From Patescibacteria group bacterium (GTDB lineage: Bacteria; Patescibacteriota; Patescibacteriia; UBA1558; GWA2-36-10), in assembly GCA_041665545.1 (NCBI GenBank), contig JBAYIQ010000001.1:137911-201910 (forward strand): a stretch of 64,000 nt of DNA, written 5' to 3'. A program made the translations under genes and the position numbers. Positions 1 to 64,000 of this stretch are shown here, piece after piece. The notes below the pieces were generated by a model, which saw only the letters and a program-made list of their open reading frames with translations, searched no databases and had not been told where the DNA came from. How positions within the stretch are numbered: position 1 is the stretch's first letter; each line of letters begins with the position of its first letter.

Positions 1-4
1 ATAC

Positions 5-1024
5 GTGTCTTGGACAAAAAAATTGGAAATTTATTCTGGAGAAACTACTTTTGCTGAAGATATTGTTTTATTTTTGGACAACCGAGAAAAAACCCATCTA
101 TCAGCCGGCAGTAATACTTGGATTATCAACAAACAACAAAACCAATATGGCTTTTTTGACTCGGAAAATAATCTAAATATCACCGACATTGAGCAGGAAA
201 AATCCCAAGTGGCCTTCAAATTCACGGAAAAATACCAATTAGTTGATTGGTCGCCGAACAACCAAGAAATTTTGCTAAGTCTCAAAAATGTTTATTATTT
301 ATTTAACTTGGACCAAAAAAATCTGCGCCAGTTAAATATCATTGCTCCGGATAAAATAATTTGGGACAACAATGATGCTGGTTTAATCTGGTACCAAAAA
401 AATAAAAAAATATATCGTCACTACACTAATCAGCCCGATGCCAAAGACCAAGCAATAAGCGTTGATTTATCTTTTGTTGACTTTGATGTTGTTGGCGATT
501 ATTTATTGACTCTAAGCACTGATGACAAAACCTTTCAATTCCAAAAAATAAAAAAAACCGATTTCTCAATAGCTGATAAAATAGAAAATCTTAACAAAGG
601 CGCGCTCAAGGCCTGGCAAGCAGATGACAAATTAAGTATATTTGCTTTGGGTGCTGGATTATACATCAAAAAAGCTGACACCAACCCCACAATCATCCCC
701 CACACCGTGGCTGATATTCATGATGACCGGATTTTATTTACCAATGGCTATGAGACCAGTGTTTATAATTTTAAAGAAGACTGGTCAACGCTTATTGATC
801 GCTCTACCAAAATTGTCACTGATGTCCTCTGGCATCCCAATGGCAGTTATTTCTTGAGCGAGAGCAATGATCAGACATTTATTACCGAGATTGATGGCCG
901 TGACAAAAGAAATACTATTTCCATCTTAGAAAATCCTCTAAAGAAATTATACCTGTTCAACAATAAAGGTGATAAATTATTTATTCTGACACCTGACGAA
1001 AATTTTTATTTGACGATACAATAA
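5..1024 (+). CDS. hypothetical beta-propeller (PD40/TolB-like repeat) protein, probably 5'-truncated by window edge
   Basis: ORF open to window start; PD40-like blade motifs (DWSPNNQEILLS, VLWHPNGSYFLSES); hairpin plus T-run at 1041-1075. Confidence 0.55.
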   Translation: MSWTKKLEIYSGETTFAEDIVLFLDNREKTHLSAGSNTWIINKQQNQYGFFDSENNLNITDIEQEKSQVAFKFTEKYQLVDWSPNNQEILLSLKNVYYLFNLDQKNLRQLNIIAPDKIIWDNNDAGLIWYQKNKKIYRHYTNQPDAKDQAISVDLSFVDFDVVGDYLLTLSTDDKTFQFQKIKKTDFSIADKIENLNKGALKAWQADDKLSIFALGAGLYIKKADTNPTIIPHTVADIHDDRILFTNGYETSVYNFKEDWSTLIDRSTKIVTDVLWHPNGSYFLSESNDQTFITEIDGRDKRNTISILENPLKKLYLFNNKGDKLFILTPDENFYLTIQ

Positions 1025-1093
1025 AGTAAAAAAAATAACATTAAAGATCCACAAGTTAAAATGTGGATTTTTTAGTTATACACAGGCAAAGAC

Positions 1094-1123
1094 TTGACGT
1101 TCGCTTTTTGTTCGGTATATAAT
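1094..1123 (+). promoter_or_regulatory. putative lexA promoter (TTGACG ... TATAAT) with direct-repeat GTTC-N7-GTTC candidate SOS box in the spacer (1099-1113)
   Basis: TTGACG 1094-1099, TATAAT 1118-1123; GTTCgctttttGTTC lies between them; only sigma70-like promoter seen upstream of lexA. Confidence 0.45.
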
Positions 1124-1307
1124 ATAAGTACAAAGTAACAAGTAGAAAGTAGAAAGTTACGACGACCCCCCCCGCAAGCTTTATGGTATACACAGCTAGA
1201 TGTCATGTAATAAATCATAAGACACATACTACGCATATACTTTTAACTTTACCGCCCAAAGGGCGGTCGCCCTGTGGGCGATACTTTCTACTTTTAACTA
1301 AAAACAT

Positions 1308-1910
1308 ATGTCTCACATTACAAAAAAACAAAAATTGATGCTGGATTACATTACCGAGTTTATTCAGCTCAATGGCTATGCTCCTAGCTACCGAGAAATA
1401 GCCGAATACTTTGGCCTATCCTCTACGGCCACAGTCCATGACCATGTGCGCGCTTTAGAAGACAAGGGCTTAATCACCAGCACTCACAATGCTGCCCGCT
1501 CTCTCGAGCTAGTCAAATTCCGCTTTGGTAAGGCCATAGAATTGCCTCTAGTAGGCTTGATTGCCGCTGGTGAGCCAATTGAGGCCATTGAGCAAAACGA
1601 AACCATTACAGTGCCCCAAAGCATGGCTAGGGATGAAAACAGCTATGTCTTGAAAGTACGCGGTGATTCTATGATTGAAGATGGTATTTTGGATGGCGAC
1701 TATGTGATTGTCGAGCGTAGCTTTTACCCACAAAATGGCGATGTTGTGGTAGCCCTGCTGGATAACACCTATGCCACCCTAAAGCGTTATTACCGAGAAA
1801 AAGACCGCATCCGGCTACAGCCAGCCAATAGGACTATGCAACCCATTTATGACAAAAACCCAGCCATCCAAGGTATAGTCAGAGGCGTCTTAAGAACTTT
1901 CAACCAATAA
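1308..1910 (+). CDS. lexA: LexA repressor (S24 peptidase)
   Basis: N-terminal winged HTH (GYAPSYREIAEYFGLSS), Ala-Gly cleavage region (LIAAGEPIEA), GDSM serine and LKRY lysine motifs. Confidence 0.9.
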   Translation: MSHITKKQKLMLDYITEFIQLNGYAPSYREIAEYFGLSSTATVHDHVRALEDKGLITSTHNAARSLELVKFRFGKAIELPLVGLIAAGEPIEAIEQNETITVPQSMARDENSYVLKVRGDSMIEDGILDGDYVIVERSFYPQNGDVVVALLDNTYATLKRYYREKDRIRLQPANRTMQPIYDKNPAIQGIVRGVLRTFNQ

Positions 1911-2110
1911 TATGCCAAAAAGAAAACTAAAATTTTGGTACCGCAAAATGATGTTACATCAGGAAAATGAGCTGCTTAAAAAATATTCTCGTAAGATTAT
2001 GGTCCATCGCTATCTTAATTTTCTGCCAAAAAAACAGCTTTTAAAAATCATATAGTGCCTGCGAGTCAGGCCTACTGACTAGCGTCCAATCTGGAAACTA
2101 TTTAGTGGGC

Positions 2111-2139
2111 TTGACTTTTTTATATATTTCCATTATACT
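2111..2139 (+). promoter_or_regulatory. putative rpmA promoter TTGACT-N17-TATACT
   Basis: TTGACT 2111-2116, 17-nt spacer, TATACT 2134-2139, 35 nt upstream of rpmA ATG. Confidence 0.5.
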
Positions 2140-2174
2140 ATTTTTACATTTTTAACATCTAATTTAATAAAAGT

Positions 2175-2453
2175 ATGGCACATAAGAAATCCCAAGGATC
2201 TACAACTCTCGGCCGTGATTCCCAAGCCCAGCGTCTAGGAGTCAAGTTATTTGCTGGCCAAGTAGCCAAAGCTGGCTCTATTTTGGTACGCCAAAGAGGC
2301 ACCAAGTTTAAACCGGGCTTGAATGTAAAACGCGGTAAAGATGACACTTTGTTTGCTACAGTTGCTGGCGCAATTAAATTCCGCACAGTCAAAAAACCTC
2401 GTTTTGACAGTAGTCTAAAAAATATGCGCTATATTGATGTAGTCGCCAAATAA
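2175..2453 (+). CDS. rpmA: 50S ribosomal protein L27
   Basis: [24 protein letters not shown]... canonical L27 N-terminus. Confidence 0.95.
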
Positions 2454-2465
2454 TTTTTTATACTT

Positions 2466-2505
2466 AAAAACAGCCCCGCACCGTATGGTGTGGGGCTGTT
2501 TTTTT
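2466..2505. terminator. bidirectional intrinsic terminator (family shared with 8425-8462)
   Basis: A5-CAGCCCCGCACC-GTAT-GGTGTGGGGCTG-T7 between convergent rpmA and ftsX. Confidence 0.75.
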
Positions 2506-2516
2506 AAATAACTATT

Positions 2517-3437
2517 TTATTGAGATTTCAAATATTTTCTGACCGCAAAAATTGTACTTATGCTGTTTAAGAAAGCTAGAGCCAAAAACTGGCCACCAAA
2601 AATAACCCAGAACTTACTATGAAAATAATTGGTTAAATTAATAACCTCACTGCCCTGATAATAGACATTGAGTGAGGGCTGTAAAAAGTTAGCGGCTGTA
2701 AAGACAACCAAAACAACCAAGATCAGGGCTAACAAGGCATAAAGCAAACTCTCAATGATAAACGGTATTTGCACAAACCAATTGCTAGCGCCAACTAATT
2801 TAATTATTATAATCTCATCTTTCCGGGTATAAATACTCATGCGGATAGTGTTGAAAATCACAATAGCGGAAATAAGTATAAATATGCCAATGATATACCA
2901 GCTATAACGATTGACTGAATCGGAAATTTTATTGATCTGAGAAATAAATTGTTCATAATTATGAAAGGCACTACTCTCTACTATGGTTTTATACTTATCC
3001 TGCTGTATAAAAGTCAATATTGTTTGGTACTGATTCAAATCATAAGCGTTGACTGCTAGATTATAGGAAAAGGGGTTTTCATTCTCACCAAAAATATCCA
3101 AGGCCTTAAGTACCGAACTGTCGGCATTACGCTCTTGAAAAAGTTTTTTATTGTCCTCTGGTGTGATGATAGTAACTTTTTTTACCTCGGGCAAATACTT
3201 CAGATCATCGTATAGGGCATCAAGATTTTCCTTACTGACATTGGGCTTTAGTGACACCAAAATATCTACCTTCTGCTCGACGCCCTGTAAAGTAGCTTGC
3301 TTCAAATAATCAATGCCCAAAAGAAAAGTGACCGAAAATAAAGACAAAAACATCATGGTCACGGTGACTAGGGTCAGCCAAAAATTTCGAAAAAATCCCT
3401 GCAAAGCAAACTTGATGATTCTAAAAAAACTATACAT
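2517..3437 (-). CDS. ftsX: cell-division ABC permease FtsX
   Basis: 4-TM FtsX topology with large first loop; immediately downstream of ftsE. Confidence 0.8.
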   Translation of the reverse strand: MYSFFRIIKFALQGFFRNFWLTLVTVTMMFLSLFSVTFLLGIDYLKQATLQGVEQKVDILVSLKPNVSKENLDALYDDLKYLPEVKKVTIITPEDNKKLFQERNADSSVLKALDIFGENENPFSYNLAVNAYDLNQYQTILTFIQQDKYKTIVESSAFHNYEQFISQINKISDSVNRYSWYIIGIFILISAIVIFNTIRMSIYTRKDEIIIIKLVGASNWFVQIPFIIESLLYALLALILVVLVVFTAANFLQPSLNVYYQGSEVINLTNYFHSKFWVIFGGQFLALAFLNSISTIFAVRKYLKSQ

Positions 3438-3442
3438 ATTTT

Positions 3443-4123
3443 TTATAATAAATAACGACCGTGCGTTTGATCACTGATCACATAACCATGATCTAAGGTT
3501 ATGACGCGACTCTTTAAATTATTAACCACATCCCGATTGTGAGTCACCAGCAAAACAGTAGTGCCCATACTATTTATTTTTTTCAACAAGTCAATAATAT
3601 CTCGCGTATTGATAGAATCCAAATTTCCAGTCGGTTCATCGGCCACTAGTAGTTTTGGCTTGTGCACCAAGCTACGACCAATAGCTACTCTCTGCTGTTC
3701 ACCGCCAGATAATTGATGGGGATAGCGATCGCCCTTGTCTTTGAGGCCAACCAGGGAAAGCATCTGTTGGGCTGTTTTGATAATTTCTTTTGGCTTATAG
3801 CCACAAACCTCCAAAGCAAAGGCAATATTTTCATAGGCCGTTTTTTTCGGCAACAACTTATAATCTTGAAAAATTATTCCCAATTGCCTACGCAAGGTTG
3901 GTATCTCATAATCCTTAATATTAGTAATGTCCCAGCCCCCTATTATTATTTTGCCAGAAGTGACTTTTTCTTCAGCAATAATTAACTTAATCAGGGTGGA
4001 TTTTCCACTACCGCTTTGACCAACTACAGAAATAAACTCACCTGGCAATACTTTCAAACTAACATCCTTTAGGGCCTGAATATTTTTTTTGTAAATTTTC
4101 GATAAATTAGTTATTTCAATCAT
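3443..4123 (-). CDS. ftsE: cell-division ATP-binding protein FtsE
   Basis: Walker A GQSGSGKST, signature LSGGEQQR, Walker B LLVADEPTGNLD. Confidence 0.85.
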   Translation of the reverse strand: MIEITNLSKIYKKNIQALKDVSLKVLPGEFISVVGQSGSGKSTLIKLIIAEEKVTSGKIIIGGWDITNIKDYEIPTLRRQLGIIFQDYKLLPKKTAYENIAFALEVCGYKPKEIIKTAQQMLSLVGLKDKGDRYPHQLSGGEQQRVAIGRSLVHKPKLLVADEPTGNLDSINTRDIIDLLKKINSMGTTVLLVTHNRDVVNNLKSRVITLDHGYVISDQTHGRYLL

Positions 4124-5070
4124 ATTGGTTCAACTTTTACATATATTAAGCCTGCCCCCAAAGAAGCAATTTGTTTAAAAGCTGTTTTGTCCATATCAAT
4201 CAAACGATTGGTCTTGGACTCTGGCCCATAATCATTGACAGTGACAATAACTGATTTGCCACTCAACAAACGCGTAACTTTCAACTTAGTTCCTTTTGGA
4301 TATTGGCGCGAAGCAGCATAAAGACCATTTTTATACCCAAAGCTACGATACCTAGACTGGTCATAAAAACTAGCCACACCATCATTGGCTGTTTCATCTT
4401 CAAAAACCGCCAAATAAATCGGCCCTGTTAATTTACTGAATGTCTGTTTCAAAAATTTTTCTTCCACATTGTTGTAGGCCCCTAACTTTAACCAAGTTTG
4501 CAATGACGGATCATATTGAAAAATTTGTTTATGCCAATTACTAGTACTTTGATAATAAAATTTTATGGCCAAATCATTTTTTTGAGAATCTAACTGATAA
4601 ACTCTTGATATCAGTTTAATATTTTCTGGCAGTTGGTAATCAGAGTATTCTGCAATATTAACCAGCTCTTTATCTTTGTCAACTACAATTTCTACTGGTA
4701 AAGAAGAACTGTCGGTGTTCTTTTTTAAATAAATTTTGTTATTCTTTATAGTGCTATTATCCAAAACCTGCCAATTATTTTGATCCGGGCTATATAACCA
4801 GGATTCAGCTGAGCTCAAAGAAAAAGCTGGCGTGGAATTTGATGGATAAAGCCCTAACTCAAATACGTTATTTGACACTGGATGCCAATCCACCACCCAC
4901 TGTTTTATTTCCTTATCCCAATCAACTAAAGTCAAATTTATACTGCCGACCGATATTTTATGAAAAAAATCCGTGTTAATAACATCAACATCCGCCTGAG
5001 CTGATGAAGCCAAAATACCAAAAAAACTAAATAGTATTAAATATTTTAATTTGTGTTTTATTTGTACCAT
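4120..5070 (-). CDS. secreted protein with C-terminal RlpA-like double-psi beta-barrel domain
   Basis: Signal peptide; C-terminus GVASFYD...YAASRQYPKGTKLKVTRLLSGKSVIVTVNDYGP matches RlpA/DPBB pattern. Confidence 0.65.
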   Translation of the reverse strand: MVQIKHKLKYLILFSFFGILASSAQADVDVINTDFFHKISVGSINLTLVDWDKEIKQWVVDWHPVSNNVFELGLYPSNSTPAFSLSSAESWLYSPDQNNWQVLDNSTIKNNKIYLKKNTDSSSLPVEIVVDKDKELVNIAEYSDYQLPENIKLISRVYQLDSQKNDLAIKFYYQSTSNWHKQIFQYDPSLQTWLKLGAYNNVEEKFLKQTFSKLTGPIYLAVFEDETANDGVASFYDQSRYRSFGYKNGLYAASRQYPKGTKLKVTRLLSGKSVIVTVNDYGPESKTNRLIDMDKTAFKQIASLGAGLIYVKVEPI

Positions 5071-5978
5071 TGATTTATTTGGGAGTTATTTTTCCAATCG
5101 GAAAAAAATTCATCCATACTCTTGGCCTTGATAGCGATGCCTCTTAATTCTTTAACCTCTTGCTTGGTTTCTGGATCAATACTATTACCTTGCAAACGCC
5201 ATATTATGTAATAACTAGGATTGCCGGGTAAAGTCATAATTTTGGTATATTCTCCGGGTTGCAAATTTTTTATTGGTTCACCAAACTCTCCCAGTTGATC
5301 AGTATTGACAAACATACTATCTTCAACATAAGTCATATCATCAGAAAACTCTTTGGCCACTTCTCCAAAATCTTTTTTATTATCAACTAGAGCTTGGTAG
5401 GCATTTTGAGCTTTTTGCATACCAGCCAAATCATTAAAATTATCCAATAAATACTTGTAAACCCTGGCTTCCCTAATCGCTGGTCTAACTACAAAATTTT
5501 CATAATCAGAGACATTAATCTTGGCTTTTTGCAGGCCTTGTTGCAAATTATCCTTACCACCCATGCTTTCATAAAAATCAGCTATATCTTGATCATTGAT
5601 GGTGATTTTATTATTTTTGGCAATACTTGCAACCCAAGTCTGGCGCAGAATCTTGTCCCAAGCAATTTCTTTAACCTGTTGGTCACTGGTTGTAAATTCT
5701 TCGCCTTGAGCAGTTGCTTGTTTTTTTAAATAATCAAAAGCAAAATTTTCATCACTAATATAATCCGCTAAAGCAATATTTATATTACCACTAGAATTAA
5801 TAACATTTCCGGCTGATAAATGATAAATTCTAGCAAATAGCGTGGCCACATCGCCAGTAAATTTTTTGGCGTAAATCATCCGAATCGTCCACCACTGGCT
5901 AGCCACAATCAAAATAAGCGCTGCTACAAGCAAGATTACGGTCTTTTTTTTAAAACTTACAATATTAAACTTTTTCAT
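5058..5978 (-). CDS. membrane-anchored parvulin-type peptidyl-prolyl isomerase (PpiC/SurA-like)
   Basis: N-terminal TM; C-terminal FGEVAKEFSDD...GEFGEPI parvulin-like block. Confidence 0.5.
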   Translation of the reverse strand: MKKFNIVSFKKKTVILLVAALILIVASQWWTIRMIYAKKFTGDVATLFARIYHLSAGNVINSSGNINIALADYISDENFAFDYLKKQATAQGEEFTTSDQQVKEIAWDKILRQTWVASIAKNNKITINDQDIADFYESMGGKDNLQQGLQKAKINVSDYENFVVRPAIREARVYKYLLDNFNDLAGMQKAQNAYQALVDNKKDFGEVAKEFSDDMTYVEDSMFVNTDQLGEFGEPIKNLQPGEYTKIMTLPGNPSYYIIWRLQGNSIDPETKQEVKELRGIAIKAKSMDEFFSDWKNNSQINQWYK

Positions 5979-6367
5979 TTAAAAAAATAATTAAACCATT
6001 TAACATAATTTGGCGATGATTTGGCTAACTCTGTTTGAACTGAACCTGCAGTGCTAGAGACAAAATTTATCTGCTTTTCTCCGGGCTTTACTAAATTGAG
6101 CTTAGTCCTAGCTTCTTTTTCTATATACTGGTCAGTCTTAAGATAAGCTATCATATTTCCAATTTTATCGGACTTGCTTTCCAAATCATTGAGTTGATTT
6201 TCTAGGGTCCTGATTTCTTTATTGATTTCGTAGCGCACCATTGCTTCACGAAAAACTTTGACAACAGACAAAACTAATAATACAACTAAAATCAAATTAA
6301 CAAATCGGGACTCAAAAAAAGCCCTGACGGAATCTTTTTTTTTGCTTTGACCTATCATCTTCTGCAA
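5975..6367 (-). CDS. septum formation initiator (FtsB/DivIC family)
   Basis: Single TM followed by coiled coil and YIEKEARTKLNLVKPGE motif. Confidence 0.6.
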   Translation of the reverse strand: MQKMIGQSKKKDSVRAFFESRFVNLILVVLLVLSVVKVFREAMVRYEINKEIRTLENQLNDLESKSDKIGNMIAYLKTDQYIEKEARTKLNLVKPGEKQINFVSSTAGSVQTELAKSSPNYVKWFNYFFK

Positions 6368-6463
6368 AAAGCATTTATATAATTATAACACAAAAGGACT
6401 TTTTTTCAAAAGTTTCTTTGCTAGCACGAAAAAAAGTGCTATAATATAAACAAATAAAAATAA

Positions 6464-7384
6464 ATGCAAATTAACCAAATCAAAACAAAAAAAATGACTT
6501 GGCTGCATATCAGCAAGCCAACGCCAGCTGATATAGAATATCTGCGCACTGAATACCAGTTTCACCCACTTGACCTTGAGGATTGCATTGGTCGTATTCA
6601 ACGGCCACAAATCAGCGAATACCCTCACTATCTTTTCTTTATTTTAACTTTTCCTTTTTACGATCGAAAAAATAGAGTAATCGAATCCAGCGAAATGGAT
6701 TTTTTTATTGGACCAAAATATTTGATCACTATCAGTGACAGCCTGACCCAAGTGGTGGACAACTTTTTTCACGACATGCAAAAAAATGACTATAGTCAGG
6801 ATCAATACATGCAAGATCATCCTGTTTTTCTACTTTATGAAATACTGCACCGCCTGCAAAATTATACTATGCCCATGCTAGATCACGTCAATCATGATAT
6901 TGAAGAAATGGAACACAATATTTTTGCTGGCAAAGAAAAAATAGTGGCCAAAGAAATTCTCAACATCAAAAGAAACATTGTGAACTTACGCAAAATAATG
7001 CAGGCCCACAAAAATATAATAAAAAAACTGATGGCCAGCAACACCAAAGTTTTTATGCCTGACAACACTCAGATATATTTTTCTAACATTTTGGACCGCA
7101 CTAAGGATATTTGGGATATCTTAGAAACACAAAAAGAAAACATTTCCGCCTTTCAGGAAGCCAATGAATCACTGATGTCTTACAAGTTGAATGAAATAAT
7201 CCGCGTGCTAACTATAATCTCAGTGGTCTTGATGCCGGCCAATTTATTGGCTGTTATCTTTGGCATGAAGAGTGAGGCCACACCGATTGTCGGCGCACGC
7301 TTTGATTTTTATATTATTGTCTCTATAATGCTGGTAATAATGGTGGGACTACTCAGCTACTTCAAAAAAAAGGATTGGCTATGA
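6464..7384 (+). CDS. corA: CorA-family Mg2+/Co2+ transporter
   Basis: Two C-terminal TMs with GMK variant of the GMN motif (AVIFGMKSE); start may be the internal Met at 6494. Confidence 0.8.
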   Translation: MQINQIKTKKMTWLHISKPTPADIEYLRTEYQFHPLDLEDCIGRIQRPQISEYPHYLFFILTFPFYDRKNRVIESSEMDFFIGPKYLITISDSLTQVVDNFFHDMQKNDYSQDQYMQDHPVFLLYEILHRLQNYTMPMLDHVNHDIEEMEHNIFAGKEKIVAKEILNIKRNIVNLRKIMQAHKNIIKKLMASNTKVFMPDNTQIYFSNILDRTKDIWDILETQKENISAFQEANESLMSYKLNEIIRVLTIISVVLMPANLLAVIFGMKSEATPIVGARFDFYIIVSIMLVIMVGLLSYFKKKDWL

Positions 7385-7453
7385 TTCTTGCCAATACAGC
7401 TTTTATCTGCTATAAATAATCCCAACTTTCCAATTGGGATTTTTGAATAATTT

Positions 7454-8425
7454 ATGGATAATTTTTGGGAAAAACTTAAACCACCCATTCTGACCACCAC
7501 GCCAATGGCGGGAATTACTGACTCGGCCTGGCGCCAACTCTGCAAAAAATGGGGTGCTGATGTGGTTTATACTGAATTCGTGTCGGTCGATGCTCTGTTT
7601 TATGATAGCAAAAAAACCTTGCAAATGCTGGAGTACAAAGCTAGTGAACAGCCAATTGTTGCCCAAATCTTTGGCAAAAGAAGCGATTTGTACCCCAAGG
7701 CCGCTAAACTAATTGAAAAACTCGGTTTTACTGGCGTGGACATAAATTTCGGCTGTCCAGCCAAAAAAGTAGCTGGCCATGGCGGTGGTATATGCCTACT
7801 CCGCGATATGGATACTGTCAAAAAAATAGTAGCCAATACTATTGAAGCAGTGACAATTCCAGTTTCCATAAAAACTAGAATTAGCTTGAATGCTGTGTCT
7901 GGATCTCCAGAAAAGGGAAAAATTACGGCCGTAGATTTATTAGATGCCTTGCAGGATTGTCCCCTAGCCGCGATTATTGTCCATGGACGCACCTATGAAA
8001 CTCCTTTTGCTGGCCCTGTTGACTTAGAAATGTTAAAAAATTTGCGTGAAAAATTCACTAAAGGAATATTTTTAATCAATGGCTCTTTTCAAAGTGTAGA
8101 ATCAGTAGTCAGTGATTTACAATACACCCAAGCTGATGGCATTGCCTTGGCTAGATCGCTCTATGGTAGGCCATGGATATTCAAACAAATCAAAGATTAT
8201 TTATTGACTGGGCAGTATCAAGAAATTACTTGGCCGGAAATAAAAGCTACTGCTATTGAGCATGCTCACCTGCTCTACGAAAATAAAGGGCCAAAAGGTT
8301 TTCAAGAAATGCGTAAACATTTATTATTTTATGCCAAAGGCCATCCTCAGGCCAGCTCACTCCGATACAGTTTGGTAAGAGTAAACACTCCACAAGAAGT
8401 AGAAAAAATATTCTCGGAAATATAA
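7454..8425 (+). CDS. dus: tRNA-dihydrouridine synthase
   Basis: PMAGITDSAWR, INFGCPAKKV, catalytic Cys region GGGICLLRD. Confidence 0.85.
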   Translation: MDNFWEKLKPPILTTTPMAGITDSAWRQLCKKWGADVVYTEFVSVDALFYDSKKTLQMLEYKASEQPIVAQIFGKRSDLYPKAAKLIEKLGFTGVDINFGCPAKKVAGHGGGICLLRDMDTVKKIVANTIEAVTIPVSIKTRISLNAVSGSPEKGKITAVDLLDALQDCPLAAIIVHGRTYETPFAGPVDLEMLKNLREKFTKGIFLINGSFQSVESVVSDLQYTQADGIALARSLYGRPWIFKQIKDYLLTGQYQEITWPEIKATAIEHAHLLYENKGPKGFQEMRKHLLFYAKGHPQASSLRYSLVRVNTPQEVEKIFSEI

Positions 8426-8462
8426 AAAACAGCCCTGCACCGTACGGTGCAGGGCTGTTTTT
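8425..8462. terminator. bidirectional intrinsic terminator (family shared with 2466-2505)
   Basis: A6-CAGCCCTGCACC-GTAC-GGTGCAGGGCTG-T5 between convergent dus and the 1230-aa gene. Confidence 0.75.
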
Positions 8463-8469
8463 ATTTATA

Positions 8470-11400
8470 TTACATTGGCGATGGATGACTGCCAGGTGGA
8501 AACTTGTTAATAACACCCCTAACCGTGCTTTTAATAGACTCTGCTCCTTTTTTCAAAAAAGCTTGTCGCATAGCATTATCATCCAGCTTCAAAGCATCAA
8601 CCTTATGATCACCATCAGTATCAATCAAATAATGATCCGACCTTAAAGGCCAAACACCGGTATGATATTTCTGAACCAGAGCATACTCATCACCCATTTT
8701 CACTGGTACCCAATGACCAGATGGTATATCTTTGACTTTATCAAAACTATCAAGGGCCGAAGCTTCAAAGCCATGCATGTTTTCGGCAATAATTTGCGGA
8801 TTGCTTAAATCAAAATGTCCCGAACTTAAATCTATTTTATCACCACGCTTCAAAGCATTAATAAATAAATTAGTTTTCTCTTCAGACCAGCCGTGATCTC
8901 TAACATAATCATGTACTAATCCCGACAACTGTTCTTGATTACCACTGGCCACTACCTTAGCCACCAATTCATCTAGATGACCGGAGTTATTTGCCGCCTC
9001 ATATAGACCATGATTATAATCCCCGCCCTGTGTTAAAAATGTTTCCATTTGTTGTTGAGCAGCTGCTTGGGTAGCGGCCTCGGCAGCTTGAGCTGTGGCT
9101 GCTTCGGCGGCTGTTTTAGCTGCTATTTCAGTATCTACCAAATGCTGAGCACTTTCTTTAGCGTGATTTAATACATTGGCCAATTGATCTGAACTTATTG
9201 CTTGATGCGAATCAGCCAAGGTAAATGAACCATCAGCCAGTCTATCTACAGCCTGGCCATTGAATGTCCACTCATGCACAGAGCCATTAGGACTCAAAAA
9301 ATCTGTGCCAAAACTTCTAACCTCATGAGACACGACATCAACATTTTCTGTAGTTAAACGGACGCCAGCTTTGGCGGCTGCTTCTAAAGCGTCATTGTTG
9401 GCTAGTATGTTTGCCTCTCCACCGGCAGCAGCCATAGCATCAGCTCCGGCTTGTAAATGATCAATGGAATCCGAATGGCCAAGTACGCTGCTCAAATCGA
9501 TATTCTCACCAGGTATCAATTGATCAATATCGTGATGCAAACCAAATGCTTCTGGATGCGCGGCTGCGCTGTCTTTGACAGCGTCTATCATGTGAGTTTG
9601 TTTGGCCTCACCCAAGGCGCTCCATTTTTCATCACCCATTTGCTCGTGTACCTTGGCCTCAATAATTTTCCATAACGAATCACCTTTTTTTACTTTTACC
9701 ACAAAATCAATGTTTTTCGTATTCTGCTCAACTGCCTGTTCTGCTGCTACTTGAGTAGAATTAGTTGCGGCTTCATTAGCAGCATGAGCGGCTTGTTCAG
9801 CAGCATCAGCAACAGACTTAGCCATCATTTTTGCCGCCATTATATTAGAATAAATGCCAGCACCAACACCCAGACCAATAGATACGCCTTGCCTAATCAT
9901 TGACTTGGTACGATATTTATCAACCTCTGGTATCAGCTGTTCAGCACGTTCATCTTCAGTCTTTCCTTTGAGCACGTTCAACAAACGATTTGCGGTTTCT
10001 TGTTTTTTTTGTTCAGCTGAATCTTCTGTCCCCGCGACCTCTTCTTTCCCCTTTTCTTTTTGCCCGGCCTTTTCTTTGGTCTTATCTAAAACTGACTCTT
10101 TTAATTTTTCATAATAAATCTTTTCAAGAGTCTTTACTACTTCAGACTGAGCTGCTCCAAAGCGACCAGCTTCGGCCACTCCTACACCTTTTTCCAAGCC
10201 CATCCCCCTGAGGCGAGCCAACTCTACACCCAAATCTGATAATGATTTTTCCTTGAGGCTAGCTTCAAAAACATGTAACAATCTATCATGATTATTTTTA
10301 TCTTTCTCTTTATAAAAATTATACCCATGAACCTCGTCAATCAAACCTTTTTGTCCTAATCTCTTGGTTTTGGTATCCATCAATCCTTCGGCCGTCATAT
10401 AAGTACCACCACCAGAGGTAATGGTTCTACCAGCCACAAACGCTGAACTAGCAAAAACATTGGAAGCAACGGCATTTGTTAGACTACCCAATATACCACC
10501 GCTAGCAAAAGTAGCACCGGCACCAACGGCCATTAAGCCAATACCAGCTACCAGTCTGGCTTTACTATGTCTCTTCCACCATTCTTTAAACTTGTTCATG
10601 GTGTTTTTGTCGCCTGACTCTGCTAGAGCATCAACATTGGACTCCTCTTTTTGCAAATATTTAATATAAGCCTCGGCCAATACTTTTGGATCTAGTTCTC
10701 CACCAGCTTTCATGGCCTCAATTATCTCAATAATCTCGCCATGCTTTAATGATTCATATTTATCATGAGCTGAATCCAATTCATCTTGCGCCTCTTCTTT
10801 GTATCCACCAATCAAAAAATTACGATTCTTGCTAAATATTCTTTTTCTCTTTTTAACCAAATCAAAATATTTTGCTCGAGCATCATCAAAAGTAGCAATT
10901 TGCTCTGCTGTTCTTTCTGGTAAAATCACTGTTTTTTCCGGCTTTTGTCCAGACTCAGTCTTGGGACCTGGAACTGGTTCAGAAACAACTTCAGGGGGTG
11001 TTTCTGGACTCGTAGCTGCTGGTTTTATCGTTTCTGGCTCGGGATTAACAATCGGCTTTTTCTCAGCACCATTTTTTAATTTATTTATTTCGTCTTCAAT
11101 TTTTCTTATTCTGGCCTCAGCCAATAAGACTGCCTGCTCCAAAGCATCGGGTACTAATAAATCTTGTTCTTCTTTTGATTTCTGCAAAATAGCTGTGGCT
11201 AAGTCTGGCTTACCTAATAATTGAGCGGCTTCTTGCAAAGCACTTAATTTAGTTTCCCTAGTTTTGGCTGAATTAATTTCGGTAATCAAATCTTTCAATG
11301 GAGCTATCAATCTCTCCATTTGGGCTGTTTTTATTTCAACTTCCAAGTCTCTGATTTTATTTTCAACTGACAACTGGGCTTGCTCCAAGGTAGAGCTAAG

Positions 11401-12162
11401 TTCTGTGGATTGATCAGCAAATCTAGGATCATTAAGTAAAACAGCGGCTTGCTCAAGAGATCTTTGTTTCAATGTACGGTCACTTTTTTGTATGGCAATA
11501 TTTATTTCGTCAAGTAAGGCCTTCAGACGACTTATGCTGCCCTTAATCCTAGCATCCCTAATATCGTGCTTTGCTTCAAAAATTACTGGCTCATTCTCCA
11601 TTGTATCGGTCACAATTGCCTCGGACGATTTGATGTTATCTTGAACAGGAATTTCTAAGTTAATAACTGGCTCGCTGGGTTTTTCATTAATCAGTAAATC
11701 TCTATTATGTAATTTTAAAACCGCTTCCTTGAGATGTGATTCTAGGGTACCGGGTATTTCTTTTTCGTTTATCTTACCCCGACGAAAAGCATTTATCCTA
11801 TCCGTCACCATGTCCGCATCAATCTCCTTCATATGCTGACCAATCTGCGAGTACAATTCCAACCAATCATTGGCCCCTGAATAATCAAAATTTTCAAACT
11901 CTGGAATTTTAGGTGCTTCTGGTTTTCCATCTAAAACGAGTTTCACTTCTTTTTTACTAACATTTGCTAATACATCAACTTCCGCTGTCAAATCAGGCTC
12001 ATCAGAACCTTCTTCTGCTCGAAAATTGGTTGCCACACCATCAATCTTCTCTATAAATTGGTTACCCTCGGCTACCACCTCTTGGTTGGAGGGTTCTGGG
12101 GCCTGCTCCTGACCAGCGGTTTCGAACACAGGAGTAACTTCTGGAGATTTTTTATCTGTCAT
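8470..12162 (-). CDS. giant hypothetical membrane/coiled-coil protein with LysM-like motif (1230 aa)
   Basis: Acidic coiled-coil N-terminal part; Gly/Ala-rich TM-like segments (RLVAGIGLMAVGAGATFASGG, SIGLGVGAGIYSNIMAAKMM); KVKKGDSLWKIIEAKV LysM-like. Confidence 0.7.
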   Translation of the reverse strand: MTDKKSPEVTPVFETAGQEQAPEPSNQEVVAEGNQFIEKIDGVATNFRAEEGSDEPDLTAEVDVLANVSKKEVKLVLDGKPEAPKIPEFENFDYSGANDWLELYSQIGQHMKEIDADMVTDRINAFRRGKINEKEIPGTLESHLKEAVLKLHNRDLLINEKPSEPVINLEIPVQDNIKSSEAIVTDTMENEPVIFEAKHDIRDARIKGSISRLKALLDEINIAIQKSDRTLKQRSLEQAAVLLNDPRFADQSTELSSTLEQAQLSVENKIRDLEVEIKTAQMERLIAPLKDLITEINSAKTRETKLSALQEAAQLLGKPDLATAILQKSKEEQDLLVPDALEQAVLLAEARIRKIEDEINKLKNGAEKKPIVNPEPETIKPAATSPETPPEVVSEPVPGPKTESGQKPEKTVILPERTAEQIATFDDARAKYFDLVKKRKRIFSKNRNFLIGGYKEEAQDELDSAHDKYESLKHGEIIEIIEAMKAGGELDPKVLAEAYIKYLQKEESNVDALAESGDKNTMNKFKEWWKRHSKARLVAGIGLMAVGAGATFASGGILGSLTNAVASNVFASSAFVAGRTITSGGGTYMTAEGLMDTKTKRLGQKGLIDEVHGYNFYKEKDKNNHDRLLHVFEASLKEKSLSDLGVELARLRGMGLEKGVGVAEAGRFGAAQSEVVKTLEKIYYEKLKESVLDKTKEKAGQKEKGKEEVAGTEDSAEQKKQETANRLLNVLKGKTEDERAEQLIPEVDKYRTKSMIRQGVSIGLGVGAGIYSNIMAAKMMAKSVADAAEQAAHAANEAATNSTQVAAEQAVEQNTKNIDFVVKVKKGDSLWKIIEAKVHEQMGDEKWSALGEAKQTHMIDAVKDSAAAHPEAFGLHHDIDQLIPGENIDLSSVLGHSDSIDHLQAGADAMAAAGGEANILANNDALEAAAKAGVRLTTENVDVVSHEVRSFGTDFLSPNGSVHEWTFNGQAVDRLADGSFTLADSHQAISSDQLANVLNHAKESAQHLVDTEIAAKTAAEAATAQAAEAATQAAAQQQMETFLTQGGDYNHGLYEAANNSGHLDELVAKVVASGNQEQLSGLVHDYVRDHGWSEEKTNLFINALKRGDKIDLSSGHFDLSNPQIIAENMHGFEASALDSFDKVKDIPSGHWVPVKMGDEYALVQKYHTGVWPLRSDHYLIDTDGDHKVDALKLDDNAMRQAFLKKGAESIKSTVRGVINKFPPGSHPSPM

Positions 12163-12165
12163 ATA

Positions 12166-12333
12166 CTAAAAATTACTATTAATTTTATTTAATATGTCAT
12201 CAATTTCCGCTTTATTACTGGCCTCACTTTTCTTTTGACGTCGACTAATGGCTTCTTGTTTCAATTTATTTACAGCCAACAAAAAATTGTTATAAATCTC
12301 TTTAATTTTAGAAATCTTTTGGTTGTTATCCAT
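12166..12333 (-). CDS. small coiled-coil ORF (55 aa), not in ORF track
   Basis: ATG 12333; MDNNQKISKIKEIYNNFLLAVNKLKQEAISRRQKKSEASNKAEIDDILNKINSNF; stop 3 nt before the giant gene ATG. Confidence 0.35.
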   Translation of the reverse strand: MDNNQKISKIKEIYNNFLLAVNKLKQEAISRRQKKSEASNKAEIDDILNKINSNF

Positions 12334-12337
12334 AAAA

Positions 12338-12640
12338 TTAAACAATGGCCGTCTTGACTTTGCCCATTTCCACTTTCAAATCATCAATAATACTTTGATA
12401 AATTTCTTTATAATCCGACACTTTGGTAGCAATAAATTGATCGGCTTTTTCGGGATCATTGTCTCCTAATAATTTATCCAGGGCTTGTTTATCACCTTCT
12501 GACAAGCGAGTTAAAACCACACGGTTGAAACGAGTGGTTACTAATTCCATAATTTGCTCTTGAATTTCCTGCTTTTTTTCTTCAGGCAAGTCTTCTAGAC
12601 CAAATTCTTTAAAAAAATCTAATTGATTTGTGGAGTCCAT
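12338..12640 (-). CDS. hypothetical acidic protein (100 aa)
   Basis: Clean ORF, host-like composition, first gene of a 3-gene string ending in the giant gene. Confidence 0.6.
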   Translation of the reverse strand: MDSTNQLDFFKEFGLEDLPEEKKQEIQEQIMELVTTRFNRVVLTRLSEGDKQALDKLLGDNDPEKADQFIATKVSDYKEIYQSIIDDLKVEMGKVKTAIV

Positions 12641-12692
12641 AAAAATAAGTATTAGCTTAATAATAATACGACTTAATTATAAAATCTTTCGG

Positions 12693-12744
12693 CAAAAAAA
12701 ACAAGCCCCAACCTCTGCACGCGTTGTGCAAAAAAGGTTGGGGC
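12693..12744 (-). terminator. intrinsic terminator of high-GC cassette 1
   Basis: GCCCCAACC ... GGTTGGGGC stem followed by U-run on minus strand, 20 nt after stop. Confidence 0.7.
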
Positions 12745-12762
12745 CCGTACGAATCTTGGAAA

Positions 12763-14079
12763 CTAGGCGGCTTCCGCACCCTCGGCAATGTAGGGTGCGA
12801 TCGACCCGAGCTGTCTGTCCACCAGGACACGCAACTCGCTGCGACCAGCGAAATCGGTCTTAGCCACAGCATCGACGGCCAGTTTGACGGCCGAGCCGAT
12901 ATCGGGATTATTGAGAGCGGTGACCAGAGGCATCAGCTCAGCCAGACGAGCATCGCCCTTGCCCTCGGCAGTGATCACTGCGATCCTCTTGTCGAGGGCG
13001 GTCTTGACGACATCGATACGCTTGGCCGCCAGCTCGTTCAGTCGAGCCTGAACCTCTGGGCTGGGTGTCGGGTCCTCAATCAGAACACTCTTTACCTTAT
13101 AGCCCGAAACGCTTTCCAGCCGGGCAATGGCCTCATCCCAGTTCGCGTCTTCAAAGACGCCGCCGACTTGGATCTTCTCCAGAGTTTGACCCTTAAGGAG
13201 AACCCGAAAGTCAGCACCGAAGATTTCACTCGCATACTTGACCAAGCCGGCATCAGTCCGCACCTCGGGCGGAGCAGACCAATAGGCATTCAGATTCTCC
13301 GGCCCATCAAGAATGGGGATGAACTTAACATTTACATCTCCCCCGACCTCGATATCGGGTTCACCATCAAGACCTGGGATCTTGCCACCAAGAGTAGGTA
13401 TTTTCTCAGTGACACAAGAGAGTTGTAAACCACGTCTTTCCAGGACGACATTGAATTCGAGACCTGGGGCATTCCTAGGAATCTTCGTCCGGTGGAAACC
13501 GTTGTAGAAGACATACTTGTCGAACATCCACCAGGCGTGAAAGCAACGGCGTCCGAACAGTTTCGGCGTCCATAGTTCCTGCTCCGGAACCTGAATGTTC
13601 ATGATGGCCATCGTAGATCCCGTGGCCAACGACCAAAAAATCACGGTCACCATGTGACCAAATGTCAGGATACCCAAGGTCAGGCACACGCCAGTCACAA
13701 TTGTCGAATAGAATGCCCAGGTGTCTCGCTTGTTGCCAAGCCACGGCCGCGGTTTGTAGGTGTAGTAGGCCTGTAGCGCCGTAATAGCCGCAACGAGCAG
13801 TGCCAACACCACACGAAACCACGGGAAATTGTGGGAGACCTCCTTACCAGCTGTCTTTCCAACTGTCACAGCTGTCTTTACGTCCTCAACTACAGCCGAC
13901 GGCGCAAAAAACAGCCAGTGATGGTTCCAGGAAGCGGCCAGCACTCCCACAGCCAGCAAGGCCGTGGTAATGATCGCTCTCCACCCCACCTTCAGCTTTG
14001 TGCTGTTATTGACCAGCGCGGCAACAACGGACACGATGATCGCAATCACCGCATCAAGGACGAACTTGTTCTGAAACAT
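12763..14079 (-). CDS. high-GC membrane protein with C-terminal SPFH (band-7/prohibitin)-like domain (438 aa)
   Basis: AAAGGAGGGG RBS 2 nt before ATG; 4-5 N-terminal TMs; SPFH-like core (FGRR...PGLEFNVV...) and Ala/Glu-rich tail (AVITAEGKGDARLAEL); G+C-rich vs flanks. Confidence 0.75.
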   Translation of the reverse strand: MFQNKFVLDAVIAIIVSVVAALVNNSTKLKVGWRAIITTALLAVGVLAASWNHHWLFFAPSAVVEDVKTAVTVGKTAGKEVSHNFPWFRVVLALLVAAITALQAYYTYKPRPWLGNKRDTWAFYSTIVTGVCLTLGILTFGHMVTVIFWSLATGSTMAIMNIQVPEQELWTPKLFGRRCFHAWWMFDKYVFYNGFHRTKIPRNAPGLEFNVVLERRGLQLSCVTEKIPTLGGKIPGLDGEPDIEVGGDVNVKFIPILDGPENLNAYWSAPPEVRTDAGLVKYASEIFGADFRVLLKGQTLEKIQVGGVFEDANWDEAIARLESVSGYKVKSVLIEDPTPSPEVQARLNELAAKRIDVVKTALDKRIAVITAEGKGDARLAELMPLVTALNNPDIGSAVKLAVDAVAKTDFAGRSELRVLVDRQLGSIAPYIAEGAEAA

Positions 14080-14112
14080 GACCCCTCCTTTGGGGTAATA
14101 GGTTAACGATTG

Positions 14113-14141
14113 ACTATCTATACATTTCCAAGACTTGTCAA
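14113..14141 (-). promoter_or_regulatory. putative promoter of cassette 1 (TTGACA-N17-GATAGT)
   Basis: tgtcaa 14136-14141 and actatc 14113-14118 on plus strand, 17-nt spacer. Confidence 0.45.
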
Positions 14142-14388
14142 CGAACTTGCCAAAAACCTATGTTTTGTGACAATATATTATTATATCACTTTTTTCTATT
14201 TTAGTCAAGAAATAGCTGCTCCCCAATATTTGACACCAGGGCTTGTCAATTTAATACTAAAGTTTGATGTAACTACGTCTCGCACGCCAAAGCAAACTTT
14301 AATTAATAAATTAAATTTTTTTATAGGCCACTATCCCTCCTTAAGTGTCAAGCATTGGATTTTAACGCGACGGCGTGTCAATATTTTT

Positions 14389-15249
14389 CTACTTCTGACA
14401 AATTGGACAAAAATGTGTGCCTCTACCAGCTATTTTGTGTTTTTTTATTTCGGTTTTTTTACACTTTAGGCAGAGTTGTTTAGCGCGACCATAAACTTTC
14501 AAATATTTTACATAGGCCCCCCCGTTGCCATCTGCAGTCCGATAATCACTGAAAGTAGTGCCACCAAATTTTACTGCTTTGTTCATGATATAGTGACAAG
14601 CCTGGAAAATCTTTTTCTTATCTTGATCCCCAAGTGTGCTAACTCGCCTATCAGGCCTGACACTAGCCCGAAAACAAATTTCATCAGCATAGATATTGCC
14701 AATGCCGGAAAAAATCTGCTGATTCAATAAAACGCTTTTTAAGACACCACTTTTTTTATTTATGGCTGACAAAAAATTCGGTAACGTAAAATTTTTAGTC
14801 AATGGCTCGAGTCCATATTTTTTTCTAATTTCTTCTTTAGCCAAATGACTGACTATTTTGAAATAACCAAATTGCCGCAGATCATTGTAAAACAAAATAG
14901 ATTTATCAGAAAAATATAATATAATATGAGAATATTTATTGGGCAACTCTTGACTGATTGGCAAATTATGACCACCAGCCACAATATTTTTTTTATTTTT
15001 ATAGATCAATTGACCGGTCATTTTCAAATGCACCAGCAAATAATCATTACCTTTTTTTAATTTAAAAATTAAGAGCTTACCAACTCGATCTACCTTGGAA
15101 AAACTATTGCCTACTAATTTTTTTCTAAACTCAAAAATATCACCATGAATCTGTTTGATTTTGTGGATCTCTATTTTTACAATCTTTTTATTAACAATTT
15201 TGGCTTGCAAACCACGCCTAATTGTCTCAACTTCTGGTAGTTCTGGCAT
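14389..15249 (-). CDS. mutM: formamidopyrimidine-DNA glycosylase
   Basis: MPELPEVETIRRGL N-terminus, H2TH, C-terminal zinc finger CLKC...CPICQ. Confidence 0.9.
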   Translation of the reverse strand: MPELPEVETIRRGLQAKIVNKKIVKIEIHKIKQIHGDIFEFRKKLVGNSFSKVDRVGKLLIFKLKKGNDYLLVHLKMTGQLIYKNKKNIVAGGHNLPISQELPNKYSHIILYFSDKSILFYNDLRQFGYFKIVSHLAKEEIRKKYGLEPLTKNFTLPNFLSAINKKSGVLKSVLLNQQIFSGIGNIYADEICFRASVRPDRRVSTLGDQDKKKIFQACHYIMNKAVKFGGTTFSDYRTADGNGGAYVKYLKVYGRAKQLCLKCKKTEIKKHKIAGRGTHFCPICQK

Positions 15250-15337
15250 ATTTTTGTATTTTGCTCACCCCGTGAAATATAGCACATCAACCAAAAAATA
15301 AAAACGCCCCACAAGTGGGACGCTTTTATTCAATTTC

Positions 15338-17557
15338 TTAATATTGGTTTAGTACTGTATCTGTCACATTATAAATCTTATTTCCAGAATATTTTTTCAA
15401 TTCTTCCAAACTGACTATATGGACTTTTTTACCATTTATGATGACATATATTTTGCCATCATTGGCTTTTAACAAAGCGCCGTCGGAATAAAGCTTTATA
15501 CCATATATTTTACTAATTTTTCCTTGAGCGGCTTTATTATCAATTTTGGTTTCAACATATTGAGCTATTACTTCATCTGTCACATTGTATATTCTTTGAG
15601 CAAAATAGTTGTCATATAGATATTGCCAATTTGGTATATGATAAATCTGGTTACCAAGTACGTGATAAACTTCTGGTCCACAACCACGCACAAGAGATCC
15701 GGTAATAAATTCCATTACGCCTTTGATGTCACCATCGATATCTGGTTTACAGACGACTTCTTTGATACCCAAAACTTGTGGGGGTAATTGACCCAAGGTG
15801 TTTGGCGTAGTGAAGGTGCGATCAATGTCATAAGATGTACTGTTACCGCTATCTTTGGCTCTTATTTGATAATGATATGTGGTACTAGGCAACAAATCAG
15901 TTAGCGCCATAGTATGAGTAGCGTGATAATTGGTGCCTTGGTATTCGGAGCCATAAGAAGTGGAAGTACCATACAGCATCCAAGTCAGAGATTGACGAGT
16001 AGTTTCCCAAGTAATGTTGGCTGAATTAGTAGTTACGCTACTTTGAACATTAAATATATTGATGGGAATAAATCCGCCACCACCGCCACCACCACCGCCA
16101 GACGGTCCTGGCTGAGGATTAGGAGGCGTTATGGCAGTACACCTAGTACTACATACATCTGATCCATTGGGACCAGCGTCGCATTCTTCAGTACCAGTCA
16201 CTTCTCCATCACCACAAAATTGATCTACTGGAGCTGGGCACTGTAGCATTGGCGGTACAAAGTGGGCATAGCAAGCAACTTGATTATTTGGGATAACTAT
16301 TTGAGCGGCTAAGCTTACATCAGTCTGGTCAATAACTTCATCGTTATTTAAATCATAAAGAATATTATAATTACTATCGCCTGCTTGAGACCCGTCTGAA
16401 TCCTTTATACCCTGCCATAATCCCTGACACCAACCAATGTTGGTATAATTTTCGCAACTAAAGTGAAACTGGTCATTGGGATCTTCAAACTGCTGGTAAC
16501 ACTGGGCATCATCACCAGTGCCATGCATCAATGTCACAAAGGCCAAATCACTTAAATTAATAACTTCGTCGTTATTAATATCAGCTACATCATTATATAC
16601 TAAATGTGTTGAAGAGTTGGGATCAAAATAAGCTTTCAAAATGCCTAAAAGTGCACTGCACCAAGGAGCATAAGGTTTTGGCTCAGGTTCTTTTATTTTA
16701 CAAAGACGAACATCGTCAAGAAAAGTGCCATAACTATCACTTGGCCCAATGTCCTTAAAAGCTATTTCTGTATTTGTGCCATCAGCAGTAAATACGTAAT
16801 CAGAAGCGACCCAATTACTTTGAGCAAGTGGCGCAATACCAGTAGCCGGACCATTGGTAGCTACCTGATTACCATTAACTTCTACTGCTAGATTATTTTG
16901 CTCAGCAGCAATATCATGGCGGGCAGCAAATGACCAAAATAATTTATATTGTGCACCTACTTCTGTGACTATATTTTGTATTACACGTGTTGACTGGTCA
17001 CCATCAAGCTCAGAATATTGTAAGCCATCAGCTGCTATATTAGCACTCCATCCTCTGTGAAGCTCTAAAGTAGTAAGTGAATTATCAGAAACCTTTTCAA
17101 TTACCCAACCAGACACGGAGCTCATTATCTGCCACAAAGAACTATCTGTCACCATTGGCTCTTCAAAACTACCGTTTACAAAGAGATTGCTTTCTCCAGA
17201 ACATTCTTCTATCTCAATGAGTGTGCAGTTGGCCGTACAGGTAGCGGACCCACTTGGACCATCATCACATTGCTCACCTGGATCCAAAACTCCATTTCCA
17301 CACACTGGAGGAGGTACGGAACATTGTCCAGCTGTATCACCATGCTCTAAATGACCAGGAACGGCCTCTGGAGCCACCTTTATTTCCACCGCGCCTTCAC
17401 TAGTAGTGTGGCAAATGGAAACCAAAGTAATGTTTTCACTAATTAATTGATCACTAGTATCAATAGGCTGTTCAGCAAAGGCCGTTGCCCCACCTGACCA
17501 AACTATTACTGACAAGACGGCAAAACTAACAAAAATATTTTTTAATAATTTTTTCAT
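15338..17557 (-). CDS. secreted multidomain surface protein (Cys-rich repeats, dockerin-like Ca-binding loops, Gly9 linker, FN3-like domain)
   Basis: Signal peptide; two CGNGV/CGDGE..EQCD/EECD repeats; DINNDEVINLSD and DLNNDEVIDQTD; GGGGGGGGG; FN3-like ANITWETT...YHYQIRA. Confidence 0.7.
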   Translation of the reverse strand: MKKLLKNIFVSFAVLSVIVWSGGATAFAEQPIDTSDQLISENITLVSICHTTSEGAVEIKVAPEAVPGHLEHGDTAGQCSVPPPVCGNGVLDPGEQCDDGPSGSATCTANCTLIEIEECSGESNLFVNGSFEEPMVTDSSLWQIMSSVSGWVIEKVSDNSLTTLELHRGWSANIAADGLQYSELDGDQSTRVIQNIVTEVGAQYKLFWSFAARHDIAAEQNNLAVEVNGNQVATNGPATGIAPLAQSNWVASDYVFTADGTNTEIAFKDIGPSDSYGTFLDDVRLCKIKEPEPKPYAPWCSALLGILKAYFDPNSSTHLVYNDVADINNDEVINLSDLAFVTLMHGTGDDAQCYQQFEDPNDQFHFSCENYTNIGWCQGLWQGIKDSDGSQAGDSNYNILYDLNNDEVIDQTDVSLAAQIVIPNNQVACYAHFVPPMLQCPAPVDQFCGDGEVTGTEECDAGPNGSDVCSTRCTAITPPNPQPGPSGGGGGGGGGFIPINIFNVQSSVTTNSANITWETTRQSLTWMLYGTSTSYGSEYQGTNYHATHTMALTDLLPSTTYHYQIRAKDSGNSTSYDIDRTFTTPNTLGQLPPQVLGIKEVVCKPDIDGDIKGVMEFITGSLVRGCGPEVYHVLGNQIYHIPNWQYLYDNYFAQRIYNVTDEVIAQYVETKIDNKAAQGKISKIYGIKLYSDGALLKANDGKIYVIINGKKVHIVSLEELKKYSGNKIYNVTDTVLNQY

Positions 17558-17726
17558 AAGTGTAATTACTTAATTTAATTAAAATATATAAAAATAAAAA
17601 TTATTTTTTATTTTATAATAGCTATCGACTGATAAATATTATTAGAGTATTTTTATCGCTTTTAGTCAATGACAATAAAACGACCATCTACCATTTCTTC
17701 TTACCACAAATCACAGCTGGAGTCAA

Positions 17727-26370: not shown

Positions 26371-26377
26371 TAAAATA

Positions 26378-27772
26378 CTACGCTTTTTTTAATTTCAATT
26401 CGTCAAGTTGTTCCTTGCTAACTTCCGATGGCGAATCCATAAGCGGATCCCTATTATCCGTAGTTTTCGGGAAAGCAATGACTTCTTTGATACTCTGTTC
26501 GCCAGCCAAAATCATCAGCAATCTATCCAAACCAAAGGCAATACCGCCATGCGGAGGCACGCCATACTTAAAGGCCTCCATCAAATGTCCAAATTGATTT
26601 TGAATTTCTTTATCGCTATGTCCCAGAGCTTTGAATACTTTTTTCAAAACTTCAGGATCATGAGTACGGATGCTACCGCCAGCCACCTCCGAGCCATTGA
26701 GTACCAAGTCATACTGAAAAGCTTTAATGTCTTTCAAATCACCTTTTTCCACAACCGCTATTTTGTTTGGATCAAAAGCGGTAAAGGGATGATGCACTGC
26801 CCCCCAACGCTTATCACCTTCTTTGTATTCAAACATTGGAAAATCCACAACCCAAGCAAAGGCCAATTCATTATTATCATTTTTGTCTTTACGCAAATCT
26901 GGTTTATCGGAATTATATTTAGATATTGCTTCTTGAAAACTAATACGCGGAAAAGGCGTTTGCTGAATTTTTTTATTTGGTAAAATTTCTTTAACCAAAT
27001 CAATCATTAATTTTTCTGTCAAAACCAAAATGTCTTCTTGTTCCACAAAACTTTGCTCGATATCCAGTTGAGTAAACTCCGCTTGCCTATCTCCTCGCTG
27101 ATCTTCATCGCGGAAACAGCGCACAATCTGGCAATATTTGTCAAAACCAGCCACCATCAACATTTGTTTGTATTGTTGTGGTGATTGAGGTAAAGCATAA
27201 AATTTACCAGGATAATTACGGGATGGCACCAAAAAGTCGCGAGCACCTTCGGGCGTGCTTTTGGAAATGTATGGTGTTTCAATCTCAAGAAAATCCTGTT
27301 TATAAAGTTCATTTCTCAAAAAATTTATTACCTTGTGTCGTAATATAATATTATTTTGCAAACGCTCATGACGCAAATCTAAATAACGATATTTTAAACG
27401 CAATTCTTCATTGGCTTGACGTTCTTCATTGTCAATCTCAAAAGGCGGAGTTTCAGCCGAAGACAAAATTTCTATTTTTTTGGCCAACAACTCTACCCCA
27501 CCAGTAGGCATGTCCTTATTTATCTGTTTAACGCCTCTGGCCTGAACAATACCAGTAATCGCCAAAACAAACTCGGTCCTAACACCAGCCAAAATTGCTT
27601 GGGAAGCTTCATCTAACTCGGCGGGCACAGCTACAACCTGAACAATGCCCCAGCGATCTCGCAGGTCCAAAAAGGCAATTTTGCCCATATTGCGACGAAC
27701 ATTGACCCAACCCTTGAGTAATACTTCTTGGCCAACTAAATTGCTTGTTTCTATTGTTTTTGTTCTTGTCAT
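26378..27772 (-). CDS. aspS: aspartyl-tRNA synthetase, bacterial type lacking the GAD insertion domain
   Basis: OB fold N-terminus; motif 2 FRDEDQRGDRQAEFTQLDIE; SDKPDLRKDKNDNNELAFAWVVDFPMFE joins directly; 464 aa. Confidence 0.85.
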   Translation of the reverse strand: MTRTKTIETSNLVGQEVLLKGWVNVRRNMGKIAFLDLRDRWGIVQVVAVPAELDEASQAILAGVRTEFVLAITGIVQARGVKQINKDMPTGGVELLAKKIEILSSAETPPFEIDNEERQANEELRLKYRYLDLRHERLQNNIILRHKVINFLRNELYKQDFLEIETPYISKSTPEGARDFLVPSRNYPGKFYALPQSPQQYKQMLMVAGFDKYCQIVRCFRDEDQRGDRQAEFTQLDIEQSFVEQEDILVLTEKLMIDLVKEILPNKKIQQTPFPRISFQEAISKYNSDKPDLRKDKNDNNELAFAWVVDFPMFEYKEGDKRWGAVHHPFTAFDPNKIAVVEKGDLKDIKAFQYDLVLNGSEVAGGSIRTHDPEVLKKVFKALGHSDKEIQNQFGHLMEAFKYGVPPHGGIAFGLDRLLMILAGEQSIKEVIAFPKTTDNRDPLMDSPSEVSKEQLDELKLKKA

Positions 27773-27780
27773 AAAATATA

Positions 27781-28083
27781 TTATTTACTATCAGTTTTTA
27801 ACAAAGACCAAATATCACTATTTATGTTTGAAAATAAAGCATGAGCTTCCATTTGATCCTTATCTGCCCTATAAGCATCTACCAACCCATGGCTGGTAAA
27901 ATAAATAGCATCTTGAATGGACTTATAGTGGCTAGACCAATTTTTAAATTTTTCCAAAAGCTCTTTAAAGGCAACTTTTGTTTTATCTTCCACCGCTGAT
28001 TCGTCAATCAAAGAACACCAAAGTAAAAATTTTTCTTCGATATGGCTGTCTGGGGCTTTAAAAATTTTATTTTCTGATAACAT
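27781..28083 (-). CDS. hypothetical protein (100 aa)
   Basis: Clean ORF, host-like composition. Confidence 0.5.
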   Translation of the reverse strand: MLSENKIFKAPDSHIEEKFLLWCSLIDESAVEDKTKVAFKELLEKFKNWSSHYKSIQDAIYFTSHGLVDAYRADKDQMEAHALFSNINSDIWSLLKTDSK

Positions 28084-28094
28084 ATTAATTTTAA

Positions 28095-28170
28095 TGGAGC
28101 CACCCGTCGGAATTGAACCGACAACCTATGGTTTACGATACCATTGCTCTGCCAGTTGAGCTAGGGTGGC
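28095..28170 (-). tRNA. tRNA-Thr (anticodon CGT), CCA encoded
   Basis: GCCACCC/GGGTGGC acceptor, loop ATCGTAA, T arm GTCGGTTCAATTCCGAC. Confidence 0.95.
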
Positions 28171-28192
28171 AAATTTATAACTTTAATTATAA

Positions 28193-28271
28193 GGTTTATC
28201 GCCCAGAGGGCGACCCCGTCCCGCAACGCGAGATGGCGACACCACTGCTCTACCAATTGAGCCCGCCCGGC
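28193..28271 (-). pseudogene. tRNA-Thr-like 5' fragment with GC-rich hairpin inserted in the anticodon loop
   Basis: GCCGGGCGGGCTCAATTGGTAGAGCAGTGGTGTCG + 38-nt insert (contains TCGCCCTCTGGGCGA hairpin) + TAAACC; no T arm; 22 nt upstream of intact tRNA-Thr. Confidence 0.6.
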
Positions 28272-28322
28272 ACGCCGATGGCGTAGCCATGGCGGAAGGG
28301 CTATCTCGGCCCAAGGCCGTCT

Positions 28323-29618
28323 TTATGGCCTTAATCTATAAATCGTCCTAGGAAACGGTATGGTCTCCCGGACATGTTCCAAGCCGCAAACCCAAGCCAC
28401 AATACGCTCTAAGCCAAAGCCAAAACCACCGTGTGGGACCGAACCATATTTTCGCAAATCCAAATACCACTCAAATTCTTTGAAGGGCAATTTATGCTCT
28501 TTGATGCTTTTTAGTATTGTGTCATAGTCATCTTCTCTTTGTGAACCACCGATTATTTCACCATAACCCTCAGGTGCCAACAAATCACTGCAGGCCGCCT
28601 TGTCTTTATCTTTCTGATCACGCTTCATGTAAAAAGCTTTTATCCGGCTTGGATAGTTATTTATAAAAATTGGATTGTCGTATTCTTTGGTCAGCATGGT
28701 TTCATCATCAGCCCCAAAATCATCACCATCTTTGATATCTGAGCCAAGCTTTTGTAATTTTTTTATGGCTTCAGAATAAGTCAAATGATAAAATGGCTTA
28801 TCAATATTTTGCAAAATCTTAACATCACGTTCTAATATTTCAAGTTCTGTTTTATTTTTTTCCAAAACTCGTTTGACCATGTGTCTGATCAATGCCTCTT
28901 GAGTGCCCATATTCTGTGTTAAGTCTACAAAAGCCATTTCAGCGTCCATCATCCAAAATTCTGTTAAGTGGCGTCTGGTCTTGGACTTTTCTGCTCTGAA
29001 AGTCGGACCAAAATCAAAAACGCGTCCATGAGCATAAATAGCTGCCTCTAAATAAAGCTGGCCACTCTGTGACAAATAAGCAGTTTCATCAAAATATTTT
29101 ACCGAAAATAAATCAGTTGTCCCTTCACAAGCACTAGGCGTCAAAATTGGTGAATCAATTTTAATAAAATTATTTTGCGCCATGAATTCATAAGTGGCCT
29201 GAATCAAAGTATTGCGTACGCGCTGGATAGCCCACTGCTTTTTGGAGCGCAACCACAAATGACGATTGTCCAGCAAAAAATCAATGCCATGATCTTTTTT
29301 GCTAATCGGATATTCTTCGGCAATCTGAAAAAAATCAAAATCTTTTACCAAAATTTCATATTCCTCTTTTTTGGGATGCTTGTTAACTAGGCCAATTATT
29401 TTCACCGAAGATTCTAGAGATGCTTTTTGGGCTAGCTCCCATTTGTCTTTTGGCAAATCATCGGCATTGACAATAGCTTGAGAAAAATCCGAGCCATCCC
29501 TAAGTTGCCAAAACATAATTTTGCCAGAAGAACGAAAATTATAAATCCAACAGCGAATCTCTACTTCTTGGCCGACAAATTGAGCTAAATCTTTTAATAA
29601 TATTGCTTGCATAATCAT
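28323..29618 (-). CDS. asnS: asparaginyl-tRNA synthetase
   Basis: FRAEKSKTRRHLTEFWMMDAEMAF motif 2, GGFGFGLERI motif 3; start trimmed to MIMQAILLKD (tracked N-terminus is AT-rich leader). Confidence 0.85.
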   Translation of the reverse strand: MIMQAILLKDLAQFVGQEVEIRCWIYNFRSSGKIMFWQLRDGSDFSQAIVNADDLPKDKWELAQKASLESSVKIIGLVNKHPKKEEYEILVKDFDFFQIAEEYPISKKDHGIDFLLDNRHLWLRSKKQWAIQRVRNTLIQATYEFMAQNNFIKIDSPILTPSACEGTTDLFSVKYFDETAYLSQSGQLYLEAAIYAHGRVFDFGPTFRAEKSKTRRHLTEFWMMDAEMAFVDLTQNMGTQEALIRHMVKRVLEKNKTELEILERDVKILQNIDKPFYHLTYSEAIKKLQKLGSDIKDGDDFGADDETMLTKEYDNPIFINNYPSRIKAFYMKRDQKDKDKAACSDLLAPEGYGEIIGGSQREDDYDTILKSIKEHKLPFKEFEWYLDLRKYGSVPHGGFGFGLERIVAWVCGLEHVRETIPFPRTIYRLRP

Positions 29619-29712
29619 TATTTTTATATGTAAATAATACCTAAAAATACGCTTTATTACAAGTAAGATAACTAAATAAAAAATGCTCAAAAATACCAAC
29701 AAAACATACCCC

Positions 29713-29741
29713 TTGACAGGTTTTTAATTATATGCTATCAT
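29713..29741 (+). promoter_or_regulatory. rnpB promoter TTGACA-N17-TATCAT (TGc extended -10)
   Basis: TTGACA 29713-29718, TATCAT 29736-29741. Confidence 0.55.
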
Positions 29742-29769
29742 ATTTTATTGATCTTCGAAATAACGAGTT

Positions 29770-30103
29770 GGGGGGTGTTGGGACGCTCGAGAAGTCCTGG
29801 GGACACCTGCTAGTTGTGGTCAGGGCCCGAACTGTTTGGGCTCGCTGTAATCCCGCAAAGGTTAGCGGGTGCAGTTTATCAGACCACGGATGGCAATCCT
29901 GATCCTTGTCTGTTGGGACAATGGGGATGGACCCGTCTTATCGTCGTCCCGAGGCCTCGGGCGACCAGCTGGCAGTGCCGATTTTTGAAAAACGTTCCCC
30001 ACAGACGGTGACGTGAAGCGCTCACGTTTCCTAGCGGGGATATCCTTGGCCAGGAGAGAATACAGGCCTCGGCTTACCTTCAGGACTTGTCCTGGCACCC
30101 CCC
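29770..30103 (+). ncRNA. rnpB: RNase P RNA (bacterial type)
   Basis: P1 pairing GGGGGGTGTTGGGAC / GTCCTGGCACCCCCC; CR-I-like CGAGAAGUCCUGGGG; CR-V-like GAGAAUACAGGCCUCGGCUUAC. Confidence 0.75.
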
Positions 30104-30119
30104 GTGTTCCTACCGATGA

Positions 30120-30160
30120 GGAGTCTTTGTCTACACCATGGCAAGACTCCTTTTCTTTTT
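30120..30160 (+). terminator. rnpB terminator
   Basis: GGAGTCTT ... AAGACTCC stem followed by TTTTCTTTTT. Confidence 0.7.
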
Positions 30161-30220
30161 GTTTAAAATAAAGAAATACCGCCGTCGAACCAGTGGGTTC
30201 GATGGCGGTACGAAATGTCC

Positions 30221-30412
30221 CTACACCTTCATGCAGGGAGCGTGAGGTGTGTCGCGATGCAAGCGCAGCTTCTCGGGAGTGATGTTGTTCCCGCACTCCG
30301 CCATACTGCACTTGACGCAATGCTCGCTCTTGAGGTGCCGAAGCCCCCTTTCCGAACGCGGAAGCGTTCTCCTGTTCGCATTGTTCCCCTTGGTGACCTG
30401 CTTCTTGCCCAT
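30221..30412 (-). CDS. high-GC small basic Cys/His-rich protein (63 aa)
   Basis: CAAGGAGGGA RBS 3 nt before ATG 30412; MGKKQVTKGNNANRR...HCVKCSMAEC...HAPC; own promoter and hairpin terminator (30180-30213). Confidence 0.55.
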   Translation of the reverse strand: MGKKQVTKGNNANRRTLPRSERGLRHLKSEHCVKCSMAECGNNITPEKLRLHRDTPHAPCMKV

Positions 30413-30460
30413 GGGTCCCTCCTTGAGATACATGATCACCAACGAAAGAGCAGTCTATAT

Positions 30461-30489
30461 ATTATGTATAGAAATTATTCTTTTGTCAA
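30461..30489 (-). promoter_or_regulatory. promoter of cassette 2 (TTGACA-N17-CATAAT)
   Basis: tgtcaa 30484-30489, attatg 30461-30466 on plus strand. Confidence 0.5.
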
Positions 30490-30547
30490 ACAAACAACCC
30501 GCCCGCCACCGCATTGCGGGGCGAAACGGGTTGAAATTAAAAATAAT

Positions 30548-31720
30548 TTATACTGTAACGGTTGCTCTTTGTTTGCGCCGACCAAAAAATACTACAAAAA
30601 AAGCAATTAAACAAAATAAAGCACTAACAAAAAATGGCAGATGTAAATGAGTCTGAAATAAAAAGCCAGCAATCAGTGGCCCAAAAATTGAAGCCATATC
30701 AGATAAGGCGGTTAAAGTACCCAAAACTTCACCGCGTCTTTGTGGATCGGCACTACCGACAGTAATGCTATTCATTATGGCGCGCAAAACACCTTGAGAA
30801 AAAGTGGTTATGAATACGCCCAAGAAAAAAATAATTGGAAACCATGATCCCATAAAAATAAAACCAACTACACACAACAATAACAACCAGAGCTCTAATT
30901 GAAGCACCTTAAATCTTTTTAACCAAAAATGCTTTAGGGCTAGGCCTTGGTTAATGACTAAAACAACACCCATTATAGTGATGACCATACCACTCAAAAA
31001 GGAACTAAAGTGCAAAACATCTTTGAAATAGATGGCCAAAATTGATTGCATGCCAAAAGCCGCCATTCCAAAGAAAAACCAAGAAGCAAATGATGGCCAC
31101 AGCGGTTTATTTAGCACGGCCCGCTTGAGTGGCACAAAAGGATTGATACTGATCTTACCTGATGTGCGATGATTGATATTTGATTCGGGCAAATATTTCC
31201 AAGAAATAATGGCATTAACTAAAGCCAAAAAACCCACAAATAGAAAAGGAAAATTTGGTGAAATGGCGCTTAGCACACCACCAATGAAGGGGCCGATCAC
31301 AAAACCTAAACCAAAAAGAGCGCCAATATAACCAAGATTGGTGGTTCTTTCTTTTTCATCTTTAGCCAAATCAACTAAATAGCCCTGGGCTGTAGATATA
31401 TTACCAGCGGCCAGACCATCGATCACTCTACCCAAAAATAATTGGAACACATTGTGAGCAGAGGCAAAGACAAACCAGCCAATGGAAGTGCTCAACAGTG
31501 ACAAAAATAAAACCGGCTTGCGACCATAGCGATCAGAAATTGCGCCTAAAACTGGATTGCTAAAAAACGAACAAAAAGCGTATACCGCAATCAAAGAAGT
31601 GATGGTCAAGGGCGAAATTCCAAAAGAACTAACAAAAAAAGGCAGGACTGGTATGATGATACCCAGTCCAACAACATCTATTAAGACCGTGAATAATATT
31701 AACGATTTCGCTCTTGGCAT
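30548..31720 (-). CDS. MFS transporter (drug/H+ antiporter-like)
   Basis: 12 TM pattern; GAISDRYGRKPVL motif A. Confidence 0.8.
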   Translation of the reverse strand: MPRAKSLILFTVLIDVVGLGIIIPVLPFFVSSFGISPLTITSLIAVYAFCSFFSNPVLGAISDRYGRKPVLFLSLLSTSIGWFVFASAHNVFQLFLGRVIDGLAAGNISTAQGYLVDLAKDEKERTTNLGYIGALFGLGFVIGPFIGGVLSAISPNFPFLFVGFLALVNAIISWKYLPESNINHRTSGKISINPFVPLKRAVLNKPLWPSFASWFFFGMAAFGMQSILAIYFKDVLHFSSFLSGMVITIMGVVLVINQGLALKHFWLKRFKVLQLELWLLLLCVVGFIFMGSWFPIIFFLGVFITTFSQGVLRAIMNSITVGSADPQRRGEVLGTLTALSDMASIFGPLIAGFLFQTHLHLPFFVSALFCLIAFFVVFFGRRKQRATVTV

Positions 31721-31721
31721 A

Positions 31722-32237
31722 TCAGATACGCTTGATTGATTTCAAAAAAATCCAAGCAATGATGCCACCCAAAAGGGCATTGAGTAATTGCTGATAGCTC
31801 ATCATACTACTAACCAGATTGGCTAGAGAGGTAGTTTTGATTATTTTAGAAACAAGTATACTAGCCAGAGAATAAATAAAAATATATTTAGCAAAACTAG
31901 CCACAGCCACAGCCAGCCAAAAATTTTTTTCTTTGAAATAATTAAAAAATAAGACTAATAAAATATTGCCAATAATAATCACTGGAATCAAGGGCAACAT
32001 GATGGCTGGCAAGAGTCCAGTACTAAAAGCAATCACGCTGGGTAAAAAACAAATTAACAAAGCATTGTTTGCTCCCAACATTATTACCGCAATATACAAC
32101 AAGGCGTTGACCAAAGGGCCAGTGATTTGCTGTAAAGGAAAAAGTGGCAACAAAGCAGCCAAACTCATCATGGCCAAAAGTTGTGTGACTACAACTATTT
32201 TTTTATCACTAATTGCTTCTGCTTTTGCTTCAGCCAT
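31722..32237 (-). CDS. small polytopic membrane protein (function unknown; possibly ECF S-component-like)
   Basis: 5 hydrophobic helices; tightly packed between hydA and MFS genes. Confidence 0.55.
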   Translation of the reverse strand: MAEAKAEAISDKKIVVVTQLLAMMSLAALLPLFPLQQITGPLVNALLYIAVIMLGANNALLICFLPSVIAFSTGLLPAIMLPLIPVIIIGNILLVLFFNYFKEKNFWLAVAVASFAKYIFIYSLASILVSKIIKTTSLANLVSSMMSYQQLLNALLGGIIAWIFLKSIKRI

Positions 32238-32239
32238 AT

Positions 32240-33958
32240 TTATATTTTGACCTGCCTGCTAGTTTTATTAAAATGCGTATGACAAATTTTGTGAATTATT
32301 TTTTTGTCAGTAAAATACTCGGCGTAAAGTTTTTTCATTTCCGGACTATCTTGAGCAGCTTTTAATTTAGAAGCAATGTCAATATTAAATAAACTCTTGG
32401 CTCTTTTGGCTCTAATTTTTTGATTAGTAGGCACTGGTTGTCCGCCACCGCCAATACAACCACCCGGACAAGCCATGACTTCCACATAATCATACTTAAC
32501 TTGTTTTTTCTTTAATTTTTTTAATAATTTTTCAGCTGAACCAGAACCACTGACAAAAGCCACTTTATATTCTTGGCCTTTTATTTTCAAAGTCGCTTCC
32601 CGCAAACCTGCTATGTCACTAGAATTTTGCCAGCAAATATTTGGTAATTTCTGGCCAGTCAGTTGAAAATATACTGTCCGCAAAGCTGACTCCATCACAC
32701 CACCTACGGCACCGTAAATAACTCCCGAGCCAGTCGGCCGACCCAGCGGGTCGTCTAGAGCTTTGGGCTTCAAATTTGGCAAATCAATTTTGTGTTTTTT
32801 AAATAAATAAGCTAATTCGCGTGTTGTCAGAACATAGTCAACTGGCTTTAGGCCATTTATTTTCAACTCCGATCTATTCATTTCCCATTTTTTGGCCACA
32901 CAAGGCATGACTGAAACCACAACTATATTTTTGGGATCTATTTTTTTGCTCTGAGCCCAATAAGTTTTTATTAATCCACCCAAATTTATCTGCGGAGAGC
33001 GAACCGTGGTCAGATTGGGAATAAACTCTGGATAAAAAAATTCAATGTATTTTACCCAAGATGGGCAACAAGAGGTGAACATTGGCAATGTACCTTTGGC
33101 TTCAACGCGCTCAATGAATTCCTTGGCTTCCTCAATAGTAGTCACATCAGAACCAACTGCTACATCAAAAACATAGTCAGCACCCAGCATCTTCAAGCCA
33201 GCTGAGAGCTTTTCGGTCACAATAGCGCCTGGTTCCAAGCCAAACTCCTCACCAATACTGACCCTGACACTAGGCGCAAATTGGAAAACCACTACTTTAT
33301 TTTTGTCTAACAAGGGCTTTTCTACACCTTCAAACTCGCCAGCGCCCTCAAAAGCACCCACCGGACAATGCACTAAACACTGACCGCAATAGATGCAGTC
33401 AATATTTTTATCTTTAGTGGGTACCACATTGAAAAAAGTATTGTCTTGCTCGTAAGTCAAAAAATCAACTCCCTGCTTATGACAAATCTCCACACAGTTA
33501 CCGCAATCAATGCACTTGGAACTGTCGTATTGCAAAGCCGTACTAAAAGGATAAGTGGGAAATTTATTTTTTCTATCTGGAAAACGAGTAATAGTAGAAT
33601 TAAATTTTTTGGCCAAATCTTTGATCTGGCACTTATACATATAGACACAGTCGTTGCACTCTTCACGGTGCTGAGCAAAAATCAATTCCATATTTACTTG
33701 CCGCGCCTTGGCAATCTCTTCTGACTCAGTGAAGACTTCCATACCCGGTGAAACATAAGTACTGCAAGAAGTAGGCAAACCTTTTTGGCCTTTAATCTCC
33801 ACCACACAAATACGACAATTTGGTTTGATTTCTAAATCCGGATGCCAACAAAGAGTTGGTATGTAAATACCATTGGCTTCAGCCGCTTGCAAGACGGCCT
33901 GGCCTTCTTCGGCGATTATTTTTTTATTATTTATTTTTATTTCAATTTTTTTGGCCAT
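32240..33958 (-). CDS. hydA: [FeFe]-hydrogenase catalytic subunit (HydA/HndD-like)
   Basis: N-terminal 2Fe-2S and two CxxCxxCxxxC clusters; H-cluster motifs TSCCPSW, MPCVAKKWE, EVMACPGGCIGGGGQP. Confidence 0.9.
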   Translation of the reverse strand: MAKKIEIKINNKKIIAEEGQAVLQAAEANGIYIPTLCWHPDLEIKPNCRICVVEIKGQKGLPTSCSTYVSPGMEVFTESEEIAKARQVNMELIFAQHREECNDCVYMYKCQIKDLAKKFNSTITRFPDRKNKFPTYPFSTALQYDSSKCIDCGNCVEICHKQGVDFLTYEQDNTFFNVVPTKDKNIDCIYCGQCLVHCPVGAFEGAGEFEGVEKPLLDKNKVVVFQFAPSVRVSIGEEFGLEPGAIVTEKLSAGLKMLGADYVFDVAVGSDVTTIEEAKEFIERVEAKGTLPMFTSCCPSWVKYIEFFYPEFIPNLTTVRSPQINLGGLIKTYWAQSKKIDPKNIVVVSVMPCVAKKWEMNRSELKINGLKPVDYVLTTRELAYLFKKHKIDLPNLKPKALDDPLGRPTGSGVIYGAVGGVMESALRTVYFQLTGQKLPNICWQNSSDIAGLREATLKIKGQEYKVAFVSGSGSAEKLLKKLKKKQVKYDYVEVMACPGGCIGGGGQPVPTNQKIRAKRAKSLFNIDIASKLKAAQDSPEMKKLYAEYFTDKKIIHKICHTHFNKTSRQVKI

Positions 33959-34946
33959 TTTTTTCAGGTGTAATAATTTTATAAATCAAACTACGAAATG
34001 GTCCGGGCACGCTCTTACCCAAGGCGCAAAAGCTAGTATTTTCCATAACCAAAAATAAATCATTCAAAATCGCTTGGTCAATCATGCGTTTGTGCACCAT
34101 TTCAGCCAGACGATAAACTCCCTCGCGACAAGGCGTGCATTTATCACAATTGGCTTCCATAAAAAACTTGGCCCAGCGATAAAGTAATAAATAGGGGTCA
34201 GTTTTTTGCTTGTCATAGACTACAATGGCGCCAGATCCGCCCACTGGGCGATCAAGCTCACTGCTTAAAAAAATCTCCCTGCTAGCGCCCCCACCAGCTT
34301 GCACAAAAAAATCTTTTTTGGGCCAAGAGCCAGTTTTTTCCAAAACATCTTTGATGGTCAAGTCCAAAGCCATTTCATGAACGCCTGATTTTTTGACATC
34401 ACCAGAAATCGTATAAAATCTGGTCTGCTGATAATCATCGTGCGCTATTTTGGAAACACAATAAAAAGTTTCAATATTATTTATCAGTGTAGGGTAGCCG
34501 TAAATACCTTTTTGACCGGGAAAAGGCGGTCTGATTCTTGGGCGCGCTAATTTATTTTCTATTTCCTCACAGACAACAGTTTCTTCGCCAGACAAATATC
34601 CACCCTTTTCTTCAAAGACCGTAATTGGCGCTTTGCCAATTATTTTTTCCAAGGGTTTTTTGAAACGGCGATAATATTTTTTGTTTAAATAAATTATACC
34701 CACACTTCCAGGGATACAAGCCAGAGCTTGCTTAACTCCATCAACTAAAATATTAGCGTGATGTTGTAAAATAAAAAAATCTTTGTGGACATTGGGTTCA
34801 CCTTCTGAACCATTAGCCACAATATATTTTTTGCTCCCACTGGCATCAAGCACCATTTGCCACTTCAAATAAGTAGGATAGGCGGCTCCGCCACGCCCTA
34901 GTAAATTACTTTGTTTTAATTTTTGTATTAAATCTTTTTTAGCCAT
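33942..34946 (-). CDS. NuoF/HndC-like NAD(P)H-binding flavoprotein subunit
   Basis: GRGGAAYPTYLKW, ANGSEGEPNVHKD, C-terminal CDKCTPCREG cluster. Confidence 0.8.
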   Translation of the reverse strand: MAKKDLIQKLKQSNLLGRGGAAYPTYLKWQMVLDASGSKKYIVANGSEGEPNVHKDFFILQHHANILVDGVKQALACIPGSVGIIYLNKKYYRRFKKPLEKIIGKAPITVFEEKGGYLSGEETVVCEEIENKLARPRIRPPFPGQKGIYGYPTLINNIETFYCVSKIAHDDYQQTRFYTISGDVKKSGVHEMALDLTIKDVLEKTGSWPKKDFFVQAGGGASREIFLSSELDRPVGGSGAIVVYDKQKTDPYLLLYRWAKFFMEANCDKCTPCREGVYRLAEMVHKRMIDQAILNDLFLVMENTSFCALGKSVPGPFRSLIYKIITPEKNGQKN

Positions 34947-34994
34947 AATTAAATATTATTTTACCATATTTTGGCCTTAAAGAAAAATTTGACA

Positions 34995-35368
34995 AAAAGA
35001 AAACAGGGAGGACTTTGCCTGATGGCGCGATCCTCCCTGTGCGTGGTACAAGCGGCCATTCGGCCGCGCGGCGTTCGGGCTTGGCCAAACATCCAGACTG
35101 CACCTGTCCAGACCCACTTGTAGACAACGGCGAATTCCGCTGTAGACGAATGGTCGTTGACCTTAGGGCTCCTAGCCGCAATACCCGATATCGGTGGGCT
35201 CCGCTGGCTCGGTATCAGCCAGAACAACGACTATGGCGTTGTTATGAGAAATATGTGGAGGCCCAAGCGCTTGGTATTTGGCCAGCTGACCAGCCGAACC
35301 CGCCAAGGGAAGAGCCGAACAGCGGTCTAGCCGTGGCTTTGGGCCCCCTTGAAAAAAGAGCGTACTAA
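34995..35368 (-). ncRNA. GC-rich structured RNA of unknown class (about 375 nt)
   Basis: Own promoter (35375-35403) and terminator CAGGGAGGA...UCCUCCCUG+U-run (35004-35039); many local hairpins; no ORF with RBS. Confidence 0.6.
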
Positions 35369-35374
35369 GGGGAA

Positions 35375-35403
35375 ATAGTAGCATAATATCTAATTTGTGT
35401 CAA
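35375..35403 (-). promoter_or_regulatory. promoter TTGACA-N17-TACTAT (TGc extended -10) of the 35-kb RNA
   Basis: tgtcaa 35398-35403, atagta 35375-35380 on plus strand. Confidence 0.55.
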
Positions 35404-35457
35404 TAACAACAAAAAACTGCCAAAATTAGCAGTTTTTTAGATGACAACCAATATTTA

Positions 35458-36114
35458 CTATTTTTTATCAAGATTTTTACTAGCTTCTTGATAAATTAAA
35501 CTTAATCGATCATACCAAGTATTAAAAAACATTTCAAACTCTGCCCTAACTTTTACCAAATCCTCCTTATGTTCATAAGTATTGACCTCTTGCTGAAACT
35601 CGTTATAATCCATATCCCACTGATGAATTTGGCTGATAATTATTTTTTTTACTTCGCCGGCAATTTTAGGAACTATATTCAGTACTAATTCTCGCCGCAA
35701 ATCAACTATTTTCTTTGATTTTTCTCTTATATATTTAGCGGCCTCACTAATTTGCTCACCGGCATCAGGGGTTTTTTGTTCTGTTTCCGGGCTATCAACT
35801 TCTCTAAGGGCGTGCTCAACTAATTTATCAGTGTCATCAGCGGATGATGGGGCCGCAATACTTTCTGTTTCACCACCATCATTAAAGGGAGATGCTAAAA
35901 TGCTTTCTAGTTCTCTAAACTTTTGAGCGGCTCCTGGAGCGGTCAATTCAGTCAAACGCTGACTCAGTATCAAAATTCTTTTATCATCATCTGCTACTCC
36001 TTGGGCGATCAATTTTTGACGCTCGTCATATAATTTATTTATTTCCTCCTGCCTCGCATCTTCAACTCTATGTCGTGGTGTATCCTCAACAAAGCCTGAT
36101 AATTTTTCAGTCAT
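35458..36114 (-). CDS. hypothetical acidic coiled-coil protein (218 aa)
   Basis: Clean ORF, host-like composition. Confidence 0.55.
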   Translation of the reverse strand: MTEKLSGFVEDTPRHRVEDARQEEINKLYDERQKLIAQGVADDDKRILILSQRLTELTAPGAAQKFRELESILASPFNDGGETESIAAPSSADDTDKLVEHALREVDSPETEQKTPDAGEQISEAAKYIREKSKKIVDLRRELVLNIVPKIAGEVKKIIISQIHQWDMDYNEFQQEVNTYEHKEDLVKVRAEFEMFFNTWYDRLSLIYQEASKNLDKK

Positions 36115-36165
36115 ATTTTTTTAATTAAATTTTAAATAAAATAGATGTTTATAATAACAAAAAAA

Positions 36166-36906
36166 CTATTGGGCTGTCCAACCGCCATCCACATGCAAAA
36201 TCTGCCCCGTCACATAACTAGAAGCATCGCTAGCCAGATACAAAGCCGCATCAGCAATATTTTCTGGCTGTCCGACATGCCCCAGGGGCGTCATATTGGC
36301 GACCAGTTGCTGAAATCCAGAATCAGCTAAATATGACTTAGTCATATTGGTGTCAATGACTCCTGGAGCAATACCATTGACTCTAATCTTAGCTTTAGCC
36401 AAATCTACAGCGGCCGCTCTAGTCAATTGAGTAATGCCACCTTTAGAAGCACAATAAGCCAGAGAACCAGCAAAACCAACTGTGCCAGCAATTGAGGTCA
36501 TGTTAATAATAACTCCAGGGCTTTTTTGAGCCAACATAATTTTGGCTGCCGCTCGCAAGCCATAAAAAACTCCCGACAGATTGACTTCAATAGTTTTGTG
36601 CCAAATTTCATCACTGGTGTCCTGTGCTGTACCACTAGTAGCAATGCCAGCATTATTTACCATGATATCCAAACGACCAAATTTTTTCACTGTCTGTTCC
36701 ACCAAAGCATCAACTTCCGTTGATTTAGAAACGTCACACTTTATAAACATAGCTTGCTCGCCATATTTATTAGCGATTTCTTGCCCTGATTCATTAATAT
36801 CTGATAGCACTACTTTAGCGCCTGCGCTCAAAAACTTTTCGACTATGGCCAAGCCAATGCCAGAAGAGGCACCGGTCACAATGGCTATTTTATTTGCTAA
36901 TTGCAT
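36166..36906 (-). CDS. short-chain dehydrogenase/reductase (FabG/glucose dehydrogenase-like)
   Basis: TGASSGIGLA cofactor motif, NNAG, YCASKGG catalytic motif. Confidence 0.85.
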   Translation of the reverse strand: MQLANKIAIVTGASSGIGLAIVEKFLSAGAKVVLSDINESGQEIANKYGEQAMFIKCDVSKSTEVDALVEQTVKKFGRLDIMVNNAGIATSGTAQDTSDEIWHKTIEVNLSGVFYGLRAAAKIMLAQKSPGVIINMTSIAGTVGFAGSLAYCASKGGITQLTRAAAVDLAKAKIRVNGIAPGVIDTNMTKSYLADSGFQQLVANMTPLGHVGQPENIADAALYLASDASSYVTGQILHVDGGWTAQ

Positions 36907-36939
36907 ATATTTTTATATTAATTATTAAATATTTTAAAA

Positions 36940-37266
36940 TTATTCACTGCTTATTTGGCAAACCGTATCCACGCATTTTATCTGATCCTTATTTATTTGT
37001 GGACAAGGACCACAGACACTGCTTGGGGGATTTTTAAACGGACAATAGGGTTGCCAACGAACATTAGCCACAACACCGCAGGCACAAAGAGTACAATCCG
37101 ACGCCACTAGATGACACTCAGTATCAGCGGTACAAGTTACTCTTGGCTTATTATTTATTAGATTATTAAGATACTGATTATAAGTATGAAAACTGCCCTG
37201 ATTATTCAAATAAATAAAGCCATAAATCAGACCAGCCAATACTAAAATAAATAATATTAATTTCAT
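36940..37266 (-). CDS. small secreted Cys-rich protein (108 aa)
   Basis: N-terminal TM/signal, 11 Cys in mature part. Confidence 0.55.
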   Translation of the reverse strand: MKLILFILVLAGLIYGFIYLNNQGSFHTYNQYLNNLINNKPRVTCTADTECHLVASDCTLCACGVVANVRWQPYCPFKNPPSSVCGPCPQINKDQIKCVDTVCQISSE

Positions 37267-37308
37267 GGATTAATATTACCATTTTATTGAATTTTTTGGT
37301 ATGGCTAC

Positions 37309-37480
37309 AAAAAAACTGACCCTAGTCTGTCATTCCCGCGCCCCTCGGTCTTGAGCTCGGGGTCGAGAGAAAGGCGGGAATCTACCATGGTTATGCCTTA
37401 GGGCAAATCAATGGTAGATCCCGGATCACCTGTCCGCCTCTGGCGGAAGTCCGGGATGACAGTGTGAGGTCAGTTTTTTA
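37309..37480. other. cloverleaf-shaped GC-rich structured element (possible ncRNA and compound terminator)
   Basis: A-run, CTGACC/GGTCAG and CTGTCAT/ATGACAG outer stems enclosing three hairpins (TCCCGC/GCGGGA, ATCTACCAT/ATGGTAGAT, CCCGGA/TCCGGG), T-run. Confidence 0.6.
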
Positions 37481-37500
37481 TAATTACTTTTAAAAAAATA

Positions 37501-38118
37501 TTATTTTTTCTTGGCTGTTTTCTTTTTGACAACTTTGGCCTTAGCTTTTTCTTTAACAGCTACTTTAGCTGCGACTTTGCTTTCAATTTTTGGTTTGACT
37601 GCTTTTTCTACAACAGCGTTAGGAGTCAATATTTTGATCAATTGATCCATCTTGGTGTTTAACAGCTTAATCTGTTGCATGACTTCTCCTGAATCTTTCG
37701 TATCATTCCCACCTTTACCAAAACAATTATCGCAAAAAATTGGCTTACCAGCAGTCGGCCTAAATGGCACCTGACAATCTTTGCCGCATTTAGCGCAAAC
37801 AGCGTTATGCATTTGTTTATCTTCAAAGTTAAAACGATCACGTCTGTCGCCACCAAAATTACTTGGTCCTTGCTTGGAAGAACCACCATTTTTCTTTTCA
37901 AAACATTTACTGCAAAAAATTGGTCTGTCGCCACTTGGTCTAAAAGGAATTTCGCAAGCTTGACCACATTCACTGCAAGTTGCTTGATGCATGGCTGGTC
38001 TGGCGCCATCTCGGCCACCTGACCTGCGATTTCCACCAAATGATTTATTGCGGTCAAATCCACGACTAAAACTGCCACTGGAGGGCCTTCTATTATTGTC
38101 TCTATCAAAATTTCCCAT
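37501..38118 (-). CDS. RG-rich protein with two CxxC...CxxC zinc ribbons and Lys-rich tail
   Basis: CSECGQACEIPFRPSGDRPIFCSKC and CAKCGKDCQVPFRPTAGKPIFCDNC repeats; KAKAKVVKKKTAKKK tail. Confidence 0.65.
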   Translation of the reverse strand: MGNFDRDNNRRPSSGSFSRGFDRNKSFGGNRRSGGRDGARPAMHQATCSECGQACEIPFRPSGDRPIFCSKCFEKKNGGSSKQGPSNFGGDRRDRFNFEDKQMHNAVCAKCGKDCQVPFRPTAGKPIFCDNCFGKGGNDTKDSGEVMQQIKLLNTKMDQLIKILTPNAVVEKAVKPKIESKVAAKVAVKEKAKAKVVKKKTAKKK

Positions 38119-38199
38119 TATTTATGCTTAATTACTTAATAATAAGCGACTATAACACATTTTTAGATAAAAATCAATGGGCAGAGGAAACACCACTAA

Positions 38200-39303
38200 T
38201 TACAAACTTATTCTTCCTTCTACAATTTCTGATTTTTTTTCAAGGGGCACAGTAGACCAAGAATAAAATTGCTCCAAAAATTTCTTTTTATCATTATCCA
38301 AAATTAAACTAACTTGAGAGCCCTGACTTTGCAAGGGAAATAAATAAATAGACCCTTTTTTTGTTTGAACATCTATATTCAATCCCAAGCCCAAGCCAGT
38401 TTGGGTATCAGCGGAAAAATATTGATCAAAGATAAAATTGCCTAAAGAGTAAAAAATTGGCTTATTATTATAAATTTCTAAACCCTGAACCACGTGCGGA
38501 TGATGACCAATGATGATGTCAGCGCCGCTATCTGACAGAGCGTGGGCGCTTATACTTTGTGTCGTATTATATTCATGCTCGTACTCTGTGCCCCAGTGAA
38601 TATTCACAACTACTAAATCTGCTTGCTTTTTATACTCCCCAATTATTTTTTTTGCTTCCTCTAGATCAAAGCTGTGATAAACCATACTAAAACCAAGCAT
38701 GGCAACTTTTACACCATTAATCTCTACTACTTTACCGGTGCACTCCCCTACTTCGGCATCTGCACAGCCAGAAAAATTAATACCCAGATTTTTTAAATTT
38801 ACTCTAGTCTCCTGTACACCACTAACACCTTGATCAGTCAGGTGATTATTGGCAATATTAAAAAAATTAAAATTATATTTTTTAAATTCACTGACTACTT
38901 CTGGACTAAAAGCAAAATCATTGCTAGCCACTGGCGGATAATGCTGACCATTGTCAGTCACTGCTCCTTCCAAATTGGCCGAAATTATATCACTGCCCAT
39001 AAAAAATCTTTTTTCTTCACCAGCCAATTGGTCAAGCAATGGTGCTACTCCATTTTTAGCAATCTTGACACCGACATTTCTATCTAGCATGATGTCACCA
39101 AAAAACAAAAAAACCACCGACTTTTCAATCGGTGCTTGGTTTATTTTTTCATCGTCTAACAATTCTTTGTACTGCTGATTGACCATAATCGCTGGTTTGA
39201 TAGTAGAGACTACCGCATCTAGACTTTTATTATAATAATCTACTACCAAAAAATGTCCGGCAATGGCCAAGGCAATGATAATAATGGCAAGTTTTTGATT
39301 CAT
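38200..39303 (-). CDS. CapA-family metallophosphatase (poly-gamma-glutamate capsule synthesis-like)
   Basis: FFGDIMLDR, NNH, VVNIHWGTEY, IIGHHPHVVQG. Confidence 0.75.
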   Translation of the reverse strand: MNQKLAIIIIALAIAGHFLVVDYYNKSLDAVVSTIKPAIMVNQQYKELLDDEKINQAPIEKSVVFLFFGDIMLDRNVGVKIAKNGVAPLLDQLAGEEKRFFMGSDIISANLEGAVTDNGQHYPPVASNDFAFSPEVVSEFKKYNFNFFNIANNHLTDQGVSGVQETRVNLKNLGINFSGCADAEVGECTGKVVEINGVKVAMLGFSMVYHSFDLEEAKKIIGEYKKQADLVVVNIHWGTEYEHEYNTTQSISAHALSDSGADIIIGHHPHVVQGLEIYNNKPIFYSLGNFIFDQYFSADTQTGLGLGLNIDVQTKKGSIYLFPLQSQGSQVSLILDNDKKKFLEQFYSWSTVPLEKKSEIVEGRISL

Positions 39304-39355
39304 TAGTTGTTTTCTATATTATTATAATACTGGTGACACTGGCTTTTGTAAATAG

Positions 39356-41092
39356 CTAACCCATTTGTTCGCGCCACAAAGCAGCGTAAAGACCAGATTT
39401 TTCTAAGAGCTGCTGATGAGTACCACTTTCTACTAAACTGCCTTTTTCTAAGACAAATATTTTATCAGCATGCAAGATAGTTGATAAACGATGAGCAATA
39501 ACAACTGTAATCAAGTCTGGTCTTATTTTTTCGATATTCTTTATAGTCTCGGTAATTTCTTTTTCAGTCAGTGAGTCTAGACTACTAGTGGCTTCATCAA
39601 AAATAATAATATCAGGATTACGCAACAAAGCCCTAGCAATAGCTAATCTTTGTCTCTCGCCACCAGATAATTTCAAACCACCTTCGCCTATTTTGGTGTC
39701 TAAACCCTTTTCCGCGCGACTCAAAATATTATCAGCCGCCGCTTGGTGTAAAACTTCTAGACACTCAGCATCAGAGGCACTAGATCTTACAAACAATAAA
39801 TTTTCCCTGATAGAACCTGCGAAAAGCTGAGTCTCTTGGGCCACCAAACCAATGCGCTGACGAAACTTATCAAAATCAATTTGGGTACTGAGATGATTAT
39901 TGAATCTCAATTCGCCACTGGCTGGTTGGTACAAACCGACAATGAGTTTTATTAAAGTAGTCTTACCAGAGCCAGAAGGTCCTACAAAAGCCACATTTTC
40001 CCCAGATTTTATAACAGCATTTAAATTTTTTATAGTCTCAAATTCAGCGCTGTTATATTTGAAACCAACGTTAACAAAACTAATTTCTTTAAGATCATCC
40101 AAAATGATAGCGTGCTCTGGCTTCTTGGCTGGTTCTTGCTTCAATATCTCATCGAGGCGACTCATGCTAGCGGATGTCTCTTGATACTTGGCCACCACCT
40201 GTCCAAACTGAGCTAGGGGTGTAAAAATAAAAAATGAATAAATAAACAAAGTAAAAAATTGACCCAAAGAAATATTTTGTGTAAAGATCAAATACATCAT
40301 CACGCCAATCAAAATAGTGCGCATAGTATTTAATAATGTCCCTTGCCAGAAACTAAAAGTCCTTACTATCCGTACTTTTTTTAATTCCAAAACCAAAATA
40401 TCGTCATTTACTTTATTTAATCTATTAATTTCCTGTTGGTCCAAGCCGAGTGATTTTACTAATTGCACATTACGCAAAGTTTCGGTAGTGGATCCAGCTA
40501 ACTCAGCTTGTTGGGTGATAATTAATTTTTGCGCCTCTCTAATTTTTTTACTCAAAAAATAAGTACCAAAACCCAAAATTGGTAAAAGTAAAAAATAAAT
40601 CAAACCAATCAACCAGTGTACTATAAAAGCATAAACCAAAACAAAAATAATACCGATCAATGATACAAATACCATGTTTATCAATTGACCGATTAATTCT
40701 TGAGCGTCATTTCTGGCCTTTTGTAATTTCTGCAACAATTCACCGGACTGTTGGTCTTCAAAATTTATATAAGGCAAGGAAAATGAATGTTTAACGCTGT
40801 TAGAATACAGGGTAGTACCTACTCGCTGCGTAATAACATTGACATAATAATCCTGAAAATTCTTGGCAATCCTAGAAATTAGTGCTACGCCCATGAAAGC
40901 CAACAAGAGCCAGCCAATGCCCATAAAAAATTGGCCTTGAGTCAAAGTGTCAAACTTAGAAGCATAATTATCAATCATTAACCTAAACACTTGGGGATCA
41001 AGTAAAGAAAAAAGCTGGTTGATACTAGCCAAAATCAAGGCATAAACTAAATGTTTTCTATACCCCAATAAATAATTCCATAATAATTTCAT
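39356..41092 (-). CDS. ABC exporter, fused permease/ATPase (MsbA-like)
   Basis: 6 TM N-terminal half; [26 protein letters not shown]. Confidence 0.85.
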
Positions 41093-41096
41093 ATGT

Positions 41097-41300
41097 TTAC
41101 ATTACTTCGTGACCTTGGGCTTTGATTATTTTTTTTATTTCGGCCAAGCTTATTTTATGCTCATCAAACTTAAGTTTTGTTTCCTGCTTAGCAAAATTTG
41201 TTCTAGCTTCTTTGACACCAGCATCTTCCAAGGCACCATCAATATTCATGGCGCAAGAGCTGCAGTGCATACCATTTATTTTTAATATAGTCTCTGTCAT
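41097..41300 (-). CDS. copZ: heavy-metal-associated copper chaperone
   Basis: [11 protein letters not shown] MxCxxC motif, 67 aa. Confidence 0.85.
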
Positions 41301-41301
41301 A

Positions 41302-42308
41302 TTATTTTATTACATTAATTACTCCCCGATACATACCCATACTACAAGTAAAGGCAATTTTTCCAGATTCAGACGGAGCCGTAAACTGTATTATTTCTTC
41401 TGTGCCAGGACTCACTACTTTTTCTATATTTAATTTTGGTATAGTAAAGGCCTGAGCGCAACTATAGGCATTGTTATTTTTTAAAGTCAAGGTTACTAAG
41501 TCGCCGGCTTAACATTGATACTTTTTGGCTCATAGCCATTGTTGCTTATGTTGATAGTGATTTTATCTTCTGTGACGACTTGGTCATCAATATTTTGGTT
41601 AGAAATATTCTTGGTCAAATTGGAAAAATTCCAAGTGCTACCAGACAAGGCAATAGCGCTGTTTATTGAAAATAATGACAAGCCAATAATTAAAACAGCG
41701 GCCACTCGATAAAAATTCTTCTGCCATTTGGCACTCAAACTGTTGGCCGTATAACCCAAGATAAAAAATAAAGGAATGGTGCCTAATATAAAAGAAAACA
41801 TAATTAGCGTGCCGGCTAAGCTTGAACCCGTAGAAATGGCCAAGGCCATCATAGCTTGTGTAGTGCCACAGGGTATAAATATGGTCATAAGTCCAAGCAG
41901 AGCTGGCGTAAAAATATCCGCGCTCTTGGCTTTGTTACGCACCATCTTGGTCAAAAAGCGTGGCGGCTGGATCACAAAATATCGAAATATTGGATGGACA
42001 TTCAACAAGCTCAAGGCCGTCCCAATCATAAACAAAGCAATCAAAATCTGTAAAATAACCCGCACTGTAAATGACAGTGTAAAAAATGAACCTAGCCAAC
42101 CTAGAATAAAACCTAAAATAGTATAGGCAATAAGTTTGGCCACCAAGAAAGCCACGATTGGCAAAGCTTTGTTTGGCTTAGATTCTTGTTCTCCCTCATG
42201 ACGCTGAGCAATGGCTGTGGCTAGTAATCCACCTTGGACTGCTAGACAAGTGAGCCCACCCGTCAATAAACCAGTCAAAAATATGGTTAACAAATTTGTT
42301 TCTGACAT
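41302..42308 (-). pseudogene. metal-efflux permease fused to cupredoxin-like domain, interrupted by a 1-nt frameshift near 41508-41510
   Basis: Frame 1 ends ...YEPKSINVKPAT*; shifted frame continues AGDLVTLTLKNNNAYSCAQAF...FTCSMGMYRG, one continuous cupredoxin-like domain. Confidence 0.6.
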
Positions 42309-42314
42309 AAAAAA

Positions 42315-44534
42315 TTAATTAATTTTTACTTTTTTTAAACGCAAGGAATTCAAAACTACCGAAACTGAACTCAAGGCCATGGCCGCTGACGCCAAGATAG
42401 GATTCAACAAAACACCAAACCAAGGATAAAGTGCGCCCATAGCTACCGGAATCAAAATAATATTATAAGCAAAAGCCCAAAATAAATTCATTCTGATGGT
42501 GCTGATAGTTTTTTTGGAAAGATTCAAGGCCAGGGCTACAGAGTGCAAATCTTTGTTCACCAAGGTAATGCTAGCCGACTCCATGGCTACATCAGTACCC
42601 GATGACATAGCAATACCGACATCAGCTACAGCTAAAGCTGGTGCATCATTGACACCATCGCCAACCATAGCCACTACTTTGTGCTTGGCTTGCCAGCTTT
42701 TTACAACTTTAGCTTTATCATCGGGCAACACTTCGGCCACTACTTCATCAATGCCCAGGGTTTTAGCAATGGAACTGGCTGCCAATTTATTATCACCAGT
42801 CAACATGACAGTGGTAATACCCTGCGCCTGTAAAGCAGCGATCGCACTTTTGGCACTATCTTTGACTACATCGGCTACAGCCAAATATGCTAAGACTTGT
42901 TTATCCCTAGCCAGTAGCATGACGGTCTTGCCCTGACTTTCTAAATTAGCAATTTTATCTTCTGGATAAGACAAAGAATTTTCTTGCATCAAAGCGCGAT
43001 TACCAAAAAATAATTTACTGTTTTTTATTTCTCCTTTGATACCCTTACCAGGTATCGCTTGCCAATTATCTATATTTAAAAATTCTAATTTCTGATCTAA
43101 AGCGGCCTGCACTATACAAGTAGCCAAGGCATGCTCAGAATTATTTTCCAAACTAGCAGCCATTTGCAAAATATCTTTATCCGACATATCCACCAAAGGA
43201 ACAATGTCGGTAATTTGTGGCCTTCCTTGAGTCAAAGTGCCAGTTTTATCAAAAATCACTACCTGCACTTTGTGAGCTAATTCTAAACTCGCGGCATCTT
43301 TAATCAAAATACCATTTTGCGCGGCTCGGCCAGTGGCTACCATGATAGCCGTCGGTGTCGCCAGACCCATGGCGCAAGGACAAGCAATAATCAAAACTGC
43401 CACCATATTGAGCAATGCTCTAGTCAAAGCTGGCTCTGGTCCAAAAATAAACCAAATCACAAAAGTCGCCGCCGCCAACACCAAAACAATTGGCACAAAA
43501 TAAGCGGCAATCAAATCAGCCAATCTCTGAATGGGAGCTTTTGATCCTTGGGCTTGGGCTACCAGCTTAATAATCTGCGCCAACATAGTATCAGCGCCAA
43601 CCTTGCTGGTCTGAAAATTGAAACTACCAGTTTTATTGATAGTAGCACCAATCACTCGATCGCCAACTTTTTTATCCAAAGGCAAACTCTCACCAGTAAT
43701 CATTGACTCGTCAACCGCTGACTGACCACTGACAATCACGCCGTCAACGGGAATTTTTTCACCCGGCCTGACTCTAATGATATCTCCGACTTTGACCTGC
43801 TCAATCGGCAAATCAATTTCTTTATCGTTTTTTACTACGCGAGCCGTCTTGGCTTGCAAGCCAATTAATTTTTTGATAGCGGTAGAAGTGTTGAGTTTGG
43901 CTTTGGCCTCTAAATAGCGACCTAATAAAATCAAAGCAATGATCAAGACCGAAGCATCAAAATAAGGCATGACTTCAATGCCTAGAGACATGACGAGGTC
44001 AGGCAATAAAGTAACTACTACTGAATATACAAAAGCTACGGTTGTGCCAATAACTACTAATGTATCCATGTTGGCTCGCCTTTTTTTCAAAGCCTGCCAA
44101 GCCGAGTGATACAAAGCAGCGGCTGCCCAAAGTTGTATTGGTATAGCCAAAATCAGTTGGACATAAAAATTTTTAAGCAAAGTGGGAGCAAACATATCTA
44201 GCCCCGGAAAAGTACCCCACAGCAACAAGGCGCCAAAAAACAAAGAAACAATTACTTTGGTCTGTAATTTTTTTAAAGCAATATTTTTATCCAACTGCTG
44301 TTGATCCCAAGTATAGTTTTCGGTAACAATTGCCTGATAGCCAACAGCGGCTACGGCGGCTGACAAATCAGCTGGCGATATTTCTTTTTCTAAGGTTATA
44401 GTCGCTGACTCGGTAGCCAGATTAACATTGGCCTCCAAAACTCCGGGTAATTTTTTTAAAGCGCGCTCCACAACACGCACGCATGAAGCACAATGCATAC
44501 CAACTATTGGTATGTCTTTTGTATATTTGGCCAT
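42315..44534 (-). CDS. copA: copper-translocating P1B-type ATPase
   Basis: N-terminal [11 protein letters not shown] motif ([11 protein letters not shown]), [17 protein letters not shown]. Confidence 0.9.
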
Positions 44535-44559
44535 AATAAATTATTAATTTTTTTGAAAA

Positions 44560-44829
44560 TTAAGACCAACGCTTGATGATGGCCATCACTTCGGCGACAG
44601 CTGTATTGGCCTTACCTTTTTTGATATCACGGGCCGTACAGGTCTTCAAATGATTTTCTAAAATCAGATGATCAGTCTGTTTCAAAGCGCGTTGAACGGC
44701 TTGGGACTGATGGATAACGTCTAAACAATAAGCGCCTTTGGAGACCATGTCTTCTACTTTTTGTAGTTGACCAATAGAAATACGCAAGCGATGTAAAATT
44801 TTCTCGTGAGTGTTTTTTGGTTTATACAT
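44560..44829 (-). CDS. csoR: CsoR-family metal-sensing repressor
   Basis: 89 aa; C..(x)..H..C pattern (YCLDVIHQSQAV...LKTC). Confidence 0.8.
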   Translation of the reverse strand: MYKPKNTHEKILHRLRISIGQLQKVEDMVSKGAYCLDVIHQSQAVQRALKQTDHLILENHLKTCTARDIKKGKANTAVAEVMAIIKRWS

Positions 44830-44849
44830 ATGGTTATAATATTAAATCC

Positions 44850-44870
44850 ATATCCCCCCCCTAGGGATAT
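44850..44870. promoter_or_regulatory. candidate CsoR operator ATATCCC-N7-GGGATAT overlapping the csoR promoter
   Basis: Inverted repeat around a C/G tract; a TATTAT -10 ends 6 nt before the csoR ATG (possibly leaderless mRNA). Confidence 0.5.
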
Positions 44871-44900
44871 AGTAACACATAGAATAAAATAGCACAATGT

Positions 44901-47585
44901 TTATTTAGAGTGATGACGATTATGATAATGAATAAAGACCATTTTGATAAGCTCTAACAGAACAAACAATGCTACAGTCATCAAAATAATCGCCTGCCAA
45001 TGCCACCAATTCAATGGCACGGTCTTAATAAAATGATTTAAGAAAGGCACATAGACAGCCGCTATTTGTAATAGCACTCCTATCACTACGGCTAAGTTTA
45101 ATAAATGATTCTTAAAAGGATTGGATTTGAATATATTTTTTTCCAAATTTTTTATACTATAAATATACAGCAGAGTACTAATACCTAAAGAAGCAAAGGC
45201 AATGGTCCTAGCCAAAGCTAAATCACCTGTGCTTTTCCAAAAATAATAATACAAGCCCAAAGAGCCCAAAGTAGTCAGTACGCTAATTATAAATATTAAA
45301 AACTTGCCTTCAAAGTCGAGCAGCGAATTACCAGGACGCTCCCGATGCTCCATGATGTCTTTGTCTTCTGGCTCTTGAGTCAAAGCCAAACTAGGCAAAC
45401 CATCGGTAATCAAATTGATCCATAAAATATGCGTAGTCAAAATAGGCAAAGGATAACCCAGCAACATAGCCACGGCAATAATAGTTATTTCTGAAAAACT
45501 ATCGGACAAGAGATATAAAATTACTTTTTTCAAGTTAGCAAATATCAATCTCCCCTCTTTGATAGCCATGACAATGGTCCGAAAATTATTGTCCAACAAA
45601 ATCAAATCAGCCACTTCTTTGGCAATGTCTGATCCCGTGCTGACTGTCACTCCCACATCAGCGGCTTTGAGCGCTGGTGCATCATTGACACCATCGCCAG
45701 TCATGGCTACTACTTCTCCTCGCGCTTTCCAAGCTTGAATAATCCTTAATTTGTCTGATGGCGTAACTCGCGCATAAACTTTTATCTGTTCTACTCTGTC
45801 GTTGAGTTGTTTGTCGGACATTTTTATCAACTCATCACCAGTCACTACTTGATCGTTGTCTGTCGCCAGCTTTAAGCTTTGTGCAATATGAAAGGCCGTG
45901 AACTTACTATCGCCAGTAATCATAACAGTTTTGATGCCAGCTTTTTTGGTCTGTTCTAGGGTTTCCAACATTTCTGGTCGAAGAGGATCTGACAAACCCC
46001 ACAAGCCAACCATTACTAAATCTGTTAATTCTTTTTTAACACTAATATCTAAGGGATAATTTTTTGGCACTAGACGATAGGCGCCAGCCAAAACACGCAG
46101 CCCCCTCTTGGAAAGATGCTCTAATTCTTCGTGCCAAATTTTCTTACTACGTTCATCTTGTAATAAAACTTGGCCGTTATCGGTGTACTTAATACTATTA
46201 GGAATAATTATTTCTGGCGCTCCTTTGATATAGATAATATCTTTTTCAGCATCATGGGAATAACGTGTAACCATAAACTTATAACTAGAGTCAAAAGGTA
46301 TTTCTTCCAAACGAGCTTTTTTTTGTTGTAAATTATAATCGCCATAAGTCATGGCAAAAAACAACAGAGCTTTTTCAGTTGGCGTGCCAAAAATTTCCCA
46401 GCGCTTATCTGGATCATCGGGATTTTGGACAACAGCGTCATTACACAAAATAGCAATATCAATAAGCTGTGACATATCTTTGTCCCATTTTATTTCTCGT
46501 ATGGCTTGGGACTGAAAATCAATATGACGTTTGATAGTCAAAAGCTCGGTCACTCGCATCTCGCCTTCGGTCAAAGTACCGGTCTTGTCAGCACAAATTA
46601 CAGTCGTAGCTCCCAAAGTCTCGGCTGACACCAGCTGACGCACTAAGCCCTGTTTTTTCAAAATGCGTTGCATACCCACAGTCAGAATCACCGTCAAACT
46701 AATCAGCAAACCCTCGGGTATAGCAGATACGGCCAAAGCCACAGCTACGGTAAATATTTGCGCCCAATGATAGCCCTGCACCAGACCCAAAATCATGACT
46801 ACAAAAGCCACGCTGACAATAATAGTAGAAATTGTTTTGGCAAATTTGTCCAGCTTTATCTGTAGAGGTGTAAAATCGTTTTCCACTTCATTTAGCAATT
46901 TAGCAATTTTGCCCAACTCTGTTTGCAAACCAATGGCCATGACCACTCCTTCGCCTCGCCCCTCGGCTACCACTGTACCCATATAAGCCATATTCTGGCG
47001 CTCAGCCAAAACAGTGCCAATGGGCAAGGAGGTAACTATTTTTTTTATAGGCCAAGACTCACCAGTCAGAGCCGACTCGCTAATAGTTAAATTATTAACT
47101 TGTAATAATCTAAGGTCAGCTGGCACTTTATCACCAGCGCGTAAAATAACTATGTCACCCGGCACCAAAAACTTGGCGTCAATCATTTGTTGGTGATTAT
47201 CCCGCCGGACTATGGCTTGTTGCTTGATGACTTGGCTCAATTTGGCCAAAGAATTATTGGCCTTGTACTCTTGCAAAAATCCAATGACCACATTCAAAAC
47301 AACCGCCAAAATTATCACATAAGCATCAACTACTTCTTTGAATAAAAAACTAATCACCGCGCCAACTAACAAAACATAAACCAAAGCACTTTTGAATTGG
47401 GAAACAAATATTTTCCAAGCTGGCAAACTTTTCTTTTGAAGCAAAATATTATATCCGTAATTTTTGCTTCTTTTTTTTATTTCTTGGGCATCTAAGCCCC
47501 GAATATCTGAACTAAGCTCTTTTATAGCTTGATGCTCTTTAAGATGATGCCATTCAATTTGTTTTTTTGCCATTTTATTTATCAA
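44901..47585 (-). CDS. cation-transporting P-type ATPase (type II, Ca2+/Mg2+-like)
   Basis: [31 protein letters not shown], 10 TM layout. Confidence 0.85.
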   Translation of the reverse strand: MINKMAKKQIEWHHLKEHQAIKELSSDIRGLDAQEIKKRSKNYGYNILLQKKSLPAWKIFVSQFKSALVYVLLVGAVISFLFKEVVDAYVIILAVVLNVVIGFLQEYKANNSLAKLSQVIKQQAIVRRDNHQQMIDAKFLVPGDIVILRAGDKVPADLRLLQVNNLTISESALTGESWPIKKIVTSLPIGTVLAERQNMAYMGTVVAEGRGEGVVMAIGLQTELGKIAKLLNEVENDFTPLQIKLDKFAKTISTIIVSVAFVVMILGLVQGYHWAQIFTVAVALAVSAIPEGLLISLTVILTVGMQRILKKQGLVRQLVSAETLGATTVICADKTGTLTEGEMRVTELLTIKRHIDFQSQAIREIKWDKDMSQLIDIAILCNDAVVQNPDDPDKRWEIFGTPTEKALLFFAMTYGDYNLQQKKARLEEIPFDSSYKFMVTRYSHDAEKDIIYIKGAPEIIIPNSIKYTDNGQVLLQDERSKKIWHEELEHLSKRGLRVLAGAYRLVPKNYPLDISVKKELTDLVMVGLWGLSDPLRPEMLETLEQTKKAGIKTVMITGDSKFTAFHIAQSLKLATDNDQVVTGDELIKMSDKQLNDRVEQIKVYARVTPSDKLRIIQAWKARGEVVAMTGDGVNDAPALKAADVGVTVSTGSDIAKEVADLILLDNNFRTIVMAIKEGRLIFANLKKVILYLLSDSFSEITIIAVAMLLGYPLPILTTHILWINLITDGLPSLALTQEPEDKDIMEHRERPGNSLLDFEGKFLIFIISVLTTLGSLGLYYYFWKSTGDLALARTIAFASLGISTLLYIYSIKNLEKNIFKSNPFKNHLLNLAVVIGVLLQIAAVYVPFLNHFIKTVPLNWWHWQAIILMTVALFVLLELIKMVFIHYHNRHHSK

Positions 47586-47710
47586 AAATTTTCTAAAGTC
47601 CAGTATTTTACTGTTGTCTAGCTATTTATTATACCAAAAAAACCTGTTTTGAGCGAAAATTTTGCTCTCCTCTTGAAACTTGCCGGCTTTTTCAGTATTA
47701 TTAACTCACT

Positions 47711-49525
47711 ATGGATATACAAAAACAGCTAATTGACCAGCTGGCTAAGACCATTGGCACTATATTGGAGCAAGCTGTCACCAGCGACGATCTTAAATTA
47801 TCAACTCCGCCACAAGAAAATTTAGGCGACTATGCTTTGGCTTGTTTTGTCTTGGCCAAAAAGAATAATATTTCTGCTCCTGAGCTAGCTAAAAAACTAG
47901 CTATAGCTTGGCCAAAGAATAATTTGTTTGCCACAGCGCAAGCTATGGGGCCCTATCTTAATATCAAAATGGACGCCAACAATTTTAGCAAGTTGGCCCT
48001 TGACGAAATTTTGAGCAATAAAAAATTTGGGCAAAACAACTCTGGTAAAAATAAAAAAGTTCTAATAGAATTTTCTAGCCCCAACACCAATAAGCCCCAA
48101 CACATTGGTCATATACGCAATAATCTTTTGGGGCAAAGTTTAGTAAATATTTATAGGACTTGTGGTTATAAAGTGACTAGTATGGTCAACATGAATGACC
48201 GTGGTATTCATATTGTCAAAAGCATGTTGGCTTGGCAGGAATTCGGGCAAAACGAGACACCACAAAGTACTGGTATCAAGGGCGACCACTTGGTCGGCAA
48301 ATATTATGTAAAATTTAGCCAACTACTAAAAGAAGAGGAAAAAGTATACCTGCTCAAAAATAATATTGATTTATCAAAGATCAATGATTTGGCCAAAAGA
48401 AAAATCAATGATGATTTTTTAAAACAATCTATTTGGATGCAGAAAGCTCATAAAATGCTTATCCTATGGGAAAAAAATGACCCCCAAATAAAAAAACTTT
48501 GGCAGACCATGAACTCTTGGGTTTATGAGGGCTATAAAAAAACCTATGATGATTTAGGTGTAAAATTTGACCACACTGATTATGAAAGCGAAAATTATCT
48601 ATTAGGTAAAGATATTGTTGACTTTGGTTTAAAAAATAAAGTTTTTTATAAAAAAGAAGATGGCTCTGTCTGGATTGATCTGACTAAAGAGGGCTTAGAT
48701 GAAAAGATAGTCTTGCGTAGTGATGGCACCTCTGTTTATATGACTCAAGACATGGGCACAGCTAAACGACGCTATGATAAGTTCAAATTTGACCAAGCAA
48801 TTTATGTAGTAGCTTCCGAGCAAGACTACCATTTTAAAGTATTATTTTTGATCTTAGCCAAACTTGGTTTTGCTTGGGCCAAAAACTTATATCATTTATC
48901 TTATGGCATGATTTCTACGCCTGACGGTAAAATAAAATCTCGCGAAGGCAAAACTGCTGATGCTGACGCTATTATTGAGGAGACAATCGCCCGTTCCAAA
49001 ACCATGATGGCTCAAGCCGAAAAAAAGAACCTAAAACAAAATGATCAGGAAGCTATTGCCAAAGACGTAGCTATGGCGGCTATCAAATTCTGCATGCTTG
49101 GTACCAATCCGCAAAAAAATATTGTTTATGATGCCCAAAGCTCTATCACGCTTGATGGCTACACTGGACCATTTGTCCAATATACTCATGCTCGTATTTC
49201 TAGCATCCTAAACAAAGCTGAAAAAGTAAAAAAAATTAACTGGTCTACCTTACAAATAAACGCCGAGGAAATAAAATTAATCAAACAATTGGTACTTTAT
49301 CCGGAAATCATCAAACAAGCCGCTCTAGAATATAATCCAGCCGTACTGACTCACTATCTTTTTGACTTGGCTAAAATATTTAATAATTTTTATCAGCAAC
49401 ACTCAGTATTATCAGCTGACAATGAAGCTCAGAAAAATTTTAGATTAAATATTTGCCTGAGTTGCCGACAAATCATAGCCGCTGGTTTGGAAATTTGCGG
49501 TATCAAGGCCCCAAAAATAATGTAG
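47711..49525 (+). CDS. argS: arginyl-tRNA synthetase
   Basis: SSPNTNKPQHIGHIRN (HIGH), class I core, DALR-type C-terminus. Confidence 0.9.
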   Translation: MDIQKQLIDQLAKTIGTILEQAVTSDDLKLSTPPQENLGDYALACFVLAKKNNISAPELAKKLAIAWPKNNLFATAQAMGPYLNIKMDANNFSKLALDEILSNKKFGQNNSGKNKKVLIEFSSPNTNKPQHIGHIRNNLLGQSLVNIYRTCGYKVTSMVNMNDRGIHIVKSMLAWQEFGQNETPQSTGIKGDHLVGKYYVKFSQLLKEEEKVYLLKNNIDLSKINDLAKRKINDDFLKQSIWMQKAHKMLILWEKNDPQIKKLWQTMNSWVYEGYKKTYDDLGVKFDHTDYESENYLLGKDIVDFGLKNKVFYKKEDGSVWIDLTKEGLDEKIVLRSDGTSVYMTQDMGTAKRRYDKFKFDQAIYVVASEQDYHFKVLFLILAKLGFAWAKNLYHLSYGMISTPDGKIKSREGKTADADAIIEETIARSKTMMAQAEKKNLKQNDQEAIAKDVAMAAIKFCMLGTNPQKNIVYDAQSSITLDGYTGPFVQYTHARISSILNKAEKVKKINWSTLQINAEEIKLIKQLVLYPEIIKQAALEYNPAVLTHYLFDLAKIFNNFYQQHSVLSADNEAQKNFRLNICLSCRQIIAAGLEICGIKAPKIM

Positions 49526-49562
49526 TTAATTATTAATTTTTAAAAAGAAAGTTTTACAAAAA

Positions 49563-50735
49563 ATGGACAAAAAATTATACAAGTATTGGAGCGAGGAAGA
49601 ATTTAAAAAAGCCAAGGACTTTGCCGCCAACAAGCAAACTCCTTTTTTATTAATTGATCCTAAGCGCGTTGCTAAAAAATACAAAAGTTTAAAGGCCAAC
49701 CTACCCTTGGCCAAAATATACTACGCCATGAAGGCCAACCCGCACGATGAAATCATCAGGACTTTGGCTGACTTGGGCTCAAATTTTGATGTGGCTTCTA
49801 TTTTTGAAATACAAAACTTGATGGACTTGGGTATTGCTGGCGACCGCATGAGCTTTGGCAATCCAGCCAAAAAAGAATCAGATATTATATTTGCCTACCA
49901 ACATGGCATCAGGATATTTGTCACTGATTCCATGGATGATGTGCACAAATTAGCCAAAAATGCTCCTGGCGCCAAAGTTTTTTTCCGCTTACTATTTGAA
50001 GGCAATGGCGCTGTCTGGCCATTATCCAAAAAATTTGGTGCTCATCCTGATATGTTGTACAAACTTATCTTGGAAGCCAAAAATCTAGGTCTAGAGCCCT
50101 GTGGCATTTCCTTTCATGTTGGCTCCCAACAAAAAGATATTGGTCAATGGGATCACGCTCTTTCTTTGTGCAAATACATGTTTGACACTATGAAATCCGA
50201 GGGCTTGGAGCTCAAAGCTATCAACTTGGGTGGTGGCCTACCAACCAAATATGTCGGACCAATACCCAGTCTAAAAAAATACACTGACGTTATCAACCGT
50301 TTGCTTAGTGAAAATTTTGGCGACAATATGCCAGAAATAATGATTGAACCCGGCAGATATATTGCTGGCGACTGCGGTATGATCATCAGTGAAATAATTT
50401 TGATTTCCAAAAAATCCGAGACCTCTGAACATCGCTGGGTTTATATTGATGTCGGAAACTTTACTGGCTTGTGTGAAACCGAAGAAGTGATTTTTCCGAT
50501 CTACGCTGACCCAGAAATTTATCTTCCAGGACAAACCTCGGAAAGCGAAGTAATATTGGCTGGACCAACTTGCGATTCCTCGGATATTATTTACCAAAAC
50601 TACAAGCATAAATTGCCCGATGATCTCAAAGAGGGTGATCGACTGTATGTCATGAGCACTGGCGCTTACACCTATGCTTACAGCGCTGTTTGTTTCAATG
50701 GCTTTCCAGTTTTGAAAACTTATATCCTAAGATAA
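49563..50735 (+). CDS. PLP-dependent decarboxylase, ornithine/DAP/arginine decarboxylase family 2
   Basis: IYYAMKANP PLP-lysine motif, GGGLP, C-terminal beta-barrel. Confidence 0.8.
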   Translation: MDKKLYKYWSEEEFKKAKDFAANKQTPFLLIDPKRVAKKYKSLKANLPLAKIYYAMKANPHDEIIRTLADLGSNFDVASIFEIQNLMDLGIAGDRMSFGNPAKKESDIIFAYQHGIRIFVTDSMDDVHKLAKNAPGAKVFFRLLFEGNGAVWPLSKKFGAHPDMLYKLILEAKNLGLEPCGISFHVGSQQKDIGQWDHALSLCKYMFDTMKSEGLELKAINLGGGLPTKYVGPIPSLKKYTDVINRLLSENFGDNMPEIMIEPGRYIAGDCGMIISEIILISKKSETSEHRWVYIDVGNFTGLCETEEVIFPIYADPEIYLPGQTSESEVILAGPTCDSSDIIYQNYKHKLPDDLKEGDRLYVMSTGAYTYAYSAVCFNGFPVLKTYILR

Positions 50736-50836
50736 ACAAAAAAACGCCCTGCAATTTCTGTGGGGTGTTTTTTATTTTAAACAAAATTAAGAACGCGTCC
50801 CCGAAGAAACGCGTTCTGGAAAGAACAGGCCTACTT

Positions 50837-51253
50837 TCACTTGCTCACACTGGGAAAATGCGGGTCACGGTACTCGTCATTGTCGTCTTTGACAACGAAA
50901 GGAGAAACATCCTCCAAGCGCAACTCGGTGGTGCAGATGAAGGGTGACGACTCGACGACACGCGGTGGTTGAAACAGATTGGCCTCAGGAGTCAGCTTAG
51001 AGGCCAAAAAGTCCCGAATCCTCCTATGCCAGAGCAAGCCCAATGGCTTCTTGTTCTTCCTTTGCCAGACCAACTCCAAGCGCCAAGGCCTTTCCTCAGC
51101 CGTGATCGACACCTCCAAGCCACGATGGCTGATGTACTTCATAATCTCCGGCAACAGTAGCCCAAGCTGCTGACCCAGATGCCTCCTGACAGCCAAGGTG
51201 TTGACATGACGACCGTTAGCGAACTTAATGTCAGCTCTTTTCTTACCGACCAT
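50837..51253 (-). CDS. high-GC hypothetical protein (138 aa)
   Basis: CAAGGAGGAA RBS 6 nt before ATG; own promoter; hairpin AGAACGCGT...ACGCGTTCT terminator (50790-50818). Confidence 0.6.
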   Translation of the reverse strand: MVGKKRADIKFANGRHVNTLAVRRHLGQQLGLLLPEIMKYISHRGLEVSITAEERPWRLELVWQRKNKKPLGLLWHRRIRDFLASKLTPEANLFQPPRVVESSPFICTTELRLEDVSPFVVKDDNDEYRDPHFPSVSK

Positions 51254-51303
51254 GAGCTATTCCTCCTTGAAGGTTCAAGTGCCCCAAAAAATGGGAATAT
51301 GAT

Positions 51304-51332
51304 AACATATAATATTTATCCCCTCTTGTCAA
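51304..51332 (-). promoter_or_regulatory. promoter of cassette 3 (TTGACA-N17-TATGTT)
   Basis: tgtcaa 51327-51332 on plus strand. Confidence 0.45.
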
Positions 51333-51382
51333 TGGCAAAACAAAAAAACAACCCAGTGGGTTGATTATTAATAATGCATGCT

Positions 51383-51507
51383 CTCGTGTCCCTCGACTCA
51401 CTCCGTTCGCTCGGGACACTCGATTCGCAGGAATGAGAATGGTCGGAGGTGCGATAAAGCACCGTAGACCACGAGTGAGTCTTTTGCAAAGCAAAAGGCG
51501 AATCGAG
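51383..51507 (-). repeat. tRNA-trailer structured element, copy E3 (fused to CCA of tRNA-Lys)
   Basis: 125 nt; near-identical to E1 over the tRNA-proximal ~70 nt; followed by AACCCACUGGGUU+U7 terminator (51347-51372). Confidence 0.7.
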
Positions 51508-51584
51508 TGGTGCGCCCAGTAGGATTCGAACCTACGACCGTTTGCTTAAAAGGCAACTGCTCTACCAGGCTGAGCTATAGGCGC
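51508..51584 (-). tRNA. tRNA-Lys (anticodon TTT), CCA encoded
   Basis: GCGCCTA/TGGGCGC acceptor, loop CTTTTAA, T arm GTAGGTTCGAATCCTAC. Confidence 0.9.
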
Positions 51585-51607
51585 ATAAATATAAAAATAC
51601 GCAAATT

Positions 51608-51636
51608 ATTATAGATTAATTATTGGGTATTGTCAA
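51608..51636 (-). promoter_or_regulatory. tRNA-Lys promoter TTGACA-N17-TATAAT
   Basis: tgtcaa 51631-51636, attata 51608-51613 on plus strand. Confidence 0.6.
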
Positions 51637-51666
51637 TTTTGCTTTAATACACCTTTAGCGCTGTTA

Positions 51667-51695
51667 TTGACAAAAATAAATAAATATGATATAGT
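51667..51695 (+). promoter_or_regulatory. promoter of cassette 4 (TTGACA-N17-TATAGT, TGa extended -10)
   Basis: TTGACA 51667-51672, TATAGT 51690-51695; 5' UTR hairpin TCCTAATCAGA/TCTGATTAGGA. Confidence 0.55.
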
Positions 51696-51800
51696 AACGA
51701 ACTTGTTCTTTATAAACTCCTAATCAGAATTTTGTCCAGCAAATTGCCTGATAAAGCTCTGATTAGGAAACTATCACTTCTCTGAACTGGAGGACTTACC

Positions 51801-52700
51801 ATGGATTACCCGCGGAACTCGGTCTGCATCTATCACAGTGCGGACAATGACGGCGCTTGCAGTGCGGCCATCGCCAAGTTGGCGGCTCGTGTCAGACTGA
51901 TCCCCTGGAATTATGGACACCCCATACCCTGGGAGAGAATACCCGTCGGCGCTACGATCTTTGTGGTCGATCTGCTGCTCACCAGCCAGAACGACAACAG
52001 TGGTTTCCAGGACATGGAGCGCCTGCGCAAGATCGGTAAGCTCGTCTGGATTGACCATCACGACAAGGCCATCAACGACGCCAAAGTGTTGGGTTTGGCC
52101 TATGATGGCATCCAGCGAGTTGGTCAGGGCGCTTGCGCTTTGACCTGGGAATATTTCTTCCCCAACAAGCCCATGCCCGAAGCAGTCCGGCTGATCAGTA
52201 ACTTCGATGTCTTTGACCATAGGGAGGTAAAGACAGTCCATTTCCAGTACGGCTTGCGTGCTTGCAATGCCAAGCCCTGGATGGACATTTGGAAAGATCT
52301 TCTTAAGCCACCCTTCCAAAGCGATGCTCTGGTCAACCAGCTGGTCAGTGATGGTATCCCCATCACCAAGTACCTGACCTTGGAATTCGCCCGCTACATG
52401 CGAGTCTGTGGCTTCGAGACTATTCTCGACGGGCACCGTGCCATTGCGGTGAATCGTGCTCTGGTCAACAGCCAGATCTTCGAATCTGTACACAACCTCG
52501 AAGACTATCCGTTGCAGATGTACTTTTACTGGAGCTCTGACGGCTCATGGAAGGTGAGCATGCGTTCGCCCGACGGTCGCGTGAACTGTGCAGAACTCGC
52601 AGCCAAGTACGGTGGTGGCGGACACAGCCGAGCAGCCAGTTTCGTGTGCCAGGAACTGCGCTTTGAACTCAAAGGGCGACCTGACGCCGATCCTGACTGA
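51801..52700 (+). CDS. high-GC DHH/DHHA1-family phosphoesterase (NrnA-like, 299 aa)
   Basis: YHSADNDGACS (DHH motifs I-II), WIDHHDK (DHH), YGGGGHSRAAS (DHHA1 GGGH); CTGGAGGAC RBS. Confidence 0.85.
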   Translation: MDYPRNSVCIYHSADNDGACSAAIAKLAARVRLIPWNYGHPIPWERIPVGATIFVVDLLLTSQNDNSGFQDMERLRKIGKLVWIDHHDKAINDAKVLGLAYDGIQRVGQGACALTWEYFFPNKPMPEAVRLISNFDVFDHREVKTVHFQYGLRACNAKPWMDIWKDLLKPPFQSDALVNQLVSDGIPITKYLTLEFARYMRVCGFETILDGHRAIAVNRALVNSQIFESVHNLEDYPLQMYFYWSSDGSWKVSMRSPDGRVNCAELAAKYGGGGHSRAASFVCQELRFELKGRPDADPD

Positions 52701-52719
52701 GTAACGAGAAGTTGATCCT

Positions 52720-52762
52720 GACCCCGGCTAGTGGCAACACTGGTCGGGGTCTTAAATTTGTT
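52720..52762 (+). terminator. terminator of cassette 4
   Basis: GACCCCG ... CGGGGTC stem then TTAAATTTGTTT. Confidence 0.6.
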
Positions 52763-52855
52763 TATAATTTATAAATATTGGGTATAAATTGTATATAAAC
52801 CCGGCTTGAAAAAAGCCGGGAAATGGGTTAAGCTAATCCTACATTAAGCAAACCC

Positions 52856-54301
52856 ATGCTAAAAATACCTCCGCAAAACATAGAGGCTGAAGCCAGTATT
52901 TTAGGCGCTTTATTGATAGACAAAGAAGCCATCATCAAAGTAGCCGATGTTTTACGTTCTGATGATTTTTATAAAGACAGCCATGGCTTGATTTACCAAG
53001 CCATTCTTGATTTGTTTGAAAAGCATGAGCCAATTGATATTTTATCAATGGCCAATCGCTTGAGCGAAAAAAAACAACTGGAAGCAATTGGTGGCAAATC
53101 ATACTTAGCCGAACTGACAGCGTCTGTACCCAATGCTTCACATGTGGCCAACTATGCCAGCATTATCCGTAAAAAAGCCACCTTGCGCAAACTAGAACAA
53201 GCGGCCTCAGAAATCAGCGAATTTAGTTTTTCGGAAGATCAGGATGTGGAAAAATTATTGGATCGTGCTGAACAAAAACTTTTTGCTATTTCCCAGTCTT
53301 CGCTGAAAAGAAACTTTATACCCATCAAAAATGTTTTAAATGATGCCTTTGCTCGTATTGATGAATTACACAAAACTGGTGGCCAAGGCACCAGAGGCAT
53401 ACCTACTGGCTATACTGGTCTAGACAAAATCCTATCCGGTTTACAAAAATCCGATCTCATCATTTTGGCCGCTCGCCCATCTTTGGGCAAAACCACTTTG
53501 GCTTTGGACTTAGTGCGTCATGTGGCTATTCGTGCCAAAGTACCGGTCGGCATCTTTTCTTTGGAAATGTCCAAAGAACAATTGGTTGACAAACTGCTAG
53601 CGGCCGAGGCGCAAGTAGATCTGTGGCGCATGCGCACTGGCAAATTATCCGATCGTGAGGAAGATGATGATTTTCCCCGCATTGGCAAAGCCATGGGTGT
53701 GCTATCTGAAGCACCAATTTTTATTGACGACTCTCCTAACATCAGCATCATGGAAATCCGCACCAAAGCTCGTCGCCTCAAAATGGAACATAATTTGGGC
53801 TTTTTGGTAGTTGACTATTTACAACTCATGGACTCTGGTGGTCGCCAAGAAAACCGCGTCCAAGAAATATCAGAAATATCTAGAGCTTTAAAACAAATTG
53901 CCAGAGAGCTTGATATACCGGTCATGGCGCTATCTCAATTATCCAGAGCCGTGGAAAGCCGCTCGCCAGCCATACCAAAATTGGCTGACTTGAGAGAATC
54001 TGGCTCCATTGAACAAGATGCTGATATTGTTATGTTTATTTATCGCCGAGCCAAAGACAAAAGTCGCGGTGAGTGCCCTGAAGAAGAAAAATTTGTAGCC
54101 GAAATTCACATTGATAAACACCGCAATGGCCCGACTGGCTTGACCCGCTTATTCTTTGACGAAAACAAAGTAACCTTCAAAAACTTGGACACTGACAAAT
54201 CAGAAATACAAGATCAGACCGGCTCCGGCCAAGGCAATATCCAAGAGCCAATATCCAGCGAAGAATTCCCCGTGGCTGGCGGCTGGCAAAATATACCCTA
54301 A
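52856..54301 (+). CDS. dnaB: replicative DNA helicase
   Basis: PPQNIEAEASILGALL N-terminus, Walker A ARPSLGKTT, DYLQLM, RecA-like core. Confidence 0.9.
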   Translation: MLKIPPQNIEAEASILGALLIDKEAIIKVADVLRSDDFYKDSHGLIYQAILDLFEKHEPIDILSMANRLSEKKQLEAIGGKSYLAELTASVPNASHVANYASIIRKKATLRKLEQAASEISEFSFSEDQDVEKLLDRAEQKLFAISQSSLKRNFIPIKNVLNDAFARIDELHKTGGQGTRGIPTGYTGLDKILSGLQKSDLIILAARPSLGKTTLALDLVRHVAIRAKVPVGIFSLEMSKEQLVDKLLAAEAQVDLWRMRTGKLSDREEDDDFPRIGKAMGVLSEAPIFIDDSPNISIMEIRTKARRLKMEHNLGFLVVDYLQLMDSGGRQENRVQEISEISRALKQIARELDIPVMALSQLSRAVESRSPAIPKLADLRESGSIEQDADIVMFIYRRAKDKSRGECPEEEKFVAEIHIDKHRNGPTGLTRLFFDENKVTFKNLDTDKSEIQDQTGSGQGNIQEPISSEEFPVAGGWQNIP

Positions 54302-54310
54302 TTAGTAAAA

Positions 54311-54329
54311 AGTATCGCCCACAGGGCGA
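54311..54329. repeat. GC hairpin repeat AGTATCGCCCACAGGGCGA (copies at 1267-1285 inverted and 28197-28213)
   Basis: 19-nt identity between 54311-54329 and reverse complement of 1267-1285; 28197-28213 differs at 1-2 positions. Confidence 0.8.
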
Positions 54330-54459
54330 TAAAGTTTCAAGGTTAGAAAGTAAAAACATCCCTTAAATAAAAACTGATCCTTGAAACTTCAAACAAACAC
54401 ATATATAATACGGCTGTAACTTTTAAACTTTCGACTTTAATAACTTTTAACTAAATTTT

Positions 54460-54753
54460 ATGTTTAATAAACTAAAACAATTCAACGATTTGAGAAAACA
54501 AGCTGGCGTTCTAAAAAATGCCTTGGCTGGAGAAATTGTTGAAGTAGAAAATAAAGCTGTTAAAATAACTATGGATGGCAACCAAGAAATAAAAAGCTTG
54601 GAAATAAAACCAGAATTCATGCACACTGAAAAGAAAACTGAGCTAGAACAAGAGCTTAAAAATGCTTTTGCAGAAAGCATCAAAAAAGTCCAACGCAAAA
54701 TGGCCATGAAAATGCAATCTATGGGTGGTTTTGACATGCCGGGATTAAAATAA
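54460..54753 (+). CDS. ybaB: nucleoid-associated protein YbaB/EbfC
   Basis: 97 aa, LKQ...AG.G.V.V...G...I.S..I pattern; upstream of recR as usual. Confidence 0.8.
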   Translation: MFNKLKQFNDLRKQAGVLKNALAGEIVEVENKAVKITMDGNQEIKSLEIKPEFMHTEKKTELEQELKNAFAESIKKVQRKMAMKMQSMGGFDMPGLK

Positions 54754-54835
54754 TGCGCCCCGTTAAAAATTCACGAAAAAAACTATTTTTTATTTACGAA
54801 ATCTGCACTAGCTAAATACATAAATTTTTAACGAG

Positions 54836-55426
54836 GTGAAACATCTACCAGATTTTATCCAAAAATTAATCAATGAATTTGATAAACTGCCGGGCATTGG
54901 GCCAAAAACATCCACTCGGTTGGTTTTTGATTTACTGCATCGTCGCGAGGACATCCAGGAATTTGCCAAAAGTTTGAACGAGGCCTATGAAAAAGTTCAT
55001 TTCTGTCCCCAGTGCTTCAATCTGACAGATACGGGACTCTGCAATATCTGTCGTGATCCCCAGCGGGACCAAAGTATTATTTGCGTTATTGCTCACAACC
55101 AAGATATTGAAGCTATTGAAAGAACCAATGAATTCACTGGCACCTACCATTTGCTTAATGGACTCTTGGGACCACTAGAAGGCATCACGCCTGATAAACT
55201 AAAAATTAAAGAACTGCTCGAGAGAGTCAAAAAAAATAACATCAAAGAAATTATTCTGGCGCTTGACCAAAGTATGGAAGGCGGAGCCACCACTATGTAT
55301 CTTTTGAAAATTCTGGCTGACAAAAATGTTGTGGTCAGTCAGCTAGCCCGTGGCATACCCATGGGCGCCAATATAGAATACACGGACGAAGTCACACTGT
55401 CTTCGGCCTTAAAAAATAGAAAATAA
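54836..55426 (+). CDS. recR: recombination protein RecR
   Basis: LPGIGPKTSTRL HhH, Cys4 zinc finger CPQC...CNIC, Toprim domain; GTG start. Confidence 0.9.
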   Translation: MKHLPDFIQKLINEFDKLPGIGPKTSTRLVFDLLHRREDIQEFAKSLNEAYEKVHFCPQCFNLTDTGLCNICRDPQRDQSIICVIAHNQDIEAIERTNEFTGTYHLLNGLLGPLEGITPDKLKIKELLERVKKNNIKEIILALDQSMEGGATTMYLLKILADKNVVVSQLARGIPMGANIEYTDEVTLSSALKNRK

Positions 55427-55453
55427 AATACCCCGCAGCTAGCGGGGATTTTT

Positions 55454-55774
55454 TTATTTAGTAACAATCTTTTCGATGTTTACTTCTTCTTTGATTTGTC
55501 TGTGACCGTATCTTTTTCGATAACGAGTTTTGTTGTGGTATTTGAAAACATCAATTTTCTTCTCTTTGAATTCTTTGACCAAGGTAGCTTCAACTTTAGC
55601 ACCTTTGACCAAAGGAGCACCAACCGTAATATTTTCTTTATCATCGATTATAGCCAACACTTCTTCAAAAACAACAGTTTGACCTGCTGTAGTGCCTTTT
55701 ATTCTTTCGACGCTTAATTTTTGCCCAGTGGCAATCAAATATTGTTTACCACCAGTTCTGATTATTGCTTTCAT
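55454..55774 (-). CDS. rplU: 50S ribosomal protein L21
   Basis: MKAIIRTGGKQY... and C-terminal GHRQ motif. Confidence 0.9.
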   Translation of the reverse strand: MKAIIRTGGKQYLIATGQKLSVERIKGTTAGQTVVFEEVLAIIDDKENITVGAPLVKGAKVEATLVKEFKEKKIDVFKYHNKTRYRKRYGHRQIKEEVNIEKIVTK

Positions 55775-55805
55775 AAAATCTATAGCTATTTTTAATACGG
55801 GTTAA

Positions 55806-55834
55806 ATATTAACAAAGATTAGCAATTGTGTCAA
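55806..55834 (-). promoter_or_regulatory. rplU promoter TTGACA-N17-TAATAT
   Basis: tgtcaa 55829-55834, atatta 55806-55811 on plus strand. Confidence 0.5.
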
Positions 55835-55853
55835 TAATACTGAATACACGCCA

Positions 55854-55882
55854 TTGACAAGATATGAAATGTGTGATATAAT
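55854..55882 (+). promoter_or_regulatory. promoter of cassette 5 (TTGACA-N17-TATAAT, TGa extended -10)
   Basis: TTGACA 55854-55859, TATAAT 55877-55882; 5' UTR hairpin CGTGGT/ACCACG. Confidence 0.6.
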
Positions 55883-55958
55883 ATAAAATCGTGGTTAATT
55901 TCTACCACGTGCACCTTAGCAAGACACAAGGTAAATATGGCCAATGGAGGTCCTTGAA

Positions 55959-56693
55959 ATGGAAAAGACCGAAAAGACCGCCTTTGCTGTTCTGCACATG
56001 AGCCGTCACGAATCCAGCTCGCCCCAAGCCAACTATGGCCTGGGAACACTGGGTCCCATGGACTACCGCGGAATCCCGGTTCGCTACCACCCCAATTCCT
56101 TCATGCGTGACTCCGGTTACCGCATGCTGGAAATCCAGCTCCCGAAGAACCAGAACGAAGCGGGAGTCGCGATGGCTGTCATGCACGCAGGTCAGATTCG
56201 GGGAGCCATCAGTTCCCTGCAGGATCAGCTCAACAGTCTGACACCGGAAAAGATCTCCCACTACAACCTGATGATCAACGAACTGCTTCGCAAGGGCTAC
56301 CTGATGCACAGCCAAGTCCTCTACTTCAAACCCTGGCAATCCGGTCTCGTGGCCAAGTACGGCTGGGGCATCAATGGCTCTGGTGGCATGGTCATGTTCG
56401 GACAGAACAACTTCGGACAGAGCTTCGGAGTACAGGCCGGACACCAGCTGGTGCAGGTGGTCTTCCGACCCACTCCGTACGCCGACGGACTGATCTGTCG
56501 CTACGGCTGGGGCATCACCGTATGCCAGCCGGAAAGCATCAAACGTGTGCTGAGTGGTCTGCGCAAGCAGCTCGACAACGCCGTGTTCTTCCAGGAGCAC
56601 GGCTGTCTACTCGAAGACTTCGATCGGCCGAGTCTGGCATGCCGACTGATCGCCCGTCAGGCGACCCACGCGTGCCAGCAAACCACCGCATAG
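55959..56693 (+). CDS. high-GC hypothetical protein (244 aa) with duplicated YGWGI motif
   Basis: GGAGG 8 nt before ATG 55959 (tracked ORF starts 55944); VAKYGWGINGSGG and ICRYGWGITVCQ; no family recognised. Confidence 0.65.
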   Translation: MEKTEKTAFAVLHMSRHESSSPQANYGLGTLGPMDYRGIPVRYHPNSFMRDSGYRMLEIQLPKNQNEAGVAMAVMHAGQIRGAISSLQDQLNSLTPEKISHYNLMINELLRKGYLMHSQVLYFKPWQSGLVAKYGWGINGSGGMVMFGQNNFGQSFGVQAGHQLVQVVFRPTPYADGLICRYGWGITVCQPESIKRVLSGLRKQLDNAVFFQEHGCLLEDFDRPSLACRLIARQATHACQQTTA

Positions 56694-56721
56694 CGAGCAA
56701 CTGCTTGCTACGGTGACAACG

Positions 56722-56768
56722 ACAGGACATTTTCTGACGCCAAGCGTCTGAAGGTGTCCTGTTTTCTT
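56722..56768 (+). terminator. terminator of cassette 5
   Basis: ACAGGACA ... TGTCCTGT stem then TTTTCTT. Confidence 0.7.
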
Positions 56769-56771
56769 ATA

Positions 56772-56800
56772 TTGACAATAGCTATATTATATGCTATAAT
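56772..56800 (+). promoter_or_regulatory. promoter of cassette 6 (TTGACA-N17-TATAAT, TGc extended -10)
   Basis: TTGACA 56772-56777, TATAAT 56795-56800. Confidence 0.6.
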
Positions 56801-56858
56801 ATTAAATGTACCCCAGGATTCTAGTCTCGGGTTGTTCATTTCCAAGGAGGGATTTCTC

Positions 56859-57257
56859 ATGAGTCCGAAACAGCTTGCTGCCATCCCGTTCTGCATTTTG
56901 ACCGTAGTTGCCATGTTCTTATGGGTTGCCGGTCGTCCCACTGGCAAGCCCGACACAACGCGACTCTTCTCAATTGGGACTGATGCCCATCAGGTTCCGT
57001 GTGGTGACATCGGCTACGATGCCACCTTCCGCTACTATGCCGGAAACGACACGGCGGGCGTGACGGTAGCCAATCTCAATCCCGGGCTCGTAACGATCCA
57101 TCTCATGGATCGCCTGAGCAGGGATATCTACGGACGCAAACCCGTGCGGATCAACGGTGATCAGGCCAACCTGGAGATCATCAACAACGCCACCAATGAG
57201 GTGATTTGCCGCTGGCAGATCACCATCGATCGTCAGGTCGGTGTTGCCACCCGCTGA
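56859..57257 (+). CDS. high-GC small membrane-anchored/secreted protein (132 aa)
   Basis: CAAGGAGGGA RBS 7 nt before ATG 56859; N-terminal hydrophobic helix AAIPFCILTVVAMFLWVAG. Confidence 0.65.
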   Translation: MSPKQLAAIPFCILTVVAMFLWVAGRPTGKPDTTRLFSIGTDAHQVPCGDIGYDATFRYYAGNDTAGVTVANLNPGLVTIHLMDRLSRDIYGRKPVRINGDQANLEIINNATNEVICRWQITIDRQVGVATR

Positions 57258-57297
57258 GTACGCCCTCCTCCGGTCAGGCCACAAATGCCCGACCAAA

Positions 57298-57342
57298 ACT
57301 CGTCGTCCATATCTTTTGGATCAAGCGACGAGTTTTCTTTTT
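57298..57342 (+). terminator. terminator of cassette 6
   Basis: ACTCGTCG ... CGACGAGT stem then TTTTCTTTTT. Confidence 0.7.
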
Positions 57343-57399
57343 ACAAAAAAACCACTAAATAAATTAGTGGCTCTATAAACAAATTATTTCTAGATTTAG

Positions 57400-57990
57400 C
57401 TAAGATTTAACTATTATACAACGACCAGTAAAACCGGCCTTAAATTTTTCTAGTTCTATAAATTTATATTGCCAATTATAGTCAGGGATTATAGAAGTAT
57501 GATTAACATAAAACCCTTTTATATTTTCTATATTACCCTCAAATCCTACAATAAGAGCTAAATGGCCTCCAAATCTTTTCCAGAAAAAAATTCTTTCCCT
57601 GAGTGGTTTATAATCTTCGAAAGCCCATTTGATTGAAATAATTGGTAGACAATTTTGCTTTAATGCCTCGCCTAGTTGAACAGAATCTACATTGCACTGG
57701 GTCGTTGCCTGAAAACCATACTCTTGAGCCAAACGAACTAACCCGCCATGACTCCACCCGGAAGAATCTTTATAGGCACCAAACTCAATACCTTTTTTAA
57801 TATATTCTATTATTGATGGTGAAAGGGGTTTAGCTTGCATTGCGAGAAATCCATCTATTGCCATTTTAAGGCACAAAATACCACACGAAGATTTTTCCTA
57901 ATATTCAGCGTCCTTAGAACTCTTAAAACCGAGCTCCTGCCATTTAGACAAATCCCACTTTTGTGAATAAAATGGCACTTCTATTTTCAC
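57400..57990 (-). pseudogene. C39-like cysteine peptidase with an in-frame TAG (57898-57900)
   Basis: GTG 57990: VKIEVPFYSQKWDLSKWQELGFKSSKDAEY*EKSSCGILCLKMAIDGF...; both halves in one frame; stop lies just before the catalytic SCG motif. Confidence 0.6.
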
Positions 57991-58087
57991 GGAATTTATT
58001 TCTTTTCTTATTATATAAAAACTGGCCGTCGCACCTGCCTGTCTGCCGATAGGCGGGCACTTGACCCAATAGCATATATTTACTATC

Positions 58088-58139
58088 GAATGGTCGTAGA
58101 CCACGAGTGAGTCTTTTGCGAAGCAAAAGGCGAATCGAG
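58088..58139 (-). repeat. truncated tRNA-trailer element, copy E4
   Basis: GAATGGTCGTAGACCACGAGTGAGTCTTTTGCGAAGCAAAAGGCGAATCGAG = E1/E3 proximal module with its internal hairpin deleted. Confidence 0.65.
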
Positions 58140-58211
58140 TGGTGGGCATAAGAGGACTTCCGCCTCCGCCCCTCACTTTGTTCGGGGCTATGGCGGACAG
58201 GCGAACCTCTG
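58140..58211 (-). pseudogene. orphan tRNA 3' fragment (T arm + acceptor + CCA) with GC-rich hairpin inserted in the T loop
   Basis: AGAGGTTCG + 42-nt insert (CCTGTCCGCC...GGAGGCGG) + AAGTCCTCT TATGCCCA CCA; no D or anticodon arm upstream. Confidence 0.55.
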
Positions 58212-58224
58212 ATTATTTTAGAAA

Positions 58225-58301
58225 TGGTGGTCGCACCTGGACTCGAACCAGGGACCTTCGCAATGTGAATGCGACGCTCTAACCAACTGAGCCATGCGAC
58301 C
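58225..58301 (-). tRNA. tRNA-Val (anticodon CAC), CCA encoded
   Basis: GGTCGCA/TGCGACC acceptor, loop TTCACAT, T arm CCTGGTTCGAGTCCAGG. Confidence 0.95.
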
Positions 58302-58531
58302 ATATTAATAACCAACTGCTTGTCCGCCAAAGCTCCAAGGGAGCGACGGCGGAAGCTATATGCCCTTAAATAATAAACTACCGAAAATGGCTTAGCCATC
58401 CGTAGCTCCAAATAAAAATAACTATACTTTATACGTTTTGTCATCCTACTCCGCCAGCTGGCGGATATGGATGACATCCTTCGCACCGCGAAGGATGGTA
58501 AAAACCCTTAGCATTCAAAGCTATTTTCTTT

Positions 58532-58606
58532 TGGTGACCTCTAGGGGAATCGAACCCCTGTTGCCAGGATGAGAACCTAGTGTCCTAACCACTAGACGAA
58601 GAGGCC
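58532..58606 (-). tRNA. tRNA-Glu (anticodon CTC), CCA encoded
   Basis: GGCCTCT/AGAGGTC acceptor, loop TTCTCAT, T arm AGGGGTTCGATTCCCCT; flanked by 15-nt inverted repeat (58517-58531 / 58613-58628). Confidence 0.9.
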
Positions 58607-58637
58607 AGAACCAAAAGAAAATAGCTTTTAGAATAAA

Positions 58638-58747
58638 GGTTGCCTGCCCGCCGAAGCTTTGAGCGTAGCGAGGAGCGAAGGCGGGAGAACCTGATGTCCT
58701 AACCGCTCGCCTCGCTTCGCGAGCGAAGCGGGTTAGACGATGGGGCC
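58638..58747 (-). pseudogene. tRNA-Glu-like 5' fragment with GC-rich hairpins in D loop and after the anticodon
   Basis: GGCCCCATCGTCTAAC + 27-nt insert + GGTTAGGACATCAGGTTCTC + 38-nt insert + CAGGCAACC; no T arm; TTGACT-N17-TTTAAT promoter just upstream (about 58760-58790). Confidence 0.6.
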
Positions 58748-58795
58748 AAAACACTGGATATTAAATCAAAAATTTAGCTAAAAGTCAAAGTTATA

Positions 58796-60076
58796 CTATT
58801 TTTTCACAGACCCCACCAAATATTCCCCTGCCTCCCAAGGTCGAGCCATAAGTTCATAAACTATCTGCTCCATTTTCATGCCCCGTGAACCTTTGACCAA
58901 AATAACATCACCAATCTTTATCCTCTCTTGCAAAAAAATACCAGCTTCAAGGGTTTTGGGAAAATGAAAAATTTTATCTTCACTCAGGCCGGCCTGTATA
59001 GCGCCTCTAGCAATGTCCCTGGATCGCTCACCAACGACAAACAAATAATCTATTTTCAAATCATAAACCATTTTGCCAACCCTTCGGTGATCATTTTCAC
59101 TCTCAGCGCCTAGCTCCAGCATATCGCCAAAAACAGCAATTTTTCTACCCTGACTGGGTAACTCGCTTAAGATTTGCAAAGCCACCTTGGAAGACTGCGG
59201 AGAAGAATTGTAGCTATCATCAATCAACCAGCTATTTTTCACACCAGGCAAAAGCTTGGTGCGCCCTGACGCTGACTGATAATTTTGAATATTTTCCGCT
59301 GTCTCTACTAGGTTGAGACCCATAACCAGAGCCACTGTACAGGCAGAAGCTGCGGCTAGAGCATGCTGACTGCCTAAAACATTTGGCAAAAACACTGGCA
59401 ATTCTGCGCCTTGATAATGTATCTTGAAATTGGTGCCATATGTTTCATCATGGAAAGTAAGATGTATATTAGAAATTTTGACATCACAAGTATCGCTCAA
59501 ACCAAATGTTTTGACTGGTGCTGGGCTATTTTTTTTCAAACTTTGTAAAAATGGATCGTCGCCATTGAAGATTATCCAATCATGACTGCCCAGACGCTTA
59601 GTAATACTAATTTTTTCTTTGGCAATATTTTCTATTGAACCAAAATATTCCAAGTGACTTTGGCCGATAGCAGTAATGACGGCAATGTTTGGCTTAGCCA
59701 AACTAGTCAAATATTGTATATCTTGCGGCCGGTCAGCGCCCATTTCCAAAATCAATACTTGTGGATATTTTTTATTCTTAAACAAAAGCAAACGCCAGGC
59801 CTTAAAAATTATACTAAGCCAAGAAAAAATATTCTTGCCACCGCTCTTAGCCGAACCCAAAATAGCCAAGGGCAAACCCAATTCATTGTTAAAATTTTTA
59901 GCGCTACGCCCCACTTTATATTTATTTTTTAAAACCGCAAAAACTGCCTCTTTAGCTGAGGTTTTGCCCACAGAGCCGGTAATACCAATAATACGCGGCT
60001 GGTATTTTTTAATTACTGCCTTGATTAATGGCTTCAAAAGCCAAGAAATAAACTTACGATACTGTCTTTTGTTCAT
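58796..60076 (-). CDS. murF: UDP-MurNAc-tripeptide--D-Ala-D-Ala ligase
   Basis: GITGSVGKTSAKE, Mur ligase middle and C-terminal domains; dcw context. Confidence 0.85.
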   Translation of the reverse strand: MNKRQYRKFISWLLKPLIKAVIKKYQPRIIGITGSVGKTSAKEAVFAVLKNKYKVGRSAKNFNNELGLPLAILGSAKSGGKNIFSWLSIIFKAWRLLLFKNKKYPQVLILEMGADRPQDIQYLTSLAKPNIAVITAIGQSHLEYFGSIENIAKEKISITKRLGSHDWIIFNGDDPFLQSLKKNSPAPVKTFGLSDTCDVKISNIHLTFHDETYGTNFKIHYQGAELPVFLPNVLGSQHALAAASACTVALVMGLNLVETAENIQNYQSASGRTKLLPGVKNSWLIDDSYNSSPQSSKVALQILSELPSQGRKIAVFGDMLELGAESENDHRRVGKMVYDLKIDYLFVVGERSRDIARGAIQAGLSEDKIFHFPKTLEAGIFLQERIKIGDVILVKGSRGMKMEQIVYELMARPWEAGEYLVGSVKK

Positions 60077-60077
60077 A

Positions 60078-61886
60078 TTAGCGTTCTGGTGCTATCTTAT
60101 AATATTGTATTAAAAATTGGGCAATTTCACCAAACAAAGGAATGGCCGTGCCTTCAGAGTATTGTGCTGTCTTCGGATTGTCAAGTTTGGTCAGTAGCGT
60201 GAACTTTGGCTTACTAGCCGGAGCAAAACCAATGAAGCTATGGATAGTCACGGTACTATCATATTTTTTGGCGCCAATATTGGCGACCTGCGCTGTGCCT
60301 GATTTACCAGCTACATAATAACCCGACACACGAGCACCTACGGCATGTTCACTATCAACCACATTGACCAGCATAGCGGAAATTTGCGAAGCCGTACTGG
60401 CACTGATCACATTTTGTCTAATTATTTTTGGCTGATAACTTTCTATCACCTGATCATTATACCTCAATTCCTTAATAACGTAGGGTTGCATTAGATTACC
60501 ACGATTAGCCAAGACATTAAAGGCGTTAATCATCTGCAATGGCGTGACCGTAATGCCCTGACCATAAGAAGCCGTGGCTTTGTAAATATCGCCTTTTTTT
60601 TCTAAAGAGCTAATATCACCCTCTGATTCCTGACTCAATAAAATATTACTTGTTTTACCAAAGCCAAAATTACTCATGTAATCATGAAAAATTTTATTAG
60701 GCACATCTTGAGTAGCAAAAATAATACCAGTATTGATAGAATAGGCCAATACTTTTTTCATATCTGACCAGCCATACTCTTTTTTGCCAGCATTGCGAAT
60801 CACTTGGCCAAAAGCAAACTTTACTTCGCCAGTATCCTCATAGCTAGTCTCGGGTGTCACCTTTCCTTCATTGATAGCAATGGCCATACTAATGGCCTTC
60901 ATCACTGATCCGGGCTCATAATTTTGAAATACGGCCAAATTATTATAAACCTCTGGACTATCTACCTTCCCATAGTCATTGGGATCAAAACTAGGATAAT
61001 CGCACATGGCCCGAATAGCCCCAGTAGCTGTTTCCATAACAATTACTGTGCCACTATCAGCCATGTTTTTTTCAACGGCTTTTTGCAAAGCTTGGCAAGC
61101 TTTGTATTGCACAGTGTGATCAATAGTCAAGACCACATCCACTCCTGGCCTGGCTTGTTCGCCTTGGCTATCGGCAAGCAGTACTCCTTTTTGATCTTGC
61201 TCACCAACAATCTTTCCGGACAGACCGGATAATTCATTATTCAAATATCCTTCCAATCCATATTTACCCTCTCGACTTATACCGTCTTCATTAAAACCCA
61301 AAAAACCTAAAATGTGAGCCCCCACTTCTTTGTCAGGATAAAAACGTAAAACTGATTTTTTAAGACTAATACCCAAGTCTTGGATAGCGATTAATTTTTT
61401 TGACCCAGACAGCCCCTTATTTACATCATCCAACAAAATATTTAGTTCGTCTTTGATACGGTCAACTTTATCTTCACTGACGTTTTTGGCTATCACTTCA
61501 TAACGCTTGTCAGTGAGATTGGCTTTTTCTTTAATTACATTAACATCTATTTCTAAATTCTTAGCCAAAATATCCGCAATATTTTGAGGCCGGGTGATCA
61601 TTTTGGGGTCAAGGGCTACTTCATAAAAAACTTTGTTTACAGCCAATGGATATAGCTCGCCATCTTCACTTTGACTAGCCAAGGCAAAAATCCGACCCCT
61701 TTCAGGAATCACTTCTTCATCAACTGTTCGCTGGTTTAAGCCCAACTGCACATAGTAATCATGCTTGATAATTTGCAAATAAAACAAACGACCAATAATT
61801 ATCAAGACAAACAAAAAAATAATCCCTTGTAAAACATTGATCCTTGAAGCAATGGTCTGTTCTTGATTATTACGGCCGATATTCAT
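60078..61886 (-). CDS. ftsI: penicillin-binding protein 2/FtsI-type transpeptidase
   Basis: N-terminal TM, SVMK (SxxK), SIN (SxN), KSGTA (KTG-like). Confidence 0.85.
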   Translation of the reverse strand: MNIGRNNQEQTIASRINVLQGIIFLFVLIIIGRLFYLQIIKHDYYVQLGLNQRTVDEEVIPERGRIFALASQSEDGELYPLAVNKVFYEVALDPKMITRPQNIADILAKNLEIDVNVIKEKANLTDKRYEVIAKNVSEDKVDRIKDELNILLDDVNKGLSGSKKLIAIQDLGISLKKSVLRFYPDKEVGAHILGFLGFNEDGISREGKYGLEGYLNNELSGLSGKIVGEQDQKGVLLADSQGEQARPGVDVVLTIDHTVQYKACQALQKAVEKNMADSGTVIVMETATGAIRAMCDYPSFDPNDYGKVDSPEVYNNLAVFQNYEPGSVMKAISMAIAINEGKVTPETSYEDTGEVKFAFGQVIRNAGKKEYGWSDMKKVLAYSINTGIIFATQDVPNKIFHDYMSNFGFGKTSNILLSQESEGDISSLEKKGDIYKATASYGQGITVTPLQMINAFNVLANRGNLMQPYVIKELRYNDQVIESYQPKIIRQNVISASTASQISAMLVNVVDSEHAVGARVSGYYVAGKSGTAQVANIGAKKYDSTVTIHSFIGFAPASKPKFTLLTKLDNPKTAQYSEGTAIPLFGEIAQFLIQYYKIAPER

Positions 61887-61908
61887 AATCTATGCGGCAC
61901 TTTTGGGA

Positions 61909-62229
61909 TTATTTTAAAGCCACTTTGTCTATGGCTGTACTCAAATAAATTATATTAGCATTATCAACTTTTACCAAATTTAATCTCTGACTTTCCTGCT
62001 CAACCCGCTCAATTGACTGCAAAGTACCAATCTCTGCATTCAACAAACGCAGTTTGTCTTCGGTCTGCCGAATATTATCGCTCAGCTCACTGCGCTGCAA
62101 ATTTTGAGCATTGCTGTAATTGGTCAAAAACAGGCCAGCCATCCAAAAAACTATGGTCAAGATTAGAAATAAATGACTAAACTTCTTCATGTTTTCCCAA
62201 AGTGATAACTTGTTAATTTTGTAAGACAT
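61909..62229 (-). CDS. ftsL: cell-division protein FtsL-like
   Basis: Single TM plus coiled coil; position between rsmH and ftsI. Confidence 0.6.
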   Translation of the reverse strand: MSYKINKLSLWENMKKFSHLFLILTIVFWMAGLFLTNYSNAQNLQRSELSDNIRQTEDKLRLLNAEIGTLQSIERVEQESQRLNLVKVDNANIIYLSTAIDKVALK

Positions 62230-62250
62230 ATTTTTATTTTTGTTTTTTGC

Positions 62251-63222
62251 TTAAAAGGCGATTTTTTGAGCGACGCGGAGTTGTGCGCTACGACAACGCG
62301 GATTAGCTTTTATTTCCTGTTCGCTTGGCTTGATCGGCTTCTTGGTCAAAACTTTCAAGCTAGCCTGGCTGTCACAGGTGCAGATAGGTGAGTCGGGCGG
62401 GCACTGGCAGAGCCCAGTTTGCTCCTTAAAAAAATTCTTTACTATTCTGTCTTCTAGCGAATGGAAACTGACCACTGCCAGGTGCCCGCCCGGGGCCAAG
62501 ATATCAACTGCCTGTGGCAAAGCTAATTGTAAATTTGCTAATTCCTGATTTACCTCTAGGCGCAAAGCTTGAAATACTAAGGTCGCTGGATGGCGTCTAA
62601 ATTTTGGCAAATCTGTTTCTTTTATATTCAATATTCGGAGTATGACGGAGACAAGCATGGAAGTTTTTACAAATTTTTGTTTTTGTTTATTGAGTTGTCG
62701 CCAGGCAACTAGCCCAGTGGCAATCTTTTTGGACTTCACTTCTTCGCCATACTCCCGCAATATTTTTTCAATTTGTTTTTCTGGATAGTTCAAAACAACG
62801 TCCGAAGCAGTCAATTTTTGGTTTTGAGTATCAAAACGCATGTCTAGATCCGCGCTGTCTTTGAAAGAAAATCCTCGTCCAGCTTGATCCAGCTGATCAG
62901 AAGACAGCCCTAAGTCAAATACTATCCCAGAAATTTTATCTAATTTATCGCGGTTTTTTTCAACCGCTGACTTTAAATGTACAAAATTATCATGAACTAT
63001 TATTAAACGATTTTTATACTTTTTTAACTTTTGCACGCTGTGCAGTATGGCTCGCTCATCAAGCTCTAGAGCCAAAACCTTGCCGTGCGGACCATTTTTT
63101 TGCAATATTGCTTCACTGTATCCTCCGCCTCCCAAAGTACAATCAATGTAATTCTGATTCTTCTGTGGCGCCAATTGCTGAATCACCTCTTGGAGCAAAA
63201 CACTGCGGTGCTGATAATCCAT
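62251..63222 (-). CDS. rsmH: 16S rRNA (cytosine1402-N4)-methyltransferase
   Basis: HRSVLLQEV, DCTLGGGGYS, DLGLSSDQLD, SFHSLEDRIVK. Confidence 0.9.
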   Translation of the reverse strand: MDYQHRSVLLQEVIQQLAPQKNQNYIDCTLGGGGYSEAILQKNGPHGKVLALELDERAILHSVQKLKKYKNRLIIVHDNFVHLKSAVEKNRDKLDKISGIVFDLGLSSDQLDQAGRGFSFKDSADLDMRFDTQNQKLTASDVVLNYPEKQIEKILREYGEEVKSKKIATGLVAWRQLNKQKQKFVKTSMLVSVILRILNIKETDLPKFRRHPATLVFQALRLEVNQELANLQLALPQAVDILAPGGHLAVVSFHSLEDRIVKNFFKEQTGLCQCPPDSPICTCDSQASLKVLTKKPIKPSEQEIKANPRCRSAQLRVAQKIAF

Positions 63223-63223
63223 A

Positions 63224-63664
63224 CTAAATGCCTAGGTCAACAAGCCCTTCGGAAATCTGATTGCTATCTTTTTCAGAAACACGTTGATATTTGGACCAAG
63301 CTTTTTCATCCCAAACTTCCAGTCTGTTGTATAAGCCAGCCAAAACGACCTGCTTGTTGAGATCGGCAAATTGCTTCAAATAATCGGGCAAAATAATACG
63401 GCCTTGTTTGTCCAAGACCACATCCATGGCTCCAGCCAACATCATTCTAGAAAAAGCTCTAGACTTGGCTTGAGAAATTGGCAAATTACTTAGCTTGTCC
63501 ACTAATTTTTGCCATTCTTTAGCAGTATAGATGAAAAGACAATTGTCCAAGCCCTTGGTAATGACAGCGCCATCCGGAAAAAGATTCCTAAATTTGCTAG
63601 GAATTGCCAAGCGGTTTTTGTCATCTAAATTATATTTGTACTCGCCAATAAACATAGAGCCCAA
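63224..63664 (-). CDS. mraZ: transcriptional regulator MraZ
   Basis: Two SpoVT/AbrB-like halves (DDKNRLAIPSKFR, DKQGRIILPDYLK). Confidence 0.85.
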   Translation of the reverse strand: MGSMFIGEYKYNLDDKNRLAIPSKFRNLFPDGAVITKGLDNCLFIYTAKEWQKLVDKLSNLPISQAKSRAFSRMMLAGAMDVVLDKQGRIILPDYLKQFADLNKQVVLAGLYNRLEVWDEKAWSKYQRVSEKDSNQISEGLVDLGI

Positions 63665-63666
63665 TG

Positions 63667-63835
63667 TTATCCACAGCTTTAATAATTAATCCCCCACTTT
63701 TCACCACTTTTTTCTATATTATTTACATTATACCCCACCGAAGCATTTTAAGCAATAAAAAAAGACCTTATTTATCCACAGATCAAGGTCTTATTACAAC
63801 ATAAATTATTAAAATGCGTATAGAACTTATCCACA
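63667..63835 (+). promoter_or_regulatory. three perfect DnaA boxes TTATCCACA (63667-63675, 63772-63780, 63827-63835), same orientation
   Basis: Exact 9-mers read in sequence, in the AT-rich region upstream of mraZ. Confidence 0.6.
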
Positions 63836-64000
63836 CCCACACAGTTCGCCATACTTCTTGGGTAATAAATTGTTGCGTAAAATCGAATTTTCTAGAGATT
63901 TTTTTTAGAAAAAAAAGACCCTATTCTAACCCGGGTCTTGTGAGGGGTTTTACTGGCCTTAAGCCAGCAGCACAGGAAGGAGAATGATCACAAACTCCGT

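Follow-up and report, generated by a model that had tools for sequence, protein, structure and literature searches.

A hairpin-bearing remnant of a resident tRNA-Glu gene beside a putative replacement copy in a Patescibacteria genome

The window analysed here, a 64-kb stretch (64,000 nucleotides) of a Patescibacteria genome, holds a promoter-like block, an incomplete tRNA-Glu gene interrupted by two GC-rich inserts, an intact tRNA-Glu flanked by inverted repeats, and a short piece from the 3' half of a tRNA-Glu gene that runs into further GC hairpins. The features of this locus are as follows; nt numbers refer to the resident tRNA gene.

58760..58788, minus strand: promoter-like block, TTGACT (58788-58783), 17 nt, TTTAAT (58765-58760); read directly, putative function
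58637..58747, minus strand: 5' relic of tRNA-Glu(CUC), nt 1-41 of the resident gene plus two inserts; 41/41 against orthologues
58705..58731, minus strand: insert 1, a GC-rich hairpin of 27 nt in the D loop after nt 15/16; placed by alignment to the native allele
58643..58685, minus strand: insert 2, a hairpin module of 43 nt, CCCGCC...GGCGGG-CAGG, located at nt 35|36 (T|CAA) of the anticodon loop
58509..58636, minus strand: cassette of 128 nt lying between native nt 41 and native nt 49, made up of a leader, tRNA-Glu' with an arm of the inverted repeat on either side, and GAATGCTA
58610..58628, no strand assigned: left arm of the inverted repeat, 19 nt, perfect (100% complementary), AAAGCTATTTTCTTTTGGT on the minus strand
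58532..58606, minus strand: intact tRNA-Glu(CUC), the replacement allele Glu' (ARAGORN; Rfam, 59.4 bits)
58517..58535, no strand assigned: right arm of the inverted repeat, starting at the discriminator base and CCA of tRNA-Glu'
58503..58508, minus strand: 3' relic stub of the resident tRNA-Glu, AGGGTT = nt 49-54; same junction in the sister genome L004
58439..58502, minus strand: GC hairpins whose start lies in what was the T loop (TTTACC..., with the palindrome TCCGCCAGCTGGCGGA)

Direct reading of the sequence bore out the initial annotation as to the presence of the Glu fragment on the minus strand, the TTGACT-17 nt-TTTAAT arrangement upstream of it and the 27-nt insert in the D loop (58731-58705). 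The relic runs, on the minus strand, from GGCCCCATCGTCTAAC (58747-58732) through the 27-nt insert, GGTTAGGACATCAGGTTCTC (58704-58685) and the GC insert to AACCT, which ends at 58637. The second insert, given as 38 nt, has to be corrected to 43 nt (58685-58643 or 58684-58642, with a 1-nt ambiguity), and GCAGGCAACC had been misassigned to the variable region: the relic stops at nt 41, in the 3' strand of the anticodon stem. The promoter-like block sits downstream of murF and upstream of the relic, and it is also kept in four related genomes (L004, L005, L006 and L013). A scan for promoter and terminator consensus sequences left the block unflagged, because TTTAAT has no A at position 2, and predicted no terminator at the Glu locus.

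Where does the fragment come from? We found it to be identical, without a single mismatch over 41 of 41 positions, to the intact tRNA-Glu of six related Parcubacteria genomes (L005, L006, L012, L013, L014 and L015), which occupies the same place and is equally far from the murF promoter block. In L013 and L005 this native tRNA-Glu adjoins tRNA-Val. The initial annotation had described a match almost base for base to the intact neighbour, whereas the relic pieces agree with that gene at only about 80% of positions (18/20 over nt 17-36), and about 9 of 46 positions differ between relic and neighbour. Since the identity to the orthologues of sister genomes extends over all 41 nucleotides, the match is not due to chance. 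Judged by sequence comparison, the fragment is the front (5') remnant of the genome's original tRNA-Glu(CUC) gene. Neither ARAGORN nor Rfam called it a tRNA, even at E<=5, and at both the gathering threshold and E<=5 Rfam returned nothing at the fragment, its non-tRNA matches being weak and all elsewhere in the window. Once the inserts are taken out, nt 1-41 are left alone, with no T arm and no 3' acceptor strand in the window to complete a cloverleaf; indeed, the native gene's 3' end was not found anywhere in the 64 kb when up to 3 mismatches were allowed. Independent JGI, ENA and Logan assemblies all give the same DNA at this locus, and therefore the relic is not an assembly artefact. Its region folds much better than shuffled sequences (z = -6.1).

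The other half of the story lies on the 3' side. The cassette with Glu' is common to the window and L004, and it is absent from the six genomes with an intact native gene; Glu' is identical in L004 and differs from the native allele throughout its length. The cassette is inserted between native nt 41 and 49, and 7 nt of the resident gene are missing. In L004 the cassette is followed by native nt 49-54, a 34-nt insert in the T loop, and native nt 55-75 with 0 mismatches; the latter are absent from the window. Conversely, positions 58745-58637 are absent from L004, so that the 109 extra nucleotides of the window are exactly the 5' relic. The 16-nt palindrome TCCGCCAGCTGGCGGA is present in L004 and also in L014. 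The initial annotation had offered the decay of duplicated tRNAs as one explanation; this gives way to a resident gene split by a cassette that carries a different allele.

At the cassette we found no flanking duplication of the target site, as would be expected of a MITE or DDE transposon, no repeated tRNA segment across the split (nt 1-41 / nt 49-75), as would be expected of att direct repeats, and no gene for a nuclease or other enzyme in or beside it, the last of which counts against the model proposed below. Scans of viral contigs returned one single-arm chance match for the inverted repeat of the cassette, none for tRNA-Glu', and 11 chance matches for the core of a double-hairpin module, M, described below, in high-GC contigs without tRNAs; a phage origin is therefore unsupported. 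Among the leader/trailer repeats of 122 tRNAs, the inverted repeat around Glu' is the longest; in this cassette the inverted repeats measure from 19 nt (perfect) up to about 27 nt. The model that we propose below does not account for perfect inverted repeats in the leaders and trailers of cassette tRNAs.

Three further relics in the window show related architectures, and two of them, the Tyr (20311-20234) and Thr (28310-28193) cases, had already been named in the initial annotation and are real.

58309..58365, minus strand: second 5' relic, tRNA-Val-like (nt 1-22), preceding the tRNA-Val gene; a hairpin of 35 nt (58353-58319) interrupts it at nt 12|13
28193..28310, minus strand: 5' relic of tRNA-Thr(CGU) that has one insert close to nt 11|12 and, following G35, a double hairpin like M (28236-28199)
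20234..20311, minus strand: tRNA-Tyr relic whose nt 1-35 and nt 36-42 are separated by the double-hairpin module M (20276-20241)
19983..20222, minus strand: predicted GIY-YIG nuclease gene, 80 aa, between the Tyr relic and the replacement tRNA-Tyr (19965-19880)

The Thr relic ends at nt 41, 22 nt ahead of the intact gene; its assignment is based on direct reading, a partial BLAST match and the module architecture compared with the Thr locus of L044, and its boundaries are tentative. The Val relic exists in three states among orthologous loci: L014 has no insert, the window has its hairpin at nt 12|13, and the insert of L004 is another one, placed at nt 22|23. Hairpins are therefore gained on relics that already exist.

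The two inserts in the Glu relic both open with CCCGC(C)TTCGCT. The ends of insert 2 (CCCGCCTTCG...CTTCGGCGGGCAGG) recur in the Thr and Tyr relics of L025, L026, L034 and L039, and its family occupies T|CA sites in tRNA relics of other genomes. Shared terminal motifs, which the initial annotation had proposed to look for, were thus found, in both orientations. Because neither insert has a second copy in the 64-kb window, we infer their mobility in this genome from the other genomes. Hairpins with CCGCC/GGCGG stems are over-represented: the motif CCGCC-N3-5-GGCGG occurs 5 times in the window, where 0.03 occurrences are expected, and GC hairpins of this style are also scattered between genes in the window and in its relatives. 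A GC-rich stretch after tRNA-Val is likewise variable between relatives.

Is the relic-plus-hairpin pattern peculiar to this genome? It recurs at many tRNA genes of related ultra-small (CPR) bacteria. Among 46 distinct inserts catalogued in 5' relics, from about 60 loci, the anticodon loop accounts for 27 and the D loop for 10; T-loop inserts were seen in 3' relics. Many of these inserts, especially M in the Tyr relics, may share few ancestral events, and for that reason the loop enrichment is not to be read as a tally of independent insertions. The modules occur in both orientations, and their preferred sites are T|CA and G|TAA or G|AAA. The earlier claim that hairpins sit precisely in single-stranded tRNA loops holds in so far as relics have preferred sites (37/46 in the anticodon or D loop), and fails in its strict form: one T|CA family is also found at nt 12|13, within the D stem. 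Three relics in the window had suggested a fixed breakpoint at nt 41|42, an idea that we dropped when the 3' ends in the wider catalogue were found to span nt 40 to 49. This spread, i.e. a break that is not at one position, counts against the model proposed below.

The best-defined family is the double-hairpin module M, of which we found 39 copies at 33 loci, each within a partial tRNA. Its stems are invariant, its loops are free to vary and two base pairs covary. In none of the 39 cases does excision of M restore a full tRNA, and none of the hairpin modules is accompanied by a target duplication. M also lies on both sides of an intact tRNA in L021 and L068, and we considered integron-like or Campbell-type integration, with M as the crossover, which would explain these M-flanked tRNAs. 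Taken together, the hairpin modules have the behaviour of small mobile or copied elements that are site-selective and persist only in non-functional tRNA copies. Our catalogue shows their site preference in tRNA relics; the mechanism of their mobility we surmise. Two candidates at the RNA level were rejected. Remnants of group I introns would share the insertion positions (PMC13011429), but differ in size, have no RF00028 match at E<=5 and would not fit the G, instead of U, that precedes the Tyr insertion. An archaeal-type BHB intron or split tRNA would require both parts, and the window has no 3' part, L004 no 5' part and none of the 39 modules a full flanking tRNA.

The Tyr locus adds an enzyme gene to this picture. 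The Tyr relic is identical over nt 1-42 (42/42) to the intact tRNA-Tyr of the sister genome L095, whose neighbouring TPR protein is 96% identical to that of the window. L095 and L097 have an intact tRNA-Tyr and an empty site, with neither ORF nor module. The ORF is therefore present or absent between close relatives with an intact target in the empty state, as expected of a homing endonuclease. The 80-aa product matches Pfam PF01541 (E 2.7e-12), with the domain spanning residues 2-68, and in PDB profiles it matches the UPF0213 structures 1zg2 and 1ywl and then SLX1; no NCBIfam model matches it. The GIY-YIG catalytic residues (Y5, Y16, G18, R26, H30 and E62) are invariant in 27 homologues, which are 78-90 aa long. 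In the Pfam and PDB profile comparisons the protein comprises the catalytic domain alone, with no added sequence-specific DNA-binding domain such as confers specificity on classical homing endonucleases, and this is a point against a homing role. We know of no established cellular function for the UPF0213/YhbQ-like stand-alone GIY-YIG family.

The position of this ORF relative to tRNA genes is recurrent. Of 65 metagenome loci, about 40 have an ORF end that falls between -38 and +40 nt from a tRNA-Tyr start; for tRNA-Ser this holds at about 10 loci and for tRNA-Pro at one. Nearly all Tyr loci with enough upstream DNA have, upstream, a 5' copy of this tRNA that carries M at nt 35|36. Distant homologues are placed between an intact tRNA and a 3' relic. 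In the family of 19,442 cluster representatives (E<=0.001), the gene calls often include N-terminal extensions, which translate M or tRNA sequence. A RAYT or IS200/IS605 transposase, which the initial annotation had suggested as a mobilising enzyme, is not encoded in the 64-kb window according to gene calls and Pfam scans, nor is an integrase or recombinase, and the small GIY-YIG nuclease of the Tyr locus is, from this survey, the only candidate enzyme there. A Phage_integrase-family gene lies a few hundred nucleotides past the Tyr/Thr cluster in L097 and L098. At Tyr-type loci the 5' part of the tRNA is duplicated, unlike at the Glu locus, where 7 nt were lost and a whole tRNA was inserted, and the Glu and Tyr events may be different processes.

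Based on these observations, we consider it probable that the resident tRNA-Glu was split by a cassette with a replacement tRNA, that its relics were then colonised by hairpins, and that the locus is one instance of a wider process of tRNA replacement. In an ancestor shared with L004, a 128-nt segment would have entered the resident tRNA-Glu between nt 41 and 49, with the loss of 7 nt. The incoming Glu' would have taken over its function, most likely driven by the old promoter reading through the relic, and the orphaned pieces would later have gained GC stem-loop modules, in the D loop and anticodon loop of the 5' piece and in the T loop of the 3' piece. In the wider process, a tRNA gene would be disrupted and, at the same time, an intact copy linked to it would take its place. 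A seemingly autonomous version of the cassette, as at tRNA-Tyr, would also encode the 80-aa Slx1/UPF0213-like GIY-YIG nuclease; we speculate that this enzyme cuts the tRNA gene and that repair from a cassette-bearing donor, in a homing-like manner, installs the cassette. By analogy, the Glu cassette may be linked to the GIY-YIG system, and its lack of an ORF would mark it as a non-autonomous or degenerate derivative.

Could the locus be the product of ordinary gene flow? Illegitimate or homology-facilitated recombination with foreign DNA (e.g. after uptake), together with generic REP-like repeats that settle in dispensable DNA at short motifs, would require neither a dedicated system for tRNA targeting nor an involvement of the GIY-YIG protein. 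We regard this as unlikely, though it is the alternative with the greatest weight. It would fit the occurrence of similar GC hairpins throughout intergenic DNA and beyond relics, the variable stretch past tRNA-Val, a Glu locus without an enzyme gene and relic ends that vary from nt 40 to 49. It does not readily explain why Glu and Tyr were both replaced by the same isoacceptor since the split from the sister (93-96% protein identity), why dozens of loci keep the order relic-module-ORF-tRNA and have the module at an identical nucleotide position, or why M is confined to partial tRNAs. The decayed footprint of an integrase-driven element (prophage or ICE) in a tRNA gene is highly improbable. Partial tRNA genes are indeed a known by-product of integration (PMC9897764), and the integrase-family gene near the Tyr/Thr cluster of L097 and L098 would speak for such an element. 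However, no integrase is encoded within 10 kb of the Glu locus or among the gene calls of the window, the inserted segment measures 128 nt and is made up of a tRNA, and the gene is split with 7 nt lost instead of being bordered by an att-core direct repeat.

Two further readings we hold to be barely credible. The data contradict a scenario in which the neighbouring tRNA-Glu was duplicated locally in tandem and its upstream copy then decayed, however suggestive the position of the fragment, 30 nt upstream of a tRNA-Glu with the same anticodon and ~80% alike: the fragment matches the gene of six relatives at 41/41 positions and differs from its neighbour at ~9/46, the neighbour (Glu') is absent from those six relatives, and L004 has the matching native 3' piece beyond it. 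Equally remote is a role as functional RNA, whether as a tRNA that is split or contains an intron or as a structured leader with a regulatory effect on the tRNA downstream. The absence of a T arm and 3' acceptor strand from the window, the presence of Glu' without the fragment in L004, inserts of 27 and 43 nt that are too short for a group I intron and have no Rfam match, and the failure of M removal to yield a complete tRNA (0/39) outweigh the favourable folding (z = -6.1), the location between a conserved promoter-like block and a tRNA with no predicted terminator, and the coincidence of positions 34/35 to 36/37 with Patescibacteria group I intron sites (PMC13011429).

Returning to the split of the resident gene by a replacement cassette, we tentatively put forward a broader proposal, which is possible and clearly less secure than the reading of the Glu locus itself: that CPR/Parcubacteria, and possibly many other bacteria, carry minimal selfish tRNA-targeting cassettes. 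In these, an 80-aa nuclease would break the gene near the anticodon arm, a tRNA of the same identity (or part of it) would be installed, a double hairpin would mark the relic, and the host would become dependent on the cassette, with ORF-less cassettes and free hairpin modules as non-autonomous relatives. Literature searches on this architecture (split tRNA relic, hairpins and replacement) found nothing relevant, and we found no report of essential tRNA genes of reduced CPR genomes being destroyed and replaced over short evolutionary times; here, two tRNA replacements fall in this lineage since its separation from a sister at 93-96% protein identity. The UPF0213/YhbQ-like family would gain a testable function and a context. 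If the nuclease-hairpin system works as outlined, it would represent a compact mobility strategy in which a target is disrupted and its replacement supplied, and, if true, tRNA-gene insertion might be exploitable. In practical terms, relics give rise to spurious ORFs and to falsely extended N termini in gene calls, are masked by intact tRNA predictions and coincide with contig breaks in metagenome-assembled genomes.

How does this architecture compare with known systems? Group I introns in tRNAs of Patescibacteria (PMC13011429) occur in the same phylum and at anticodon-loop positions 34/35, 35/36 and 36/37, but they are self-splicing ribozymes of at least 200 nt in complete tRNA genes, whereas the inserts described here are 27-43 nt long, sit in incomplete genes only and match no intron model. 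Mitochondrial GC clusters, double-hairpin elements and repetitive hairpin-forming elements, as in sponge mtDNA (PMC2800124), share the single or double GC hairpins in an AT-rich compact genome, the conserved helices and the confinement of substitutions to loops, and some are inserted into structural RNA genes; they are organellar, with no reported coupling to tRNA-gene replacement or to a nuclease gene. REP/BIME elements with RAYT, hairpin repeats and MITEs resemble our modules as short GC palindromes that are dispersed in non-coding DNA and nested, with conserved stems and variable loops. The modules of the window differ in having no RAYT or IS200/IS605 in the window, no terminal inverted repeats with target duplication, and a strong tie to defined positions of tRNA-gene remnants.

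Two further known systems act on tRNA genes. In integrative elements that leave partial tRNAs (PMC9897764), the insertion is likewise compensated by supplied tRNA sequence and a dead fragment lies beside an intact gene, but there the 3' part is duplicated and the elements are kilobase-sized and integrase-dependent, in contrast to 5' and/or 3' pieces around an insert of 128 nt to roughly 400 nt with no integrase. The GIY-YIG homing endonuclease SegB of phage T4 recognises tRNA genes and takes adjacent ones along when it spreads (PMC2330249). As at the Tyr locus, its gene lies among tRNA genes and its presence or absence differs between close relatives; its target is inside tRNA genes, and it displaces the tRNA-region markers of the recipient. 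The Glu cassette, by comparison, has no ORF whatever. SegB is a full-size phage enzyme that includes a DNA-binding part, and its target gene is not left split or partial, whereas the system described here would act through a predicted nuclease, an 80-aa catalytic domain encoded in a cellular CPR genome, and has relics beside the replacement copy and a conserved double hairpin at the break.

The resident tRNA-Glu gene of the window was split and replaced by a different allele, and sister genomes retain the empty sites. The locus reads as follows:

58796-60076, minus strand: murF, upstream of all tRNA-Glu locus features
58788-58760, minus strand: promoter-like block TTGACT-17-TTTAAT, first feature downstream of murF
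Directly after the promoter-like block, minus strand: first piece of the Glu fragment, GGCCCCATCGTCTAAC
After GGCCCCATCGTCTAAC, minus strand: insert 1, 27 nt, GC-rich
After the 27-nt insert, minus strand: second piece of the Glu fragment, GGTTAGGACATCAGGTTCTC
After GGTTAGGACATCAGGTTCTC, minus strand: insert 2, GC-rich, then AACCT
Between AACCT and the intact tRNA-Glu(CUC), minus strand: AT-rich leader, 30 nt
58606-58532, minus strand: intact tRNA-Glu(CUC), here Glu' (ARAGORN, Rfam)

The GC-insert-bearing tRNA-Glu-like fragment that the initial annotation placed downstream of TTGACT-17-TTTAAT was confirmed, read on the minus strand. ARAGORN and Rfam called six tRNAs in the window, and relaxing the threshold to E<=5 brought no call for the fragment. 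A perfect 19-nt inverted repeat brackets Glu', its right arm starting at the discriminator base and CCA. The 261-nt Glu region folds much more strongly than shuffled sequences (z = -6.1), no terminator-like site was predicted in it, and the locus DNA is identical across independent JGI, ENA and Logan assemblies. A 77-aa ORF at 58521-58754 is spurious, created by relics (non-functional tRNA pieces) and hairpins. Contigs of five independent assemblies (L003, L005, L006, L012, L015) end in or just after the murF/tRNA-Glu junction, which fits population heterogeneity or repeats there.

Gene content and homologues of MurF assign the organism to the Parcubacteria/CPR. Among relatives collected via MurF homologues, six carry a single intact tRNA-Glu(CUC) at the same position (L005 and L012, with MurF 93% identical to that of the window; L013, 79%; L014, 78%; L015, 77%; L006, 76%), with the native sequence GGCCCCATCGTCTAACGGTTAGGACATCAGGTTCTCAACCTGG.... 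Without its two insertions, the fragment equals nt 1-41 of this native tRNA-Glu with 0 mismatches, nt 41 being the 3' end of the relic; insert 1 lies after nt 15/16 in the D loop and insert 2 (43 nt) between nt 35 and 36 in the anticodon loop. The near base-for-base match to the intact neighbour proposed earlier did not hold, as the identity is only about 80%. Glu' differs from the native allele in every arm and is common only to the window and the related locus L004 (MurF 93%). Because of this low identity to a different allele, the match thought to reach the variable region (GCAGGCAACC) is coincidental. The fragment is thus not a decaying duplicate of its neighbour, but the resident gene split by Glu'. 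In L005, L012, L013, L014 and, in degenerate form, L015, a 9-nt mini-relic (GGCCCCATC, tRNA-Glu nt 1-9) precedes the native gene by about 26-35 nt. It sits where the relic of the window starts, with about 25 nt and then the intact gene after it, and points to a small insertion or duplication of older date between nt 9 and 10.

The 109 nt present in the window and absent from L004 are exactly the 5' Glu relic. Downstream of Glu' and the inverted repeat, L004 holds native nt 49-54 (AGGGTT), a 34-nt T-loop hairpin insert and native nt 55-75 with 0 mismatches; the window has the same junction (AGGGTT followed by TTTACC...), but nt 55-75 are gone. Put together from the window and L004, the ancestral structure was native nt 1-41, a cassette of 128 nt made up of leader, repeat, Glu', repeat and 8 nt, and native nt 49-75. 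The split falls in the anticodon-stem/variable-loop region, with 7 nt lost. After cassette insertion, the 5' piece was lost in L004 and most of the 3' piece in the window. Since the native tRNA-Glu adjoins tRNA-Val in L013 and L005, all sequence between them in the window is new.

Are other tRNA genes interrupted in the same manner? The window and related loci hold these further features:

19880-20311, minus strand: tRNA-Tyr locus with relic nt 1-35, M (a GC double-hairpin module), nt 36-42, GIY-YIG ORF and intact tRNA-Tyr
28193-28310, minus strand: tRNA-Thr 5' relic between asnS and tRNA-Thr(CGU)
58309-58365 (L004 7582-7650; L014 6761-6790): tRNA-Val-like 5' relic upstream of tRNA-Val, orthologous in three genomes
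58517-58535 and 58610-58628: leader/trailer repeats, also in L043, L041, L035, L047, L074 and L029
19550-19663, 51400-51507 and 58100-58145, minus strand: structured repeat of about 100 nt, also in L007, L013 and L014
2471-2498 and 8430-8457: a pair of 28-nt GC palindromes at gene ends, nearly identical to each other

In the Tyr locus, M is a 36-nt double hairpin, CCACCGCC-N-GGCGGGGTGCCGCC-N-GGCGGCA, the GIY-YIG ORF encodes 80 aa, and the intact tRNA-Tyr behind it is another allele than the relic. Sister genome L095 belongs to one MAG with L005, and the TPR protein beside its Tyr locus is 96% identical to that of the window. Its Tyr site is empty: the uninterrupted tRNA-Tyr equals the window relic over 42 nt, without M and without the ORF. 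The Tyr site of L097 is likewise empty. In the Thr relic, with putative boundaries throughout, a GC insert lies near nt 11 and 12, G35 is followed by an M-like double hairpin, and the relic ends at nt 41. For tRNA-Thr(GGU), the window copy (19664-19739) and that of L095 (4121-4196) are identical over the 5' two-thirds and differ in the T arm with compensating changes. The window copy agrees with the L097 allele; the pattern suggests an exchange of alleles or recombination inside the tRNA. The MAGs L005, L006 and L009, labelled 'uncultured Gammaproteobacteria', have a Parcubacteria-type locus, probably through binning or taxonomic mislabelling, which may perhaps reflect a host-epibiont association.

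A metagenome scan with a GIY-YIG alignment yielded 65 loci, with the ORF ending -38 to +40 nt from the start of tRNA-Tyr (about 40 loci), tRNA-Ser (about 10) or tRNA-Pro (1). Where a Tyr locus extends far enough upstream, it nearly always has a 5' tRNA-Tyr copy before the ORF with M exactly between nt 35 and 36, and several copies also carry a 22-nt D-loop hairpin; these two positions match the insert sites of the Glu relic. 3' relics immediately following intact Tyr, Ser and Pro genes carry M as well, as do Thr relics that have no ORF, and in an Ile D loop it lies inverted. The stems of M are invariant, its loops free and two base pairs covary; excising M restored a full tRNA in none of 39 copies. 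More distant GIY-YIG homologues lie 30-66 nt downstream of intact tRNA genes for Arg, Ala, Val or Ser; after them come a hairpin and a 3' relic, which begins at nt 43-45. The protein family comprises 19,442 cluster representatives (E<=0.001), and its nearest solved structures by sequence are UPF0213 proteins, then the structure-specific nuclease SLX1. Many gene calls have N-terminal extensions that are translated M (e.g. 'TA..GGVPP') or tRNA arms ('GSNP', 'AEW'), and some C-termini run into a downstream class II tRNA ('ERWQSG'). Small GIY-YIG ORFs on metagenome contigs (L019-L083) nearly always have tRNA sequence around them: they directly precede tRNA-Tyr or tRNA-Ser (in one case tRNA-Pro), and a 5' relic with M is usually present. 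False terminal extensions from relics or hairpins occur in P0130, P0138 and P0275-P0340, e.g. 'GQTATARGRGAARGGINL' before the GIY-YIG start codon.

The inserts have terminal motifs in common: inserts 1 and 2 begin with the same 12-13 nt, CCCGC(C)TTCGCT, and the ends of insert 2 (CCCGCC...GGCGGG-CAGG) recur in modules of Thr and Tyr relics of L025, L026, L034 and L039. Insert 2 also resembles the module in the window's relic upstream of tRNA-Val. CA directly follows the insert-2 family in 17 catalogued instances; its sites lie between AGCT and CAG (nt 12 and 13), GGT and CAA (Tyr D loop), and TCT and CAA (Glu anticodon loop). The window has 5 occurrences of CCGCC-N3-5-GGCGG, where 0.03 would be expected. 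In L014 the orthologous Val relic has no insert; the window copy has one of 35 nt between nt 12 and 13, and the L004 copy a perfect palindrome of 20 nt between nt 22 and 23. These three states demonstrate that hairpins were gained on already existing relics. Relics end between nt 40 and 49 across the catalogue, and module families are recurrent, at preferred sites and in both orientations. Selectivity of the hairpins for tRNA sites, as first suggested, stands (anticodon loop in 27 and D loop in 10 of 46 distinct inserts in 5' relics, not all independent events); the alternative origin from decaying duplicates does not.

Perfect 12-19-nt leader/trailer inverted repeats were found in 11 of 122 tRNAs. 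Their sequences are unrelated between loci, the left arm often ending in (T)GGT, complementary to ACC(A), and many of these tRNAs are intact copies beside relics (cassette-borne, at several loci); the repeats could form a helix used in processing, or could have arisen as a side effect of cassette formation. The conserved ~100-nt repeat (CTCGATTCGCCTTTTGCTTCGCAAAAG...TGGTC..GACCA...GAATCGAGTGTCCCGAGCGAA) directly follows the CCA of tRNA-Thr(GGU) and tRNA-Lys, with another copy about 85 nt downstream of tRNA-Val, and some copies have additional hairpins nested in loops. The 28-nt palindromes, CAGCCC(C/T)GCACCGTA(T/C)GGTG(T/C)(G/A)GGGCTG, gave weak, false Thr_leader matches in Rfam; they probably act as terminators or form another repeat family. 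From tRNA-Val to rplU (55900-58220, about 2.3 kb), GC is 0.485 versus about 0.39, the ORFs have no Pfam match, and length and content vary in L004, L013 and L014; the stretch is probably a foreign-DNA hot spot beside the tRNA cluster.

We infer that the small GIY-YIG nuclease starts a break in the tRNA gene and that the cassette would be installed by repair from a cassette-bearing donor, in the way the T4 SegB endonuclease installs its tRNA region (PMC2330249). The Glu cassette would be an ORF-less derivative, and the Glu relic would now be transcribed as a leader of Glu'. The 64-kb window encodes no transposase, RAYT or integrase. The loci lack defining features of integrase att fragments, of MITEs, of group I introns and of tRNAs that are split or contain introns; group I introns occupy the same loop positions with at least 200 nt (PMC13011429). 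Searches of the accessible literature turned up no account of this architecture. Closest in working would be free-standing GIY-YIG homing within a tRNA cluster, together with hairpin repeats of REP or mitochondrial GC-cluster type.
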